A DNA stretch of 64,000 nt from IMG/VR virus record IMGVR_UViG_3300035498_000404, positions 1-64,000 of that record. One strand, 5' to 3'. The translations under genes were made by a program, and so were the position numbers. How positions within the stretch are numbered: position 1 is the stretch's first letter; each line of letters starts with the position of its first letter. The notes beneath the pieces were generated by a model. The model was given only the letters and a program-made list of their open reading frames with translations. It made no database searches and was not told the DNA's origin. Positions 1-64,000 of this stretch are shown here, piece by piece. The stretch is from a virus. Its lineage: Duplodnaviria > Caudoviricetes.

Positions 1-2
1 TA

Positions 3-206
3 ATCAATAGGATATTGCGAGATGAAACAGATAAAGCTAAGATGGTGTATAGAACGTGGATGGAGTATAGTGGAGAGATTAGTATGAGGGAGTTGGGTAG
101 ACTGACTAACGTTAGTACATAGGGGGTAATAGGGATAGTGGATAGAATTAATAAAAAAATTGTGAAAGTGCTTGACAAGGGGGAGGATTTGTGGTAGAAT
201 CGTTAA
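3..206 (+). CDS. 3' end of a sigma-70 region 4-like HTH protein (probable phage sigma factor), partial, with TAG readthrough
   Basis: Frame 3 reads INRILRDETDKAKMVYRTWMEYSGEISMRELGRLTNVST*GVIGIVDRINKKIVKVLDKGEDLW*NR-TAA. TAG 120-122 falls at the S-x-Q-x-V position typical of region-4 HTHs. Confidence 0.6.
172..200 (+). promoter_or_regulatory. sigma70/sigmaA-like promoter
   Basis: TTGACA-17 nt-TAGAAT. Confidence 0.5.
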
Positions 207-285
207 TTATCGACAAATCAACACCAAAACCTTATTTAACAAAATTTCATTACATAATCAAAATATTAATAAAAAACAACAAAAA

Positions 286-309
286 AGGACTGGAAATTAA
301 TCCAGTCCT
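286..309. terminator. Hairpin terminator between convergent genes
   Basis: aggactgga-aattaa-tccagtcct preceded by an A run (U tract on the minus strand), just downstream of nrdG. Confidence 0.7.
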
Positions 310-339
310 CTATTATTTCAATTATTACGATAATTTAAC

Positions 340-831
340 TTAATCACAATATAGAGCCATATTTCCTGATTCTATACTCTTTTTAACATCAATTACATTT
401 TGATTGCTAGAACCTCTCCATGCAAGCGTTATATCTCTTTTTTCTTCAATATACACTCCATCAACAAGGACATCAATATAATCAATATTTTCTAAGTCTT
501 TTATCTCGTTCCAACTATAACCAGTCCAAAGCCATATATCCTTATTAGGATAAATAAACTTTATTCTTTTAGCTATATTTAGAACTTCTTCTCTATTTTT
601 AGGAAATAAAGGGTCGCCACCACTAAACGTCAGACCTCTAACATAATCTTTTGACAATTCATCAACAAGAATCTTGAAAGTATCTTCTGTAAATAATTTA
701 CCGCCATAACAATCCCATGAGTTTTCATTATGGCATCCTTTGCACATATGATTGCATCCTGCGCACCATAAGGCGGCCCTTATTCCAATGCCATTCGCAA
801 CTTCTGATTTTGTAATCGCCAAATAATTCAT
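340..831 (-). CDS. nrdG: Anaerobic ribonucleotide reductase activase (radical SAM)
   Basis: NGIGIR, CNHMCKGC (CxxxCxxC), GLTFSGGDP and WRGSSNQ motifs; adjacent to nrdD. Confidence 0.95.
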   Translation of the reverse strand: MNYLAITKSEVANGIGIRAALWCAGCNHMCKGCHNENSWDCYGGKLFTEDTFKILVDELSKDYVRGLTFSGGDPLFPKNREEVLNIAKRIKFIYPNKDIWLWTGYSWNEIKDLENIDYIDVLVDGVYIEEKRDITLAWRGSSNQNVIDVKKSIESGNMALYCD

Positions 832-3800
832 TTACGAATCCACCTCAATACCAGTATGTTTTACTCGCATTTCAACTTCCTGTTGCTTCCCTTTATTAAA
901 CGCAGTCTTATAATCATTGGTCAAGTAACCAGTTACTCTGCGTAATCTCCTAATATTACTACTTCCACACATTGGACAAGTATCATTAATTTCATCCGTA
1001 TATCCACAATCTAAACACGAATCATTTGGAACGTTAATTGCAAAATACGGAATATCTTTGTCCATTGCATAATTTACAATTTCCTCAATTGCATCTATAT
1101 TATTTTTTACAGAAGAATCAAGCTCTACGTAATTTATGTCTCCGGCTGAACTATACCCAGTTAATTGACTTTCAATATCAATTTTTTCAAATGGGGTCAT
1201 TTCATGCCACACAGGCACATGAATGGAATTAGTAAAGAAATCTTTATCAGAAACATTCTTAATAACTCCATATTTCGCCTTAAACTTGTTCATAGCAGTA
1301 TAACATAAGTTTTCTGCCAAAAATATTATTTGGACTATATTTTCATCATACTTCACGTATGAGGTCGCTCTTTCGCTTTCGCTACTCTACTTTTCCTTAT
1401 CGGATTTCGATAGTCTCTACACATTTATTATTATCTTGTTCCAAGTAAATTATTTATACAAAAAATAAGTTCCACTTTTAGTCCACTTAGGAATTACATT
1501 ATGATGACATTGTGTTAAAATAGTCTTCTGATTAATTCCGGTTTTTCTACTAGCTTCATAAGTATTCCAATATCGTCCAATTTCTTGATTTGTATTGAGG
1601 TCGTACTGAACAACAATAATTGGTTTTTGAGCAGTTTCATCATCCTGAAATCTAAAATAAAAAGGTTTTCTCACTGGCTTCTTATACTTAGCTTGTCGCA
1701 AAATAGTATTTAAGCCAACACCAGTCTTTAAACTTGCTTCACGACAGCTACCATAAGAACCAAGAAGCTCATTTGTATACGTATCAAACATATATACAGG
1801 ATGCGACTGAGAATCTTCATATCCTTTATTATTTATGAGAAGTCCATCGTCTACTGCCTTTTGTGTATTTTCACTAAAAGTAGTCCAATAAAGATTTTCA
1901 ACCCTATTGTCGTTCTTTATATTATTTTTATGTCCAACAATAGGTAAGTTATCTGGATTTTCAATAAATGTTTCTGCAATTATTATGTGCATTCTTCTTT
2001 TTTTTGTTCTATATATTTTATTCTTAGAATCCACAATATACTTAATTGCCCCATAAACATATCCATTATAATTATTCGTAGTAATACTACTCTTAAAATA
2101 TTTCCCATAATTTTTATGCTTATGTATTACTCCATCAAACCTATTTTTTACTGTTCTAGTTTCAATTCCATACAAATTGCCATCTCTATCAACCCAGTTA
2201 AGTGCCCCTTTTACCTGTCGAGCACCTTCTGGCAACTTATCTATAATTATACTCATATTTCCTCCATTCTAAGAGGAACAAGATAATAAATTTAGCACGG
2301 TATTCCAATCAGGTTCACCGTTTTAAGCGACTTTTTCATTATACATCACTGTATAAGCCCCCACAGATAATATATGTTATAACTCAGGGGTATAATAAAC
2401 ACCAAAATTTAGTTTATATCTATTTTTAAATTCATTGCATCTATCTTTAAACAACTGTTCAATCTCTTTTGCAAGAGCCATGCCCTCTTCGGTAGTCTGG
2501 TCTTTTCCAATAAGAATTTGTAAAGTTTCTGCGAGTCCTAATTGACCAATTGCAAGTGTGCCATGTTTCAAGGCTGAACGAATTCCCTCTTGTGGCACAT
2601 ATCCTTCCATCACACCATTTTCATACATAAATGTTGCAGATTTAGGACTTTGCTTCGCAATATACTCAAACCTCTCAATTAAGCTATCTTTTGCTTCACA
2701 AATCTTTAAATCAAGCAAATTCATAAACTCTGACACATAAGCCACTTGAGAATACATATGATGCCCAGCGTCAACTTTCTCTTTCGCTTCCATAGCAAGA
2801 GTTGGCATAATAATTGTTGTCGGAGCAATATTTCCTCGGCCATCTTTTAATTGACCAAAGCCATTAATGTCATATCCATTAGCAGTTCTACATCCCATAG
2901 TGCTAAAATATGTTTTAGGGTCATTTTTATCATATCCAGCATTTCCGCTCCAATCAACATTCGCATAATTAGGATAAAGACGCTTTGCGGTAGACTTTAA
3001 CGCTAATCTAAACAAATCATAATTAGGGTCGCCGGGCTTTCTATTTACACCCTTCATACACTGGAATATTGAGCAAGGGAATATGGAAGTTCTGTGCATT
3101 TTTCCAATTCCCTCAATTGATATATTTAGAATTTCTTCAATTACCATCCGTCCTTCAGGTTCAGTACAAGTACCGAAATTAATTGAAGTAAACGGCAACT
3201 GATTACCACTTCTTGATTGTAAAGTATTAAGATTATGGAACATACCCTCAACAGCCTGTCGAGTTTCCTTTTTCGTCATATCAAAAGCGTATTTATATAC
3301 ATTGCTCTTATATGAATTTTTATACCAGTCAGACTCGATAGACATTTCTTCTGGCTTACATGGGAACTGCTTATCATCCCAATTAGATTCTGCAATATAT
3401 TTTACACCATTTTTATAATGTTTATAAAAACTCTTTCGCACATAAGGCATCATTGTCCAGTCCAAATGCGTTGCAGAACAACCTCCAAATTGTTGGAGAC
3501 TTTGAAGCTGAAATATCACTGCAACAAGTTGAAAAGCTGTATTTACACTATTTGCAGGACGGACATCCGTTTGTCGAGTATTAAATCCATTCGCAAGGAG
3601 CTTATCAAATGGAATACTAAGACAATTATGTTGCCCAACGGCGTATCGGTCTAAATCATGTATATATACTTCATTATTTTCATGATTTTTACGTGTCTTT
3701 TCTGAAATACAATATTTCAAAGCAAAATGCTTCATAACTGCATTTGCAGCTTCACCAACACGCCCACCAAAACTTGCCTCGTCAACATTCGCATTTTGAT

Positions 3801-4131
3801 TTTGAACGTGCTCTCCATCAAGTTTTTCTTTAACAATGTCCATTAACTCTCTATATTCATCACGGCATAATCCATGAAGATACCGATAACATACATACTC
3901 ACGCGCAGCATCTTTTCTCTTAGAATTCATAAGAGAATTTTCAACCATATCGTGAATTTCTTCAACGTCCATTGTAACAATTTCTACATTAGAAATCTTA
4001 TTTGCAATTCTGAGAGCAAGGTCGTGGTCTACACCTTGTTCTGTTTCATTCATAGCGTTTTCAACTGCATTGACAATTTTTTGTTTTTCAAATGGAACTT
4101 TATTCCCATCTCTTTTTATTACATAATCCAA
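832..4131 (-). CDS. nrdD: Anaerobic (class III) ribonucleoside-triphosphate reductase, split by one group I intron; exons 4131-2386 and 1317-832, about 743 aa
   Basis: N-terminal ATP cone; splicing restores YYTP|AENLC; C-terminal CxxC/CxxC and the glycyl-radical motif RRVTGYL. Confidence 0.95.
1318..2385 (-). mobile_element. Group I intron in nrdD carrying an HNH homing endonuclease
   Basis: P1 CCCCU/GGGGG with U-G at the 5' splice site; P7 GACUA/UAGUC; terminal G; removal restores the frame. Confidence 0.9.
1450..2256 (-). CDS. Intron-encoded HNH homing endonuclease with C-terminal NUMOD1-like repeats
   Basis: HIIIAETFIENPDNLPIVGHKNNIKNDNRVENLYW (HNH); two Y-x-(S/N)-xx-EAS-x-KTG HTH repeats. 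Confidence 0.9.
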   Translation of the reverse strand: MSIIIDKLPEGARQVKGALNWVDRDGNLYGIETRTVKNRFDGVIHKHKNYGKYFKSSITTNNYNGYVYGAIKYIVDSKNKIYRTKKRRMHIIIAETFIENPDNLPIVGHKNNIKNDNRVENLYWTTFSENTQKAVDDGLLINNKGYEDSQSHPVYMFDTYTNELLGSYGSCREASLKTGVGLNTILRQAKYKKPVRKPFYFRFQDDETAQKPIIVVQYDLNTNQEIGRYWNTYEASRKTGINQKTILTQCHHNVIPKWTKSGTYFLYK

Positions 4132-4187
4132 TAATCATCAGCTCCTAACATATAATTCCTTCGATTCTAAATACTACTCACATATAT

Positions 4188-4216
4188 ATTATAGCAAAAA
4201 TTTCGGATTTTGTCAA
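4188..4216 (-). promoter_or_regulatory. sigmaA-type promoter for nrdDG
   Basis: TTGACA-17-TATAAT on the minus strand. Confidence 0.8.
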
Positions 4217-4331
4217 GTGATTTTAAAAAATATTTTTATATTTTTATTATTATTTTAGAAAATCATACAAAATCTATTAAAAATATTCTAAAATATAATA
4301 TTTTGTAGTAAAATTATTCTAAAAAGAACGA

Positions 4332-4559
4332 TTATCTGGTATGAATTACTGCGTCTATGGGAATCACCAAATCATCATCTTCGACTTCCACCATACAACC
4401 TCCCATTAAGTCCACAGCGTTCAGCTTGGTGAGCTTGGTCATATTCTCATTTTCTACTTTCATAAAGTAAATACTTAATCCCTTACACCTGAACACATCC
4501 CCACTTTTCAAATCCTTAAATCGAGAATACTTCTGATTAGTCATTTCAAATATTTTCAT
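4332..4559 (-). CDS. Hypothetical protein
   Basis: ORF with AGGAG RBS, in a tightly packed operon. Confidence 0.7.
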   Translation of the reverse strand: MKIFEMTNQKYSRFKDLKSGDVFRCKGLSIYFMKVENENMTKLTKLNAVDLMGGCMVEVEDDDLVIPIDAVIHTR

Positions 4560-4569
4560 ATTGTTCTCC

Positions 4570-5109
4570 TTATTCAGAAACAGAAGTTGTCAAATTTGCA
4601 ATTAAACTACCTAAGCCATGTGAATTTTCACTAAGAACAGCATGATAAATAGCATTATCATGTCTATCAAAATTATAACTTGCAGTCGCATTTGTACTAG
4701 GAGCAACAGGAACTTCCCATGTAACATTATCTCCTGCACTGAAACTAATAGTAGCAGAACCAGAATTTAACTCTCTGGAAAAAACTTCTCTGATATTATC
4801 GCCAAGACTACTTGACGTATCGCCCAAATCTCTGGAATAAAAATCTCTAATTGTATCACTTATTTCACGCGCATCATAAGTAATAGGAATAGCCCTAGTA
4901 TGAGAAGTAGTTGCACTCGACGTATATGTTGCCATTGGCCGACTTCTAGCAAACTCAGACGCATCAAGGAAATCCGCAAAACTCATTTCATCACAAATAT
5001 TATGTAGATTATAATATCTAACAGCTTCATTAGCATCATTAAAAAACCATCTCTTGGCAATCGCAGTATTTACACTCATTTCAATTTTCCTCTCCATCAA
5101 AAAGTACAT
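4570..5109 (-). CDS. Hypothetical protein (shares an N-terminal motif with 5157-5525)
   Basis: FNDANEAVRYYN...MSFADFLD versus FRNFEEAARFYN...MKFEDYLD; true start probably the ATG near 5079. Confidence 0.7.
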   Translation of the reverse strand: MYFLMERKIEMSVNTAIAKRWFFNDANEAVRYYNLHNICDEMSFADFLDASEFARSRPMATYTSSATTSHTRAIPITYDAREISDTIRDFYSRDLGDTSSSLGDNIREVFSRELNSGSATISFSAGDNVTWEVPVAPSTNATASYNFDRHDNAIYHAVLSENSHGLGSLIANLTTSVSE

Positions 5110-5156
5110 TAGTAATCAAATCGTATGTTAATATTTCAACATCATATTAAGTTCGT

Positions 5157-5525
5157 TCAATCCTCTGTTGTATCTCGTAAATAAACATTTAAAACATTTC
5201 CGTCCGTATCATAATCAATTCTACCGAGAACCCTATTCCCTACACCACCCGTAATATACTGAAAATTTTCTATTTGTTCCAATCTAATTGAATCAACATG
5301 ACTATCAGTATTTGTAGTAGTTGTAGTATTTGTGGTTGTACAATAATAGTCATTGTACTTTCCAGAGAAATCACAAATATCAAGGTAATCTTCAAATTTC
5401 ATACCGCATACTAATGAATGCGGATTATTCTTACTAGAATTATAGAATCTAGCAGCTTCTTCAAAATTTCTAAAACAAAATTTCTTATTTCTTATATCAG
5501 TTAAATCAGCCATTTTAACCTCCAA
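5157..5525 (-). CDS. Hypothetical protein
   Basis: ORF track, GGAGG RBS, motif shared with its neighbour. Confidence 0.7.
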   Translation of the reverse strand: MEVKMADLTDIRNKKFCFRNFEEAARFYNSSKNNPHSLVCGMKFEDYLDICDFSGKYNDYYCTTTNTTTTTNTDSHVDSIRLEQIENFQYITGGVGNRVLGRIDYDTDGNVLNVYLRDTTED

Positions 5526-5822
5526 TTACCTCTTAGGATTCCAAACTTCTTTATAAAAAATATCCCAACCAAAACTTTTCCCATGAGTAAGTTTCAAGAA
5601 AAGTTCAGTAGAAATACTTTCAATCGGCTTATCAAGTACCATAGAAACATAATTTACAAGGTCTTGATTCTTCATTAGAATGTCAACAGCAACTTTTTCA
5701 ACATATTCTAAAGCTTCATCATAAGTTCTAAAAAGAAGAACTGAATCAGACCGAATGCAAGGAACAGCACAATAACTTATATAATATAATCTTTCCATAA
5801 TTATCTCCTTATCAAATTTCAT
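5526..5822 (-). CDS. Hypothetical protein
   Basis: ORF packed between neighbours; AGGAG RBS before the ATG near 5798. Confidence 0.65.
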   Translation of the reverse strand: MKFDKEIIMERLYYISYCAVPCIRSDSVLLFRTYDEALEYVEKVAVDILMKNQDLVNYVSMVLDKPIESISTELFLKLTHGKSFGWDIFYKEVWNPKR

Positions 5823-7002
5823 TATTTAACCATTTAATTAACAGGGTTCTCATTCTTTTAGAAGGAATATATAAATTAATAGATTTGCCCTCTCTTAATT
5901 GAGTTCTAAAAAGAAATTGAATTAACTCAGAAAGAGCATATTTATCTTCATTTACTATTACATCATGAAAAGAAAAATAACTTTTTATAACAGGATTTAA
6001 ATATATATTGCAAAGGTAGGCAACAGATTCTTTCTCAATTAAGTCATTTGTCGCTCTTGCATTCACTGCTACAAACCCACGAGCATATCTGTTGCCTTTA
6101 ATCTTATTCTGATAATTTTTAAAAGTAGTCCACATATTCTTTTTGGAAGGAGTTTTGGAAATATTTGAGAAATAATTATAACAATTGTTTTTTAGGACTT
6201 TTAATTTAGTTTCTGCACCAGCATTCATATACCAAGTTTTACTTAAAGCTGTTGGAGCAATGCCAACTCTATTTAAACTATCAGAATCACAAATATTAAT
6301 TAAAGACTTACAAAAAGAATTATCATCTTGTTTATATCCTTCAACTAAATTATTATCTTCTATATGATAATAGTCATATTCAACATTATAATAATCATAG
6401 TAATATTTTTGAATTTGACAATCAAACATATAAGTCAAAATAAATATTTCTTTAAAAGCTTTAAAAATACTAACAGGAAATACCCACAAAATAATTCCTC
6501 GTCCATTTTGACTATATAAATATGCAGAATTTAATTCACAAGCTTTTTTATAAACAGAAAGTTTTCCATCATATTCTGGTACAGTCCAAATTAATTTATT
6601 ATCTTCTCCTAAAATAACATAATCTTTTAGAATAATATCTGAATCACTTTTTGTAATTTTCATTGGTTCAACTACATTAGACACTTCATCCATAATCAAT
6701 GTATAACCATATAATTTAGTTAAATCAATTATTTCTTCATTAAAAGACATAAACAAAGAATGAGTGGTCACAATATTTAATCCGTTTCTAAATAAAAATT
6801 TAATTCCAGTCATTTTAGTTCCATATACTTCTGGTTGTTTAAAATGTTTACTTGGACAAGAATCAATTATTCTTTGAACTTCTGTCAAATATGGAGTAAT
6901 ATACAAAAACTTATCTTCTTTTTTAGAATTATTTATATATTTAATCATACTCTCAGTCTTACCAGAACCACAAATTGAATCTAATACATGAACATTACTC
7001 AT
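5812..7002 (-). CDS. SF2 helicase-like / origin-binding P-loop protein
   Basis: Walker A DSICGSGKT, Walker B IMDEV, motif VI-like QFLFRTQLR. Confidence 0.75.
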   Translation of the reverse strand: MSNVHVLDSICGSGKTESMIKYINNSKKEDKFLYITPYLTEVQRIIDSCPSKHFKQPEVYGTKMTGIKFLFRNGLNIVTTHSLFMSFNEEIIDLTKLYGYTLIMDEVSNVVEPMKITKSDSDIILKDYVILGEDNKLIWTVPEYDGKLSVYKKACELNSAYLYSQNGRGIILWVFPVSIFKAFKEIFILTYMFDCQIQKYYYDYYNVEYDYYHIEDNNLVEGYKQDDNSFCKSLINICDSDSLNRVGIAPTALSKTWYMNAGAETKLKVLKNNCYNYFSNISKTPSKKNMWTTFKNYQNKIKGNRYARGFVAVNARATNDLIEKESVAYLCNIYLNPVIKSYFSFHDVIVNEDKYALSELIQFLFRTQLREGKSINLYIPSKRMRTLLIKWLNNEI

Positions 7003-7272
7003 ATAATACCTCTTGTAATATAATTATTTATATAAAATATACTTTTAGTATATAATATATTCTTGTTTTTATTTTTATATATTTATATATTTTTTTTTCT
7101 TTTCTCTTTTCTAAAGATTTTTTTCCTTGTTTTTCTTTTCAAGAGAGGGGGCTTCAAAACGGCCTAAATACAGGGTATTTTTTCGGAGTTTAGCAGGTCG
7201 AATCTGCTAAACAGGGTGGTGACAAGTGTTTTGGCTAGGTTTTATAGGCAAAGTGTGATTATCACCACTCTT

Positions 7273-7301
7273 ATTATATCATTTTTAGGCCGATTTGTCA
7301 A
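7273..7301 (-). promoter_or_regulatory. Leftward sigmaA-type promoter
   Basis: TTGACA-17-TATAAT on the minus strand. Confidence 0.75.
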
Positions 7302-7350
7302 GCACTTTTTGCTTTTAGAATAAAAAAAATAAAAAATTTTTAATTTTGAC

Positions 7351-7379
7351 TTGACAAAAATGAAAATTTGTGCTATAAT
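7351..7379 (+). promoter_or_regulatory. Rightward sigmaA-type promoter for the RNA polymerase operon
   Basis: TTGACA-17-TG-C-TATAAT (extended -10). Confidence 0.85.
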
Positions 7380-7444
7380 AATAGTGTAGAAACCATCTAC
7401 GAAATACTACTCACAAAATTCATGGTTGATTTGAGGTGATTGTA

Positions 7445-7714
7445 ATTAACGAAGAATTTGAAAAGGCTTGGTAGATGATATATTTAAAATATCCAGAACT
7501 CATTGGAAAACTTCAACTCATAAATAATATAGATGAAGTCAAAAATGATGATTCTATCTATATTATATATAAAAATTATAATTTGTCAAGCGAAATATAT
7601 GCAAATCTTTATGTATATATAGTAAATGAGCTTGAAGACCTAGATGTAATGTTAGATTTCATAACTAAAAATGACATTTTAGGAGGAAAAGAAGATTGTC
7701 AAAAAATAAAGTAA
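7445..7714 (+). CDS. Hypothetical protein (start ATT 7445 with TAG readthrough, or ATG 7475)
   Basis: GAGGTGA RBS lies before ATT 7445, which is in frame through TAG 7472 with the ORF-track ORF. Confidence 0.55.
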
Positions 7715-10700
7715 ATCTTTTTTACATACTAAAATTAAACACTTCAAAAATAATTGAAAGTGATTTGTCTGTTGAAACAGACTTTAAGACATCTAAGAAT
7801 TCAGGAGAAATTGTTGCTTTAGGAGATAATCAAATTCTAAAGTTCATAAGAAAGATTAAAGAAGTAGATTATAGTCCTGATATTATAAAAGATTTATATA
7901 CTAAAAGAAATGAACTTAAACGACAAGAAAAATGTGATACCCAAGAGATAATCAAAGTACAAAATCTTATTAATAAAACTTTATTTGTACCAGATTTACT
8001 TATTGTAAAAACTGATACTACTAAAAAAGATTATAAGTATATTTGTAAAAATGGTTTTTCTGTAAAAATTTCAATTGATGATGTTGTTTATGATATAAAA
8101 TATAAAAGACTTTGTGCTGGTGCTGGTCAACTTAGAAGAAATTCGGCATTTTTTGTGAACGAAGAATTATATGATAGACTTGAACAGATTATGATGTGTG
8201 GACTTACCAAGTCTAAAATTGGCAAAATTAATCTAGCAAAGTTTAGTGCTTATTTTTCTCTTTATGGGTCAGCCACTAACCAAGTGTCTACTCCAAATAT
8301 TTGTGTTGTAAAAGACTTTGAATATCCTCTAAAAGACCAGAAAGTTGACTGGGTATATACTAATGAGGATGGCGATATTGACATCGAAGAAAGAAACATT
8401 GATTTTAATATGAATGCTTTTGACGGCGCTGGCATGATTAGTCCTACTATGGCCGCTATATGGCAATCTGATTTAGGATTGGATTATCTTCCTTCGTCTT
8501 TTATTATTCGCGCCCCATTTATTAAAGGTCTTGTTTCTGTCTTTGATTTTCATAAATTTGCCAAAGAAGTTGCTCATAAAGATACTATTACAGATTTATA
8601 TGGAGAAGAATGGGAAATTGATAAAATTGATGTAATATTAACATCAAGTCAATTTAAAATGTACAAAAAATACGAAAGTTGGAATAAATACGTTTTTTAT
8701 TTTAGAAAATATGGGCATAGATTTGGAGTTGCCAGAGTTAATAAAAAAGAGAGCGACTTTGTTACACCATTAAATTATCAATATATTCAAAGTAATAATT
8801 TTACAGAAGAATCCATTAAACAGTTGGCGCAACCAACAGTTGAATGGATTGACAATGTTCTAAAATGTGACCCTTTATATGCTTCCTTACTTTTAGTAGG
8901 TTGTCATGAAGATAAAACCATTGAAGAAATAGAGAATAGCACAGAATCAGTTTTTGGCAAATGTTTGTTGTATAATTTGGATATTCTAAATGATGATTAC
9001 AATAGGAAAAAAGTTAGAGATATAGCACAAAAGAAAATTGACCAAGCTAAAATTGGCAAACTCTATGTTGAGGGGTCTTATGATTTTGTAATACCTGATT
9101 TATATGCAATGGCTGAACACGCATTTGGAATGGAAGTAAAGGGGCTTCTACCAGCCAAATGTATGTATTCCAGACGTTGGGTCGAAAAGGGCGCTACTAG
9201 GGTTTCTACTCAACGTAGTCCGCTTGTTGCTCCTGCTGAAAATCAAGTAATGAACATTTATTGTGATGATAAATGTAAAGAATGGTTTAAATATATTGTT
9301 TGGGGCAATATATATAGTATTTGGGATTTATCAATAATATCGCAATCAGACGCTAGAAATAGTTGGCGTCTCTAAATTGGGCAAAATCGGTGAAGCCTAA
9401 GTTATTAATAATATGGTAATACCGAGGTAATTTAATAGATTACGAATAGGCTATTAAATACCGTAACGCATAGGTGGTGAATAAATATAATCCACCCACG
9501 AGTGTCTGACAATTCTTTTTTAGAATTGAAAATATATGCTGGGCTTATAGGAAACTATAAGAATTTTGAGATAAAAAGCTCAAAAGACAACAAAAACTGG
9601 ACTTTGACGGTAAATTATATTGCCGTGATTAAACCTCTCTAACTGCGGGAAACTCTTTAGAGGTGAATATACCAAGGCATAATAGTAATATATATGTTGG
9701 CAAATCTAATTAATTTGGTATGGTAAAAAGTATTCACATTAGACAATCCGCAACCAAATATCCTTTTAGGATAGAGGCTCAACGACCATCCAGAAATGGA
9801 GTAGGATAAAAGTTTATCCGAAATGGGAGGCGCTATAAAGCGAAGATATGGTCTATTCTTATATGAGAATATAAGTTGTTTTTAAACAAACAGAGTCAGA
9901 TTAACGACCTGACTAACTATAAAGGATATAGTCCTAACTACTGATAATAAATATTTAATAGACGCTATTAATGAAACATTGCCAGTTATTACTTATGAAA
10001 AGACGAAAGTAAAAGAACAGCGGTTGAATTTTAATAGTTTTCCGACTTGGGATGTAAAAAGTTTTGATAGTCCAATTGGAGGAATTACTAATATAGCCAG
10101 TAATTTATATGCTATGTTGGCTAATTTTGAAGAAGGAACAAGAGAATATGAAGAAATCTCAAAAAGAATAAAAATTATGAGGCTGTTTCAAGGAAATTAA
10201 CATTGTAGTTTCGGTATATAGTAATATATATATAAATAAATTCGGTGAACTCAGAAATCTGAGGTGTGCAGATAAAACTGTGCTAACAGGGAAAATCTAA
10301 ACGGAAACCGCATGATAACCCTGTGCCAAATCAAAATAGTGATATTTTGAAAGGTGCAACGACTAAGACATACATTCTATTTTAGAATATGAAGTCTGTA
10401 CTATTACGGTGCAAATCCGTATAGGAAGTGCCGAACATCCTATTTATTAGGATGAAGATATAGTCTAATCCCTAATATAAATAAGTGGAAACACTGGGTA
10501 TAAATGGCAATAGATGATAAGTTGCCTTTAGCAGTAATGTTAAAGTAAAATTCGGTGAACCTACAAATGTAGGGTGTGCGTATATTACGTGCTAACAGAG
10601 AAAGTCTAAGTAGTTTTATATGATAACTCTGTGCCAAGCAAGAATAGTGATATTCTTGACGGTGAAACGAGCAGAACATACGTTCTTATCTTTTAGAATA

Positions 10701-11695
10701 AGAATATGAAGTTCGTATTCTTGATGTGAAATTCGTCAGGAAGAAGTGCCGAACTCCTAAATTATATTTTAGGATGAAGATGTGCTCTAGTCCCCTAGTA
10801 AATATCGGGAAACCGAGGGTATTAACGAGATAAAACTAAAGGGGTTACATATTCGCCCCCTCCTTCTCATTGGTCTAAGAAACAAAAATACATTCAAATT
10901 CCAGACGGAGCAACGCAGGAAGAAATAGATAGTATAACAGAACAAAACAAAGAGATTCAATTTCAAAATAATATATGTTGTAGTAAAAAGACTTATTTCT
11001 TTGGATATGTATATCCTCAGAAAATGAGAGAATATAAGCAACACAAGAAAGCATATAACAATATGTGTTATATAAAATTTGGAATGGGAATCAATGATTT
11101 AATTAGAATCGTCGATAAAAGTCCAGAGCAAAAAAAGTTATTAAAGGAATATTACCAGTATTCTCCTTTATTTAATTCTAAATGCTCTATGAATATTTTG
11201 GCAAAATATATTGAAGATTTTGATTTCAAATATAAATTTGCCAAGAACACACATTCATTTGACTATACTTGTCTAATGTCTTGTGACGAATCTGAAATTA
11301 ATAAAGTAACATTATCCGAAGTAAGAACCTTATTAAAAAGATATACTAAGTTAAGTAATGATATTACCGTAAACTTATCTTATTTAAGACGGTATCTCGA
11401 TGCCGATGAAGCAGAGGAAACTCGCGGATTTATGTTTGATGAACTGTATAATGACTTCTTTGTTGATGTTGTTAGAATCCTTGGTAATGAGCAGACAGCA
11501 GTAAATTATGTTGTTTATGCTTGTTATGGATTTAAAAATACTTATCAAAAGTCATTATTATGGTATTGTCTTGGAGATTATGTTGCAAAAAATGTAAAGA
11601 ATAATTCAAAACATAGATATAAAATAGTTCAAAATGACAATGGAAAGCCGTATTTTGGTAAAAATTATACACTTATTGATGAATATAAGGAGTAA
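7696..11695 (+). CDS. Single-subunit double-psi-barrel DNA-dependent RNA polymerase (SPbeta YonO-like), 5 exons: 7696-9354, 9600-9611, 9925-10197, 10507-10511, 10828-11695; about 938 aa
   Basis: AFDGAGMISP, IRAPFIKG and QRSPL motifs; splicing restores SDA|DFDG|DIVLTTDN (catalytic DxDGD) and QGN|AI|DKTKG; exon lengths sum to 2817 nt, in frame. Confidence 0.9.
9355..9599 (+). mobile_element. Group I intron RNAP-I1 (no ORF)
   Basis: P1 AGACGCU/GGCGUCU; P7 GCAUA/UAUGC; ends in G. Confidence 0.88.
9612..9924 (+). mobile_element. Group I intron RNAP-I2 (no ORF)
   Basis: P1 ACGGU/GCCGU; AACUGCGGGAA and AAUCCGCAAC core elements; P7 GACCAU/AUGGUC; ends in G. Confidence 0.88.
10198..10506 (+). mobile_element. 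Group I intron RNAP-I3 (no ORF)
   Basis: P1 GAAAU/GUUUC; P7 GACUA/UAGUC; ends in G. Confidence 0.85.
10512..10827 (+). mobile_element. Group I intron RNAP-I4 (no ORF), sequence relative of RNAP-I3
   Basis: P1 GGCAAU/GUUGCC; P7 GAGCA/UGCUC; shares AAATTCGGTGAAC, GTGCTAACAG and GGAAGTGCCGAAC-like blocks with I3. Confidence 0.85.
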
Positions 11696-11697
11696 AA

Positions 11698-12447
11698 ATG
11701 GTTTTTGAAGAGCGACCAGAGGTTGCTGAAAGACTTCTAAGAAAAGAAAGATTGACCGCTAAACGTGCTTTCTCCGAAGCGGCACAGATAATACGTTATC
11801 TTCGCTTCCTTAATTATAGCGAAGACCAGATTATGGATGTTGTTATCCCTCTTCTGGCCGAACTATATAAAGTGCCTAGTAGAGATGATATGGTTAAATG
11901 TTACAAGTCTTGCAGCAAAGTAGCAGATAGACTTATTCCTATTAGGACTGACCCTGTTAGGGTGTCTATTAGACAAATAGACGAGATTAGAAAGATAGGC
12001 AATCCAGATATAGAGAGATTTATATTTACGGCTTTATGTATATACAACTATTATAAGGTTGCCAAAACAGAGTATGTTGTGAAAGTTTCCGAAGCTCAAA
12101 AGGCTTCTGGAATCCGTGGCGGTAAGAAACTTGCTAATATGTCAGCATTATTTCCATATGTTGATATTAGAATTCTAAAGAATGAAGCATACGTGATGTT
12201 TAGTCCTGAATTTTTGGCAATGAATGAACCTGAGTATTTAGAAATAAATAATTGTGTTAATATTTCATATTATTACGAAGAATTTATTGGACGAGGTAAA
12301 TATATTCACTGCAAAAATTGCGGAGCTATTGAATTAAGAAACAGTAAGGCTAGAAAATTCTGTATGTTGTGTTCTGACCAAAATCACAAAAAGTGGCGTA
12401 GAAGAAGTAAAAACCCTGAAACTTTTATTGGAGAACGCTTGTGGTGA
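11698..12447 (+). CDS. Hypothetical protein with a C-terminal zinc ribbon (possible RNAP accessory factor)
   Basis: CKNC...CMLC; directly follows the RNAP gene. Confidence 0.75.
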   Translation: MVFEERPEVAERLLRKERLTAKRAFSEAAQIIRYLRFLNYSEDQIMDVVIPLLAELYKVPSRDDMVKCYKSCSKVADRLIPIRTDPVRVSIRQIDEIRKIGNPDIERFIFTALCIYNYYKVAKTEYVVKVSEAQKASGIRGGKKLANMSALFPYVDIRILKNEAYVMFSPEFLAMNEPEYLEINNCVNISYYYEEFIGRGKYIHCKNCGAIELRNSKARKFCMLCSDQNHKKWRRRSKNPETFIGERLW

Positions 12448-12580
12448 GGTTAATAAAATTGCATGAAACCCAGTAAATATGGTATTATTAACGATTATAC
12501 CGAAATTTTATTCAATGATAATATTCAAGCTATTTACTTGGTTTTATCAATAAAAGAATTAAAGGAGTAAATTAAATTAA

Positions 12581-12757
12581 ATGATTCAAATTAGTAGAGA
12601 AGATTTTGAAAAGTTACGTAAGGCCAAGCTCATTCGTAATGGGGTAAATAAGAATTACCACATTTTTAACAAGGATAAGCGTGGTAGTCGTAAGAAGTAT
12701 TATATTGTTGAGGAAAAGGCGATTCTTGACTTCCTCGGTCTAACCCCTGAATATTAA
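12581..12757 (+). CDS. Small basic hypothetical protein (58 aa)
   Basis: AAGGAG RBS; MIQISREDFEKLRK...RKKYYIVEE; below the ORF-track length cutoff. Confidence 0.65.
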   Translation: MIQISREDFEKLRKAKLIRNGVNKNYHIFNKDKRGSRKKYYIVEEKAILDFLGLTPEY

Positions 12758-12774
12758 TTGTTGGAGGTGGCCGA

Positions 12775-13356
12775 ATGGATAACGAATTTTATCCCAAGTA
12801 CCTTGACAGAGAAAGAATGTTATCTCAACTCGCATTTCAGAATCGTAAAGTTATGATTTACGATGAAGTTACTGATGATTCTATGTTTAGAGCGCAATTT
12901 GAATTAATGCGAATTCGCGAGAATGATATTAAACTTGGCACAAAGAAGCCAATTGAAATTTATATCAATTCTTATGGCGGTAGCGTGTATGATGGCTTGT
13001 CTCTAATTTCTCTTATCGAGAGCATGAAGGACGAGGGCTACGAGATTACTACTATTAATATGGGCTATGCTATTAGTATGGGCTTTATTATTTCTCTTGT
13101 GGGAACACATAGAAAGGCTTATAGATATGCTAATTATATGTTCCATGATATTAGTACGTATTCTCATGGCAAATTGGAAACCATCAAACAAGATGTTGTT
13201 CAAGCTGAAAATCTCAGAAACATGACTACTTCTATCATCTTAAAATACACTTCACTTACTGAAGATTATATCAATCATGTGTTTGAAACAAAGACCGATA
13301 AGTATTTTAATGCTGATGAAGCACTGGAACTGAATATTTGTGACGAGGTGATTTAA
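12775..13356 (+). CDS. clpP: ClpP-family protease
   Basis: YINSYGGSVYDG, AISMG (catalytic Ser), MFHD (His), DKYFNADEALE. Confidence 0.9.
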   Translation: MDNEFYPKYLDRERMLSQLAFQNRKVMIYDEVTDDSMFRAQFELMRIRENDIKLGTKKPIEIYINSYGGSVYDGLSLISLIESMKDEGYEITTINMGYAISMGFIISLVGTHRKAYRYANYMFHDISTYSHGKLETIKQDVVQAENLRNMTTSIILKYTSLTEDYINHVFETKTDKYFNADEALELNICDEVI

Positions 13357-13357
13357 C

Positions 13358-13681
13358 ATGGGTATTTCTAAGAAAGTTTCTACTATTTCTAATAAAAAGT
13401 GCGGTTGTAGTGCCGCTCCTGTTGCCGAATCTAAAAAGGAAACACTCAAAGTTGATATTGATATGGACGCGTTCCAAAAGGGCGTTTCCGAGGCTTCAAA
13501 TCTCGCTGGCAAGATTGCCGCTTTAATCTCTGTTGGTATCAGCGGAGAGATGGCTCTTTCTTACTTTGCCACTCTGGCAGAGAACGAGAGTGTGGCCGAG
13601 GCCAACGAAAAGGTTGCCAAGATTACAGCAGATGCTCAAATTGTCTGTTCCAAGATTGAGGCAGCACAGGAAGATTTTTAA
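13358..13681 (+). CDS. Hypothetical protein
   Basis: GAGGTG RBS; codon usage like the highly expressed genes. Confidence 0.75.
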   Translation: MGISKKVSTISNKKCGCSAAPVAESKKETLKVDIDMDAFQKGVSEASNLAGKIAALISVGISGEMALSYFATLAENESVAEANEKVAKITADAQIVCSKIEAAQEDF

Positions 13682-13709
13682 ATTTCTTCAAAAAAATTTT
13701 AAAAAGTGC

Positions 13710-13738
13710 TTGACAAATAGAAATGTTTGTGATATAAT
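13710..13738 (+). promoter_or_regulatory. sigmaA-type promoter for HU and the tRNA cluster
   Basis: TTGACA-17-TG-A-TATAAT. Confidence 0.85.
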
Positions 13739-13802
13739 ATAGACATAAGGAACGAAGAGTTCCTTAATGATGAATCAAATGAATTAAAGGAGAAATAATT
13801 AT

Positions 13803-14072
13803 ATGTCTAGTGTTGAATTTGCTAAGACCTTTGCCGCTAATGCGGACATTACTCAGAAGTTTGCGAAGGAGCTGCTTGCCACTCTGGAATCTACGATTAA
13901 GACCTCGCTGGAAAGTGGCACGAAGTTTACTGTCGCTGGTGTGACTTTCAATGTAAAGGACATTGAAGCTCGTACTGGTCGCAATCCTTCGACTGGTGAA
14001 TCTATTGAAATTCCCGCGCATAAGCGCGTTGTTGTTAAGGCTACTAAGAGCCTCAAGGATTCTGTGAACTAA
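13803..14072 (+). CDS. hup: HU-family histone-like DNA-binding protein
   Basis: ARTGRNPSTGESIEIPA...KSLKDSV signature. Confidence 0.95.
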   Translation: MSSVEFAKTFAANADITQKFAKELLATLESTIKTSLESGTKFTVAGVTFNVKDIEARTGRNPSTGESIEIPAHKRVVVKATKSLKDSVN

Positions 14073-14140
14073 CACTCCACCTTGTTAAATGGTTGTATAA
14101 CCTAAATATACCGTCTGGCAGAACGTATCTGCCTATATAA

Positions 14141-14218
14141 CGCGGATAAGTTGAGCAAGTTGCACACAATGGCCTCATAAGCCATGATTAGACGGAGCGT
14201 TACCGTAATCCGCACCCA
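14141..14218 (+). tRNA. tRNA-Met(CAU), initiator-like, atypical
   Basis: Anticodon arm ATGGC-CTCATAA-GCCAT; acceptor CGCGGAT/ATCCGCA with a C1:A72 mismatch; non-canonical T loop AGCGTTA. Confidence 0.65.
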
Positions 14219-14304
14219 ATACTGGTTATACTTTTATAATTTTAAAAGCCCTAGTTTCGTTCCAGTATAAATAAACGAAAAGGGGATGCGGCAGAACCGC
14301 ATAA

Positions 14305-14378
14305 TGAGGGTTATCATAAAAGTAGTGAGGCGGGCTTTGACCCCGTATAAATTGGGGCAGTACCAATACCCTCAACCA
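14305..14378 (+). tRNA. tRNA-Gln(UUG)
   Basis: Acceptor TGAGGGT/ACCCTCA plus ACCA; GCGGG-CTTTGAC-CCCGT; T loop GGCAGTA. Confidence 0.8.
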
Positions 14379-14404
14379 ATACCGCTTGAAAGAGCGGCAC
14401 ATAT

Positions 14405-14478
14405 AGAGAATATAGTGTAACAGTAACACGCGGACTTTGGGAGTCTGAGAAGCGGGGCAGCACCGATATTTTCTACCA
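14405..14478 (+). tRNA. tRNA-Pro(UGG)
   Basis: CGGAC-TTTGGGA-GTCTG anticodon arm; 3' ACCA; T loop GGCAGCA. Confidence 0.7.
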
Positions 14479-14552
14479 CATCATGCGAGATTTTGAGCGC
14501 TTCTCCAAAATCAACGCAGTAGTGCAATTTGTTATTTGTGTACTAGATGTTT

Positions 14553-14616
14553 TATAGACAGTTACAGCAAACTAATAAAAAATTGTTAATGGGAATACAA
14601 TCTAAAAACTGTCTAT
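14553..14616 (+). ncRNA. Putative small RNA, TAGAC..TACAGCAA..GTCTA motif copy 1
   Basis: Closing helix ATAGACAGTT/AACTGTCTAT followed by ACAGCAAA; motif repeated at 14778-14873. Confidence 0.45.
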
Positions 14617-14623
14617 TTTATAT

Positions 14624-14697
14624 GGTCGATTAGATTAGATGGATAAATCGTCGCCCTGTCACGGCGAAGACCACGAGTTCGATTCTCGTATTGACCG
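14624..14697 (+). tRNA. tRNA-Asp(GUC)
   Basis: TCGCC-CTGTCAC-GGCGA; GTTCGATT T loop; acceptor GGTCGAT/ATTGACC. Confidence 0.9.
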
Positions 14698-14777
14698 CTT
14701 TTATTTTGAGTCCCACAGCCGATGTTGGCGTTAGCGCGAACCGCAAGACGAGCTGTTTATAGTTGCCACAAACTTAT

Positions 14778-14873
14778 TAGACCCGTACAGCAAAATTATA
14801 AAACAAGATTATAATGATATTTATGGTACTGAGTAATTCTTTTAGAATAATTCACAAAAAAACATTGGGTCTA
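14778..14873 (+). ncRNA. Putative small RNA, TAGAC..TACAGCAA..GTCTA motif copy 2
   Basis: TAGACCC/GGGTCTA closing helix with compensatory changes relative to copy 1; same TACAGCAAA. Confidence 0.45.
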
Positions 14874-14881
14874 TTTTATAT

Positions 14882-14954
14882 GCTAGTATAGCTCAATTGG
14901 CAGAGCCACTAATTTGTAATTAGAAGGTTGTTGGTTCGATTCCGACTATTAGCT
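14882..14954 (+). tRNA. tRNA-Thr(UGU)
   Basis: GCTAGTA/TATTAGC; AGCTCAATTGGCAGAGC D arm; loop TTTGTAA; GGTTCGATTCC. Confidence 0.9.
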
Positions 14955-14964
14955 TTTTTTATAT

Positions 14965-15049
14965 GCGAGTGTGGTGGAATTGTCAGACACGCAGCGTTTA
15001 GGCCGCTGTTTCGTAAGAAGTGAGAGTTAGAGTCTCTCCATTCGCACCA
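14965..15049 (+). tRNA. tRNA-Leu(UAG)
   Basis: CAGCG-TTTAGGC-CGCTG; long variable arm; 3' ACCA. Confidence 0.85.
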
Positions 15050-15063
15050 AAGGAATTATATAT

Positions 15064-15151
15064 GGCAGTGTGGCAGAGTGAATTAATGCAGATGTCTTGA
15101 AAACATCCGAGTGTAACAGCTCCGAAGGTTTGAATCCTTCCACTGTCGCCA
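15064..15151 (+). tRNA. tRNA-Ser(UGA)
   Basis: GATGT-CTTGAAA-ACATC; long variable arm; 3' GCCA. Confidence 0.9.
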
Positions 15152-15230
15152 AATCCAGCATAAGCTGGTAATAAACTGTTCCAAAGATTAGACGGAACAT
15201 ATAATGATGACCAATAGGAGGGTCAAAATT

Positions 15231-15515
15231 ATGAAATATTACAGCGAAATTACAAACAAAGTTTATGACACGGAAGAGCTGCTGAATAAAGCAGAAGAGG
15301 CAGAAGCCGCCAAGAAAGAAGCGGAAATTGCAAAGCGAAATGAGCGCTCTCAGAATGCAAAGAAAGTTGAAGAGGCGCGAAAGAAAGCCACAGAAGCAAT
15401 CAATGCTTATGAAAAAGAATTGAAGGATTTCTGCGAGAAATATGGTTCGTATCATACTTCAATTGAAGCGCCAATGACAAATCTCTTTGATTTCTTGTTT
15501 GGCGAATACATCTAA
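15231..15515 (+). CDS. Hypothetical coiled-coil phage protein
   Basis: MKYYSEITNKVYDTEEL...FCEKYGSYH; GGAGG RBS. Confidence 0.75.
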   Translation: MKYYSEITNKVYDTEELLNKAEEAEAAKKEAEIAKRNERSQNAKKVEEARKKATEAINAYEKELKDFCEKYGSYHTSIEAPMTNLFDFLFGEYI

Positions 15516-15526
15516 TTTGAATTTAT

Positions 15527-15561
15527 CCCGCAGGATTAATACCCCTGCGGGTTTTATTTTT
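15527..15561 (+). terminator. Rho-independent terminator
   Basis: CCCGCAGG/CCTGCGGG followed by TTTTATTTTT. Confidence 0.8.
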
Positions 15562-15604
15562 AGGAGAAAAGGGCATCAATATACCAAGGCAAATGTGAGA
15601 GGGC

Positions 15605-16072
15605 GTGATTCTTATAGAAGCCACAGTGCTGGTTGCTATTATTACTGGTTCGTTTTCTCTCATTACTTTTCTCTTAACTAGATATTTCACTACTTAGGAC
15701 AAAAAGACTGAAAAAAGTGAAGAAAAGACAGAAAAGTACAATGAACTTCAGAGAAAAGAAGAAGAAATTACAAAAGAAGTTGATGGTCTAAAAGAAGTCG
15801 TTGATAAGGTTTTAACTTGTAACGAAGAACAGACACAAATTCTGAATGTTCTTTCTAATGCTATGAGAGATACGCTTCGTAACAGTATAATAGTAATGTA
15901 TAACAAATATTATTTAGAATACAAATATCTTCCATTACATGAGAGAGAAAATCTTTCTCATATGGCAACGGAGTATTTCGCTTTAAATGGGAATGGGGTT
16001 GTACCGCCACTCATTGAAAAGATGTACGGATTACCAACAGAGCCTCCTGACGAAGAGGATAAATCAAAATAA
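15605..16072 (+). CDS. Holin-like membrane protein (TAG readthrough at 15695)
   Basis: N-terminal hydrophobic helix VLVAIITGSFSLITFLL, then *DKK, a coiled coil, and a C-terminal LRNSI..Y..Y...LP..ERENL...YFALNGNG motif common in Firmicutes phage lysis-region proteins. Confidence 0.6.
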
Positions 16073-16099
16073 TATTTAATTGGAGTAAAAGGGGTTTAT

Positions 16100-17056
16100 A
16101 TGAGTAAGAAGTTCAATGATTTTTTAATGGAGATAGGTGGCAAAGTAATGTCCACCTCAATGACATGGGAAGAAGCCGCCAAAGAATTGAATGAATTAAC
16201 AGGAAATGATTATGGCGAAAGCACGTACAGAAAGAGATATAAGTATCTTTGCGAGGGTATAGATTATATAAATTCTAAAGAAGACGAATCTTATATTAGA
16301 ATTTTGTCTATTTCTGATTTGCATATTCCTTTCCAGAGAGATGCAGAAGTTTTTTCTGATTTTATAGGTAAAGTTGACATTCTGCAATTAAATGGTGATA
16401 TTGTGGATTGTCAGGCTTTATCAAAATTTCCAAAAGTTTTCAGAATGAGTCCGATTGAGGAAATTATCGAAGCTCGTAGATATTGTATAGGCTTAATTAG
16501 AATGATTAAACCTAAAAAGGTTGTCGTAAATGTTGGCAACCACGATATTCGGTTTCAAAATTATATTGCTAAGAATATAGATTCTGACTTATTAGAATTA
16601 ATGCCGAGAACGTCATTACAATTAATTTTTGTGGACGGGTTCAAACGGTATAATAAATTTACTGGTGAATCCACTTCTTTTAAACCAATTCGTGAAGTTG
16701 TTGATGCAGAGATTGAGTTTGTAGATGATTGGTATAGCCAGATTGGCAAGACCATATTCTGTCATCCGTTGAGTTTTTCGTCTGGTATGATGGCTACTGC
16801 TGAAAAAGCCAGACGTTATTTTAAAGATTCTGGATATGAGTTTGATACACTTGTAATGGCGCATACTCATAGAATTGGTTACTATTTTGTGGGAGACACA
16901 AGAATATATGAGCAGGGCGCTGCTTGTGATACTTCTAAGATGAATTATATTGATGGAAAATTAACAACTCCACAAAAAGAAGGATTTATATATTTGTGTC
17001 AAGATTCTGAGGGTAATCTAATTAAGAGTACCGTTCAGCAGATTGAATTGAATTAA
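16100..17056 (+). CDS. Metallophosphoesterase (calcineurin-like)
   Basis: SDLH, NGDIVD, GNHD and AHTH motifs. Confidence 0.9.
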   Translation: MSKKFNDFLMEIGGKVMSTSMTWEEAAKELNELTGNDYGESTYRKRYKYLCEGIDYINSKEDESYIRILSISDLHIPFQRDAEVFSDFIGKVDILQLNGDIVDCQALSKFPKVFRMSPIEEIIEARRYCIGLIRMIKPKKVVVNVGNHDIRFQNYIAKNIDSDLLELMPRTSLQLIFVDGFKRYNKFTGESTSFKPIREVVDAEIEFVDDWYSQIGKTIFCHPLSFSSGMMATAEKARRYFKDSGYEFDTLVMAHTHRIGYYFVGDTRIYEQGAACDTSKMNYIDGKLTTPQKEGFIYLCQDSEGNLIKSTVQQIELN

Positions 17057-17069
17057 AGGGGACGGTGTA

Positions 17070-18119
17070 ATGCCGAGAGGAAGAAGACCTTCTACTACTA
17101 CAACAAAGAAAGTAGCAGAAAAGGCCGGAGCACCGAAAGTTGTATGTTTATGGTGCGGCTGTGATAATCAGTCAAACTTTTATCAATGCAAAGACAGACA
17201 TCGTAGGTACTTTGGTAAAATTCCTTATTGTAAGGAATGTATATAGAAAATATATGATGAAAAACTGGCGAGGTATAATGGAAACATTAACCTCGCCCTT
17301 TATTATACTCTAAGAAAAATTGATGTTCCATATATTCATGTCGCATATCTTGGAGCGCTTGATAATGTTAGAAATGAGAACGCTAAAATCAGAGGCGAAG
17401 AGAATATTTTAAAAGCATATATGAAAAATATGTCTTTTGCCGAAAATAATGGCTGGGGTTTCTCATTTGATGAAAGCCAAGGCGAAAATGAAATTGAGGG
17501 TTTGGCTTCATATGACGACGTTATAAAAGTCAAGAGACGAATTAGTGGAGCAAACACTTCCAATAATCAGGATTATGATTTGATAGAATTAGATGCGCAA
17601 GACCTCGTTCAAAAATGGGGGCAGTTTGACGATGATGATTTAGCTTGGCTAGAATCTGAGTATATGGACTGGGAAGAGCAGCTAAATGGTATTAGCGATA
17701 AGAGCGTTGATATTATGATTCGTCAGGTGTGTTTGCAGTTAAATGAAATTCGCAAGGATAGACAAGAAGGAATTCCTGTTGAAAAGAAGATTGCCACATT
17801 ACAGCAACTTATGAAAACAAGCGGATTGACTGAATTGCAAACAATTGATGATAAACCTCAAAATATTGGAATGAATATCCGAGATATTGAATTTAGAAGA
17901 CCAATTAAACAGGTTGACCCGGAATTGGCAGACGTTGACAACGTGCATATGATTCTGGATGCCTTTATTGGTGGAACGTCAAGAGCTATTGGTAAAGAAA
18001 ATGAATTTACCGAGAGATTTGATGAAGAGTATGGTAAATATACCATTGATATTATAGATGAATTAAAAGGGAAAGTGGCAATTCAAGAGCCAGAAATAAC
18101 TGGTGATTCCGATGGATAA
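17070..18119 (+). CDS. Zinc-finger protein preceding the terminase (probable small terminase subunit); TAG at 17244
   Basis: ATG 17070 is in frame with ORF 17421; CLWC...CKECI*K; position directly upstream of TerL. Confidence 0.7.
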
Positions 18120-21100
18120 GAAAAGCCACAAAGTTTATATTAGAAGAAGAAAAAAAGTAAATATGTCAAAGACAAAGCGGTTTATGGACAACCTTGAAGC
18201 GTGGACAGCTTATTGGAGAAGCAATCCCCATAGATTTGCAACTGATTATTTAGGATTTAGACTGTATGATTTCCAGAAAGTCCTTTTATATCAAATGTTC
18301 GCACATCCTAGTTTTGTATACGTGGCCTCGCGGGGTCTCGCCAAATCAACGCTTGCCTTGATATTTGCTACTATATATTGTATTTTATATCCGGGAACTA
18401 CAATTGTTATTGTTGCTCCCACTAGAGGACAGTCAACTAGATTTGTTAAGAATATTCAAAATCTAGCTCGTGGCCGTCCTAATATAATGTCTGAAATTAA
18501 ATCAGTTAAAACTGGTTTAAATGAAAGTCGAATAGACTTCTGGAATGATTCGGCTATTGTAACGCTTCCGTACAGTGAAAATGCTCTCGGTGAATAACAG
18601 TATTTATTACTAAAACGCCGCTATCAATGGTAACATTGGTATGATAATTGCAGTAAAAAACTGGAAACCTGAAATGGTAATCAGAGGTGAAGATAATTCT
18701 AAGAATTATCAGCCGCAACGCATAGATGGTGAAAAGATATAATCCATCCAAGAGACTGCAACTGCCAAATATTTGGTAGAAAAGATATGCTGAACTAATG
18801 AGAAAAAAATCATTAGAATTATAGGATAAAAAGCCTATAAGATAACAAATTGGTTAGAGCCAATATTCTTATAGTTGACGAATTCGTTCGTACCGAAAAG
18901 GAAGTTATAAGCCGTGTATTCGTTCCTATGCTTTCTTCTCCTAGAAGCCCAGATTATACTGATTTAACTTCTAAAGAAAGAGAGGCATTACCAGAAGAAC
19001 CAAATAGACAATTATATTTGTCCTCTATTAGAGGCGCAGATGAATGGTCTTATGCCAAGTTCTTACAATATATAGACGAAATGACCAATGGCAATACAGA
19101 ATATACAACTGTTGCTTTACCTTATAATATAGGTGTAAAAAACAGATATATTTCTCGTGCTATTGTTCAACAGTCTTTTAAAGAAAATCAAGATTCTCTT
19201 GAAATGCTATACGCAGAATATACGTGTAGACCAGAGAGAGGTTTAAACAATTCTTTCTACCGTTATGCTGTATTGCAGGAACGGAGAGAAGAAGCTCGTG
19301 CTATGGTGGCTATGAGCGATTTTGAATATTTACAATACAAAGGCGATAAATCTAAGTTTCCATTTTACCAAGAAAAATTGCCGAATGAAATTAGAATTTT
19401 AGCAATGGACGTTGCCTTGGTAGAATCCGCAAAGAACGATTGTAATGTTAGTAATAACATACACAGTCCGCTGCATTTAGAAATTATGCAGTGTATTTCT
19501 CTGAACTGCTGGAAACCCCTTATAGCTTGTATGCTACAACATACGAATGAAAAATGTCGAAGTGTGAATGCTTAAAAAATTACAGGATTGGGAAATCAGC
19601 AACTAAGCCCCGAATAGGGGAAAGCTCAACGACCAATAGTTGAAATACTTATAGGGCAAGTGCCCGAAGTGGAGAACACCTAAGTGTAATTTGTTTTAAG
19701 GTAAATTATATATGGTGAATGATATGGTCTATGCTTATATGAAAATATAAGAAAAATTATTCATGATACAAATAAAAGATAAGGACACTGGAGTAGCTGC
19801 CTTTTTAATGCCCCTAACATTAAATTACTTATCTTTTATTTTTTTATATATATTACACCGTTAGGGAGGTGAGAATATATGATAGTTGGATTTAAAATGG
19901 AAATCCATCCAAATGGATTTCAACAAGAAATATTAAGAGAATATTGCAAAACATATCATAATATGTGGAATTTTTTAGTTGCAAAATATAAAGATAACTT
20001 ACCAGTTGTAAGCAAATATGGAATAAAAGATTTCGATACGAACGATTTAATAAATGAATTTGGGAGTGCTATACCAAAAAGAATCGTTTTGGGTGTTATA
20101 AAAGAATATTCCAGAGCAGTACAAATGGCATATAATAAAGTCGTAAACAGACCTAAGTTTCATAAATACAATCCGAATAAACAATCATTCTACATTGCCA
20201 GCATGACTTATTCTGTAACAAATGGCCGTGCTGTAATCCCATCTTTAGGAAGAGGACGGGAGAATATGTCGTACAGAATTCCATTAGACATAGAATATCT
20301 AAATAAATATAATATCAAAGAAATTATAGAGCCAAGATTTACTTTTTATAAAGGTAAATGGTATATTTCTGGCAGTTATAAAAAATAGGATGTTCAAAAA
20401 TCTAATAAAGAATTTATAGGGCTTGATTGGGGTATAAAAAATTTTATGACTAGTTCTAATGGCGACTTAATAAATTATCCAAATAATGTAACTAGAGAAT
20501 ATTACCGAATAAGAAAAATACAATCACTTCTGGATAAGAAAAAAAGAAAATCTAACAACTACAACAAATTATATAAAAAACTCTGTAACGCATATATAAG
20601 ATTAGAAAACTTAAAAAATGATTTTATAGAAAAAGAAACCACATCTCTATGTAAAAATAATAGCATTGGAGTTGAAGATTTGGAAAACTTAATGCAGTCC
20701 AACAAAATTATAAGAAGACAGAATTTTATATGTCCAAGAAAAAGATTTGTAGACGCATTAATGTGGAAATGTGAAAAATTTGGAAGTTATTTTGTTGTTG
20801 TTAATCCGGCTTATACCTCTCAAAAATGTTGTATATGTGGCAAAATACATAAATTAACATTAAGAGATAGAATAATGATTTGTGATTGTGGTAATATTAT
20901 TGACCGTGATATTAATGCCGCTATTAATATTAAAAATGACGCAATTGCGTCAGTGGGTATTTGTTGTACCTATTAAAAGTCCATAACATGGATAATTCTT
21001 TATATATTTAACGAATGTATAAAGTAATAAAACAGAATACGGCGTTTTGGGTTTTGCGTTTAATTCCTAATGGAAATAAGTATAAAAAGATATTTGCTTA

Positions 21101-22028
21101 TGCAGAGAGTATGAATGGTATTAATTCATTACTACAAACCCTGAGAGCAAAGCAATTGTTTTATGAATTTGACTGCGACTATTTTGTAATAGACGGTGGT
21201 GGCGTAGAAACTGCGCTCCTATTTGGTGACAAATAGGTGATAAATGGGTGTAAAAAACTGGAATTCTGAGAGGAAAATCAGAGCGGAAGTTTGTATTTAA
21301 AAGTATAAACACGCACAACGCATACGAATTGAACCTCGTGAAGAGAATATAATATTCGCAAGAGACACCCACTTCTTTTAGAATAAGAAGAAAAGATATG
21401 CTGAACTTACAGGAATACAACTGTAAGAATTGTGGGATAAAAAGCCCACAAGATAACAAAAGTTGTCGGGAGATTTAAAAAATCTCCCGATTTCTATTGA
21501 GGACAAGGAATTGTAGATATTAGCACTGTTGAGACAGAAGACCCAGTTCGTGGGGAAATTTATCCGGCGTGGACTGTTGCTAATTCTGATGACCTTAAAA
21601 ATATTCATAGAACAATTTCTGAAAATGCTGTACCAATTATGGTGTCTGTTAAAACGGGCATTGCAGATAAAAGTAGAATGCTAGTGCATTCTCGTGATGA
21701 AATGGCAACTAATAATATTTCTTTGCTTGTAGATATGCAAGATGGAATAGATTACTTAAATCAGAACTTTGACTTCTATAAAGTTTCTGATTAGGATTTA
21801 AGAAACAGAGTTTTAGCTCCTTATGCTCAAACTTCTGCTTTTATGAACGAAGCTATTAACTTGAAACAAGTTAGCGTTCAGGGTAGAATTAGTGCAGAAG
21901 AAAAATCAGGCAGACGTAAAGACCGCGTTATGAGCTTGGTTTATGCGCTAGATTATGCCAAATAGCTTGAAGATGGATTAAGTGTCCAGCAGAATAATAG
22001 CTGGGAAGATTATATATTTTTCTCATAA
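18112..22028 (+). CDS. terL: Terminase large subunit, 4 exons: 18112-18591, 18853-19440, 21036-21205, 21500-22028; TAG at 21792 and 21963; about 588 aa
   Basis: Walker A ASRGLAKS; splicing restores ALG|VRANILIVDE, MDVAL..SAKND|NTAF and IDGGGV|GQGIVD; C-terminal RKDRVMSL. Confidence 0.92.
18592..18852 (+). mobile_element. Group I intron TerL-I1 (no ORF)
   Basis: P1 CGGU/GCCG; P7 GCAUA/UAUGC; ends in G; same family as RNAP-I1 and TerL-I3. Confidence 0.88.
19441..21035 (+). mobile_element. Group I intron TerL-I2 carrying tnpB (IStron-like, no transposase)
   Basis: P1 GAU-UGU/ACA-GUC; AACUGCUGGAAAC and AAUCAGCAAC core; P7 GACCA/UGGUC; ORF lies downstream of P7'; ends AACAG. Confidence 0.88.
19879..20976 (+). 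CDS. tnpB: TnpB RNA-guided endonuclease (365 aa via TAG 20386-20388)
   Basis: Readthrough joins the two ORFs in frame and supplies RuvC-I IGLDWGIK; RuvC-II IGVEDL; zinc finger TSQKCCICG..CDCG; RuvC-III DRDINAAINI. Confidence 0.9.
21206..21499 (+). mobile_element. Group I intron TerL-I3 (no ORF)
   Basis: P1 GCGU/GCGC; P7 GCAUA/UAUGC; ends in G. Confidence 0.88.
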
Positions 22029-22037
22029 AGAAAGGCG

Positions 22038-23639
22038 GTGTATTTTTTGGAAGAGAAAGAACAATTAACAGAAGAACAGGTTAATCAGGTTTTAACCGCA
22101 TATAATTTCTTAGAATTTTCTAATTCATATAAAGAGAGTTATTATAATAATGGTCAATATTTCACTCCTGATATTATTAATCAGAGAATGAAAGATATAA
22201 ATATGAGTCCTGTTGAGGCAACTCTAAATGGGCTGCAAGAAGCATTAAAGAATCCTAAAGACAATGAAACGCTATTAAAAGAATACTCGATGTATGCTGA
22301 AAATAATAGTATGTATTATAAGCGTCTTATTAGGTATTTTTCTGATATGGCAGCTTTTCATATTTCATTTGACTGCATAAATATTCAAAAAGATTCTGAT
22401 TTTAATTCTAAGCAATATAAAGAAGATTTAAAAGTTCTTGATAACTTTATTAGTAGATTTAATTGTAAAGAAGAATTTCAGAAAGTTCTAAGACAAATGC
22501 TTAGACAGGGTGTCTTTTATGCTGTTCTAAGAAAAGATTCCGAAAAATATAGCCTACAAGAATTACCAGCGGACTTTTGTAAGATAACTGGTAGACATCC
22601 ATATGGATTATTATTTGATTTTAATATGGAATGGTTTACTGGTAATTATGGTGTTGATATAGATATGTACCCGAAAGTCTTTAAAAAGATGTATCGTGAC
22701 GTATTTAATGATAAAGGTTATGGATATGACCCTGCACAGAAAGTTTCTAAGAGGAGCAGTGTCTATACAGATTGGCGGCAATGTTCGCCTCTGGATGGAT
22801 TTTGGGCTTGGAAAATGTCGCCTGAAATTGCAACGATTACTCCATACTTTTCCCCACTATTTCCAAACATCTCTTATGCTCCTGTTATAAGAGGGCTTCA
22901 AAATGATAAATATTTTATTGAAGCTTCAAAGTTGCTTGTTGGTATTATTGGGTTTAATAAAGATACTAAGAGTGGGCAAGTCGCAAACCAAATGAATATC
23001 ACTCCTGACGCACTTGGAAAGTTCTTAGGTGTTGCCAGAAAAGGATTGAATAAACAAATTGGACTTGTTGCATTACCTATGGACAGTATTGAAACTGTGG
23101 ACTTTGATACTGATTCCGAGAATATAGAAATAGATTCTCTTAAAAATATTGCCTCTCAAAGCGTTTCCTCGTATGATGTTTTATACGGAAACCAAAAATT
23201 AAATTCGCATCAGTCGAAGTTAGCTTCGGCTGTTGATTCTAATATTGTGAATGCTATATATGAAGATTTCGCTAATTTTGTTACATATTATGTAAATCTT
23301 GAAACTAAAAAGTTCAAGTTTAAAATTAGATTCCATGATATAAATGTTCCAGATGACCAAGCAAGAGTGTCACAATTATTTAAGGATTACGCTCAAATTG
23401 GCGTTGTAGATGCACAGCTTGCCGCTCGTGCGTTAGATATGAACCCATTTGAACTTATGCGCCACATGGATATGACAAAGAGCATGGGCTTTGATAAGAA
23501 GCTTATTTCCCTTGTTAATCTTAATACGCAATCTTCTACTGGTGCTAGTGCTAATAAGCCGGGGAGACCTAGTAATCCTATGAGCGATAATGATAATACA
23601 AGCGCCTCTTGGGAACGTGGAAGCAATGACCTAAAATAA
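22038..23639 (+). CDS. Portal protein (probable)
   Basis: About 530 aa directly after TerL; QELPADFCKI motif; C-terminal GRP tail. Confidence 0.8.
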   Translation: MYFLEEKEQLTEEQVNQVLTAYNFLEFSNSYKESYYNNGQYFTPDIINQRMKDINMSPVEATLNGLQEALKNPKDNETLLKEYSMYAENNSMYYKRLIRYFSDMAAFHISFDCINIQKDSDFNSKQYKEDLKVLDNFISRFNCKEEFQKVLRQMLRQGVFYAVLRKDSEKYSLQELPADFCKITGRHPYGLLFDFNMEWFTGNYGVDIDMYPKVFKKMYRDVFNDKGYGYDPAQKVSKRSSVYTDWRQCSPLDGFWAWKMSPEIATITPYFSPLFPNISYAPVIRGLQNDKYFIEASKLLVGIIGFNKDTKSGQVANQMNITPDALGKFLGVARKGLNKQIGLVALPMDSIETVDFDTDSENIEIDSLKNIASQSVSSYDVLYGNQKLNSHQSKLASAVDSNIVNAIYEDFANFVTYYVNLETKKFKFKIRFHDINVPDDQARVSQLFKDYAQIGVVDAQLAARALDMNPFELMRHMDMTKSMGFDKKLISLVNLNTQSSTGASANKPGRPSNPMSDNDNTSASWERGSNDLK

Positions 23640-23646
23640 GAAAGAG

Positions 23647-23913
23647 GTGTTTACTGTGACTATTGATAGAGAGAAGATTAAGGAACTGAATGGTGTTTCT
23701 ATCACTACTCAGAATGCCGCTCTTGGAGATTTACTACTTTTTATTTTAGAATCTCTTGAGACTAATAAGACGGAGACTCCTGTCGCGTCTGAATGTGTTC
23801 AGGTGCAAATTCCTAGTGTTCCTAATACTAAGGCCACTACAATCAAGGAATTAGCCTCTGATTATAATAAGCTGCTGACCGCTTTACGTGAGGCCGGACT
23901 AATGGCAGAGTGA
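23647..23913 (+). CDS. Head fibre-like small protein
   Basis: C-terminal ATTIKELASDYNKLLTALREAGLM motif. Confidence 0.6.
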   Translation: MFTVTIDREKIKELNGVSITTQNAALGDLLLFILESLETNKTETPVASECVQVQIPSVPNTKATTIKELASDYNKLLTALREAGLMAE

Positions 23914-24131
23914 TAAGTATGCTTATTAGTAATATTAAACAATTTGAAAATGTGCCGCTATATAAATGTGACGATGAAGATATTTATATGTATCTTTTAA
24001 AAAATGGTTTTGAACCAGTTCTTGTTGAAGATAGTGAGCATTATTTTATAGAAAATGAATTACTTATTAGAATATTAAGTAATTATCCGAACGGAGGTGT
24101 TTTAGTTGGAACAAATGAAAATGTCTCTTAA
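23910..24131 (+). CDS. Hypothetical protein
   Basis: ORF overlapping both neighbours. Confidence 0.55.
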   Translation: MISMLISNIKQFENVPLYKCDDEDIYMYLLKNGFEPVLVEDSEHYFIENELLIRILSNYPNGGVLVGTNENVS

Positions 24132-25542
24132 TTTTGCTATTGATAAAATACAATTTGAAGATGATAAAACTGCTAGATTCTGTAAGGGAACTATTTATGC
24201 TTTTGCAGATGGACAAAATGCTCATACGCATCCAATAGACACCGAAGTTTTAATGAAATGCGCGAATACTGTATATGACATTCCTGTTGTATGCAAATAT
24301 AATCCATTTGTACGAGATTTTCTTTCGCACGAAGAGGATGAAACTCCGATTGGATTTATTAAAGAATCCTCTCCTACTTATAGTAACCCTATCGTGTTTG
24401 AAAAGAATCCAGATGGCAGAACTTTCCTTGTTATTAAGTGTCTTATTTGGAGACGCTATGCCAAAGATGAAATCAAGGCTTTAATGAATAGTAACGGAAA
24501 GAAGTCTGTCAGTGTGGAAATTACAATCACTGATGGTGAGGAAATTGACGGTAAGATTTTGGTAAAAGAATTTGTCCTAGAAGGTATTACTGTTTTAGGA
24601 GATTTTGTTAAACCAGCCGTTAAGGACGCGCATATTCAAGTTGAATTCGCAAAGGACAAGGAGGAATATTTAAATGCTGTTGATTTTGCGACTACTACTA
24701 ATTATTCTGAACTTGCTACTTGTGAAATAAATACTAAAAAAGAATGTGTAGGTGAGTGTAATATGGCAGAGACGCTAGATAATAGCTGTGTTGACTTTGC
24801 TAAAGAAAATCCAGCAAAGGCAGAAGAAACTGCTGAACAGGGTATGGCTTGTGAAGATGCTGCTGTAATTGAAGTTAATAATGCCGAGCAGGAAATGGCA
24901 GAAGATGATTCTGCTGAAAAGCCTGAACAGGATGAAGAAAAGCCGGAAGATAAGCCTAAAGAGGAAGAAAAGATGGCCGAAGAAGAAGCTCCTGTTGTTG
25001 AAGAAGCGCAAGAGAATATTGAATGCGCTGCCGAAAATGAAGCCGAGGTTGCTTGTGCTGATAATGATGTCGCTTGTGCCGACACCGACGTTGCGTGCGC
25101 AGAGGCAGAGAATGTAAACTGCGATTGTGGCAATAAGGAAGAAATGTCGATTAAGCAAGCTATGTCTGAAATCGCCACCATGAGTGACAGAATCGAAGAG
25201 CTTGAAGCTCAGAACAAGGTTTATATGTCACAGATTGAATCTATGAGCGATTACGAGGAACTAAAGGCTTTTAAATTTGCTACGGAAGAAAAGATTAAGA
25301 AAGACGCAGAAATGGCTAAGATGCAGTCTGTTATGTCTGAAATTGAAAGTCGTGGAATCGCTATGTCTGATTCTGAGAAGAAGGAACTAATGGACAAGTT
25401 CTCCGAATTTAATAGTGCAGAAACTTGGTCTAATTATGTCAAGGCTCAGATTTTTGATAAATATGAAACTTCTACTGGGTATACCAAGATTGGACTACCG
25501 TTTGCAGAACCCAAAACCAAGAGTATTTGGGACAATATTTAA
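24106..25542 (+). CDS. Prohead protease / scaffold protein (probable)
   Basis: N-terminal domain with SVSVEI and EGITVLG..VKPA; acidic linker and coiled-coil tail; lies between portal and capsid. Confidence 0.7.
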   Translation: MEQMKMSLNFAIDKIQFEDDKTARFCKGTIYAFADGQNAHTHPIDTEVLMKCANTVYDIPVVCKYNPFVRDFLSHEEDETPIGFIKESSPTYSNPIVFEKNPDGRTFLVIKCLIWRRYAKDEIKALMNSNGKKSVSVEITITDGEEIDGKILVKEFVLEGITVLGDFVKPAVKDAHIQVEFAKDKEEYLNAVDFATTTNYSELATCEINTKKECVGECNMAETLDNSCVDFAKENPAKAEETAEQGMACEDAAVIEVNNAEQEMAEDDSAEKPEQDEEKPEDKPKEEEKMAEEEAPVVEEAQENIECAAENEAEVACADNDVACADTDVACAEAENVNCDCGNKEEMSIKQAMSEIATMSDRIEELEAQNKVYMSQIESMSDYEELKAFKFATEEKIKKDAEMAKMQSVMSEIESRGIAMSDSEKKELMDKFSEFNSAETWSNYVKAQIFDKYETSTGYTKIGLPFAEPKTKSIWDNI

Positions 25543-25567
25543 ATTCTATTGAAAGGTGGATTAATTT

Positions 25568-26098
25568 ATGAACGTAATTATTAAGAGACAGGTCGCCGCG
25601 CACAATATTGACGCTTTTAACCGCGTTGCCGTTGCGGACGTTGACCTTGAAAATGGTTCTGTGTTTGAACTGAAGACTCGTTCTACTAATGATGGTGAGG
25701 ACGAAGTTTGGAATGCTACTGCTCCTGCTGACGCTACCGCTACTGGTGTGTGGATGGCCAAGAGTTCTGAAGTCACTCTGACGAAGATTGGCGAAGCTCC
25801 TTACGCTGTTGAGTTTAAGGGCATTGTCGAAGACCCTCGTATGTTCACTAACGTGGCTGGCTATGTGTTTGATGCTTTCAAGCCTGTTGCTGGCGACCTG
25901 ATTGAGACTACGCAGGGCGACGATACCAATACCATTCTGGCTTTGGATGCTGGCAAGTTTGCTCTGAAGGCTACTACCGACGCTCCTGCTGACGGTTTCT
26001 ATATGGAAAAGGTTGGCACTAGCATTCTGCACATTGGCTCTGCTGGCCTAGCGAAGACTCCTGTCAAGACCTTCATTTATGAAGTCAAGGCCAACTAA
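25568..26098 (+). CDS. Capsid decoration/cement protein (probable)
   Basis: DLENGSV motif; immediately upstream of the major capsid gene; strong codon bias. Confidence 0.65.
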   Translation: MNVIIKRQVAAHNIDAFNRVAVADVDLENGSVFELKTRSTNDGEDEVWNATAPADATATGVWMAKSSEVTLTKIGEAPYAVEFKGIVEDPRMFTNVAGYVFDAFKPVAGDLIETTQGDDTNTILALDAGKFALKATTDAPADGFYMEKVGTSILHIGSAGLAKTPVKTFIYEVKAN

Positions 26099-26123
26099 TT
26101 TAATTGGAAGGTGAATTAAGATT

Positions 26124-27218
26124 ATGAATACTGTTATGTGTTTTGCTGATAATAGAGACACTGTAGAGTTAGCTTTCCGCGACTATATGGCTCAGTACAT
26201 GAGCGAAGTCGGCAAGCGTGACGGCTACGTGTACGACAAGAGTGTTTCTTTTGCTGAAAAGGAACAGAAGGTCAACAAGCTAATGATGAACGAGATTTCT
26301 AAGCTGGCTGGTTTGAGCTTTGCTGCGACTTCCGTTTCTCCTGAAATGATGTCCTCTAACCCTATGCTACGTTGGGCTTCTTTCGCTGTTGTTAATTCCA
26401 TGATTGATATGATTGTTCCTGAAGTTCTGGATAAGTCTATCGGTCTGTATACCGAGCAGCGTTATGGCAATTACGGTGATGACTTTAGCTTTACCGTCGA
26501 GCCTAACGACCTGTTCTATGTGTCTAAGGCTGGCCGCGATATGCGTACCACCGAGTTCCAGAAGGCTTTCGTTGGCCAGACCACGATTGTTCCTGAAAAT
26601 CGTGCTATTACGGTTGCTGTGAACTTCTATAAGGTGCTGTGCGGCAAGGAATCCCTCGCCAAGTTCGTGATGAAGGCTATTCTGTCTCTGGAAGCTCAGA
26701 TTACCAAGGAAGTCTTTATTGCTTTCAATACTGCTATGGGCGAAATTCCTACTACTGCTGCGGACGATAATCTGCACATCACTGGCTGGGCGCAGGACTC
26801 TGCCGTTCGTCTGGCTCAGACTGTTTCTGCTTACAACAATGGTGCAGACCCCATTTTCCTCGGCACTAAGCTGGCGCTGAATAAGGCTCTGCCCGCCAAC
26901 TCTAACTATCGTTACGACATCCAGAGCGACTATGTGCGCGTTGGTTACATCCGTAACTTCATGGGTTATGACGCTATGGAGATGAAGCAGGTTGCTGATT
27001 GGAAGAATCCTCATAAGCTGATTCTGGACGATAAGCGTATCTACGTCATTTCGCCGTCTACTCAGAAGCCTGTCAAGCTGTGCTATGAGGGCGCTTCTCG
27101 TACCACGAACATGGACTTCGTGGAATCTGCCGACCTGACTAGTTCGACCACCATCCAGAAGTCTTATGGTATTGGTATTGCTACCAACGCTCTGGTTGGC
27201 GTTATTGACCTCGCGTAA
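26124..27218 (+). CDS. Major capsid protein (probable)
   Basis: 364 aa; strongest codon bias in the window; synteny; followed by a terminator. Confidence 0.8.
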   Translation: MNTVMCFADNRDTVELAFRDYMAQYMSEVGKRDGYVYDKSVSFAEKEQKVNKLMMNEISKLAGLSFAATSVSPEMMSSNPMLRWASFAVVNSMIDMIVPEVLDKSIGLYTEQRYGNYGDDFSFTVEPNDLFYVSKAGRDMRTTEFQKAFVGQTTIVPENRAITVAVNFYKVLCGKESLAKFVMKAILSLEAQITKEVFIAFNTAMGEIPTTAADDNLHITGWAQDSAVRLAQTVSAYNNGADPIFLGTKLALNKALPANSNYRYDIQSDYVRVGYIRNFMGYDAMEMKQVADWKNPHKLILDDKRIYVISPSTQKPVKLCYEGASRTTNMDFVESADLTSSTTIQKSYGIGIATNALVGVIDLA

Positions 27219-27249
27219 TTGATTCTTTTTAGAATTTGATATATAAATT

Positions 27250-27283
27250 TAGGGTATGGTATTTTTACCATACCCTATTATTT
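27250..27283 (+). terminator. Terminator after the capsid gene
   Basis: TAGGGTATGGTA/TACCATACCCTA followed by a T-rich tail. Confidence 0.75.
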
Positions 27284-27306
27284 ATTGGGAATAAAGGAGT
27301 AAAGCA

Positions 27307-27990
27307 ATGTCTACTACAAATGAACAAATTAATGAATTAAAAAAAGAAATATCTGAAATGCAAAAGTCGCAAGCCGAAATTAATAAGCAGCTATTAGAAG
27401 CGCTTGGTAATTTAAGCACTATAATGTCTATTACTGGTACTGCAAAAGAACCAGAACCCATTAAAGAAACTACTAACAATGTAAAGTTTAAGCAGAAGAG
27501 TTACGATAATACTTTGGAACAACCTAAGAGTGATGAACTAATTAGAATCGTTTCAATTTGTAAGGGAGAATTGAATCTGGTGGTTGACGGAAACCTCGCT
27601 ATTAGATTAGAGAAGTTTGGCGATATTAAGCCTGTTCTGTATTCTCAGCTTGTAACTATTGTAAACCAGAATCGTCATTTTGCTGAAGCTGGTTTATTCT
27701 ATATCTTAGATGATAGGGCTGTTTATTATTTAGGACTAAGCGAGTATTATAAGAAAATTATACCAATTGAGACCATTGAGGGTATTGGAAATTATTCTGA
27801 CGATGATATTAAGCAAATTGTATCTGTCATGAATGATTCTCAAAAGGAAGTTCTTTGTAAGGTGCTTGCTGATAAGATTTATGCAAACGAAAATATTGAC
27901 CGCAACAAGGTTGAACTTGTTAGTAAAGTATGCAATATAGATATACAAGGAAAAGTACGGGAAATGCAAGAAATGGCTGAAATAATGTAA
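27307..27990 (+). CDS. Hypothetical head-morphogenesis protein
   Basis: ORF with AAGGAG RBS; synteny. Confidence 0.7.
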   Translation: MSTTNEQINELKKEISEMQKSQAEINKQLLEALGNLSTIMSITGTAKEPEPIKETTNNVKFKQKSYDNTLEQPKSDELIRIVSICKGELNLVVDGNLAIRLEKFGDIKPVLYSQLVTIVNQNRHFAEAGLFYILDDRAVYYLGLSEYYKKIIPIETIEGIGNYSDDDIKQIVSVMNDSQKEVLCKVLADKIYANENIDRNKVELVSKVCNIDIQGKVREMQEMAEIM

Positions 27991-27998
27991 AATGAAAG

Positions 27999-28463
27999 GT
28001 GATATATGTGAATACAGATTTTGAAGAGGTATATCATCTGTTTCTAAGTTCTATACAGGATTATAATTTAAAAAGACTTTTTGATACCGAAATAGATATA
28101 GCCGAGGATATGCTTTACACTTTACTTATGAGAAGTATTCCCAAATTCTATAACTGTCAAAAAGATATTAAGAAACTTGATTATAACAACCATCAGTTCT
28201 TGTGCGAGTTAGACATTGAAGAAAAGAATATTTTGTCCGAATTAATGGTGTCTTCTTGGTTAGATTGGGTCGTTAATGATATTACTCAGATGAATATACA
28301 CTTAAATGATAATGATTTTAAACATTTTTCTGAGGAATCCAATTTAAAACAAAAATCAGAATACTCTGACCGTGTTCGTGAAAAAGTAAGTCAAGATATT
28401 GTTAATTACGGATTATATAAAACAGATTTTAGCAAATGGGCGGTAGGTGATTACGGTGTTTGA
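27999..28463 (+). CDS. Head-tail adaptor (probable)
   Basis: TDFEEVYHLFL...EKNILSELM..W...DFKHFS; synteny. Confidence 0.6.
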   Translation: MIYVNTDFEEVYHLFLSSIQDYNLKRLFDTEIDIAEDMLYTLLMRSIPKFYNCQKDIKKLDYNNHQFLCELDIEEKNILSELMVSSWLDWVVNDITQMNIHLNDNDFKHFSEESNLKQKSEYSDRVREKVSQDIVNYGLYKTDFSKWAVGDYGV

Positions 28464-28785
28464 AGAAAAAGTAAATACTTTGGATTATGATAGCATCCAA
28501 TATTACCTTGACCATTGTATTAATAGAATTTTTGCTATTTTGGGAATTTACGAAGATTGTAATAAAAGAGGGGACATGAAGGATTTCCATATCTATTTAA
28601 GTAGACTTGTAACAGAATTTTCTGGACTACAAGATTTATTTAAGTTGGATATTTTAATTTCACTAATTGGTATTCTCCAAGGTATGAATATCAATGAAGA
28701 TATTAAACATTCAGAGGTGAAATCGCTTGTATTCCACTGCATATCTCTGATAAAGAGAGGTGCAAAAGAAAATGGCGTATTATGA
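28447..28785 (+). CDS. Hypothetical virion protein
   Basis: NRIFAILGIYE...VKSLVFHCISLI. Confidence 0.65.
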   Translation: MITVFEEKVNTLDYDSIQYYLDHCINRIFAILGIYEDCNKRGDMKDFHIYLSRLVTEFSGLQDLFKLDILISLIGILQGMNINEDIKHSEVKSLVFHCISLIKRGAKENGVL

Positions 28786-30151
28786 TTCTTTTGTTAAGGT
28801 AAATAAGCCTGCAAGTGTTAAGTGGAAAGATGATTTTCAGGCTCTTGCTAATAAAGAGTTTGAAGATTCTCCTACTTATCAGACGGACATAGAAGAAGAA
28901 GTAGAATTCGGTACTTTAATATTTGAACCAATAGAAGCTAGACTTACCAGCTTAATTGACCCTCATAGTGGTCTAAGAATTGCTGGTGATTTTGCAAAAT
29001 TGATTTTTAAGGACGGAGATTATAAGCCTCCGCTTGGTACTAGATATAGATTTGATGATAATATATGGATAGTTTATTCCATAGCTAATCAAAGAGCAGT
29101 AACTTCTCATGTTTATATTAGAAGATGTAATAACACATTAAGTAGCCAAGATGAATATGGTAATATCCATAGAGAACCTTGTTATATAGATTACAATTTA
29201 AATGAAACTCAATTAAGTGAAAATGAATTACTGGACGTTCCTTCCGGACGTTTGAATGTTTATTGTCAACTTAATCAATGGACTAAAGATATAGATGTAG
29301 ACAATAGATATATATTTGGAGAAGACGTATATAGAGTTAGATATAGAAGCAAATACGATAGAAGAAACACATTTGACAATGATAGCTGTAAATTATTAAC
29401 ATTTTATGTAAATCAGGATAATAAAGCTACTGACGATAATTTTGAATTGCAAGTAGCTAATTTTAAAGATTATAAATACTCCATTGAATGTATTGATAGT
29501 GTTGATAATGTTGTTGGTACAACTATCCAGTTATATCCAACTGTACTAAAAGATGGAGAAGAAGTAACAGAAGAAGTCTTTTATCAAACTTCCAATAGTA
29601 ATATTGTTACTGTTAGTAAAACGGGTGAATGTACTTTTATTTCTGAGGGTGAAACGAGCATTACTATTCGTATGAAGAATTTTCCTGTATGCAAAAAAGT
29701 TATACAGATTGTAATTCCTCAAGAAGAAACTGGTGAAACTGAAGAAACAGAGATTACTGATACTACGAAGAAAGCAGCAAAGAAGAAGTCAACTACACAA
29801 GTTGTAACAAAGAATCCTGCTGTATATATTTATCCTAATGTTAATAAGATTAAGTTAAATAATTCTATTGAATACAAGATTATTGGGGATTATGATTTCA
29901 GCATCTCCGTTGAAACCACATTACCAAATAAATATTATAAATTTAATTATTTAGGAGATAACAGGTTTATTATTAAAAATATGAAACCGTCTAGCACTCC
30001 TATTTATGTCGTTTATTATTCAGGAAATGATAGACCAAGTATTATTGATAAATATATCAGTCATGAACTAGAGTTTACCGATAATTATTGCTCTGAGCAA
30101 GACGGAATAGTATTTGGCATATACAAGATTGAATTAGGAGGGATAGTATAA
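28772..30151 (+). CDS. Head closure protein with an Ig-like domain (probable)
   Basis: IRRCNNTL motif; TSNSNIVTVSKTG Ig-like segment; synteny. Confidence 0.6.
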   Translation: MAYYDSFVKVNKPASVKWKDDFQALANKEFEDSPTYQTDIEEEVEFGTLIFEPIEARLTSLIDPHSGLRIAGDFAKLIFKDGDYKPPLGTRYRFDDNIWIVYSIANQRAVTSHVYIRRCNNTLSSQDEYGNIHREPCYIDYNLNETQLSENELLDVPSGRLNVYCQLNQWTKDIDVDNRYIFGEDVYRVRYRSKYDRRNTFDNDSCKLLTFYVNQDNKATDDNFELQVANFKDYKYSIECIDSVDNVVGTTIQLYPTVLKDGEEVTEEVFYQTSNSNIVTVSKTGECTFISEGETSITIRMKNFPVCKKVIQIVIPQEETGETEETEITDTTKKAAKKKSTTQVVTKNPAVYIYPNVNKIKLNNSIEYKIIGDYDFSISVETTLPNKYYKFNYLGDNRFIIKNMKPSSTPIYVVYYSGNDRPSIIDKYISHELEFTDNYCSEQDGIVFGIYKIELGGIV

Positions 30152-30744
30152 TGGCTTATTACGAAGAATTATCTCCAATTTTAAACAGTATTATTGGAGA
30201 AAGATTTCTAAGAAATCAAGAGTTATGTAAACTATTATACTGTCATGCTCCAAATTGTGATTCTTAGAATTCTGAAAAATGTGAAGATTGTGAATTACTA
30301 AAAGACACAAGTAAATTATTTATGACATATATTTATCCAATGCCTAAAATGCCAGATACAAAAACCGACAAGGAATGCTATATTTGTGCATATTTTAATG
30401 GTGGCTATGAACCGGATAAAAATACTGGCGTGAGAAATGTCGTTCTTACAATAGACATTGTTTGTCATATAGATTTCTGGATGGTCGATGGTAATTATAG
30501 AGTGTATGAAATCATGCACCAAATAGATAAAATGTTGAATAATCAACTTACTGATTTGCCGATTTTAAACAAGCCTTATTTAAGAGGTTTTCAAGTTAGA
30601 ACATATGAACAGTATTTTTATGGTGTTCAAATGTTGTATAATTTACAAATTAATAGTAATATTGATTGTTCTCCAAATTCACTTAGCACAACGTTAAGGA
30701 AAGGCATGGTGTATGACCCTCAGTGGACAGATTGCAATTGCTGA
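30151..30744 (+). CDS. Tail completion/terminator-like protein (TAG at 30265)
   Basis: ATG 30151 with GGAGG RBS is in frame with ORF 30322; DIVCHIDFW...RVYEIMHQIDKML. Confidence 0.7.
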
Positions 30745-31565
30745 GAGGTTGTCCATTAGAGCTTTCCGAAGGAGTATGTGTAAAACATCCTACGTTGGAT
30801 GAAGTTATATCTTCGCCAAAATATTATGAATATTTGTCACTTATATTAACAACGTCTCTTGACGTTGCCGATGTATTATGGTTTGAGCATAATATATGGT
30901 ATGAGGATATAAAGAGTGAATGGAGCTTTTTTGTATAGAAATGTATTTCTGGAAATATTAGACATTCAATCATTATTGATAATGATGGCAAAAAAACTAT
31001 ACAAAAAGATTGTGTTTTCGTTAATTCTCAATTTAGAGATGCGTTGAATTTCTTTCTTGGTTTAGAATGTGAATATATAGTATTTGTTGTTGAAAGTTCT
31101 GGTACTCGTCAGGAAATATTCCAAACTGTAAAAACACAAGGAGAAAATTATATTCTTGATAAAGATACTTTTAGATTTACAGAGCATTATTACAATGAAT
31201 TAATACAATATTTAAGACAAGTTAATTGGTTTAAACCAGACTATGATTTTACTCATGGTGGTACTAAAAAAGCTAAGAAATATATTCTAAATGAAAGATA
31301 TAAGAAAAGAAAACACGTTGACGGAAGAAAAGATGATGAAGTTACTGTTGACTTATCAAGTATTGTTTCGTCATTAATAGCTCGTGGACAACCGTATAAG
31401 GATATTTTTGATTATCCGATATACGTTATTTATAATTTATATCATCGACTTTCTAAGGTTGACGAGTATAAAAACACAATGCAAGCGCTTTATAGTGGTT
31501 GTATTGATACGAAAAAGAATCCTATTAATTGGAATAAGATTAATTGGAGTTCTATAATAGAATAA
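30723..31565 (+). CDS. Hypothetical tail-region protein (TAG at 30936)
   Basis: ORFs 30723 and 31044 join in frame through TAG; VKHPTLDEV at the N terminus, KINW at the C terminus. Confidence 0.75.
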
Positions 31566-31584
31566 TGAAATGGAGTGAATTTTT

Positions 31585-32424
31585 ATGGCATTAGCTACGC
31601 CTAAGAAATTTGCGATGCAACAGGTGTTTGAGATTCTGCTTAGACGGCCTCTGGATAAGAGCATCTATGCTTATCTGACCGACTGCAAGACCACTTCGCT
31701 GGAAAACAGTGTTGAAATGGTTTACCCCACTGGTGGCCGTGGCAACGTGTATATCGGCACTGGCTTTGCGCACAGCCGTAGAGCTACTTTCACTGTGGAA
31801 GTCGCAACTTTTAATACCGAAGTTATGGCAATTCAGAACGGTACGGAAATTGTCACTGATTCTCATGAGATTACCAACTATGAGATGATTGAGGCCACTG
31901 GTACTGTTGAAAAGCCCGTGTTTAAGACCAGCAAGAAGGCTATTGGCACTACTTCGTCTGGCGAATCCAATGGCGACGAAATCAATTTCGTCTACATTCT
32001 GAACAACGACGGCACTTATGGTGAAACCTATACTCAGGTTAAGGACAATCCTACTGGCAATCAGTTCACCTACAATGCGGAAACTCAGACTCTTACGTTT
32101 GCGGAAGATTCTGGCCCGCTATATGAGGATAAGATTGCTTGCGCTTACACCTTTAAGACTGCTGACACTGCTCAGAAGATTACGCTGAGTGTTGGCGCTA
32201 CGCCTCCGACCGTGCTTGTTACCGCTTATGGTATTGCTCGTGACGTTTGCACTGGCGAACTGTTCCCCTGCGTGCTGGAAGGTCAGGCCGAAGTTGATGG
32301 CGACTGGAGCTTTGATTTGAGCGCTGACGGCGATACGGTTGTTCAGAACTTCTCTATGGAGTTCGTGAAGCCTTGTCTGACCGAGAAGCTGTACGATTTC
32401 GTGATTTATACGGACGAAGAGTAA
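31585..32424 (+). CDS. Major tail (tube) protein (probable)
   Basis: Strong codon bias; TGGRGN and FDLSADGD motifs; followed by a terminator. Confidence 0.75.
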   Translation: MALATPKKFAMQQVFEILLRRPLDKSIYAYLTDCKTTSLENSVEMVYPTGGRGNVYIGTGFAHSRRATFTVEVATFNTEVMAIQNGTEIVTDSHEITNYEMIEATGTVEKPVFKTSKKAIGTTSSGESNGDEINFVYILNNDGTYGETYTQVKDNPTGNQFTYNAETQTLTFAEDSGPLYEDKIACAYTFKTADTAQKITLSVGATPPTVLVTAYGIARDVCTGELFPCVLEGQAEVDGDWSFDLSADGDTVVQNFSMEFVKPCLTEKLYDFVIYTDEE

Positions 32425-32444
32425 TCTTTGTCTTTTTAGTATAA

Positions 32445-32480
32445 GCCGGGGCATTAGCCCCGGCAAATTTATTATTGATT
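32445..32480 (+). terminator. Terminator after the tail tube gene
   Basis: GCCGGGG/CCCCGGC hairpin. Confidence 0.65.
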
Positions 32481-32483
32481 ATT

Positions 32484-32792
32484 ATGCCTTATCTTAATAG
32501 AAAATGTAATTACTGCGGAAAGAAATATTATGTTTGTAGGTAGTGCGTTGGAGATAAGTCTTGGAAGAATATTTGTTGTTCAAGGGATTGTTTTAGAGCA
32601 TATTTGAAGCAATAGCATAGAGAAATCAAACCTACCGTTATTTCAGAAGGTTCGTGTAACATAGAAGCACTTCTGAAAGATGGAACTACTATATATATAA
32701 TTGGATATGACTTAGAATTAAAAAAATTCGACTGTTCTGATGGAATTACCAGAACAGATAAAGATTTTGATAATTTAGACTTTATTAAATAA
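32484..32792 (+). CDS. Small zinc-finger protein (2 TAGs)
   Basis: RKCNYCGKKYYVCR*C...WKNICCSRDCF; visible only with TAG readthrough. Confidence 0.7.
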
Positions 32793-33099
32793 AGTGTATT
32801 GTCAAAATGACTTTATTAAATTAAGTAAATTGGTCAAATCCAATTATATTTTTTAGTGTTTCGGAGTATAAAATTACTGTTTTATTCATAAATGTGTATT
32901 CTCTTTTTTACGAAAATTAACTTTAATAAATAGACATCTTAAATTGACATTTTTTGTCAATATAAGTTTATCTTAAATTTGTTTAAGATTTAACTAGGTA
33001 AAATATCTCAGATTCGTTCTGAGATTTTTATAGGTTGAGACGTTCAACTTATTTATATCCGTGTTTTACTGATTTAATTATTGAAAAGGTGTGTTTATT

Positions 33100-34110
33100 A
33101 TGGAAATGAATTATGCTTCTAAAGGCGTTGCGGGTGCTGGTTTGGGTTTGGGTATGTAACAATGCCCTTAAACACCTTTGCCGTTTGACAAACGGGGTTA
33201 TTATTTTTTTACACGAATGGAGAAAAAATAATAGCTAACGAGGAAGGGTTACATGAAAGTTGAACTTAATCTCGTGGGAAGTCTGTATTTTATACAGAAA
33301 CCTGTATCGACTAGCTTGGTTTACAAGCGTAGGGTGGATTTCGTCACTACTCGAAAAGGGTGTTGGCGACATTAAATATGTCGTTTAAGAAATAGTCAAT
33401 GCTGATAGAAATATCAGAACTACATGATTGCTGGCACAGCTTTAGGTGTCATCAACTCTGTTGGCGGTATGGGCGCACTAACTGGTGTATTTGGTGGAAA
33501 TAACCACGGAAATACGTCTGCTGGTACTATTGAGGGTGCAGAAGCTCTCGGTTTAATGGCTGGCATGGCTATGAATCATGGTTATGGCTATGGTTATCCT
33601 GCTTCTGCTGCTCCTGCCGTTATTAATGAAGACCACTATGTAAACCGCTATGAATTAGGCTGTCAGGAAAAGTTTGAAAACGAGCTGTGCCAGAAGAATC
33701 TGGAACTGGCTCAGAAGGACGCAGAACTTGCTCTGGCTGCTGCGAAAGAGAATACTCGCGGAGAAATGATTTCTCTGTATGAGCAGATTAAATCCGAAAT
33801 GAACACTCAGAATGCTGCGAATAATGCACAGTTTGCTGCTATCAATCAGCAGCTAGGTCAACAGGCTGTTCAGAATCAGGCGAACAAAGATAGCTTCCAG
33901 CTTCTTCAGGAGCGTATGGAAACTTGCACCTCTGAACTGCATGGTGCTCTTGAGCGCGAAGTACAAACTCGTAAGTGCAATGACAACCTCATTGTTACTT
34001 ATACGAATGCGACGTTCTATCCCAAGATGGTCGCTAATGTTACTACTGGCACTACCACTACGGCACAGGCTCTTTATAACCCGCTGCCCGCGTGCGACTG
34101 CAATTGCTAA
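33100..34110 (+). CDS. Gly-rich N-terminal, coiled-coil hypothetical protein; exons 33100-33153 and 33427-34110
   Basis: Splicing gives MEMNYASKGVAGAGLGLG|IAGTALG; ends YNPLPACDCNC. Confidence 0.8.
33154..33426 (+). mobile_element. Group I intron (no ORF)
   Basis: P1 GGGU/GCCC; P7 GACUA/UAGUC; ends in G; removal restores the frame. Confidence 0.82.
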
Positions 34111-34226
34111 TTAACTGGCGTTAATTTTTAAATAATGTGTACGGTGTGCGTATTTAGGTGTATCGCACTTGAATTGCTTTCCTTAATAGTGAGCCGTATT
34201 TATTATTTGAACAGGGGGAAATTGTA

Positions 34227-34571
34227 TTGGTTAGTATTGATTGTATTGGTAATGGTGTTGCTAAATTTGCAGACCGTGAAATTCTAAAGAATATTAATGG
34301 TTGGCAAAAAGTTGTTGTCGGTTCGGCAATCGCTCTTGCTATTAAGCGTGCTGGCAATATTGCTGCCTCATATAAAGACAACAAGGTTGTAAAGGCTCTT
34401 CAAATTATGGATGATGATTGTAACATTGATATTGACGTACTTAGAGATGTTGTTAAAGAAAATGTCCCTAATTCTGGATTTGTTGTTACAGTCCCGATTC
34501 TTGGAGAATTAAAATTTCATAAGAGTGATGTAGACAACCTGTACGAAGATATAACCTCGTTTGTCAAATAA
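34227..34571 (+). CDS. Hypothetical protein
   Basis: TTG start with GGGGG RBS; IDID..and IPxxGxxxF-type motifs. Confidence 0.7.
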   Translation: MVSIDCIGNGVAKFADREILKNINGWQKVVVGSAIALAIKRAGNIAASYKDNKVVKALQIMDDDCNIDIDVLRDVVKENVPNSGFVVTVPILGELKFHKSDVDNLYEDITSFVK

Positions 34572-34588
34572 ATAGTTAATGCGGAAGG

Positions 34589-34906
34589 TTGATTAACATG
34601 GTTGCAGATTCTTCTGAACTTGAACCAAAAGTGGTTCATCCTAAAGAAAAAGAAGCTACTTTAATGGATAAAGTATATGATAACTTTATCGACGAAGTTG
34701 GCGGTGTCACTGAATATTTAAATTTGGCAAAAGACTTTGATTATGATAATGACGATTATGTTTGTCAAGGACTTACATTAATTGCCAAAGACGAAGAATC
34801 TCATGCCAGATTCTTATATGACGTATTAAAACGTCGGCATTATGAAATTCCAGAAAAAGATATTGAAAAATATCATGAAATGGAGAGAATGTTTCACAAC
34901 TGGTGA
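34589..34906 (+). CDS. Ferritin-like helical protein (possible)
   Basis: DEVGGVTEY...IAKDEESHARF (ExxH metal-ligand pattern). Confidence 0.55.
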   Translation: MINMVADSSELEPKVVHPKEKEATLMDKVYDNFIDEVGGVTEYLNLAKDFDYDNDDYVCQGLTLIAKDEESHARFLYDVLKRRHYEIPEKDIEKYHEMERMFHNW

Positions 34907-35077
34907 GACACAAATTGGCTTCTTTGAAAAAGCTGACTATTTTTCTAAAAGAATAGATACTGTACTAAAATATTTTTCTTATGTTAGTAGAGTGTTTTAG
35001 TTTATAATAAAAATATAATGTTGTCCCAGTGATGAACTGGGACTTCTTTTTAAGTTTTAAAATTTAAGGAGAATTTA

Positions 35078-36616
35078 ATGATGACAAATTACAAGAAACT
35101 ATTTTCTTTAATCGCTTCTATTGTAATTGCCACCAATATTACTCTCGGCGCATTTGCGGCATCCGTTGTAGATATTAATACTGGCAATGAAGTAAAATTT
35201 GATACTGGAGAGCTACAAGAAGCTATTGATTATGCGCAGTCTCAAAGGATTGAAGATGGAGAAATTCACACAGTTACATTAACTACTGATGAAGTTTTAG
35301 ACGAGTCATTAAAAATTACTGATAGTGTTATTTTAGATTTAAATGACAATACATTAACTGTTGACGAAAATGTTAATGATAATGTTATTGATATAGAATT
35401 AGATAATGTTTCTGCGGTCATTATTGAAAATGGCACTATAAGTGGTGGAAATGACTATTATGGTGGAGGAATTCAAATTACCGATAATAATACCAGCGAA
35501 GACTTTACTGAAATTATTATTGATAATGTTACAATTACAAATAATTCTGCTGATTTTGGCGGAGGAATTTATGCTACTGGATTGTTAAATAATGGCAATG
35601 GAAATATTACTATTATTGACAGCGAAATCTCTGGCAATACTGCTATTGAAAATGGTGGCGGTATTAATATTATTGATTTTGAAAACGTAACAATAAAAGA
35701 TACAATTATTTCTGACAACACAGTTGAAGGATTTGGTGTTGGCGGTGGAATTTCTGTCGATGGAGTTTCCAATCTTGTTATTGAAGATTCTAAGATTAAT
35801 AATAACACTGTTGATGGTCAATTCGGATATGGTGGAGGAATTTATACTACTGACACTAATATCACAATTACTGGTAGTGAGATTTCTGAAAATGAAGCTT
35901 CATGGGGCGGTGGCATTTTGGGATTTGTAAGCAATATCACCTTAGATGATTCTGCTGCAATTTCTAATAATACTGCGACTAATTCTGGTGATGATATTTA
36001 TATTATTGCTAATGAATATTTTGAATCTACTATTACGTTAAATGTTCCTTCTGGAACTCTAAATTCTGACAATCAGAATATTGATGGTTGGTATGAAGAT
36101 GGCGTAGACGCTTATAACCCATTACGTTGGGGCGAGTATATTGAGGAACTAGACAGCAATTATTATTCCAAGGAAGAAAATACTGAATTAGTTCTCAATA
36201 ATGATTTAGCCTTAAAAGCTGCTCATGGAGAAATTATAGAAGAAATTGTTGACCCATCTGACGAAGACGATTCAGAACCAGAGTTGCCCAAAAAGGAAGA
36301 AAATTCTTTTGATAATGATGTAAACTATAAAGCTCCGGTCGCCACAATTGACGTTTCTTTTGATGTTGAAAAGCAGGATAAGGAAAACATAAAAGTAGTA
36401 GAAACACCAGAAGAACCAATTGAAGAAATTGTTGAAGTAATTGAAGACACTAACGAGATTGAAATTATCGAAGAAGAAGTTCCAAAAACCGAGTTACCTG
36501 TTGAAATTGACGGCAGTGTTCCTCGCACTGGCGACAACACATTTGTATGGGTTTGTCTAATTGTACTTTCCATCTCTGGTCTATTTTTGTTTAGAACTAA
36601 AAAGAACGAAGAATGA
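35078..36616 (+). CDS. Secreted beta-helix surface protein with a sortase-type anchor
   Basis: Signal peptide; repeated N-x-A-xx-GGGI (Pmp/pectin-lyase-like) repeats; acidic stalk; VPRTGD followed by a hydrophobic helix and RTKK. Confidence 0.85.
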   Translation: MMTNYKKLFSLIASIVIATNITLGAFAASVVDINTGNEVKFDTGELQEAIDYAQSQRIEDGEIHTVTLTTDEVLDESLKITDSVILDLNDNTLTVDENVNDNVIDIELDNVSAVIIENGTISGGNDYYGGGIQITDNNTSEDFTEIIIDNVTITNNSADFGGGIYATGLLNNGNGNITIIDSEISGNTAIENGGGINIIDFENVTIKDTIISDNTVEGFGVGGGISVDGVSNLVIEDSKINNNTVDGQFGYGGGIYTTDTNITITGSEISENEASWGGGILGFVSNITLDDSAAISNNTATNSGDDIYIIANEYFESTITLNVPSGTLNSDNQNIDGWYEDGVDAYNPLRWGEYIEELDSNYYSKEENTELVLNNDLALKAAHGEIIEEIVDPSDEDDSEPELPKKEENSFDNDVNYKAPVATIDVSFDVEKQDKENIKVVETPEEPIEEIVEVIEDTNEIEIIEEEVPKTELPVEIDGSVPRTGDNTFVWVCLIVLSISGLFLFRTKKNEE

Positions 36617-36704
36617 TAGAGTTGCCTACCATTTTATGGTAGGATTTTGTTATAAGCCCATAAGTATTTTGTATTTATGAGCTTATAATAGAAGGAGATA
36701 TTTT

Positions 36705-37211
36705 ATGAACGACGGAAAAAGATTTGAATAGAACTTTGCCAATTCTGTTCCAGAACATATATATTTTATGAGGATAAAAGATAGCGCAAATAATTTTGGC
36801 AAAACAAGTACTTCTAAATTTGCAACAGCCAATCCTTTTGATTGCTTTATATTTTACGAAGGGTATCTTATGCCATTAGAATTGAAGTCTACAAAAGGTA
36901 CAAGTTTCAGTATTCAATCTGAAAATCTTGAAAAAGGAAAGGATATAAAATATCACCAGATAGTTGAACTCGCAAAATCAAATCAATTTTAGAATGTTAT
37001 TTCTGGATTTGTTTTTGATTTTAGGATGTCTAACACATATTGGTTAAGCATTGATAATTTTTAGAAGTTTTTAAATAATACGACTAAAAAAAGTATTAAT
37101 GAAAATGATATTGTAAGATATGGCGGTATTTTAATAAATAAGAAAATAATGAGGGTAAATTATAAATATGATATACCTGAATTACTAAAAAGCATTTTAG
37201 AGGTGAATTAA
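36705..37211 (+). CDS. recU: RecU-like Holliday junction resolvase (3 TAGs)
   Basis: MNDGKRFE*NF...NPFDCF...LELKST...IKYHQI...KKSIN; needs readthrough at 36729, 36990 and 37062. Confidence 0.8.
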
Positions 37212-38240
37212 ATGGGTAGAGCAACTGTATATAATGATATATATTCAGAAGAAATATGGGAAAAAGTAAATATGGAAAACAAGGACTTACTAGATGACTT
37301 TGTTTCCTACAAAAGAAGTTCAGATAAGTCTCCGCAAACAATACATCAATACTATCAAATGATAAGATTGTTCTTTTGCTGGAATTATTCTAATAACAAT
37401 AACAAGTCTTTTATTTTTCTTAAAAAGCGTGACTTGGTAAGATTTTTTAGCCAAGCTGTTGAAGAATGGCAATGGAGTCCAAATAGAATCCATACAGTCA
37501 AATCTGCATTAAGTTCTTTAAGTAATTATATTGAAAATATCCTAGATGACGAATATCCTGATTTTAGAAATATTGTACAAAAAATTGAAGTTTCTGTAAA
37601 ACAGCCAGTTAGAGAAAAAACAGTTCTAACACAAGAACAAATTGATGAATGTCTAAAAACTCTTGTATTTAGAAAGAAGTATCAAACTGCTTGTTATTTA
37701 GCATTGGCGGTTGCTTCTGGCGCGAGAAAGTCTGAATTACTAAGATTTAAGGTAGATTATTTTAAAGACGAAAATATTAAGTTTGGATGTTTATATAAGA
37801 CACCAGAACAAATTAAGACAAAAGGTAGAAGTAGTAAGGGTAAAATGCTCTATAAGTATGTGTTTAAGAATGATTTTAAACCATATTTTGATTTGTGGAT
37901 GGAAGATAGAAAGAAAAAGGGCATTGAAAGTGAATGGCTCTTTGTTGTGAAAAATGGCAATGAGTACGTGCAAGCTAAAACCGGAAGTGCTGATAATTGG
38001 TGTAAAGAAATTAGTAATATTATTGGTGTTACCTTTTATAGTCACTCTGCACGACACGCTCTTTGTACTAAGTTAAGAGCGGCTAATTTACCAGACAAAA
38101 TTATACAGGAATTTTTTGGCTGGTCGAGTCTAGAGCTAATTAATATTTACGATGATTCTAGTAGAGATGCAGATTTCGGAAAATACTTTACAGAAGACGG
38201 TATTGCTGAGATTGAACAAACTACTGTAAATGATATATAA
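37212..38240 (+). CDS. Tyrosine recombinase
   Basis: SGARKSEL (Arg), HSARH, FFGW and IYDD (Tyr); SAM-like N-terminal domain. Confidence 0.9.
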   Translation: MGRATVYNDIYSEEIWEKVNMENKDLLDDFVSYKRSSDKSPQTIHQYYQMIRLFFCWNYSNNNNKSFIFLKKRDLVRFFSQAVEEWQWSPNRIHTVKSALSSLSNYIENILDDEYPDFRNIVQKIEVSVKQPVREKTVLTQEQIDECLKTLVFRKKYQTACYLALAVASGARKSELLRFKVDYFKDENIKFGCLYKTPEQIKTKGRSSKGKMLYKYVFKNDFKPYFDLWMEDRKKKGIESEWLFVVKNGNEYVQAKTGSADNWCKEISNIIGVTFYSHSARHALCTKLRAANLPDKIIQEFFGWSSLELINIYDDSSRDADFGKYFTEDGIAEIEQTTVNDI

Positions 38241-38263
38241 TTTGTGACAAAGGAGAGAAAATT

Positions 38264-38935
38264 ATGACATTTAATGATTTATATGATAAGTTAAACGCCT
38301 ATTCTTTAAAATTGATGTCAAAAGATGATTTTCATAAATTCTTAGAAGAAAATCTAACAATTAATACTTATATTCCTGTCATTCAGAAATATGCTTTAGT
38401 TGGTATTGTTGGGAAGATTTATAAAAATTCCGTTAAAGTTGAAGAAAACAGTGAGGATTTCTCTGCTGAATATATTTACATGAGATATGAAGTAATAAAG
38501 ATGTTCAATCTTTTATTCAAATATATTGATATGGTTGTTCCTGTCGAAAAGCAGACATTAAAGGATTATGACCTTGTTATGGAATCTGGTCTATATGACT
38601 TTATTGAATCAAGATGCCATAACGACTATCAATATCTCTCAAATATGTGCGACAAGATTTCTGGCGTAGATAATCTTCTTTTAGTACATGAATTTATTCA
38701 TGAAATTGGGGATAGATTTAGCGTTGAAAATATGAAAGAAATTCGTAAGGAACTTTCTAAGCTTGATATGCGTAAATTGAAATTACTAGAGAGCGTTGCG
38801 CAGTTTAACGACCCGATTACAGCAGAAGTTGCGAATGCTCTAAAAGAAAAGACGCATGAAGAAGTTTTTGAAGCACATAAAGAGGCGGCAGAAGAGAAGT
38901 CTGAGAATACTGAAACAAACACAGAAGAAAAGTAA
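38264..38935 (+). CDS. Hypothetical protein (possible tail assembly chaperone)
   Basis: ORF upstream of the tape measure gene; YIPVIQK and YDLVMESGL motifs. Confidence 0.65.
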   Translation: MTFNDLYDKLNAYSLKLMSKDDFHKFLEENLTINTYIPVIQKYALVGIVGKIYKNSVKVEENSEDFSAEYIYMRYEVIKMFNLLFKYIDMVVPVEKQTLKDYDLVMESGLYDFIESRCHNDYQYLSNMCDKISGVDNLLLVHEFIHEIGDRFSVENMKEIRKELSKLDMRKLKLLESVAQFNDPITAEVANALKEKTHEEVFEAHKEAAEEKSENTETNTEEK

Positions 38936-38945
38936 GTGATACCAA

Positions 38946-39545
38946 ATGGCTAAAAAGAGCAGCAAATTAAGCCGCAATTCATACCATACGTTGGGTAATA
39001 CCAATGCTTATAGAAAACTTACACAAAAGGTACAAGAAAAAGTTGATGAAGCGCAAAAAGAAATTGAAAATGCTCTAACTGATATTGGAGAGTAGACTGT
39101 AAAAAAGATAAAAGAATATGTTAAACTTTATTATTACAATGCTTATCCAGAGGGGGACAATTATAATCGACTTGAAGAAAAGGGTGGATTTTTGCATACA
39201 ATTTCTTACGAAGTAAATGTTTCTAATTTTTCAATTAAGATATATTGTGATTGGAGTTTACTAGCCGTTAGTGATAAACCAGACCCGAAGTTTCCTCACC
39301 ACTGGGAAAATGGTCAAGCATTTACTTATGGTTTATATGATTATATGATGTATGGTAGTTGGCCTTTTAGCCGTAGTAACCGAGTTATTCAAGCAGGATT
39401 TAGAGGCATTGACGAAGATATGACAAAAGAAATTAAAGATTTTCTTGACTGGTATGTTTCTGATTTGGTATCAGCACGATTAGAGAAACTAGGATTTAAT
39501 GTTAGTGGACTTAAACATGGTGCTTCTGTCTTGCGGTCTGATTAA
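38946..39545 (+). CDS. Hypothetical tail protein (TAG at 39093)
   Basis: ATG 38946 is in frame with ORF 39192 through one TAG. Confidence 0.7.
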
Positions 39546-39564
39546 TTTTAAGGAGGTGGGTTAA

Positions 39565-42500
39565 ATGGCTGAAAGTATAATATTTAATATAGGTATTGGT
39601 ATTGACGATACTGAAGTAAGACAGGATTTAACAGAAGTTACAAAACAAATACAAGAAGTTTTAAATACAGATTTAAAATTTAATATTAACGCGAATAATA
39701 TTGAGGAATTACAACAGCAAGTAGCTAATCTTGGCGGGCAATTAAATATAGTAAGAGACTCTGTAACTGGTCTTGCCACTGGATTTTCTGTAACGGCAAC
39801 CTCTATAACTGGGCAACTTGTAAATGTGGCTGGTAGTTTTTCAAATTTAAAAACTAGCGCTGATTCATATGTGGCATCTTTAAGTAGTATGCACGACCAA
39901 ATTTCAGGTCAAACAGGGGAACAAAAGGCAATAGCTCAAATTCAATAGGAGTATATTAGTTTATTACAAAAAGAAACTGACATTAAAGAAAAACTAGCTG
40001 TTGCAGTTCAAAATCAAGACACTCAACAAGTAAGTTCTTTGGCAAATCAGCTTGATAAAACTTAGACGTTAATGAACTATGATGCAGAACGACTACAACA
40101 AATACAGGGTATGTCAAATGCTGCAACTACTTTTAACGGTGTTTATGAGCAGATATTTGCAACCACATAGCAATTAGCTAACAGAAATAATGATGCAGAT
40201 GCGTTTTTAGGAACTGATGCTTCTCAAAGAATAATTGATGTTTCTACTAATCTTTCCCAGTTAGATAATACATTACAAGAATATTATTCTCTAAATCAAC
40301 AAGTTTAGAATACTGCTCCGGGAGAATATTGGGATTTATTAGACGCAAAATTAAAACAATTGCAACCAGAATATGATGCTGTTAAAACCAGTATGGAATC
40401 TTTGGGTGTTGTGTTTGCGAATGGTCAGGCTCAATATACTGGGACAGCAGAAGCAGTTCAACAATTAGTTGAAAGATATAATGAGTTAGAGCAACAACAA
40501 AAGGAAAACCAAGCTTAGAAAAATCAAGCTGCTACATATAAAGAAATTACAGATGCGGTTAAGGCTTATTATAAAGCGCTAACTGACGTTAAGAAATCTA
40601 ATAGCGTAGAAGGCTCTGAAACATACAAAGTATTACAGCAAAATTTAACCGCTGCTGCCAATGCTACTGTAACACTTAATGGGAAAACAACTCAATTACA
40701 AGATGTATTTTCTGCTCTTGGTATTACTATATCAAATTATGGTTCAAACTTTACTGCTGCATACAGTGGTAAAAGCCAAGAAATCCAAAAGATTGTTGAT
40801 TTAATTAATCAACAAAGTCAGGCTTACGCCAAGCTTAATGCTCAAAAAGCAGACCAAGCTTCTGATACTGCATTAATTGAAAGTGCCGTAGCGGCATATA
40901 AAAAGTATAGAGACCAATTAGATGTTGTTTATAAATTAAAGAAAAGTGGGAACACTGACTTTACAAGCAACCTAAAAGAAGAAGAAGAACTCTTAAAGCA
41001 GCTTAAAACTGCGTATGAACAAGAAGAACAAGCTCTTCTTAGTAACGGTCAAGAAGTACAGAAAAATACAACTTATAACCGTGATAAAAACCAAGTAACT
41101 AGAGACTCTATTCAGGCTCAAAAAGAGTTTGATTTAAGTTTAAATACAAATTCGCTACAAAATGCTATTGCCTAGACACTACAATACACTATTAGCTTGC
41201 AGGGCTTAAAGACTGCAATTAAAGAAGTTATAGATACAACTCTTGATTTGAACGAATCAATGACGCAAATTCAGCTTGTTACCCAACAAAATAATGATGA
41301 TGCTAAAGAATTAATTCAATCTTATTCAGAATTAGCTAAAAGTTTGGGTACTACAACTGCTGATATAGCTTCTGCAAGCGTTGAGTGGCTTTTTATTAGG
41401 TCACTATAAATCCATTTAACTGCGGGAAACCCCTTAGAGATTAACATACTAAAGGACGATAGAAATATACGTTCTGGCGAGAATAATTACCTCGGTATAG
41501 TAAAAACTGTTAATATTGGGCAATCCGCAACCAAGCCTCTAAAATAGAGGAAGGTTCATCGACTATCCCTTGGTTTCTAAAACGAAACAATAGGAGTACG
41601 GCCAATCGTTAAGGTGGGTGAAAATCCCTTAAATGGAAATGATGGATATTTTAAAGATATTTTAAAATTACTTGACAAAAAGTAATTTTTGTGATATAAT
41701 AGAATAAAGATATAGTCAATACTATGTAGAAATATATAGAAAATTCTGTTTACAGAATCTTTTGAAAAGTAACGATTTTCAGAAGTAATATAATAGACGG
41801 CAGGGCAACAGTATTGAGGAAACTAATGACTTAATTCAAGCGTCTGCAACGCTACAAGTCATTGGTAATATGGAAGCGTCGGATTCCGTAACAGCATTAA
41901 CAGCTTGATTTAGGCTGGGCATATAGTAATATATGCAATAATAAATTCTTTTAACTGCGGGAAACCTCTTAGAGATTAACATACTAAAATATAATAGGGA
42001 TATTATATTGGCGAGAATAATTACCTCGGTATAGTAAAAATTGTTAATATTGGACAATCCGCAACTAAGCACCAAGAACTGGTGAAAGCTCAACGACCAT
42101 CCCATAGGTTCTTTTCAGAACAACAGGAGTACGGCCAATCGTTAAGGTGGGTGAAAATCCCTTAAATGGAAATGGAGAATATCCTACTCTTAGGATAAAG
42201 ATATGGTCTTTTCTTATTAGAAATAATAAGGTGTTTATAAACACATATAAGATTAACGACCTTGTATAAAAATTAAAGGCTATCAACGGCTATGGATTAG
42301 AAGCTTCCGACGCAATGCAGATAGTAGACCAATTAACTACACTAGATTTGAAGTTTGCAGCTTCTTCCGGTGATATAGCGACAGCTCAACTATTAAGGGC
42401 TGGGTGTGCAGTAATGTACATAATAATAAATTCTTTTAACTGCGGGAACTTCCTTAGAGATTAACATACTAAAATATGATAGGAATATACATATTGGCGA

Positions 42501-45500
42501 GAATAATTACCTCGGTATAGTAAAAATTGTTAATATTGGACAATCCGCAACTAAGCACCAAGAACTGGTGAAAGCTCAACGACCATCCCATAGGTTCTTT
42601 TCAGAACAACAGGAGTACGGCCAATCGTTAAGGTGGGTGAAAATCCCTTAAATGGAAATGGAGAATATCCTAAAAATAATTATAAAAGACTTGACAAAAA
42701 GAAATAAATATGATATAATTACTGTTATAGGATAAAGATATGGTCTTTTCTTATTAGAAATAATAAGGTGTTTGTTTGTATTATGGAGATGAAAATGATT
42801 ATTTCAAAATTTGTAAATATAAGAATGGTTAGTCAAAATATTAAATATTATAGAGATTTGGGGTATGAATTTAATAACGGTGAAACAATTCCTATCAAAA
42901 TTGAAGATATTGGAAATGGAAATCGAGCATCCGTAAAGGTTAAATGTGACTATTGTGGGGATGAATATGAAGCACAATATGCAAATATTATGAATGGCAG
43001 AAAGATTTTAAACAAAGACGCTTGCAAGAAATGTGGGCATAAAAAGAGAGAAGAAATTTTGTTGCTTTTATACGGAGTAAAAAATCCTATGCAGTTGCAG
43101 GAAATAAAAAATAGGCAACAAGATTCATTGGAAGCTCATTACGGAGTGAGAGTTCCGGCAAAAAATAAAGATATTTCAAAAAAACAAGCAGAATCTTTTA
43201 AAAAATCTTATGGTATTGGTAGTGATGGATATGACGAGTATCAGACCAAACGAAGAAAAACCTGTATTGATAAATATAGCGTTGACAATGCCTCGAAATT
43301 AGAAGAATTTAAAGATAAAGCTGCGAAAACTTGTTTGGAAAAATATGGTGTAGAGCATCCATGTCAAAATCCAGACATTATGGAGAAATTTATAGAAACT
43401 TGCAATGAAAAATATGGTGTTGATTATTATTTGCTGACAAAGGATAAACAAATAAAAACCACAAAAACCTGTATGGATAAATATGGAGCAATAAATATTT
43501 CAAAAACTGATTATTGGAAAGAAAAGGTAAATAATTCAGTTATGGAAAGATATGGTACAAAATGGGTCGGAGAATCAAAAGAAATTCAAGATAAAATAAA
43601 GAAAACGAATATGGAAAGATATGGCGTTGAGTGCGTCTTTTCGTTGGAAGAAATTCGTTTAAAGTCAAGAAAAACTATGCTTGAAAAATATGGTTCAATA
43701 ATGCCCCAATGCGTTAGTTCTCAACAAAATTATATTCATAGTATATATGGTGGAGAATTAAATAAACAAATTGGAAAATATGTTGCTGACATTTTATTTA
43801 CAGATGAACGTATTGATTTTGAATATGACGGTGGAGGACACGATTTAAGTATTAGGCTTGGAGCTATATCTGAAAATAATTTTATAGACAAAGAAACAAT
43901 CAGGAATAATTATTTTATAAAAAATGGTTATAAAATTTTTAGAATTATTTCCAAAAAAGATAGATTACCAAACGATTCAATCCTTATCGAAATAAAAAAT
44001 AAAGCTTTTGAAGTTTTATTAAATACAGAAAATAATATTTATACTTATAATATAGATAATAACACAGAAGAATACAAACAAATCAATGTGGAATAACGAC
44101 CCACATTAAAAATTTATACTTTCTAAAGTTGCATCTGTGGCCTCACAATCCGGTGTTTCACTGGAAAAACTAGAATCAATTCTGGTTGTCACAGAAGACC
44201 AAACACAGCAATCGGCAGACACCATTAACAAAACAGTGGTGTATAAATCAATTCTAATATTTATGCGAAAATCCAGAGATGGACAACGCTTCGGAAGGTA
44301 AATTACCGCCGACAACGACTGAATGAATTGACCAAATTTATTTTGGATGCAACAGTCTGAACACATAATATAATCGAACAATGAAATATGTGAATAGGAG
44401 TCATTGGTAATCAGACCAATTAAAGAAGAACTTCTATCGCCTACTATAAAGTAGGTCACAAAAGTAACAGAATGTGGTAATGCTAAATGTTCTTGGCATG
44501 GCACATAGTAATATGTGCAATAATTAATCCCTTTAATTGCGGGAAACCCCTTAGAGATTAACATACTAAAATATAATAGGAATATTATATTGGCGAAAGT
44601 AACTATTTCGGTATAGTAAAAATTGTTAATATTGGGCAATCCGCAGCTAAGTGTTCAGAACGGACAAAAGTTCATCGACTATCCAATAGCTTTCAAATAA
44701 GCAACAGGAGTACGGCCAATTGTTTAGGTGAGTGAGAATCTCTTAAATGGAAATGGGGGACATCCTATTATTTAGGATGAAGATATAGTCAAAACTTGTT
44801 AGAAATAATAAGAACTTATATTAAAAATATAAATCATTGAAAGAATCTTATTTTTAATATAGGTTGCATAAAAATAACGAACTTATGTTAATTAATTGTG
44901 GAACAGTATTTTTGCCAGAATGTCGAAAATTGCTGCTGGTAAAGACCTTGAAGACACCGAGGTAACGCTAAATGATGTCGATAAGGTCTTAACCAAAATG
45001 AATATTAGTCTAAAGGATGAACAGGGTCAAATTCGTGACCTTGACGATGTTCTTGACGAAGTTGCAGGTCGTTGGGACACCTTTACGACAAATGAAAAGA
45101 ACCAAATTAGTACGGCTATCGCGGGCACACGACAAGCCAACTATTTTAAGGCCGCAATGGCCGACTGGGGAGAAGTTCTTGACGGTACGCAAATTGCATT
45201 AGACGCAAATGGTACGGCCACAGAGCGTATGGGTATTTATACCGAATCCCTAGGAGGTAAAATTAAGACCTTAAAGGCTACTTGGGAAGAATTTGTAGCC
45301 GATTTAAATTTGGACGATGTTATCTCTAATGTAATTAGTACAGCACAAAATCTATTAGAGATTTTTGATACTATAATAAATAAAAGCGGTGTTTTAAGTA
45401 CCGTAATTAAAGGAGTTCTTGTTGCACAAGGACTAAATATTTTATCTGGCGCTGTTGTAAAGGTTCTTGGTACACTAACTGGTAGTGGTGGATTATTAAG

Positions 45501-48500
45501 CGGCCTTATTAAACTTGCTCAGATAGCCCCTGAACTTTCTGAATTTGCAAGTTCTATAAATAGCGTCGCTGACGCACAAACTGCTTGGGCTTTAATTACT
45601 GGTGACGGTATTTTAAAAATAATCCCAAATATACTCACTCTACTTGGTGGTTCTGGTGGTCTTGTTGCTATTCTTGGAACTCTTGCTGGTACTATTGCGA
45701 TTGTGGTTGCGGCAGTTGCCGCATTTAAATATGCTTGGGAAAATTGGTTGCCTACGCAAGCAAATGCAAATCGGCAACTAGAAGAAGCACAAGAAGAATT
45801 AGAGAATACCTAGTCAGAACTTAATGATGTAATATCAAAATTAGAAGATGTTCAATCTCAAATTGATGATTTAAATAGTAAAGATACTTTATCTATTACA
45901 GATAAAGAGCAATTAGATATATTAAAGAAGCAAAGTGAAGAACTTGAAATACAAAAGTCTACACTTGAAGAAATGGAAAGAATCAAGCAGCAAGGCGTTC
46001 TTGATGCCAATATAAATAATCAAAATACCAAGAGTAATTTGTTTAGCTTTAACTTAGAAGATGGCCTAACAATAAATACTGCATATAACAAGAGCTTAGA
46101 AGAGCTTATATCTACATATAAGACATTGCAGATTGTTGTTGATAAAACTGGCGATTCACTTGGAACTTTTGAGATTTATGGTGATGAATTACAAGACAGA
46201 TACGATAAAGCTAATGCGACCATAAATCAATATCTCCAAATGGAGCAATCTGGTTTATTAACCACTAAGTATTATACTCAAGCCCAACTTGATTCTTACC
46301 AAGAAGCTTATGATAACGCTATTAATATTCGTAATTAGATTCTTGAAATTTTAAATCCTGAACAATTTAAGAAGCTTAAAATTGAAGAAGCTCTTGACAC
46401 AAGTGGTTTCAAGGGTATTGAAACAACAATTAACAACTTAAATATTAAGTTAAAAAATGGCGAAACAACATTTGAAGAATATTCCGAAGCTGTTCGTGCG
46501 GCATTAACAAAATTAGCACAAAACGACGATTTTAAGAATCTTCTTGGTGATATATTTACAGAAGATGAATTAAATGACACAGAAGCTCTCGTAGAAGAAC
46601 TTGTTGGGTATCTTGATGTACAAACTAATGCTATTGTTGATGATGTCACTGATGCCCAAAATGAAATTGTCGAATCTTTTGAGGGCTATGCCGACGGAAT
46701 TAAAGAAGTAGAATCTTCTTATGAAACACTAAAAGATGCAGTAGACAGTTATAATAGTAGTGGTACTATTACAGCTAAACAACTAGAAGAATTGTTGGCA
46801 CTTGACCAAGATTATTTAAATACTTTAAGTTATGAAAATGGTCAAATTAAGATAAATGGAGAAGCTATTAGTTCTTTAAAAGAAGAACAATTAGCTCTTT
46901 ATAAACAACAACTTCTTACCGCTGCTTCTGCTGAAATTTTGGCTCGTGCGCAAGAAGTAAACAATCAAATAGAAGAGGATTCTATTACTGATGCTTATGA
47001 GCTAAGAGAAGCCAATTTCCAATTAAAAAATGGGCATATTGAAGCCGCAACAGGTGCTTCTGTGCAAGCGGTTGCCGAAGCAGATTTACAGACGCAATTA
47101 ACTGGTGTTGCTGCTAGTGCTGGACTTACAACTGAGGCAATTCAAGACATTATAGATAAATATACTGCTCTATATGCTTTAGGAGAAAATGTATCTGGTT
47201 CTGGTTCTTCTTCTAGTAGTAGTTCAACTAACGCTGCTAAAACTGCTTATGAAAATGAAAAAGCCAGATATGAACTGCTTGAAAAAGAAGTAGAATTAGA
47301 GAAAGACAAATTAGAAGCCCAAAAAGATGGAGTGAAAGCAGAAGAAACTCTGCTTAAAAATAAAAAATCCGAATTAGAGCTTCAAAAACAAATCAAAGAA
47401 CAACAACTTGACACTATACAAGATTCCGAGGAAGATATTACTGATTTAATTGAGTATGTCGAAAAGATGCTTAAACAACAGTACGAAGACCTCAAAACGA
47501 ATCTTAAAAAGGTAAAAGAGTATGTTACTACTTGGCGTGACGCATTGTCTGATGCAAAAGATAGTTATGACGATATTACGGCTGCTATCGAGAAGCAAAT
47601 GAAAGCTCAAAAAGAGCAAAATGACAATGAAAAGGCTCTAAAAGAAAAAGCGGATGCTGTTTCTGACGTTCAGGAACAATTGGCTGCTATTCAGTATGAT
47701 ACTTCTTCTGATGCTGCTACTAAGCGCGTCGAGTTACTAAAAGAACTTAATGATGCACAAGAGGCACTGACAGAAGAAGCACAAGACCAAGCATATGATT
47801 CTGCTCTCGACCAATTAGACGCTGCTCAACAAAAAATTGATGATATTTTCGACTTTATTGACGAAGCGTTGGAAGACGCAGAAGATGCTATTGACGATTA
47901 CGTTGACTATATTTCTAATACTTTAGAATCTGAAGGCAATCTGTATAAAGAGGCGTTGGCAGAAGTTCAATCTGCAATTGACGGTAACAATGACGAATTA
48001 TTGCAAAAGCTTTATAAGTGGAACAGCGCGAAATGAATGCGCTGTATAAATCGGGTTATATGCTGGAACACCCTAAAGACTTTAATACTAAAAAGTAAAA
48101 ATTTAAAGTATGTTACAATGGGCAATCAGCAGGGAAGATAAGTTCACCCTCAACGACTATGGGAATATCCCACTAATATATAAGTAATTATATATTAGAA
48201 CCCCGATAAGGCATAAGCCGAATGATATAGTCTGAACTTCCATAGAAATATGGAGAATTGGGCAGAAATGACCCAATATTTTTGTGTTAGTATTTTAAAA
48301 ACAAAACCAATTTTATTTTTTAGTATGACACAAAAATTAACAAAATTGATATGGAGACAACATTGCTGAAACCATTACAAAAGCTTGGAATGATGCTCTT
48401 GACGCTGTTGAAAAATACAAAGATGCAACTGGTGAAACTAATCTGCAAAATATCCGTGAAGGATTACAAATGCAGGATACCACTCTTAGTGCAGAAATTG

Positions 48501-49624
48501 CAGCATTTGACACACAAATTGATGCCTTGCAAAATCAGATTGATGCAAAAGAAATAGAGATTGATGCTCTTGAAGTCTTAATTGATGAAAAAGAAGCAGA
48601 AATTGACCAGATTAAAATGGCTCTTTCTCAGCTTGAAATTAACTACGATGCACAAACTGTCGCAAGTAATAATGCTACAAAAGCTACATGGGACGAAGTA
48701 TATGCTCTTATTGGGCAAACTGCTGCTACTACTGATAATACTACTGCAACAGAAAATAATACCGACGCAACTAGCACCAATACAGATAAGACAGGCGACA
48801 ATACTACTGCTGTTGAAGATAATACAACTAAGGTTGAAAACGCAACAGACAAGGTAGAAGATTTGTCTTATAGCACGGATGTTGCTTCTGACAAAGTTGA
48901 CGCAGCAGCACAGTCTGCTGATGACGCTTCTGACGCACTGTCTGGTGCTGATAGCCTAGCCGACGCAGCTTCTACGACCAAGGACGCAATTAGCGACCTA
49001 GGAGAAGCCTCTGTTGTTGCGGCAGATAAACTTGCTGGTGGAGATGGAACTGGTAGTTCTAGCGATTCTAGCGGCACTACAACGAGTTCTGAAACCAGTG
49101 GAATTTTAGACCTTATTAGTTCTGGAGTTTCTTACTTTACTGGTGGAACAGATGCCGGAACTGTTATTGGTAATCTACTAGCGAGATATATTCCAAAACT
49201 GGTTAATACTGGTGTAAAGTACGCAATTAAGAAAGTATCTTCTAACCATGATGGTACAAATTGCGTTGAAAAGAGTGATTCTCCGCTTGATGACTTGTTA
49301 GGACTTGGCTCTGACGAAACTGCTCGTGTGCTAAAAGTTGGAGAAACTGTTGTTCCTAACTACGCAAGTGATGTTAAGATTCAGCAAACCGATGAACCGT
49401 TTACCACTTCTATTGATTCTCCGAATGCTTCTAATGTTTCTACTAATAATGGTGGAGACTTCAATCTTGACATGGGAGATTTAGATATTTCTGGAATTGA
49501 TAGTGACGAGTTAATGAGCCAGTTAAAGAGCTTAAAGAAAGACTTCGCTGATGAGGTTTATTCTACTATTAATAAGCATATTAAAATTGGTGGATATAGA
49601 AACGTAAAGAATAGTTACATTTAA
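39565..49624 (+). CDS. Tape measure protein, 7 exons: 39565-41390, 41797-41905, 42279-42386, 44119-44225, 44475-44484, 44899-48029, 48349-49624; at least 8 TAGs; about 2188 aa
   Basis: Splicing gives a continuous TMP core VEWL|RQGNSIEE...ALTA|AINGY...DIATA|LSKVAS...ADTI|GNA|WNSIFARM and WNSA|YGDNI; exons total 6567 nt, in frame. Confidence 0.88.
41391..41796 (+). mobile_element. Group I intron TMP-I1
   Basis: P1 GUGGCU/GGUCAC; P7 GACUAU/AUAGUC; ends in G; internal sigmaA promoter at 41672-41700. Confidence 0.88.
41906..42278 (+). mobile_element. Group I intron TMP-I2
   Basis: P1 CAGCU/GGCUG; P7 GACCAU/AUGGUC; ends in G; core nearly identical to TMP-I3. Confidence 0.88.
42691..42719 (+). promoter_or_regulatory. 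Intron-internal sigmaA promoter driving the endonuclease ORF
   Basis: Perfect TTGACA-17-TATAAT in the P8 loop, about 60 nt upstream of the ORF. Confidence 0.8.
42768..44096 (+). CDS. Intron-encoded homing endonuclease with a Vsr-like (EDxHD-type) C-terminal domain and tandem (E/D)KYGV repeats
   Basis: CDYC/CKKC zinc finger; about 9 TxxEKYGV-type repeats; VADILF...IDFEYDGGGHD...GYKIFRI; start may be ATG 42783. Confidence 0.8.
   Translation: MFVCIMEMKMIISKFVNIRMVSQNIKYYRDLGYEFNNGETIPIKIEDIGNGNRASVKVKCDYCGDEYEAQYANIMNGRKILNKDACKKCGHKKREEILLLLYGVKNPMQLQEIKNRQQDSLEAHYGVRVPAKNKDISKKQAESFKKSYGIGSDGYDEYQTKRRKTCIDKYSVDNASKLEEFKDKAAKTCLEKYGVEHPCQNPDIMEKFIETCNEKYGVDYYLLTKDKQIKTTKTCMDKYGAINISKTDYWKEKVNNSVMERYGTKWVGESKEIQDKIKKTNMERYGVECVFSLEEIRLKSRKTMLEKYGSIMPQCVSSQQNYIHSIYGGELNKQIGKYVADILFTDERIDFEYDGGGHDLSIRLGAISENNFIDKETIRNNYFIKNGYKIFRIISKKDRLPNDSILIEIKNKAFEVLLNTENNIYTYNIDNNTEEYKQINVE
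44226..44474 (+). mobile_element. Group I intron TMP-I4 (compact, different family)
   Basis: P1 CACCAU/GUGGUG; P7 GACUG/CAGUC; ends in G. Confidence 0.82.
44485..44898 (+). mobile_element. Group I intron TMP-I5
   Basis: P1 AUGCU/GGCAU; P7 GACUAU/AUAGUC; ends in G; homologous to I1-I3. Confidence 0.88.
48030..48348 (+). mobile_element. Group I intron TMP-I6
   Basis: P1 ACAGCGC/GCGCUGU (C-G at the splice site); UGCUGGAAC and AAUCAGCAG core; P7 GACUAU/AUAGUC; ends in G. Confidence 0.8.
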
Positions 49625-49635
49625 TTAGGACACTA

Positions 49636-49668
49636 GCCCGCTTTGAAAGATAAGCGGGCTTTTATTTT
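49636..49668 (+). terminator. Terminator after the tape measure gene
   Basis: AGCCCGCTT/AAGCGGGCT followed by TTTTATTTT. Confidence 0.8.
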
Positions 49669-49678
49669 ATAAAGGTGG

Positions 49679-50593
49679 TTGGAGAGTATGCCTGTAATGG
49701 GGTGTCCATTTATTTTTAATGAAATACCTTCCGAGGCATATAACGCCTCTTTAGTATTTTTGGAAGAACAATATACGAAACGTCCTTCTGGTGGACAAAA
49801 ACAATTTACTACGGATAATGTCAGAGGAAATTCAAGAGCAATTCTATTAGATGTTTCTCAAACAGAACCTTTGAGTTTCGGAATTGAAATTGTGTTTGAT
49901 GACCCAGTAGATATTCAAACTTTAACACAAGTTAAAAATTGGTTATGTTCTCCTTTAAAATATTGTAAACTTAGAATTTGTGCAGAGGGTTTTGAAAATT
50001 ATTATTATAATTGTTATATAAACCTAGATAATGATTTAATTTATAATGGTGGCTATCGTGGAGTTACTGGTACAGTAACTTGTGATGCACCTTGGGCTTG
50101 GGAAAACGAACAAACTATTGATTTAGAAATTGGGACATCGACTGTCCCTGCTGAAAATAGATTTTTAAATTACTCTCAGGACGCAAATCCGATGAAACCG
50201 ATTATTTCATTCACTGTGACAGAATCAAATTCAGATTCATTTTTGGCGATTGAAGATGTATTTGAAGATTCTAATGGGAATATTATATACGACAAGACTA
50301 CAATATTTGTTTCTTCTAATGCAAAAACATATAAGCAAAAGAATGGAGAAATTGTAGAATATAGTATAACAAATAATTGTTACAATCTTGTAAGTGGTGA
50401 ACAAATAACATTTAATAACCAAACGGCGTTACTGACTTCTTCTGTGAATCAACTTTTTAGAATTAATAATTTTAATAAAGTTTTTCTTAGAATCCCACAA
50501 GGAGTAAACAAACTTTATGTGTCTGGATTAAATATATCTAATTTAAAAATGACTTATACTAATGCTAAGAGATTAGGTGGTGGTTGGTATTAA
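49679..50593 (+). CDS. Distal tail protein (Dit-like)
   Basis: Follows TMP; VKNWL, TCDAPWAW and FLRIPQGVNKL motifs. Confidence 0.8.
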   Translation: MESMPVMGCPFIFNEIPSEAYNASLVFLEEQYTKRPSGGQKQFTTDNVRGNSRAILLDVSQTEPLSFGIEIVFDDPVDIQTLTQVKNWLCSPLKYCKLRICAEGFENYYYNCYINLDNDLIYNGGYRGVTGTVTCDAPWAWENEQTIDLEIGTSTVPAENRFLNYSQDANPMKPIISFTVTESNSDSFLAIEDVFEDSNGNIIYDKTTIFVSSNAKTYKQKNGEIVEYSITNNCYNLVSGEQITFNNQTALLTSSVNQLFRINNFNKVFLRIPQGVNKLYVSGLNISNLKMTYTNAKRLGGGWY

Positions 50594-53500
50594 ACAGAAC
50601 TTTGATTTCAATGGTTTATATGAAAATCCTTTATTGGAGCTTTGCAATCCAGATAAGAGACAAATTGGTATCTTAGCTAATGTGAAAAACTTAAAATTAA
50701 GTTTAAGATATAATAATATATCCGAAATGTCGTTTACTATTTATGCTAAAATAAACGATGTAGATTATCCGTATTATGATTTAGTAAGAAAGATGCGACT
50801 AATTCATGTTGAAAATATGGGATATTTTGTTATTTCAGAAATAAATGAACATTTTGAATATGACGTCCCTTATAAGGAAGTTTCTTGTTATTCGGCAGAA
50901 TACTTGTTAAATTATAAACCGATAAATATTTGTACTACAACACTAACATCTAGTTCTAACGCTGTATATAATAAAAGTTTTAAATTCTATGATAAAACCT
51001 ATCCTGATGATACATTAATGTATCAATTGTTTAATGGATTTTTTGATTGGAAATTTGACGCAACAGATTTGGATGAAGACTTAATGGGGCAATACCGTTC
51101 TTTTAGTGATACTGGTGATGGCCTATATGGATTTTTACAAAATTATGTTGCTTCCGCATATGAATGTGTATTTATTTATGATATTGAAACATTTACTGTA
51201 AAAGCATATAAAACTTCTGAAATTGTGAATTAGACAGATATTCTTTTTACTTTTGATAATTTAATTAAAAGTGTTGACATGAAAGAATTGTCTGATGATA
51301 TTTGTACAGTATTATCTGTTTCTGGTTCTGACCAATTGCCATTGTCTTTGATTAATCCTACTGGAACAAGTAATATTTACAATTTTAATTATTACTTACA
51401 AGACAAATACGATTCTTGGATTGGTAAAGATGTATATGCGATAGATGATAAAGGCAATACAAGACTTGATTCTAATGGAAATAAGATACTTTTAAAAGAT
51501 TATGTATGTGATTGGCAGGAAAAAATAAAGACATTAATTTACAGCTCTAATGAAGAAGGCTCTTATGCGCAATTACTTTCGGACAGAGCATATTTTAATT
51601 CTCAATATAACTTATTGTATGCAAAGTATGTTGAAGCTACTACAATTTCTAATTATCTAACAGAAGCAATTTCAACATTTAAAGAAGAAGAAAAAACTGC
51701 TAAAAAAACTGGATGGGGTATGCTTCTTTTAGGTGTTGCTTTAATTGCTGGTGCTGTTGGAATTTTTGTTGCAACTGGTGGTAGTGGCGCTGAGGCTTCT
51801 GCTGCAATGGTTGAAAAAGGTACAGAAGTTTTGATTAGCTGGGGAGCTGCCGAAGGAACTGCTGCTACAATTGCATCATATATTCCTCTTGCCATAAGTA
51901 CAACTGTTAACGGACTTACTACTTCTGGTTTTATTAGTATAGGAAGCGCGCTTACTACTTATTTTCCGCAAGTACAATCTATTAAGATTACTAAAGATGA
52001 ATGCCAAACTCTTCTTAATATAGCAAATGATAACGCTGCATTATTGTTTGGTAATGACAATAATGGATATGTTAAAAATCTTGATTCTACGACCGCCGCA
52101 AATGCTGTTGGCGGTTTATCAACTATCTCTATTGTAAATGAAAACAGTTTATATATTTGCGGAGATTCTTCTGGCATAGTGAACCTATCCCAAAGAAAAC
52201 CAGATTTAAATTCTGAAACAAGTATCGCAAAATATTATTCCATGAGCGTACTAGCTCAAAAAATAGCTCAGATAGACGCAAAAATTGAGGAATATGTTAC
52301 AACTTATGGTTACAATTATTATTTTTCTGAATCTGAAAGAAGAATTCTTGAACCATTTTTAATTCAAAGCGAATATACGGACGAGGCATTTACTGCTACG
52401 AGTGATGTTACAATTGATGATGATACTGATTTAACTCAATACATTACAACAACTCAAGGAGTAATGACTATCCAAGAATTTTTGTATAGAGAACAAGGAT
52501 ATTATTTTGATTTTTATACTGAATCAAGTACATCAACTTGGAATGCTAATCCTGTTAAATTTATTCAAGAGAATTTTAGAAATTCTGTTGGAGCAGATAG
52601 TAATAGTGAAGGAACTTATATTTTAACTTATAATGGTAAAAGTTGGGATATGACTGGTTCTTTGAAAAGTTCTGGTATGAAAATTGGTAATTCAGTTGGT
52701 ATACTAGATAATTCTTCTGCCGCCAATTATAGTTTTGTTTCTGGCGATTATATTGCTATAAGACTATATAATCCAGATATAGAGATGGTTAATACGACTA
52801 CTATCGCAATGCAGCTTGCACAACAAGCATATAGCGTTATAGATACGGTTAGTCAGCCAGCATTTTCTTTTAGTATGAATACATCTAATTTTGTATTTCA
52901 AAAAGAATTTACTCCTTGGCTAGACCAAATTGGATTTGGTAGTAAAAAAGCCAGAAATGAATATCTTGGTTTTGGTACTGTTGTTAATGTCGAATTGGAA
53001 AACGGAGAAGTATTACAACCCTTCTTACAGGAAATTGATATTGATTACGAAGATTCGACTTCTATTGAAATGACATTTGGTAATAAATTTAATTTAGGCA
53101 CTTCCGAATGGACACTTGGAGATTTGATAAGTGAAAATACTTCTACTATAAACAGAGTAACTCGTGCGCTTATTGGCACTTCTTCTTCTGGAATGTCAAC
53201 TTCTGTTTCTTCTATTTCAAGCGATACAACAAGTACGCTTCAAGCATTAAATGGTGCTACCACACAAATTGTTGCCACACAAGCCGAAATTAATTCGCAG
53301 ATTGAAAATAATGCGGAAACATTCGCTAAAGGTATGGCAAATGGTATGGCATTGTATAGCACAACAAAAGAAGAAGGAACATATTTTCATGATAATGAGA
53401 ATCTTGAAGATAGTAACACCGTATATTTATTTAATGATTTCGGACTTTCTTTTACAAAAAATTATAATCATGGAAATACAGAATGGGACACTGGCATTTC

Positions 53501-54113
53501 GGCAGACGGAAGTATGATATTACATTCTCTTACTGTAAATCAGATTACTGCCGACCAAATAAGTGCTGGGGCTATTGAAGCTGATAAAATAGCAGCCAAT
53601 GCAATTACTGCCGGAAAAATTTCTACAAATGCTATATATGCGGACAATCTGAGAAAAGATGCAGTGTTTAAATTATATTGGTCTAATTCCAGTGTACGTG
53701 ATTGGAGCACAACTAAAATAACAAATTCAGGTATAGACCTCAATAATTTTGATGGGTGCATTGTATTTTGTTCAGATTATTACGATGGAAAATATATCGG
53801 TTCTAGTTCTGCAATTGGAGTTAAAGACAAAACAACTGCTGCATTCGGAAAAGATTCAAATGGGTGGTATGGTGGTGGCACTATTACACAAAGAGGATTC
53901 ACAATGCGTTCTGATGGAATTTATATGGATAATGGATATTATTTTTCTCATTATGTTCATACTGTTCATTCTTTGAATTGGCACGTAACACAGGCGTTTG
54001 GTATATTTGATGTAATAGGTGATATATTAGACACCGCTGCGCATCCTACATGGCAGAAGTCATCTACTGCTTGTGTTCCACAAGCAGTTTACGTATTTAG
54101 GATGGGGGTTTAA
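50577..54113 (+). CDS. Large tail/baseplate hub protein (Tal-like), about 1178 aa via TAG 51231
   Basis: ORFs 50577 and 51279 join in frame; INPTGTSNIYNFNYY; ITADQISAGAIEADKI repeats. Confidence 0.8.
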
Positions 54114-54116
54114 TAG

Positions 54117-54290
54117 ATGTCTGATTTTAAAAATTGGATAAAATTAGGTGAAAATGACAGAGTGTGTAGTATTTTAACTACATATAAAGATATGACGAAT
54201 TCTGGTTTTATTCAAGTAGAAGACTATCCAGAAGGAAATTATTATTATTATTTATATAAAAATGGAACGTATATATATAGTCCTAAATAA
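54117..54290 (+). CDS. Small hypothetical tail protein (57 aa)
   Basis: GGGGG RBS; YLYKNGTYIYSP C terminus. Confidence 0.6.
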   Translation: MSDFKNWIKLGENDRVCSILTTYKDMTNSGFIQVEDYPEGNYYYYLYKNGTYIYSPK

Positions 54291-54316
54291 TTTTTAAGAT
54301 TGGAGTGTGCTTAATA

Positions 54317-56101
54317 ATGAATTTAGATAGTGTTCCAATTAAATATGTGTTAGATTCAAATAACACACTTCATTAGATTGATTACGAAACATTAGCAAAT
54401 TTACCTAATGGGTTAAAAAATCCATATGAATTAATAATTTTTGGTACTTCTTATGATGGTTCTAAAGAAATATCAATTGAAAAACAAATTGCTTCTAATG
54501 ACTTAGTGGGATTTGTAAAGCCAGTGAATGTTTCTTCTGAAATGACAACTCCCGTTGGCATAAATGAACAAGGAAGGCTATTTACGACAAGTCAAAAAGT
54601 TGATTCATTTTTGTCTAAAGATAGCACAAACTCGGTTTAGAATTCTGTGATTACTTAGAATATTTTTAAACTAGAAGATGAATTAGATAATAAAATAAGT
54701 GAAGAGAGCTTTAATAAAGTTGTTTCTGAAACGAACAACAAAATATAGAATTTACAAAATGATTATTTAAATAAGATTAGTTCCGTATCTTAGAATTTAG
54801 AAAATTATAAATCAGAGACAAATGAAACAATTGATTTAATACAATAGGATTCCAAAACAAAACCAATATCATTAGTTTTTGAAGATTATAATTCATTGTC
54901 TAATTGGTTGTCTATTCAGGACAATTTGTCGAAAATTGAATCTGGCGCTACTTTTTATTTGATACAGGGGGATACAGATTACTTTTGGGACGGAAATACA
55001 ATAAGAACCATTAAAGGCTCTGGCAATAGTAATTCAAATGGTTTATAGGACTATTTATCTCAAGTTAATCCAACAGGAATTGGTAGTTTTCAAATGAACT
55101 CTTCTGGCGCTATTGGAAAATATTCTGTTTCTCTTGGATATAATTCGGTAGCTTCTGGAACTTGTTCAACTGCAATCGGTTTAGGAGTAATATCTTCTTA
55201 GAATAACCAATTTGTATGTGGAAAGTATAATATTGAAGATACTGATAACAAATATTTATTTATAGTTGGTAATGGAGCTTCTGATAATAATAAGAGCAAT
55301 GCCTTTTCTGTTACTTCTGATGGAAATATAAGTTCGTACTAGGATGTTATAGCATTTTATTCTGATAAATATTATGCGAATGATACATATTGTAATTTTA
55401 CATATAATATTTCTTCATTTAATGGAACGTTAAATATGTCGTGGGATGGATTTGCTCTTGCGGTTTCCGGTGTTTCTGGTGATTATAAATTTGAATATAC
55501 TGGTGAGCATTGGTATTGTTCTTAGGTTGACTTATCATATATTGCAGATGAAACAACACAAGAAATAGGATGGTTTCCAATAAGTATAATTGGCATTTCT
55601 TTTGTTGATGAAAATGAAGAAGAGATAAACGAAGATACCATATCTTTTTCAAAAGGAGACTATATATTTGTTCATTTTCTTGCTCTCGAAGCTATAAGCT
55701 TGCGAGAATTGTATAATTATACTCATTTTGGATTAAGTTCTTCTACTGAAAATATTACAAAACTAGAAGAAAATGTCTCTACTTTACAAGAAAATTCAGA
55801 AAAATATATTTCAGAAATATCTTAGGCTATAAACGATTCTGAAAAAATTAAATATAGTATTAAAAATATAAATGATATAGAATTATCAAATATCACATTA
55901 AATTCTGTTACCAGTGAAAAAGCTGGTCTAATGTCCTCTACTGATAAAAACAATTTAGAACAATTAATAAAAGATATTGAATCCATAAAAAAAGAAATTG
56001 AATCAATCAAAGAAAGATTAGATAAGCTTGAAAATCCAGATTCAGATAAAGATACTGATTCCGGTGAAGAATCTACTGATAAATCAAATACTAATAAATA
56101 A
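54317..56101 (+). CDS. Tail fibre/adhesin-like protein, 594 aa with 11 in-frame TAGs (absent from the ORF track)
   Basis: No TAA or TGA in frame for 1.78 kb; YadA-head-like SVSLGYNSVASG..STAIG, GKYN..LFIVGNG..SNAF and AGLMSSTDK motifs. Confidence 0.82.
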
Positions 56102-56121
56102 ATAACAAAGGGGCGTTCAAT

Positions 56122-56496
56122 ATGAATGAGAATTTAGATTCTATTATAGAAAAATTAAGCAATCAAATTGAAGAAATTAAAATAGATTTTCAAAATAAAA
56201 TTGAAGACATATATGATGCTTTAAATATAGTAGAAGAAGATTTAGAAAAAAGACCAGCTACATTTGTATTTGAAAATTATAAAGCTATGTGCGAATGGTT
56301 TTCTATTGAAGAAAATGTAAGAAGTCTTGATATTGGCGCTACCGTATATTTGATTCATGGACATACAAATTACTTTTGGGACGGAGAGATTTTAAAGAGT
56401 ATTAAAGACCCTGATTCATACCCATATTATCCTCCGAATTATGTATATAAAACAAAATATGATATTGAAACCATTGAAAATACTGATGAAAATTGA
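56122..56496 (+). CDS. Hypothetical tail-associated protein
   Basis: VFENY..W..GAT.YLI.G.T.YFWDG domain also present inside 54317-56101. Confidence 0.75.
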   Translation: MNENLDSIIEKLSNQIEEIKIDFQNKIEDIYDALNIVEEDLEKRPATFVFENYKAMCEWFSIEENVRSLDIGATVYLIHGHTNYFWDGEILKSIKDPDSYPYYPPNYVYKTKYDIETIENTDEN

Positions 56497-56511
56497 TTGT
56501 GGTGATTTTTA

Positions 56512-56898
56512 TTGCAGAAAGAAGCAACTTTAATTGCCGCACAACAAATCCCTAAAATGCACATTATATAGGGTGATAGCCTTATGTTTGCTATACAATT
56601 CATTGATGCAAACTAGACTATAATAATTCCCAGTGCGTCAGATGAAGTTCAATGGTTTTTATATCCATTTAGAGTTGATTCTGACCCAATATTAATGTAT
56701 TCTAATAAGAATAATTCTGGATATAAAAACAATATATTTGTTGCTGATAATGGAGTAATATATATTAGTATAGATTCTGAAGATACAAAGCTATTAGATT
56801 CAGAAAAGTATATTCAAATCCCAGTTTTGAAATATAATAAAACTACATATACAAAAGCATATGGCGAAATAAATGTTATAAAAGGAGTTGGTAATTAA
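56512..56898 (+). CDS. BppU-like baseplate protein (2 TAGs), paralog of 58320-58667
   Basis: QIPKMHII*GDSL versus QIPDIEFISGDTI; both end in Q.PVL.Y...AYG.INV. Confidence 0.7.
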
Positions 56899-57416
56899 TG
56901 ATTAATAAAGACTTTGCGAATACAATAAATTATATCATATTTGGTTAGCAATCAGCCAGCTCTATTTATAACTATTATTATATTGGAATATGTTCTGAAA
57001 AAATAGAAAATGGAATTATTAATTCTGAAATATTTCCACAAGACGGGAAAAGAATAAGAATACCAAATAGTGCGGATTATTTTCATGTTGAATATGATAA
57101 TTCTTTAGGATGTAGCGTCGTAAAAAATGTTAATGCTATTACTTTTAATTTGAATAAATCTACTGATACCAAAATAAACTCAATATTTGTTGCAACTTCA
57201 CAAGACACCAAAGATGCTATTTTGTGGAAAAATCTATCACAAACTAAAACTGTATCAAGTGGAAATAAATTTGTTATATTAGCAAATGCACTTGAATTTA
57301 TTTTAGGAGGCCAAGCTTCTTCTGGCACTTCTGGTGGAGAATTAATTGTTGATGATAATGGATATTTAAGAAGCAGTTCATTTTCGGTAACAGACAGTGG
57401 AGAACTTGTATTGTGA
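56898..57416 (+). CDS. Hypothetical tail protein (1 TAG), paralog of 57665-58099
   Basis: ATG 56898 is in frame with ORF 57150; MI...A...N...FG...YY(I/L)G pattern shared. Confidence 0.7.
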
Positions 57417-57426
57417 CGGTGTAAAT

Positions 57427-57630
57427 ATGGATAGCAATACAAATGAATATATTATTGGATTACCAGATATTAACATTTCAAATTCAATTATTGGATATAC
57501 TAATAAGAATTATAATATGACTCCGTATAGAATTTTTATACCAGAACTTAATAGACGTGCAACAGGTGCGGCTGATTTAAATTATTATTTTGATTTTCAG
57601 ATAATTGAATCTTTATTATAGGAGAAATAA
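57427..57630 (+). CDS. Hypothetical protein
   Basis: Short ORF; TAG 57619 is followed by TAA 57628. Confidence 0.45.
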
Positions 57631-57664
57631 CGCAATAATCATTGTATGAAAGGGCGTGATGTGA

Positions 57665-58099
57665 ATGATTAGTTCTTCTCTTGCTAAACAAGTAAATCAA
57701 TTGTTATTTGGTGGTAACTCACTAAGCGTTCCGGGGTATTGGTATCTTGGTCTAAGCACCTTTGAAATAGACTCTGACGGAAGAGTAATAGAACCAGACC
57801 ATGTTTCTACTGGTTATTCGCGTGTAAGAATTGCAAATACTACTGATAATTTTGAAACAGGTGTTTATTCTAATCCGACTACGAATAAGATTGTTTATTC
57901 TTAGAATAAAAATAAAATAGCGATTTCCAGTATTACAAAAGGTAGTGCGGTTACAGTTAAAGCTGTATTTATATGTTCTACTCAAACTGGGACTAATGCA
58001 GACTTTTGGATTAATTTAACAAATCCTGTTACAATTCAAGTTGGTAGTACAATGTATATAAATGCTGGCTCATTAAGATTTACTTTAGGTTCTTTGTAA
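57665..58099 (+). CDS. Hypothetical tail protein (TAG 57902)
   Basis: WYLGLST...GYSRVRI..., continues past TAG to AGSLRFTL. Confidence 0.72.
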
Positions 58100-58111
58100 T
58101 GAGGTGGATAT

Positions 58112-58306
58112 ATGAGAGATTTTGAATATACACCTAAATTTACAGAGACTAATATAGGAATTCTCGGTAGAGTTTATCGTGACGGATATTTGTATTAGAA
58201 TACAAAAGATGAACCATTTACAATAAATATCTCTACTTTATATTTAAATTCTTATGTAACTGGCGAACTTGGTATTTGTTTTGGTATGGAAGTTAGTTTT
58301 TCATAA
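58112..58306 (+). CDS. Hypothetical protein (1 TAG)
   Basis: GAGGTG RBS; fills the gap between neighbours exactly. Confidence 0.55.
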
Positions 58307-58319
58307 GGAGGTGTAATTT

Positions 58320-58667
58320 ATGGGCAACTTCGTTTCAAAATATGTTACGCAGATTCCAGATATTGAATTCATCTCTGGTGATACAATTACCATACCGTTT
58401 AAGTTCACAGATGCTAATGGTACTGTGATTCAAAGTTATACACTTGTATGGAAATTATGTCCATATAATGATACAAAAAATACGGTAATAACAAAAACAT
58501 TAACTGTTACAGGTGGTTCTGCTAATGTTGTTTTATCTTCTGAAGATACTAAAAAATTAAAAGGAAAATATGTGCAGCAGCCTGTATTAAGATATACAAG
58601 TGGTGGGACTACGACAGACTATATTCGTGCTTACGGATATATTAATGTTATTGATAGTATAAATTAA
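58320..58667 (+). CDS. BppU-like baseplate protein
   Basis: GDTITIPF..., LSSEDTKKLKGKY motifs. Confidence 0.7.
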   Translation: MGNFVSKYVTQIPDIEFISGDTITIPFKFTDANGTVIQSYTLVWKLCPYNDTKNTVITKTLTVTGGSANVVLSSEDTKKLKGKYVQQPVLRYTSGGTTTDYIRAYGYINVIDSIN

Positions 58668-58702
58668 TTTGAAAATTATTGAGACCCAAAGGTGGGATTT
58701 TT

Positions 58703-58897
58703 ATGTTTAATAATGACGAATATTCTGACATATTAAAAATTATTGAAATGCTAAACAATAATACTAATGAACAATTAGATAATAAGATTAGTAAATTTGA
58801 TTTTGAGTACGCTGTTTCTATTTTAGAATTAAATAATTTAAAGCTAGAAAAGAGAATAAAAGCACTAGAATCATTGTTAGACGTAAAAAGTAAATAA
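58703..58897 (+). CDS. Hypothetical coiled-coil protein
   Basis: Short ORF ending LEKRIKALE. Confidence 0.55.
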   Translation: MFNNDEYSDILKIIEMLNNNTNEQLDNKISKFDFEYAVSILELNNLKLEKRIKALESLLDVKSK

Positions 58898-59347
58898 TTT
58901 AAGAAAGATAAAAACTAAGATAGATTGAAAATAATTTAAATAGTTAAACAATTAATAAATCTATTTTGGCAAAAGCATTCTATTTTTATATAAAAACAAT
59001 TGCGCTCTTATTTTTAGAATTACTAAATAATAAGAGATAATGGACTCTATGAAAGCGAAACCCTATGCCCCAGCAAAAATATCAACAGCGAACCTATACC
59101 ACTAAATTAGCGACATATCCCAAGTTTTAAATGGGTATTGTTTTGTCTAGGTATAACAGCTATTATTTTAAATTTTGATACAATGGAGAGCAAATATCCT
59201 TTCAAATAAACCATATGCCAAAAATTAAGTTAATAACCGAATATTAATTTACTAACAAAACAAATTATAAAGGAATAAGATTTTATGAATACAATTAACC
59301 TATTTAAAATGATTAAAGATATAAATAATTTAGTGGGAGGTTGCTAA

Positions 59348-60523
59348 ATGAAAACTACCAATCCAATGAATTATAATAATATCGGATTAGGATGGAATAA
59401 TGGTGGGGGGGGGGGTAAAACCCTTTCGGATTGTTCCGTTGGCAGCACAGTTAAGTTAAAAATAAATGGCGTTAATACAGCATTTATTGTCATTCAACAA
59501 GGAAATCCAGATTCGGATGTATACGATGATACTTGTAATGGAACTTGGCTTTTAATGAATAACTGCATGGAAATTCGTGCTCTTGCTTCTGATGGGGAAG
59601 ATACTGGATATTATCCTAGTGAAATTGATACCTATTTGAAAGAATATTATAAAAAATATTTCCCTTCTGATATTCAAAATTTCATATTGCCAGCTAGAGT
59701 TCCTTATACCACATACCAAGATGATAAAACTTCTGTTGTTTCTAAATCGGCAATGTCTTCCGATTATTATACTGGTTTATTTTTACTTAGCGGAGAAGAA
59801 GTTGGGTTTGAGTCTACTGACGATGATTATACTGCCGAAGGAGAACAACTTCCAGACGAAGGTAGTTGTCTAAGATATTTCGCAAGTGGCAATAGAAGTA
59901 ATCGTAAGGCAACTTATGGCGGAGAAAATACATAGTGGTGGCTTCGTTCCAAGACTGTATCTAAAACATATCTTTTTATTGATGCTGATGGACTAAGAAA
60001 TGACGAATACTCCGAAAAAGAAAAAGGTATCAGGCCAGCGATTATTTTAAATTCGGCATTAAATGTTGATAGTAATGGAAATATAAAAGTACCAGATATT
60101 AAAGAGTGGCAAAAAAATATTTTGTTGTCTGCGCATCCAATTGGAAGTTATTATTGGAGTAATAACAGTACAAATCCTATGACTCTTTTTGGTGGAATAT
60201 GGGAACAAATAATTGACAAATTTGTTTATGCGGCGGGGAATAAAGCTGTTGGTGAAACAGGCGGCGAAGAGGAACACACACTTACTGTGAGCGAGATGCC
60301 GAGTCATTATCATAGTAGGGTTTACAATACGAATGGAACTCAATATATACTTACTGGAAATAGTACCGGTAGTGCAAGTAATGGAGCGATGGTGAAAAAT
60401 AACACCGATAATACTTCCTCTTCATATAGAGGATATGTACAGACCAATAGTTCTGGCGGCAGCCAGCCCCATAATAATATGCCTCCATATATTGTTGCTT
60501 ACTGTTGGTGTAGAGTTGCTTAA
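59348..60523 (+). CDS. DUF6273-like domain fused to a tail-collar/baseplate domain (TAG 59933)
   Basis: LFLLSGEEVG...T*WWLRS...GIRPAII, then HPIGSYY...GGEEEHTLTVSEMPSH...GGSQPHNNMPPY, all in one frame. Confidence 0.8.
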
Positions 60524-60647
60524 AAGACTTTATAATGTGAATTTTTAAAGACAGATAGATAATAAATATTGAAAAATAAATAGGGATAAACATCCCTTAT
60601 TAAATATAATTTTTATAAAATAAACTATAAAGGGGTGTTTTAAAAAA

Positions 60648-62858
60648 TTGGCTGGAAAATATATCTTTGAAATTCAAGAAAGAACAATTGTTCCTGCTAT
60701 AACAGATTAGGTTGCTGTTTATGACGATAACCTATCTCGTTATATTACATTTAAAATACCAGAAGTTATAGACGGAATTGATATAATTGATAAATTAATT
60801 ATCATCCGTTATGTTAATGCTCTCGGTCAATTTGGTCAATTCTATTCGCAAGGTAGAGAGACTATTACTGAGGACGATGAAACATACGTATTATTCGATT
60901 GGGTTATTGAATCAAAAGTTACTGCCGCAAGTGGTTATGTAACATATGACGTATCTGTTTATGATTCTAACTTTGATGGAATTAATACGGCAAGTGATAT
61001 GTATATCTTGCATACACTTCCGACAAACTTAAAAGTTGAAAAAGGACTTCTGGAAGTTAGTCTTGAAGATGAAGACTACAATATGCTTTCTGAGCTTATT
61101 GACCAATTTAATGAGATAATTACACAACATTATCTTGAAGTCAAAAAATCAGAAGAAAACTCTAAGGCTTCCGAAGAGGCCGCTGCTTTAAGTGAATCTA
61201 ATGCAAAAGCAAGTGAAAATGCTGCTGCTGAAAGCGAATCTAATGCGGCGAGTAGCGAGAGTGCTGCCTCAAAGAGTGCAACTGATTCTGCCAATAGTGC
61301 AACAGCAAGTGCTAATAGCGCTACTGATTCTAAGAATAGTGCTAGTGCTGCCTTGAGTAGTCAAAATGCAGCTAAGACCTCTGAAACAAACGCAAAGAAT
61401 AGCGAAACTAATGCTAAAACTTCGGAAACCAATTCAAAGACTTCTGAAACAAACGCAAAAAACTCAGAAACTAACGCTAAGTCTAGTGAAACTAAGGCGG
61501 CAACTTCTGAAAGTAATGCGAAAACTTCTGAAAGTAATGCGAAAACTTCTGAAAGTAATGCGAAAACTTCTGAAAGTAATGCTGCCGATTCCGCAAGTAA
61601 TGCTGCTGATTCTGCAAGCGCTGCTGCTACAAGCGCAGGGAACGCAAAGACCTCTGAAACTAATGCTAAAAATTCAGAAACAAACGCCAAGACCAGTGAA
61701 ACAAATGCAGGAAGTAGCGCTTCCGCTGCTTCTACAAGTGCAGGAAATGCTTCTAGTAGTGCCAATGCGGCTTCTAAGAGTGCTTCCGCTGCTTCTACTA
61801 GCGAATCTAATGCGTCAACTTATGCTTCTAACGCTTCTACTTCCGCATCAAATGCTTCGACGTTTGCAAATACTGCTTCGGCAAAGGCTACCGATGCCTC
61901 CAATTCTGCTTCTGCTGCCTCTACAAGTGCTGGCGAAGCAGCTTCTAGTGCGTCCGCTGCAAAAACCAGCGAAGATAATGCCAAAACAAGCGAAGATAAT
62001 GCAAAGAAGTCAGAAGAAAATGCAGCTACATCAGAATCAAATGCTTCTGATAGTGAAACCAATGCCGCGACAAGTGCTACAACTGCGTCGAATAAAGCAA
62101 GTGACGCTGCTGCTTCTGCAACTAATGCTAAAAATTCTGAAACCAATGCTGCCACAAGTAAGAATGACGCGGCAACATATGCGTCAAATGCTTCTACAAG
62201 CGCAAGTGAAGCACAACAAAGTAATACAAACGCAGAAACAAGTGCAAATAGAGCTGCCGATAAAGCAAGTGAAGCCGCCAATAGTGCAACTGCTGCCGCA
62301 AAATCTGCTGCTGATGCTTTAGAATACTTGAATCAAGTTAAAACTGTGAGTAGCGGAGCGCAAGGTTATTATGAAACACCGGAAAAACTAAAAGAAAGCG
62401 TTCCAGATGGCACTACTGGCTATTGGGCTATTGTAGGCTCTACCGATACAATTTGGGTTTGGGACGATGAAACCTCCGACTGGAAAGATAGTCATGATAT
62501 GACTAAATTTACAGAATATTATACTATCACTCAAATTGACAGTAAATTAAAACAGGTACAGACAGATATTGATACAGCTAAGACAGAAACAAAATCGGTT
62601 TCTTATACAATTACTGTTCCTGCTAGTGGATGGACTGGAAGCTCCGCCCCGTATAGCAACACAGTCATTGTTGATGGTATTACCGCCGACACAGTTCTAA
62701 GTGATATTAGTCTTGCAAGTTCTAGTATCGGCGTGGCCTCTGCTGAAGCTGCCGCTCAAACTTGGTCGTATCTTGATACAAGTGCCGGAAGGGTCACTTT
62801 TTATAGTAGCACTATCCCCACTGCTGACTTTACAATAGTAGCAAGGGAGGTTAAGTAA
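60648..62858 (+). CDS. Tail fibre protein with Ala/Ser-rich (lambda Stf-like) repeats (1 TAG)
   Basis: TTG 60648 is in frame with ORF 60999; BppU-like N terminus; (A/S)KTSETNA heptads; TVPASGWTGSSAPY C-terminal domain. Confidence 0.85.
61378..61581 (+). repeat. 21-bp tandem coding repeats in the tail fibre gene
   Basis: aacttctgaaagtaatgcgaa three times near 61502-61580, plus degenerate copies. Confidence 0.8.
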
Positions 62859-62860
62859 TA

Positions 62861-63547
62861 ATGCACGTCACTAATATATATTTAAATAAATACAGAGCCA
62901 TTGTAGAAAATAGTTCAAGAAGTTTAGACCTTGGCACTAACGATAGTAAGGGTAATGAAAAATTAAATATAATTCGCGGAGATGGCTGGGAAGACTTAAC
63001 AATAAAAATTACCTTTTGGCCTTCTCGTGTTGAAATGTATGTTCCAGATGATGGATTAGTAGATGTTCCACCAGAAGCTACTAATTTTGAATGTCCTCCA
63101 TTTAGAGGTAAGGTTATTTTTAATGGAGTGTCAAATGGTCGTGTTATAAATACGACCGATTTGACCTATTCTGTTTCCCCTCATGTTCCCTCAAGGGGAG
63201 TAGATACTAGCTATCGTACTCCAAGTGTATGGGAACAGTGGGTTGATGACGCAAAATCTACAGTTGAATCTGCTGAATCTGCTGTGGAAGATGTTAATAA
63301 TTCTATCGAAAATGTCAACATTTCAATTAAGGAAGTTGACAGACTAAAAGAGGAATACGAAGAATTAATAGCTAACACGCCTATTAATCCAGACTGGACA
63401 CTAGACCACACAAAATTAACGCATCGTGATGCTGAAAACCAACATCCGATTAGTGCCATTGAAGGTCTTGAAAAGCAATTGGACACTTATGTTACTTCAA
63501 GTAACACAATGTCTAATAGCGATATTGATAATCTTTTAGGATGGTGA
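62861..63547 (+). CDS. Tail fibre-associated protein
   Basis: DHTKLTHRDAENQHPISAIEGL motif; MSNSDIDNL C terminus. Confidence 0.7.
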   Translation: MHVTNIYLNKYRAIVENSSRSLDLGTNDSKGNEKLNIIRGDGWEDLTIKITFWPSRVEMYVPDDGLVDVPPEATNFECPPFRGKVIFNGVSNGRVINTTDLTYSVSPHVPSRGVDTSYRTPSVWEQWVDDAKSTVESAESAVEDVNNSIENVNISIKEVDRLKEEYEELIANTPINPDWTLDHTKLTHRDAENQHPISAIEGLEKQLDTYVTSSNTMSNSDIDNLLGW

Positions 63548-63551
63548 TTAA

Positions 63552-63935
63552 ATGGCCGATAAATATGTTGATAAAGCTGGTCTTACTTATTTTTGGGGTA
63601 AAATAAAGACTTTACTTGCGGCAAAGGCAGATACTTCTTCTTTAAAAACAGTTGCAACAAGTGGTAGTTATAATGATTTAACAAATCGTCCAACTATTCC
63701 GTCTGTTGACGCTTCTTTAAGTAGTTCTAGCACTAATGCCATCCAAAATAAAGCAGTTTATTCTGCATTATCTGGTAAACTTAGTACATCTGGTACTGCT
63801 GCAAGCGCAAGTAAGCTTGTTAATTCTATTACAATAAATGGCACTGCTTTCGATGGAAGCCAAGCTATTTCAATAACAACTGAAAACACTGTTTACAGTG
63901 CAATTTCAAACGATACGATTGATGGATGTTTTTAA
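63552..63935 (+). CDS. Head/tail fibre-like small protein
   Basis: YVDKAGLTYFW, VATSGSYNDLTNRP, VDASLSSSSTNAIQNK and INGTAFDGS motifs. Confidence 0.75.
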   Translation: MADKYVDKAGLTYFWGKIKTLLAAKADTSSLKTVATSGSYNDLTNRPTIPSVDASLSSSSTNAIQNKAVYSALSGKLSTSGTAASASKLVNSITINGTAFDGSQAISITTENTVYSAISNDTIDGCF

Positions 63936-63954
63936 AATTTAAAAGGGTGATTAT

Positions 63955-64000
63955 ATGTCAAAATTTGTTGACCAAGAGGGTTTGCTTTACTTTTGGACAA
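63955..64000 (+). CDS. Start of a paralog of 63552-63935 (truncated by the window)
   Basis: MSKFVDQEGLLYFWT. Confidence 0.6.
   Translation, partial: MSKFVDQEGLLYFWT

What the first reader, a model, noticed from the sequence alone, without database searches (positions are those of the whole stretch)
41391..44898. One intron family has multiplied within the TMP gene at ...GCT| sites
Seen: I1, I2, I3 and I5 share long blocks (CTTAGAGATTAACATACTAAA; GGTATAGTAAAAA.TGTTAATATTGG.CAATCCGCA; GGAGTACGGCCAAT; CTTAAATGGAAATG). I2 and I3 are almost identical over about 200 nt and both insert after ACAGCT with guide GGCTG. I1 and I5 follow TGGCT and ATGCT, with guides matched to those exons. Only I3 carries an endonuclease. 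Inference: this looks like intragenic spread by reverse splicing or ectopic transposition rather than classical single-site homing. RNAP I3/I4 and RNAP-I1/TerL-I1/TerL-I3 form similar sibling sets.
Basis: partly seen in the sequence, partly recalled or inferred. Interest (0 to 1): 0.75.

Follow-up and report, generated by a model that had tools for sequence, protein, structure and literature searches.

The report
Related self-splicing introns crowding a tail gene
Four closely related self-splicing (group I) introns sit within about 330 coding bases of one gut-phage tail-length gene, and a sister strain lacks two of them, giving a clear but not unprecedented record of how such introns copy, recombine and spread.

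Summary
The four sequence blocks occur once in each of I1, I2, I3 and I5 and nowhere else in the 103-kb genome. All four are Rfam group I introns with paired guides and many compensatory base changes.

I2 and I3 both follow ACAGCT and both use guide GGCTG. They are 94% identical overall and about 100% identical over the 3' 230 nt of the core. Only I3 carries an endonuclease gene, which has its own promoter.

- **New sites:** I2, I3 and I5 share a P2 hairpin. No other phage I could fetch has an intron at their sites, so copying to new GCT| sites in this lineage is the best reading.
- **I1 is different:** its site is also occupied in two distant phages, whose introns share its guide and its lack of P2.
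- **Mosaic family:** I2 is I5-like at its 5' end and I3-identical at its 3' end, so the copies recombine.
- **Recombination between genomes:** a sister strain, 98-100% identical nearby, lacks I1, I2 and the endonuclease gene. Substitutions cluster beside the polymorphic sites, as in exon co-conversion.

Reverse splicing fits the data but is not shown. Bacillus cereus prophage TMP-IVS1/IVS2 and Twort orf142 are precedents, and this scan has noted similar intron families on other DNA. One puzzle remains: I3 has no G at the 3' position needed for full-length in-frame ligation.

The parts
39565..41390 (+). Tape measure gene exon 1. It holds six in-frame TAG codons, so TAG is read as a sense codon. 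It ends GAGTGGCT|.
   Evidence: Every in-frame stop in the tape measure frame is TAG. The exon end is fixed by the intron-free allele in L001.
41391..41796 (+). I1, a group I intron with no P2 hairpin and no ORF. Its guide GGTCAC pairs with GTGGCT, and it ends in G.
   Evidence: Rfam 70 bits. It is absent from L001 with an exact junction. Same-site relatives exist in L015 and L025 intron B.
41671..41700 (+). Sigma-70-type promoter copy (CTTGACAAA-N12-TGATATAAT) in the P8 loop of I1, with no ORF behind it.
   Evidence: The motif has 6 exact copies in the window against 0.04 expected by chance. The copies have relatives at intergenic sites across the genome.
41797..41905 (+). Exon 2 (109 nt), ending ACAGCT|.
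   Evidence: It is collinear with L001 and with the intron-free relatives.
41906..42278 (+). I2, a group I intron with no ORF. Its guide GGCTG pairs with CAGCT, and it ends AAAG. It is a mosaic: the 5' third is I5-like and the core is identical to I3.
   Evidence: Rfam 62 bits. It is absent from L001 with an exact junction.
42279..42386 (+). Exon 3 (108 nt, 36 codons, starting and ending on codon boundaries), ending ACAGCT|.
42387..44118 (+). I3, a group I intron carrying an endonuclease gene. It has the same guide GGCTG as I2. The 3' end given is the one that restores the conserved reading frame, but base 44118 is A. The alternatives are G44128 and G44139.
   Evidence: Rfam 58.7 bits. L001 has the same intron with the ORF body and the promoter insert deleted. 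The frame argument rests.
42690..42719 (+). Promoter copy in the P8 loop of I3, upstream of the endonuclease ORF. It is absent from the I3 of L001.
42783..44096 (+). Homing-endonuclease ORF of I3 (437 aa from the first ATG), with no in-frame TAG.
   Evidence: Pfam DUF7487, E 3e-43. PHROG 12131 and 3339, both named 'homing endonuclease'. Distant phage homologues, 40% identity or less, are annotated as homing endonuclease or zinc-ribbon protein. No PDB sequence match.
44119..44225 (+). Exon 4 (LSKVASVASQSG...ADT-I), ending ACACCAT|.
   Evidence: It matches LSRVASSASAAG in the intron-free relatives with no gap. Its 3' end is fixed by the RNA-library contig.
44226..44474 (+). I4, an unrelated and divergent group I-like intron. 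Its P1 pairs GTGGTGT with ACACCAT, its P7 is GACTG/CAGTC, and it ends in G. It is not part of the family.
   Evidence: The RNA-library contig shows it removed exactly. No RF00028 hit even in a 300-nt search. No similarity to the family.
44475..44484 (+). Exon 5, a 10-nt micro-exon (TGGTAATGCT).
   Evidence: Present between the two joints in the RNA-library contig (table 5c). Fits the GNA residues of the relatives.
44485..44898 (+). I5, a group I intron with no ORF. Its guide GGCAT pairs with ATGCT, and it ends in G.
   Evidence: Rfam 69.4 bits. Removed in the RNA-library contig. Identical in L001.
44899..47989 (+). Exon 6, starting TGGAAC. A further Rfam group I match begins at about 47990.
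   Evidence: This exon matches the C-terminal end of Pfam PF10145.

Best explanation
One lineage of ORF-less and endonuclease-bearing group I introns has colonised several ...GCU| positions in the conserved PhageMin_Tail core of this phage's tape measure gene.

I1 occupies an older homing site that distant phages also use. I2, I3 and I5, the subfamily with a P2 hairpin, are copies that reached new sites within this phage lineage. Each keeps, or has adjusted by two bases, a guide that pairs with its own 5' exon. After copying, the paralogues kept exchanging sequence by intron-to-intron gene conversion. This explains the identical I2/I3 core, the I5-like 5' third of I2 and the I3-like 3' part of I1.

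Today the introns and the I3 endonuclease gene move between co-circulating strains by homologous, homing-type recombination, which drags neighbouring exon bases along.

Shown: family membership, exact junctions, structural covariation, strain polymorphism, mosaicism and clustered flank substitutions.

Inferred: the direction of copying and the mechanism of the ectopic step. For that step I lean modestly towards guide-directed integration (reverse splicing, reverse transcription, then recombination), at about 45% against 35% for an endonuclease break followed by illegitimate repair. My reason is that I2 and I3 share only the five or six bases that pair with the guide.
For: **One family.** The four diagnostic blocks are unique to these four introns. 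Identity within the set is 74-94%, against 70% or less for other introns of the genome. A narrow core pattern finds only this phage clade in IMG/VR, plus one further phage in the metagenome contigs.

**Functional ribozymes.** 34 of 62 predicted pairs show compensatory changes across the family. P2, P3, P6 and P7 covary among the four introns. An RNA-library contig shows I4 and I5 removed exactly.

**New sites.** L003, L015, L025 and L026-L030 have uninterrupted sequence at the I2, I3, I4 and I5 sites. Family copy number is 4 in the window, 2 in L001, 1 in L015, at least 2 in L025 and 0 in L026 and L003. Two of the only three ACAGCT hexamers in about 5.25 kb of spliced gene are occupied.

**I1 site is shared.**

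**Mosaicism.**

**Homing-type exchange.** L001 is 98-100% identical over 40400-46700, yet it lacks I1, I2, the promoter insert and the ORF body of I3, and it has an extra intron at 44971. The 44 substitutions cluster at -12/+1/+10 of the I1 site, -15/-14/-12/-4 of the I2 site and -14/-11 of the extra intron's site.
Against: - No intermediate or donor for the ectopic step was found, and sequence alone cannot separate RNA-level from DNA-level transposition.
- Because the family is mosaic, trees are unreliable. The AU test does not reject a clade of the four window introns (p 0.16) but does not prove one either. Its rejection of a same-site clade for I1 (p 0.008) conflicts with the evidence from I1's 5' third.
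- Flank clusters could equally mark intron loss in L001, or resistant target variants. At the I2 site it is L001, not the window, that departs from the L026-type sequence.
- I2 is known from this one assembly only; neither public run covered it.
- The collections are sparse for this clade, so 'no same-site intron elsewhere' is weak negative evidence.
Confidence: 0.7

Rival explanations
1. There was no intragenic copying. Each intron arrived separately by ordinary site-specific homing from other phages that carried an intron at that same site. The present similarity would then be due to common family membership plus later gene conversion between neighbours (concerted evolution).
For: I1 has same-site relatives in L015 and L025 with the same guide and architecture. 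Co-conversion-like tracts flank I1 and I2. The family is demonstrably mosaic, so conversion does homogenise copies. Sampling of this phage clade is thin.
Against: No intron was found at the I2, I3 or I5 sites in any other lineage. In L026-L030 the bases before the I3 and I5 sites end in A, not the U that a group I 5' splice site needs. I2, I3 and I5 share a P2 hairpin with a GTAAT loop that the I1-site introns lack. I2 and I3 share both guide and target hexamer.
Confidence: 0.2
2. The ectopic copies arose at the DNA level. The I3-type endonuclease, or another phage nuclease, cut a look-alike site, and the break was repaired from the resident intron copy 0.5-2 kb away in the same gene. Only insertions whose guide could pair with the new exon survived.
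For: An endonuclease with its own promoter is present in I3. I1 keeps an orphan copy of the same promoter, which hints at a lost ORF. The copies lie very close together, which favours repair from a nearby template. Recombination between copies is evident. The review PMC3984707 lists relaxed endonuclease specificity as a recognised route.
Against: The sites share only ACAGCT (I2/I3) or GCT (all four), with no extended similarity on either side. That is far less than the roughly 14-40 bp homing endonucleases usually read (general knowledge, not tested here). No exon homology exists between sites to guide repair.
Confidence: 0.35
3. The I2/I3 near-identity is an assembly artefact: a repeat collapse or a chimeric join.
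For: I2 is seen in one assembly only. The two public runs gave no cover of 41806-42409. A 230-nt stretch identical between two copies 480 nt apart is the kind of repeat that short-read assemblers can homogenise.
Against: I2 has a unique 5' 105 nt (87% identical to I3, 92% to I5), a unique tail and a guide matching its own exon. It ends in G exactly where the L001 allele rejoins in frame. An artefact would not create this.
Confidence: 0.03

Closest known systems
TMP-IVS1 and TMP-IVS2 group I introns in tape measure genes of Bacillus cereus-group prophages (Tourasse & Kolsto 2008, PMC2504315; read)
   Same: Related IA2-type introns at different sites of a phage tape measure gene. The P3-P7 core (90-92% identical) is more conserved than P1, P2, P8 and P9, and P1 is adapted to each site. 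Most copies lack an endonuclease gene. Homologous introns carry unrelated endonucleases, as do I3 here and L025 intron B.
   Different: Here there are four family copies in one gene of one genome, within about 330 coding nt. Two of them have the identical guide and target hexamer and an identical core. A near-identical sister strain lacks two copies. The host phage reads TAG as a sense codon. I did not test whether the insertion sites coincide.
Staphylococcus phage Twort orf142 (tail tube) introns 2 and 3 (Landthaler & Shub 1999, as summarised in PMC10136302 and PMC11878797)
   Same: [quoted passage not shown] Exon skipping was observed there.
   Different: Here there are four similar introns plus an unrelated one and a 10-nt exon. 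Strain polymorphism and mosaicism are documented. Exon skipping was not tested.
Related group I introns at heterologous rDNA sites, attributed to reverse splicing (Bhattacharya et al. 2005, PMC1299323; review PMC3984707)
   Same: Sister introns at different sites of one gene, whose targets share only the few bases that pair with the guide. This is circumstantial evidence for RNA-guided ectopic integration.
   Different: The present case is a protein-coding gene of a DNA phage. Flank substitutions point to DNA-level co-conversion during later spread. No reverse transcriptase was looked for.
Phage T4 td/nrdB/nrdD introns with endonuclease genes expressed from their own promoters, and exon co-conversion during homing (general knowledge; Mueller et al. 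1996 is cited in PMC2504315)
   Same: The endonuclease ORF sits in a peripheral loop with its own promoter. Presence or absence varies among close relatives. Flanking exon markers are co-converted.
   Different: The endonuclease family differs: DUF7487 rather than GIY-YIG or HNH. Cleavage was not tested.

Membership tests
Group I self-splicing introns (Rfam RF00028) | Conserved core (P3-P9) matching the covariance model | tested here: met
   In the whole-window scan I1 scored 70 bits, I2 62, I3 58.7 and I5 69.4, all above the 50-bit gathering score. In the narrower rescan of 41300-45000 I5 scored 48.5 bits, just below that cut-off. I4 was not detected.
Group I self-splicing introns (Rfam RF00028) | P1: the guide pairs with the 5' exon, with a U.G wobble at the splice site | tested here: met
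   Read directly from the sequence. I1: GTGGCU with GGUCAC. I2 and I3: CAGCU with GGCUG. I5: AUGCU with GGCAU. Junctions are proven for I1 and I2 and for I5.
Group I self-splicing introns (Rfam RF00028) | Terminal guanosine (omega-G) at the 3' splice site | tested here: inconclusive
   Met for I1 (G41796), I2 (G42278), I4 (G44474) and I5 (G44898). For I3, the base before the frame-restoring exon start is A44118 in both strains.
Group I self-splicing introns (Rfam RF00028) | Structure kept by compensatory changes | tested here: met
   34 of 62 predicted pairs have changes on both sides with the pair kept, among 9 family members.
Group I self-splicing introns (Rfam RF00028) | Actual splicing | tested here: inconclusive
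   An RNA-library contig lacks I4 and I5 exactly, while the same library also holds I4-internal and endonuclease-gene sequence. The tool warns that DNA may be present in such a library. Nothing covers the I1, I2 or I3 junctions.
Subgroup IA2 (typical phage introns) | IA2-specific peripheral elements (P7.1/P7.2 and others) | not tested
   There is only sequence similarity, about 73-77%, to introns of Vibrio phage VCO139/JA-1, crAss-like phage cr127_1 and SPO1-like Bacillus phages. No subgroup-specific model was run.
Homing endonuclease (DUF7487-type) | Family profile match and location inside an intron | tested here: met
   PF24308, E 3e-43. PHROG 12131 and 3339. The ORF lies after P9 of I3, behind a promoter copy.
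Homing endonuclease (DUF7487-type) | Site-specific cleavage of the intron-free allele | not testable with these tools
   This needs a cleavage assay. A C-terminal FEYDGGGHD motif looks Vsr/EDxHD-like by eye only. There is no PDB sequence match.
Mobility by reverse splicing | Ectopic copies share only the bases that pair with the guide, and the flanking exons are unchanged | tested here: inconclusive
   The first half is met for I2/I3, which share only ACAGCT. The second half is not: substitutions cluster beside the I1 and I2 sites. These may, however, date from later homing rather than from the original insertion.

The most novel reading that the evidence does not exclude
I3 may be a natural group I intron that ligates exons without a terminal G, or one that has lost its omega-G and now uses other 3' sites. 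In the second case the phage would make tape measure variants lacking 3 or 7 residues (7 is one heptad). Because I2 and I3 have identical guides and cores and flank an in-frame 108-nt exon, exon 3 could also be skipped, as happens in Twort orf142. Intron splicing would then set the amount or the length of the tail-length ruler, rather than being neutral.
Probability: 0.15. Interest if true: 0.75.

Novelty: new member of a known kind. Interest (0 to 1): 0.45.

Why it matters
How group I introns reach new sites is still unsettled. The 2014 review read here says there is no direct evidence for the reverse-splicing route, and that the best circumstantial cases are related rDNA introns at two sites (PMC3984707).

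This locus puts three stages side by side in one small stretch of a protein gene:
- an old shared homing site (I1);
- copies at new sites, with either an identical guide (I2/I3) or a guide changed by two bases (I5);
- ongoing exchange, both between copies and between strains.

Empty and filled alleles exist in strains that are otherwise 98-100% identical. That makes the locus a convenient natural system for testing guide-directed against nuclease-directed transposition. It also shows how densely a TAG-recoded gut phage tolerates introns in an essential structural gene. It does not reveal a new kind of element.

Tried and rejected
- **Trees of the family** were poorly resolved. Mosaicism later undermined them, so I do not rest the case on them.
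- **Rfam scan of outgroup loci** missed most pattern-defined relatives. I used an nhmmer profile of my own instead.
- **Public runs.** Only two runs held small shares of the stretch. No contig covered I2 or the exon 3/exon 4 junction, so nothing can be said from them about I1, I2 or I3 splicing. The freshwater run held only a diverged relative of the I4-I5 region.
- **The look-up of encoding contigs was closed.** The DNA around the intron-free ENA protein P0003 and the Logan members of the cluster could therefore not be fetched. L026-L030 served as intron-free references instead.
- **Landthaler & Shub 1999** (PMC22036) is not held.
- **A first promoter pattern** had the wrong spacing and found nothing. 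It was corrected.
- **Splice-site enumeration.** I listed every U|...G| pair that keeps the frame around I3. None gives the full-length product, and only 42386|44139 keeps the canonical P1.
- **Endonuclease comparison.** The I3 and L025-B endonucleases are unrelated.
- **Not attempted:** structure prediction and complex prediction, because no claim here depends on them.

Full report
**Setting**

The window is the first 64 kb of a 102,894-bp IMG/VR virus record that is about 97% complete. The finding lies in a very long tape measure gene that starts at 39565. All eight in-frame stops of this gene are TAG, so the phage reads TAG as a sense codon. The introns interrupt the gene's conserved core. 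The exon after I5 matches the C-terminal end of Pfam PhageMin_Tail.

Rfam finds four group I introns at the stated places.

- I2 against I3 is 94.2% over 275 nt plus 100% over 46 nt.
- I1 and I5 are 79-83% identical to I2/I3 over 244-338 nt.
- No other intron pair of this genome exceeds about 77%, and then only over shorter stretches.
- Nine family members give a consensus structure in which 34 of 62 pairs carry compensatory changes.
- Among the four window copies, P2, P3, P6 and P7 covary (GACTA/TAGTC in I1 and I5; GACCA/TGGTC in I2 and I3). These are working ribozymes, not decaying repeats.

**Exact anatomy**

A sister strain, L001 (IMGVR_UViG_3300035521_000126), is collinear with the window but lacks I1 and I2. 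This fixes both introns: I1 is 41391-41796 and I2 is 41906-42278.

A contig from a gut metatranscriptome library joins 44189-44226, GGTAATGCT and 44899-45215. This fixes I4 (44226-44474), a 10-nt exon (44475-44484) and I5 (44485-44898). The same library also holds I4-internal and endonuclease-gene sequence. Splicing is therefore the likelier reading, but an intron-free strain is not excluded.

With these junctions the spliced core aligns without a gap to the uninterrupted tape measure proteins of five other phages (L026-L030) and of P0003.

Only I3 carries an ORF (42783-44096). It matches DUF7487 and PHROG homing-endonuclease families, and has distant homologues in many phages.

I1 and I3 each carry, in the P8 loop, an exact copy of a promoter motif. 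The motif has six exact copies in the window against 0.04 expected. In I3 it sits just upstream of the ORF. In I1 nothing follows it, which suggests a lost ORF.

**Where else the family occurs**

- A narrow core pattern found only this phage clade in IMG/VR, plus one further phage in the metagenome contigs (L025).
- A looser pattern found 18 viral stretches, most sharing only the 5' half of the core.
- The nearest full-length outsiders are three: the intron of L015, a complete 96-kb phage; the two introns of L025; and an intron in this genome's RNA polymerase gene. Vibrio phage VCO139 and the crAss-like phage cr127_1 are further out.

L015's intron and L025's intron B sit at exactly the I1 site (GA(G/A)TGGCT|, EWL|RQG). 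Like I1, they have no P2 hairpin and the guide TTAGGTCAYTATAAAT. None of L003, L015, L025 or L026-L030 has an intron at the I2, I3, I4 or I5 sites.

Family copy number is 4 in the window, 2 in L001, 1 in L015, at least 2 in L025 and 0 in L003 and L026. L025's two copies lie five codons apart and share a promoter-bearing insert in P6. The same kind of local multiplication has therefore happened in a second phage.

**Mosaic structure**

Segment by segment:

| Segment (I2 numbering) | Comparison | Identity |
|---|---|---|
| 21-105 | I2 with I5 | 92% |
| 21-105 | I2 with I3 | 87% |
| 21-105 | I1 with same-site L015 | 82% |
| 21-105 | I1 with its neighbours | 73-74% |
| 106-335 | I2 with I3 | 98-100% |
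| 106-335 | I1 with I3 | 80% |
| 106-335 | I1 with L015 | 70% |

The L001 copy of I3 has two private changes in the region where I2 and the window's I3 are identical. The copies therefore exchange sequence.

This also explains why whole-length trees are unresolved. It explains too why an AU test rejects a same-site clade for I1 (p 0.008) although I1's 5' third is plainly of the same-site type. I give the trees little weight.

**Exchange between strains**

Over 40400-46700 the window and L001 are 98-100% identical, yet they differ in four ways:
- presence of I1;
- presence of I2;
- the 49-nt promoter insert and a clean deletion of the I3 ORF body, of which L001 keeps the first ~28 and last ~40 nt;
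- a 288-nt unrelated intron that only L001 has, at 44971.

The 44 substitutions are not spread evenly. Three flank the I1 site (-12, +1, +10), four flank the I2 site (-15, -14, -12, -4) and two flank the 44971 site (-14, -11). By contrast, 1.7 kb downstream holds only two. This is the pattern left by exon co-conversion during homing-type repair. As PMC2504315 notes, reverse splicing would not leave it.

At the I2 site it is L001 that departs from the sequence seen in L026-type relatives. The tract may therefore mark intron loss, or a resistant target, rather than gain.

**Most likely history**

The I1 site is old and shared. From a resident family member, copies reached further GCU| positions in this lineage. 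I2 and I3 still have the same guide and the same hexamer, and two of the three ACAGCT hexamers in about 5.25 kb of spliced gene are occupied. I5's guide differs by two bases. Conversion between copies followed, and spread among strains is by homologous recombination.

For the ectopic step the flanks of I2 and I3 share only ACAGCT. That fits guide-directed integration better than recognition by a protein, but this is inference. An endonuclease is present, the copies are close enough to serve as repair templates, and no experiment here separates the routes.

**Unexplained**

Every intron-free relative keeps seven residues (LSRVASS, FQYSASF, MQYVASS or LQKTANM) that match window 44119-44139 (LSKVASV). 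Full-length ligation therefore needs exon 4 to start at 44119.

- The base before that is A in both strains, and there is no G from 44099 to 44127.
- G44128 sits in the same AAAG context as I2's proven end, but is out of frame with the canonical 5' site.
- G44139 is in frame and would delete one heptad. In L001 it is A, a change that is synonymous if the base is exonic.
- The P7 guanosine-binding pair is the same as in I2.

No RNA contig covers this junction.

**Comparison with what is known**

Related IA2 introns at different sites of a prophage tape measure gene, with a conserved core and site-adapted P1, were described for the Bacillus cereus group (PMC2504315). Twort orf142 has two highly similar introns 23 nt apart.

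This scan has also noted related-intron families crowding single phage genes on other DNA. I did not test those notes.

The present case is a rich new instance rather than a new kind. It combines four copies, an identical guide at two sites, documented mosaicism and a sister strain with empty sites.

Noticed in passing
window 44099-44139 (also L001 5201-5241): I3 has no G at the position that restores the conserved reading frame: 44118 is A. The nearest G residues give a frameshift (44128) or a 7-residue deletion (44139, which is A in L001).
   Followed up: partly
window 44226-44484: I4 is a 249-nt intron unrelated to the family and invisible to Rfam RF00028. It has a 7-bp P1 and a GACTG/CAGTC P7. 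A 10-nt exon follows it. An RNA-library contig shows both I4 and I5 removed.
   Followed up: partly
L001 6072-6359 (window position 44971): The sister strain has a 288-nt group I intron of another family, inserted after AACGCT|, that the window lacks. L003 and L015 are also interrupted near this position in their tape measure genes.
   Followed up: partly
L025 1343-3196: A third phage (ERZ1643246 NODE-94, 114 kb) has two family introns five codons apart in its tape measure gene. Both carry the same promoter-like insert in P6. Intron B holds a 327-aa endonuclease unrelated to that of I3.
   Followed up: partly
window 4188-4217, 7273-7302, 7350-7379, 13709-13738, 41671-41700, 42690-42719: There are six exact copies of CTTGACAAA-N12-TGNTATAAT (expected 0.04). 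Four lie at intergenic sites and two lie inside introns I1 and I3.
   Followed up: yes
window 39597-40397 and 46770-47370: The tape measure gene is itself mosaic between strains. Its N-terminal part is only 70-78% identical to L001 and a C-terminal block is 92-94% identical, while the rest is 98-100%.
   Followed up: no
window 42279-42386: Exon 3 is 108 nt, starts and ends on codon boundaries, and is flanked by two introns with identical guides and cores. Skipping it would therefore be in frame, as with exon skipping in Twort orf142.
   Followed up: no
window 10300-10618, 18343-18853, 21207-21500 (L005, L007): Other genes also differ in intron content between strains. Window stretches 18592-18853 and 21207-21500 are absent from L005. 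L005 has about 254 extra nt at 18343. L005 and L007 have about 900 extra nt near 10300-10618.
   Followed up: no
   Followed up: partly
window 39946-46336: Eight in-frame TAG codons, and no TAA or TGA, lie inside the tape measure frame. The I3 endonuclease ORF has none. ARAGORN found no suppressor tRNA among the window's four tRNA genes.
   Followed up: partly
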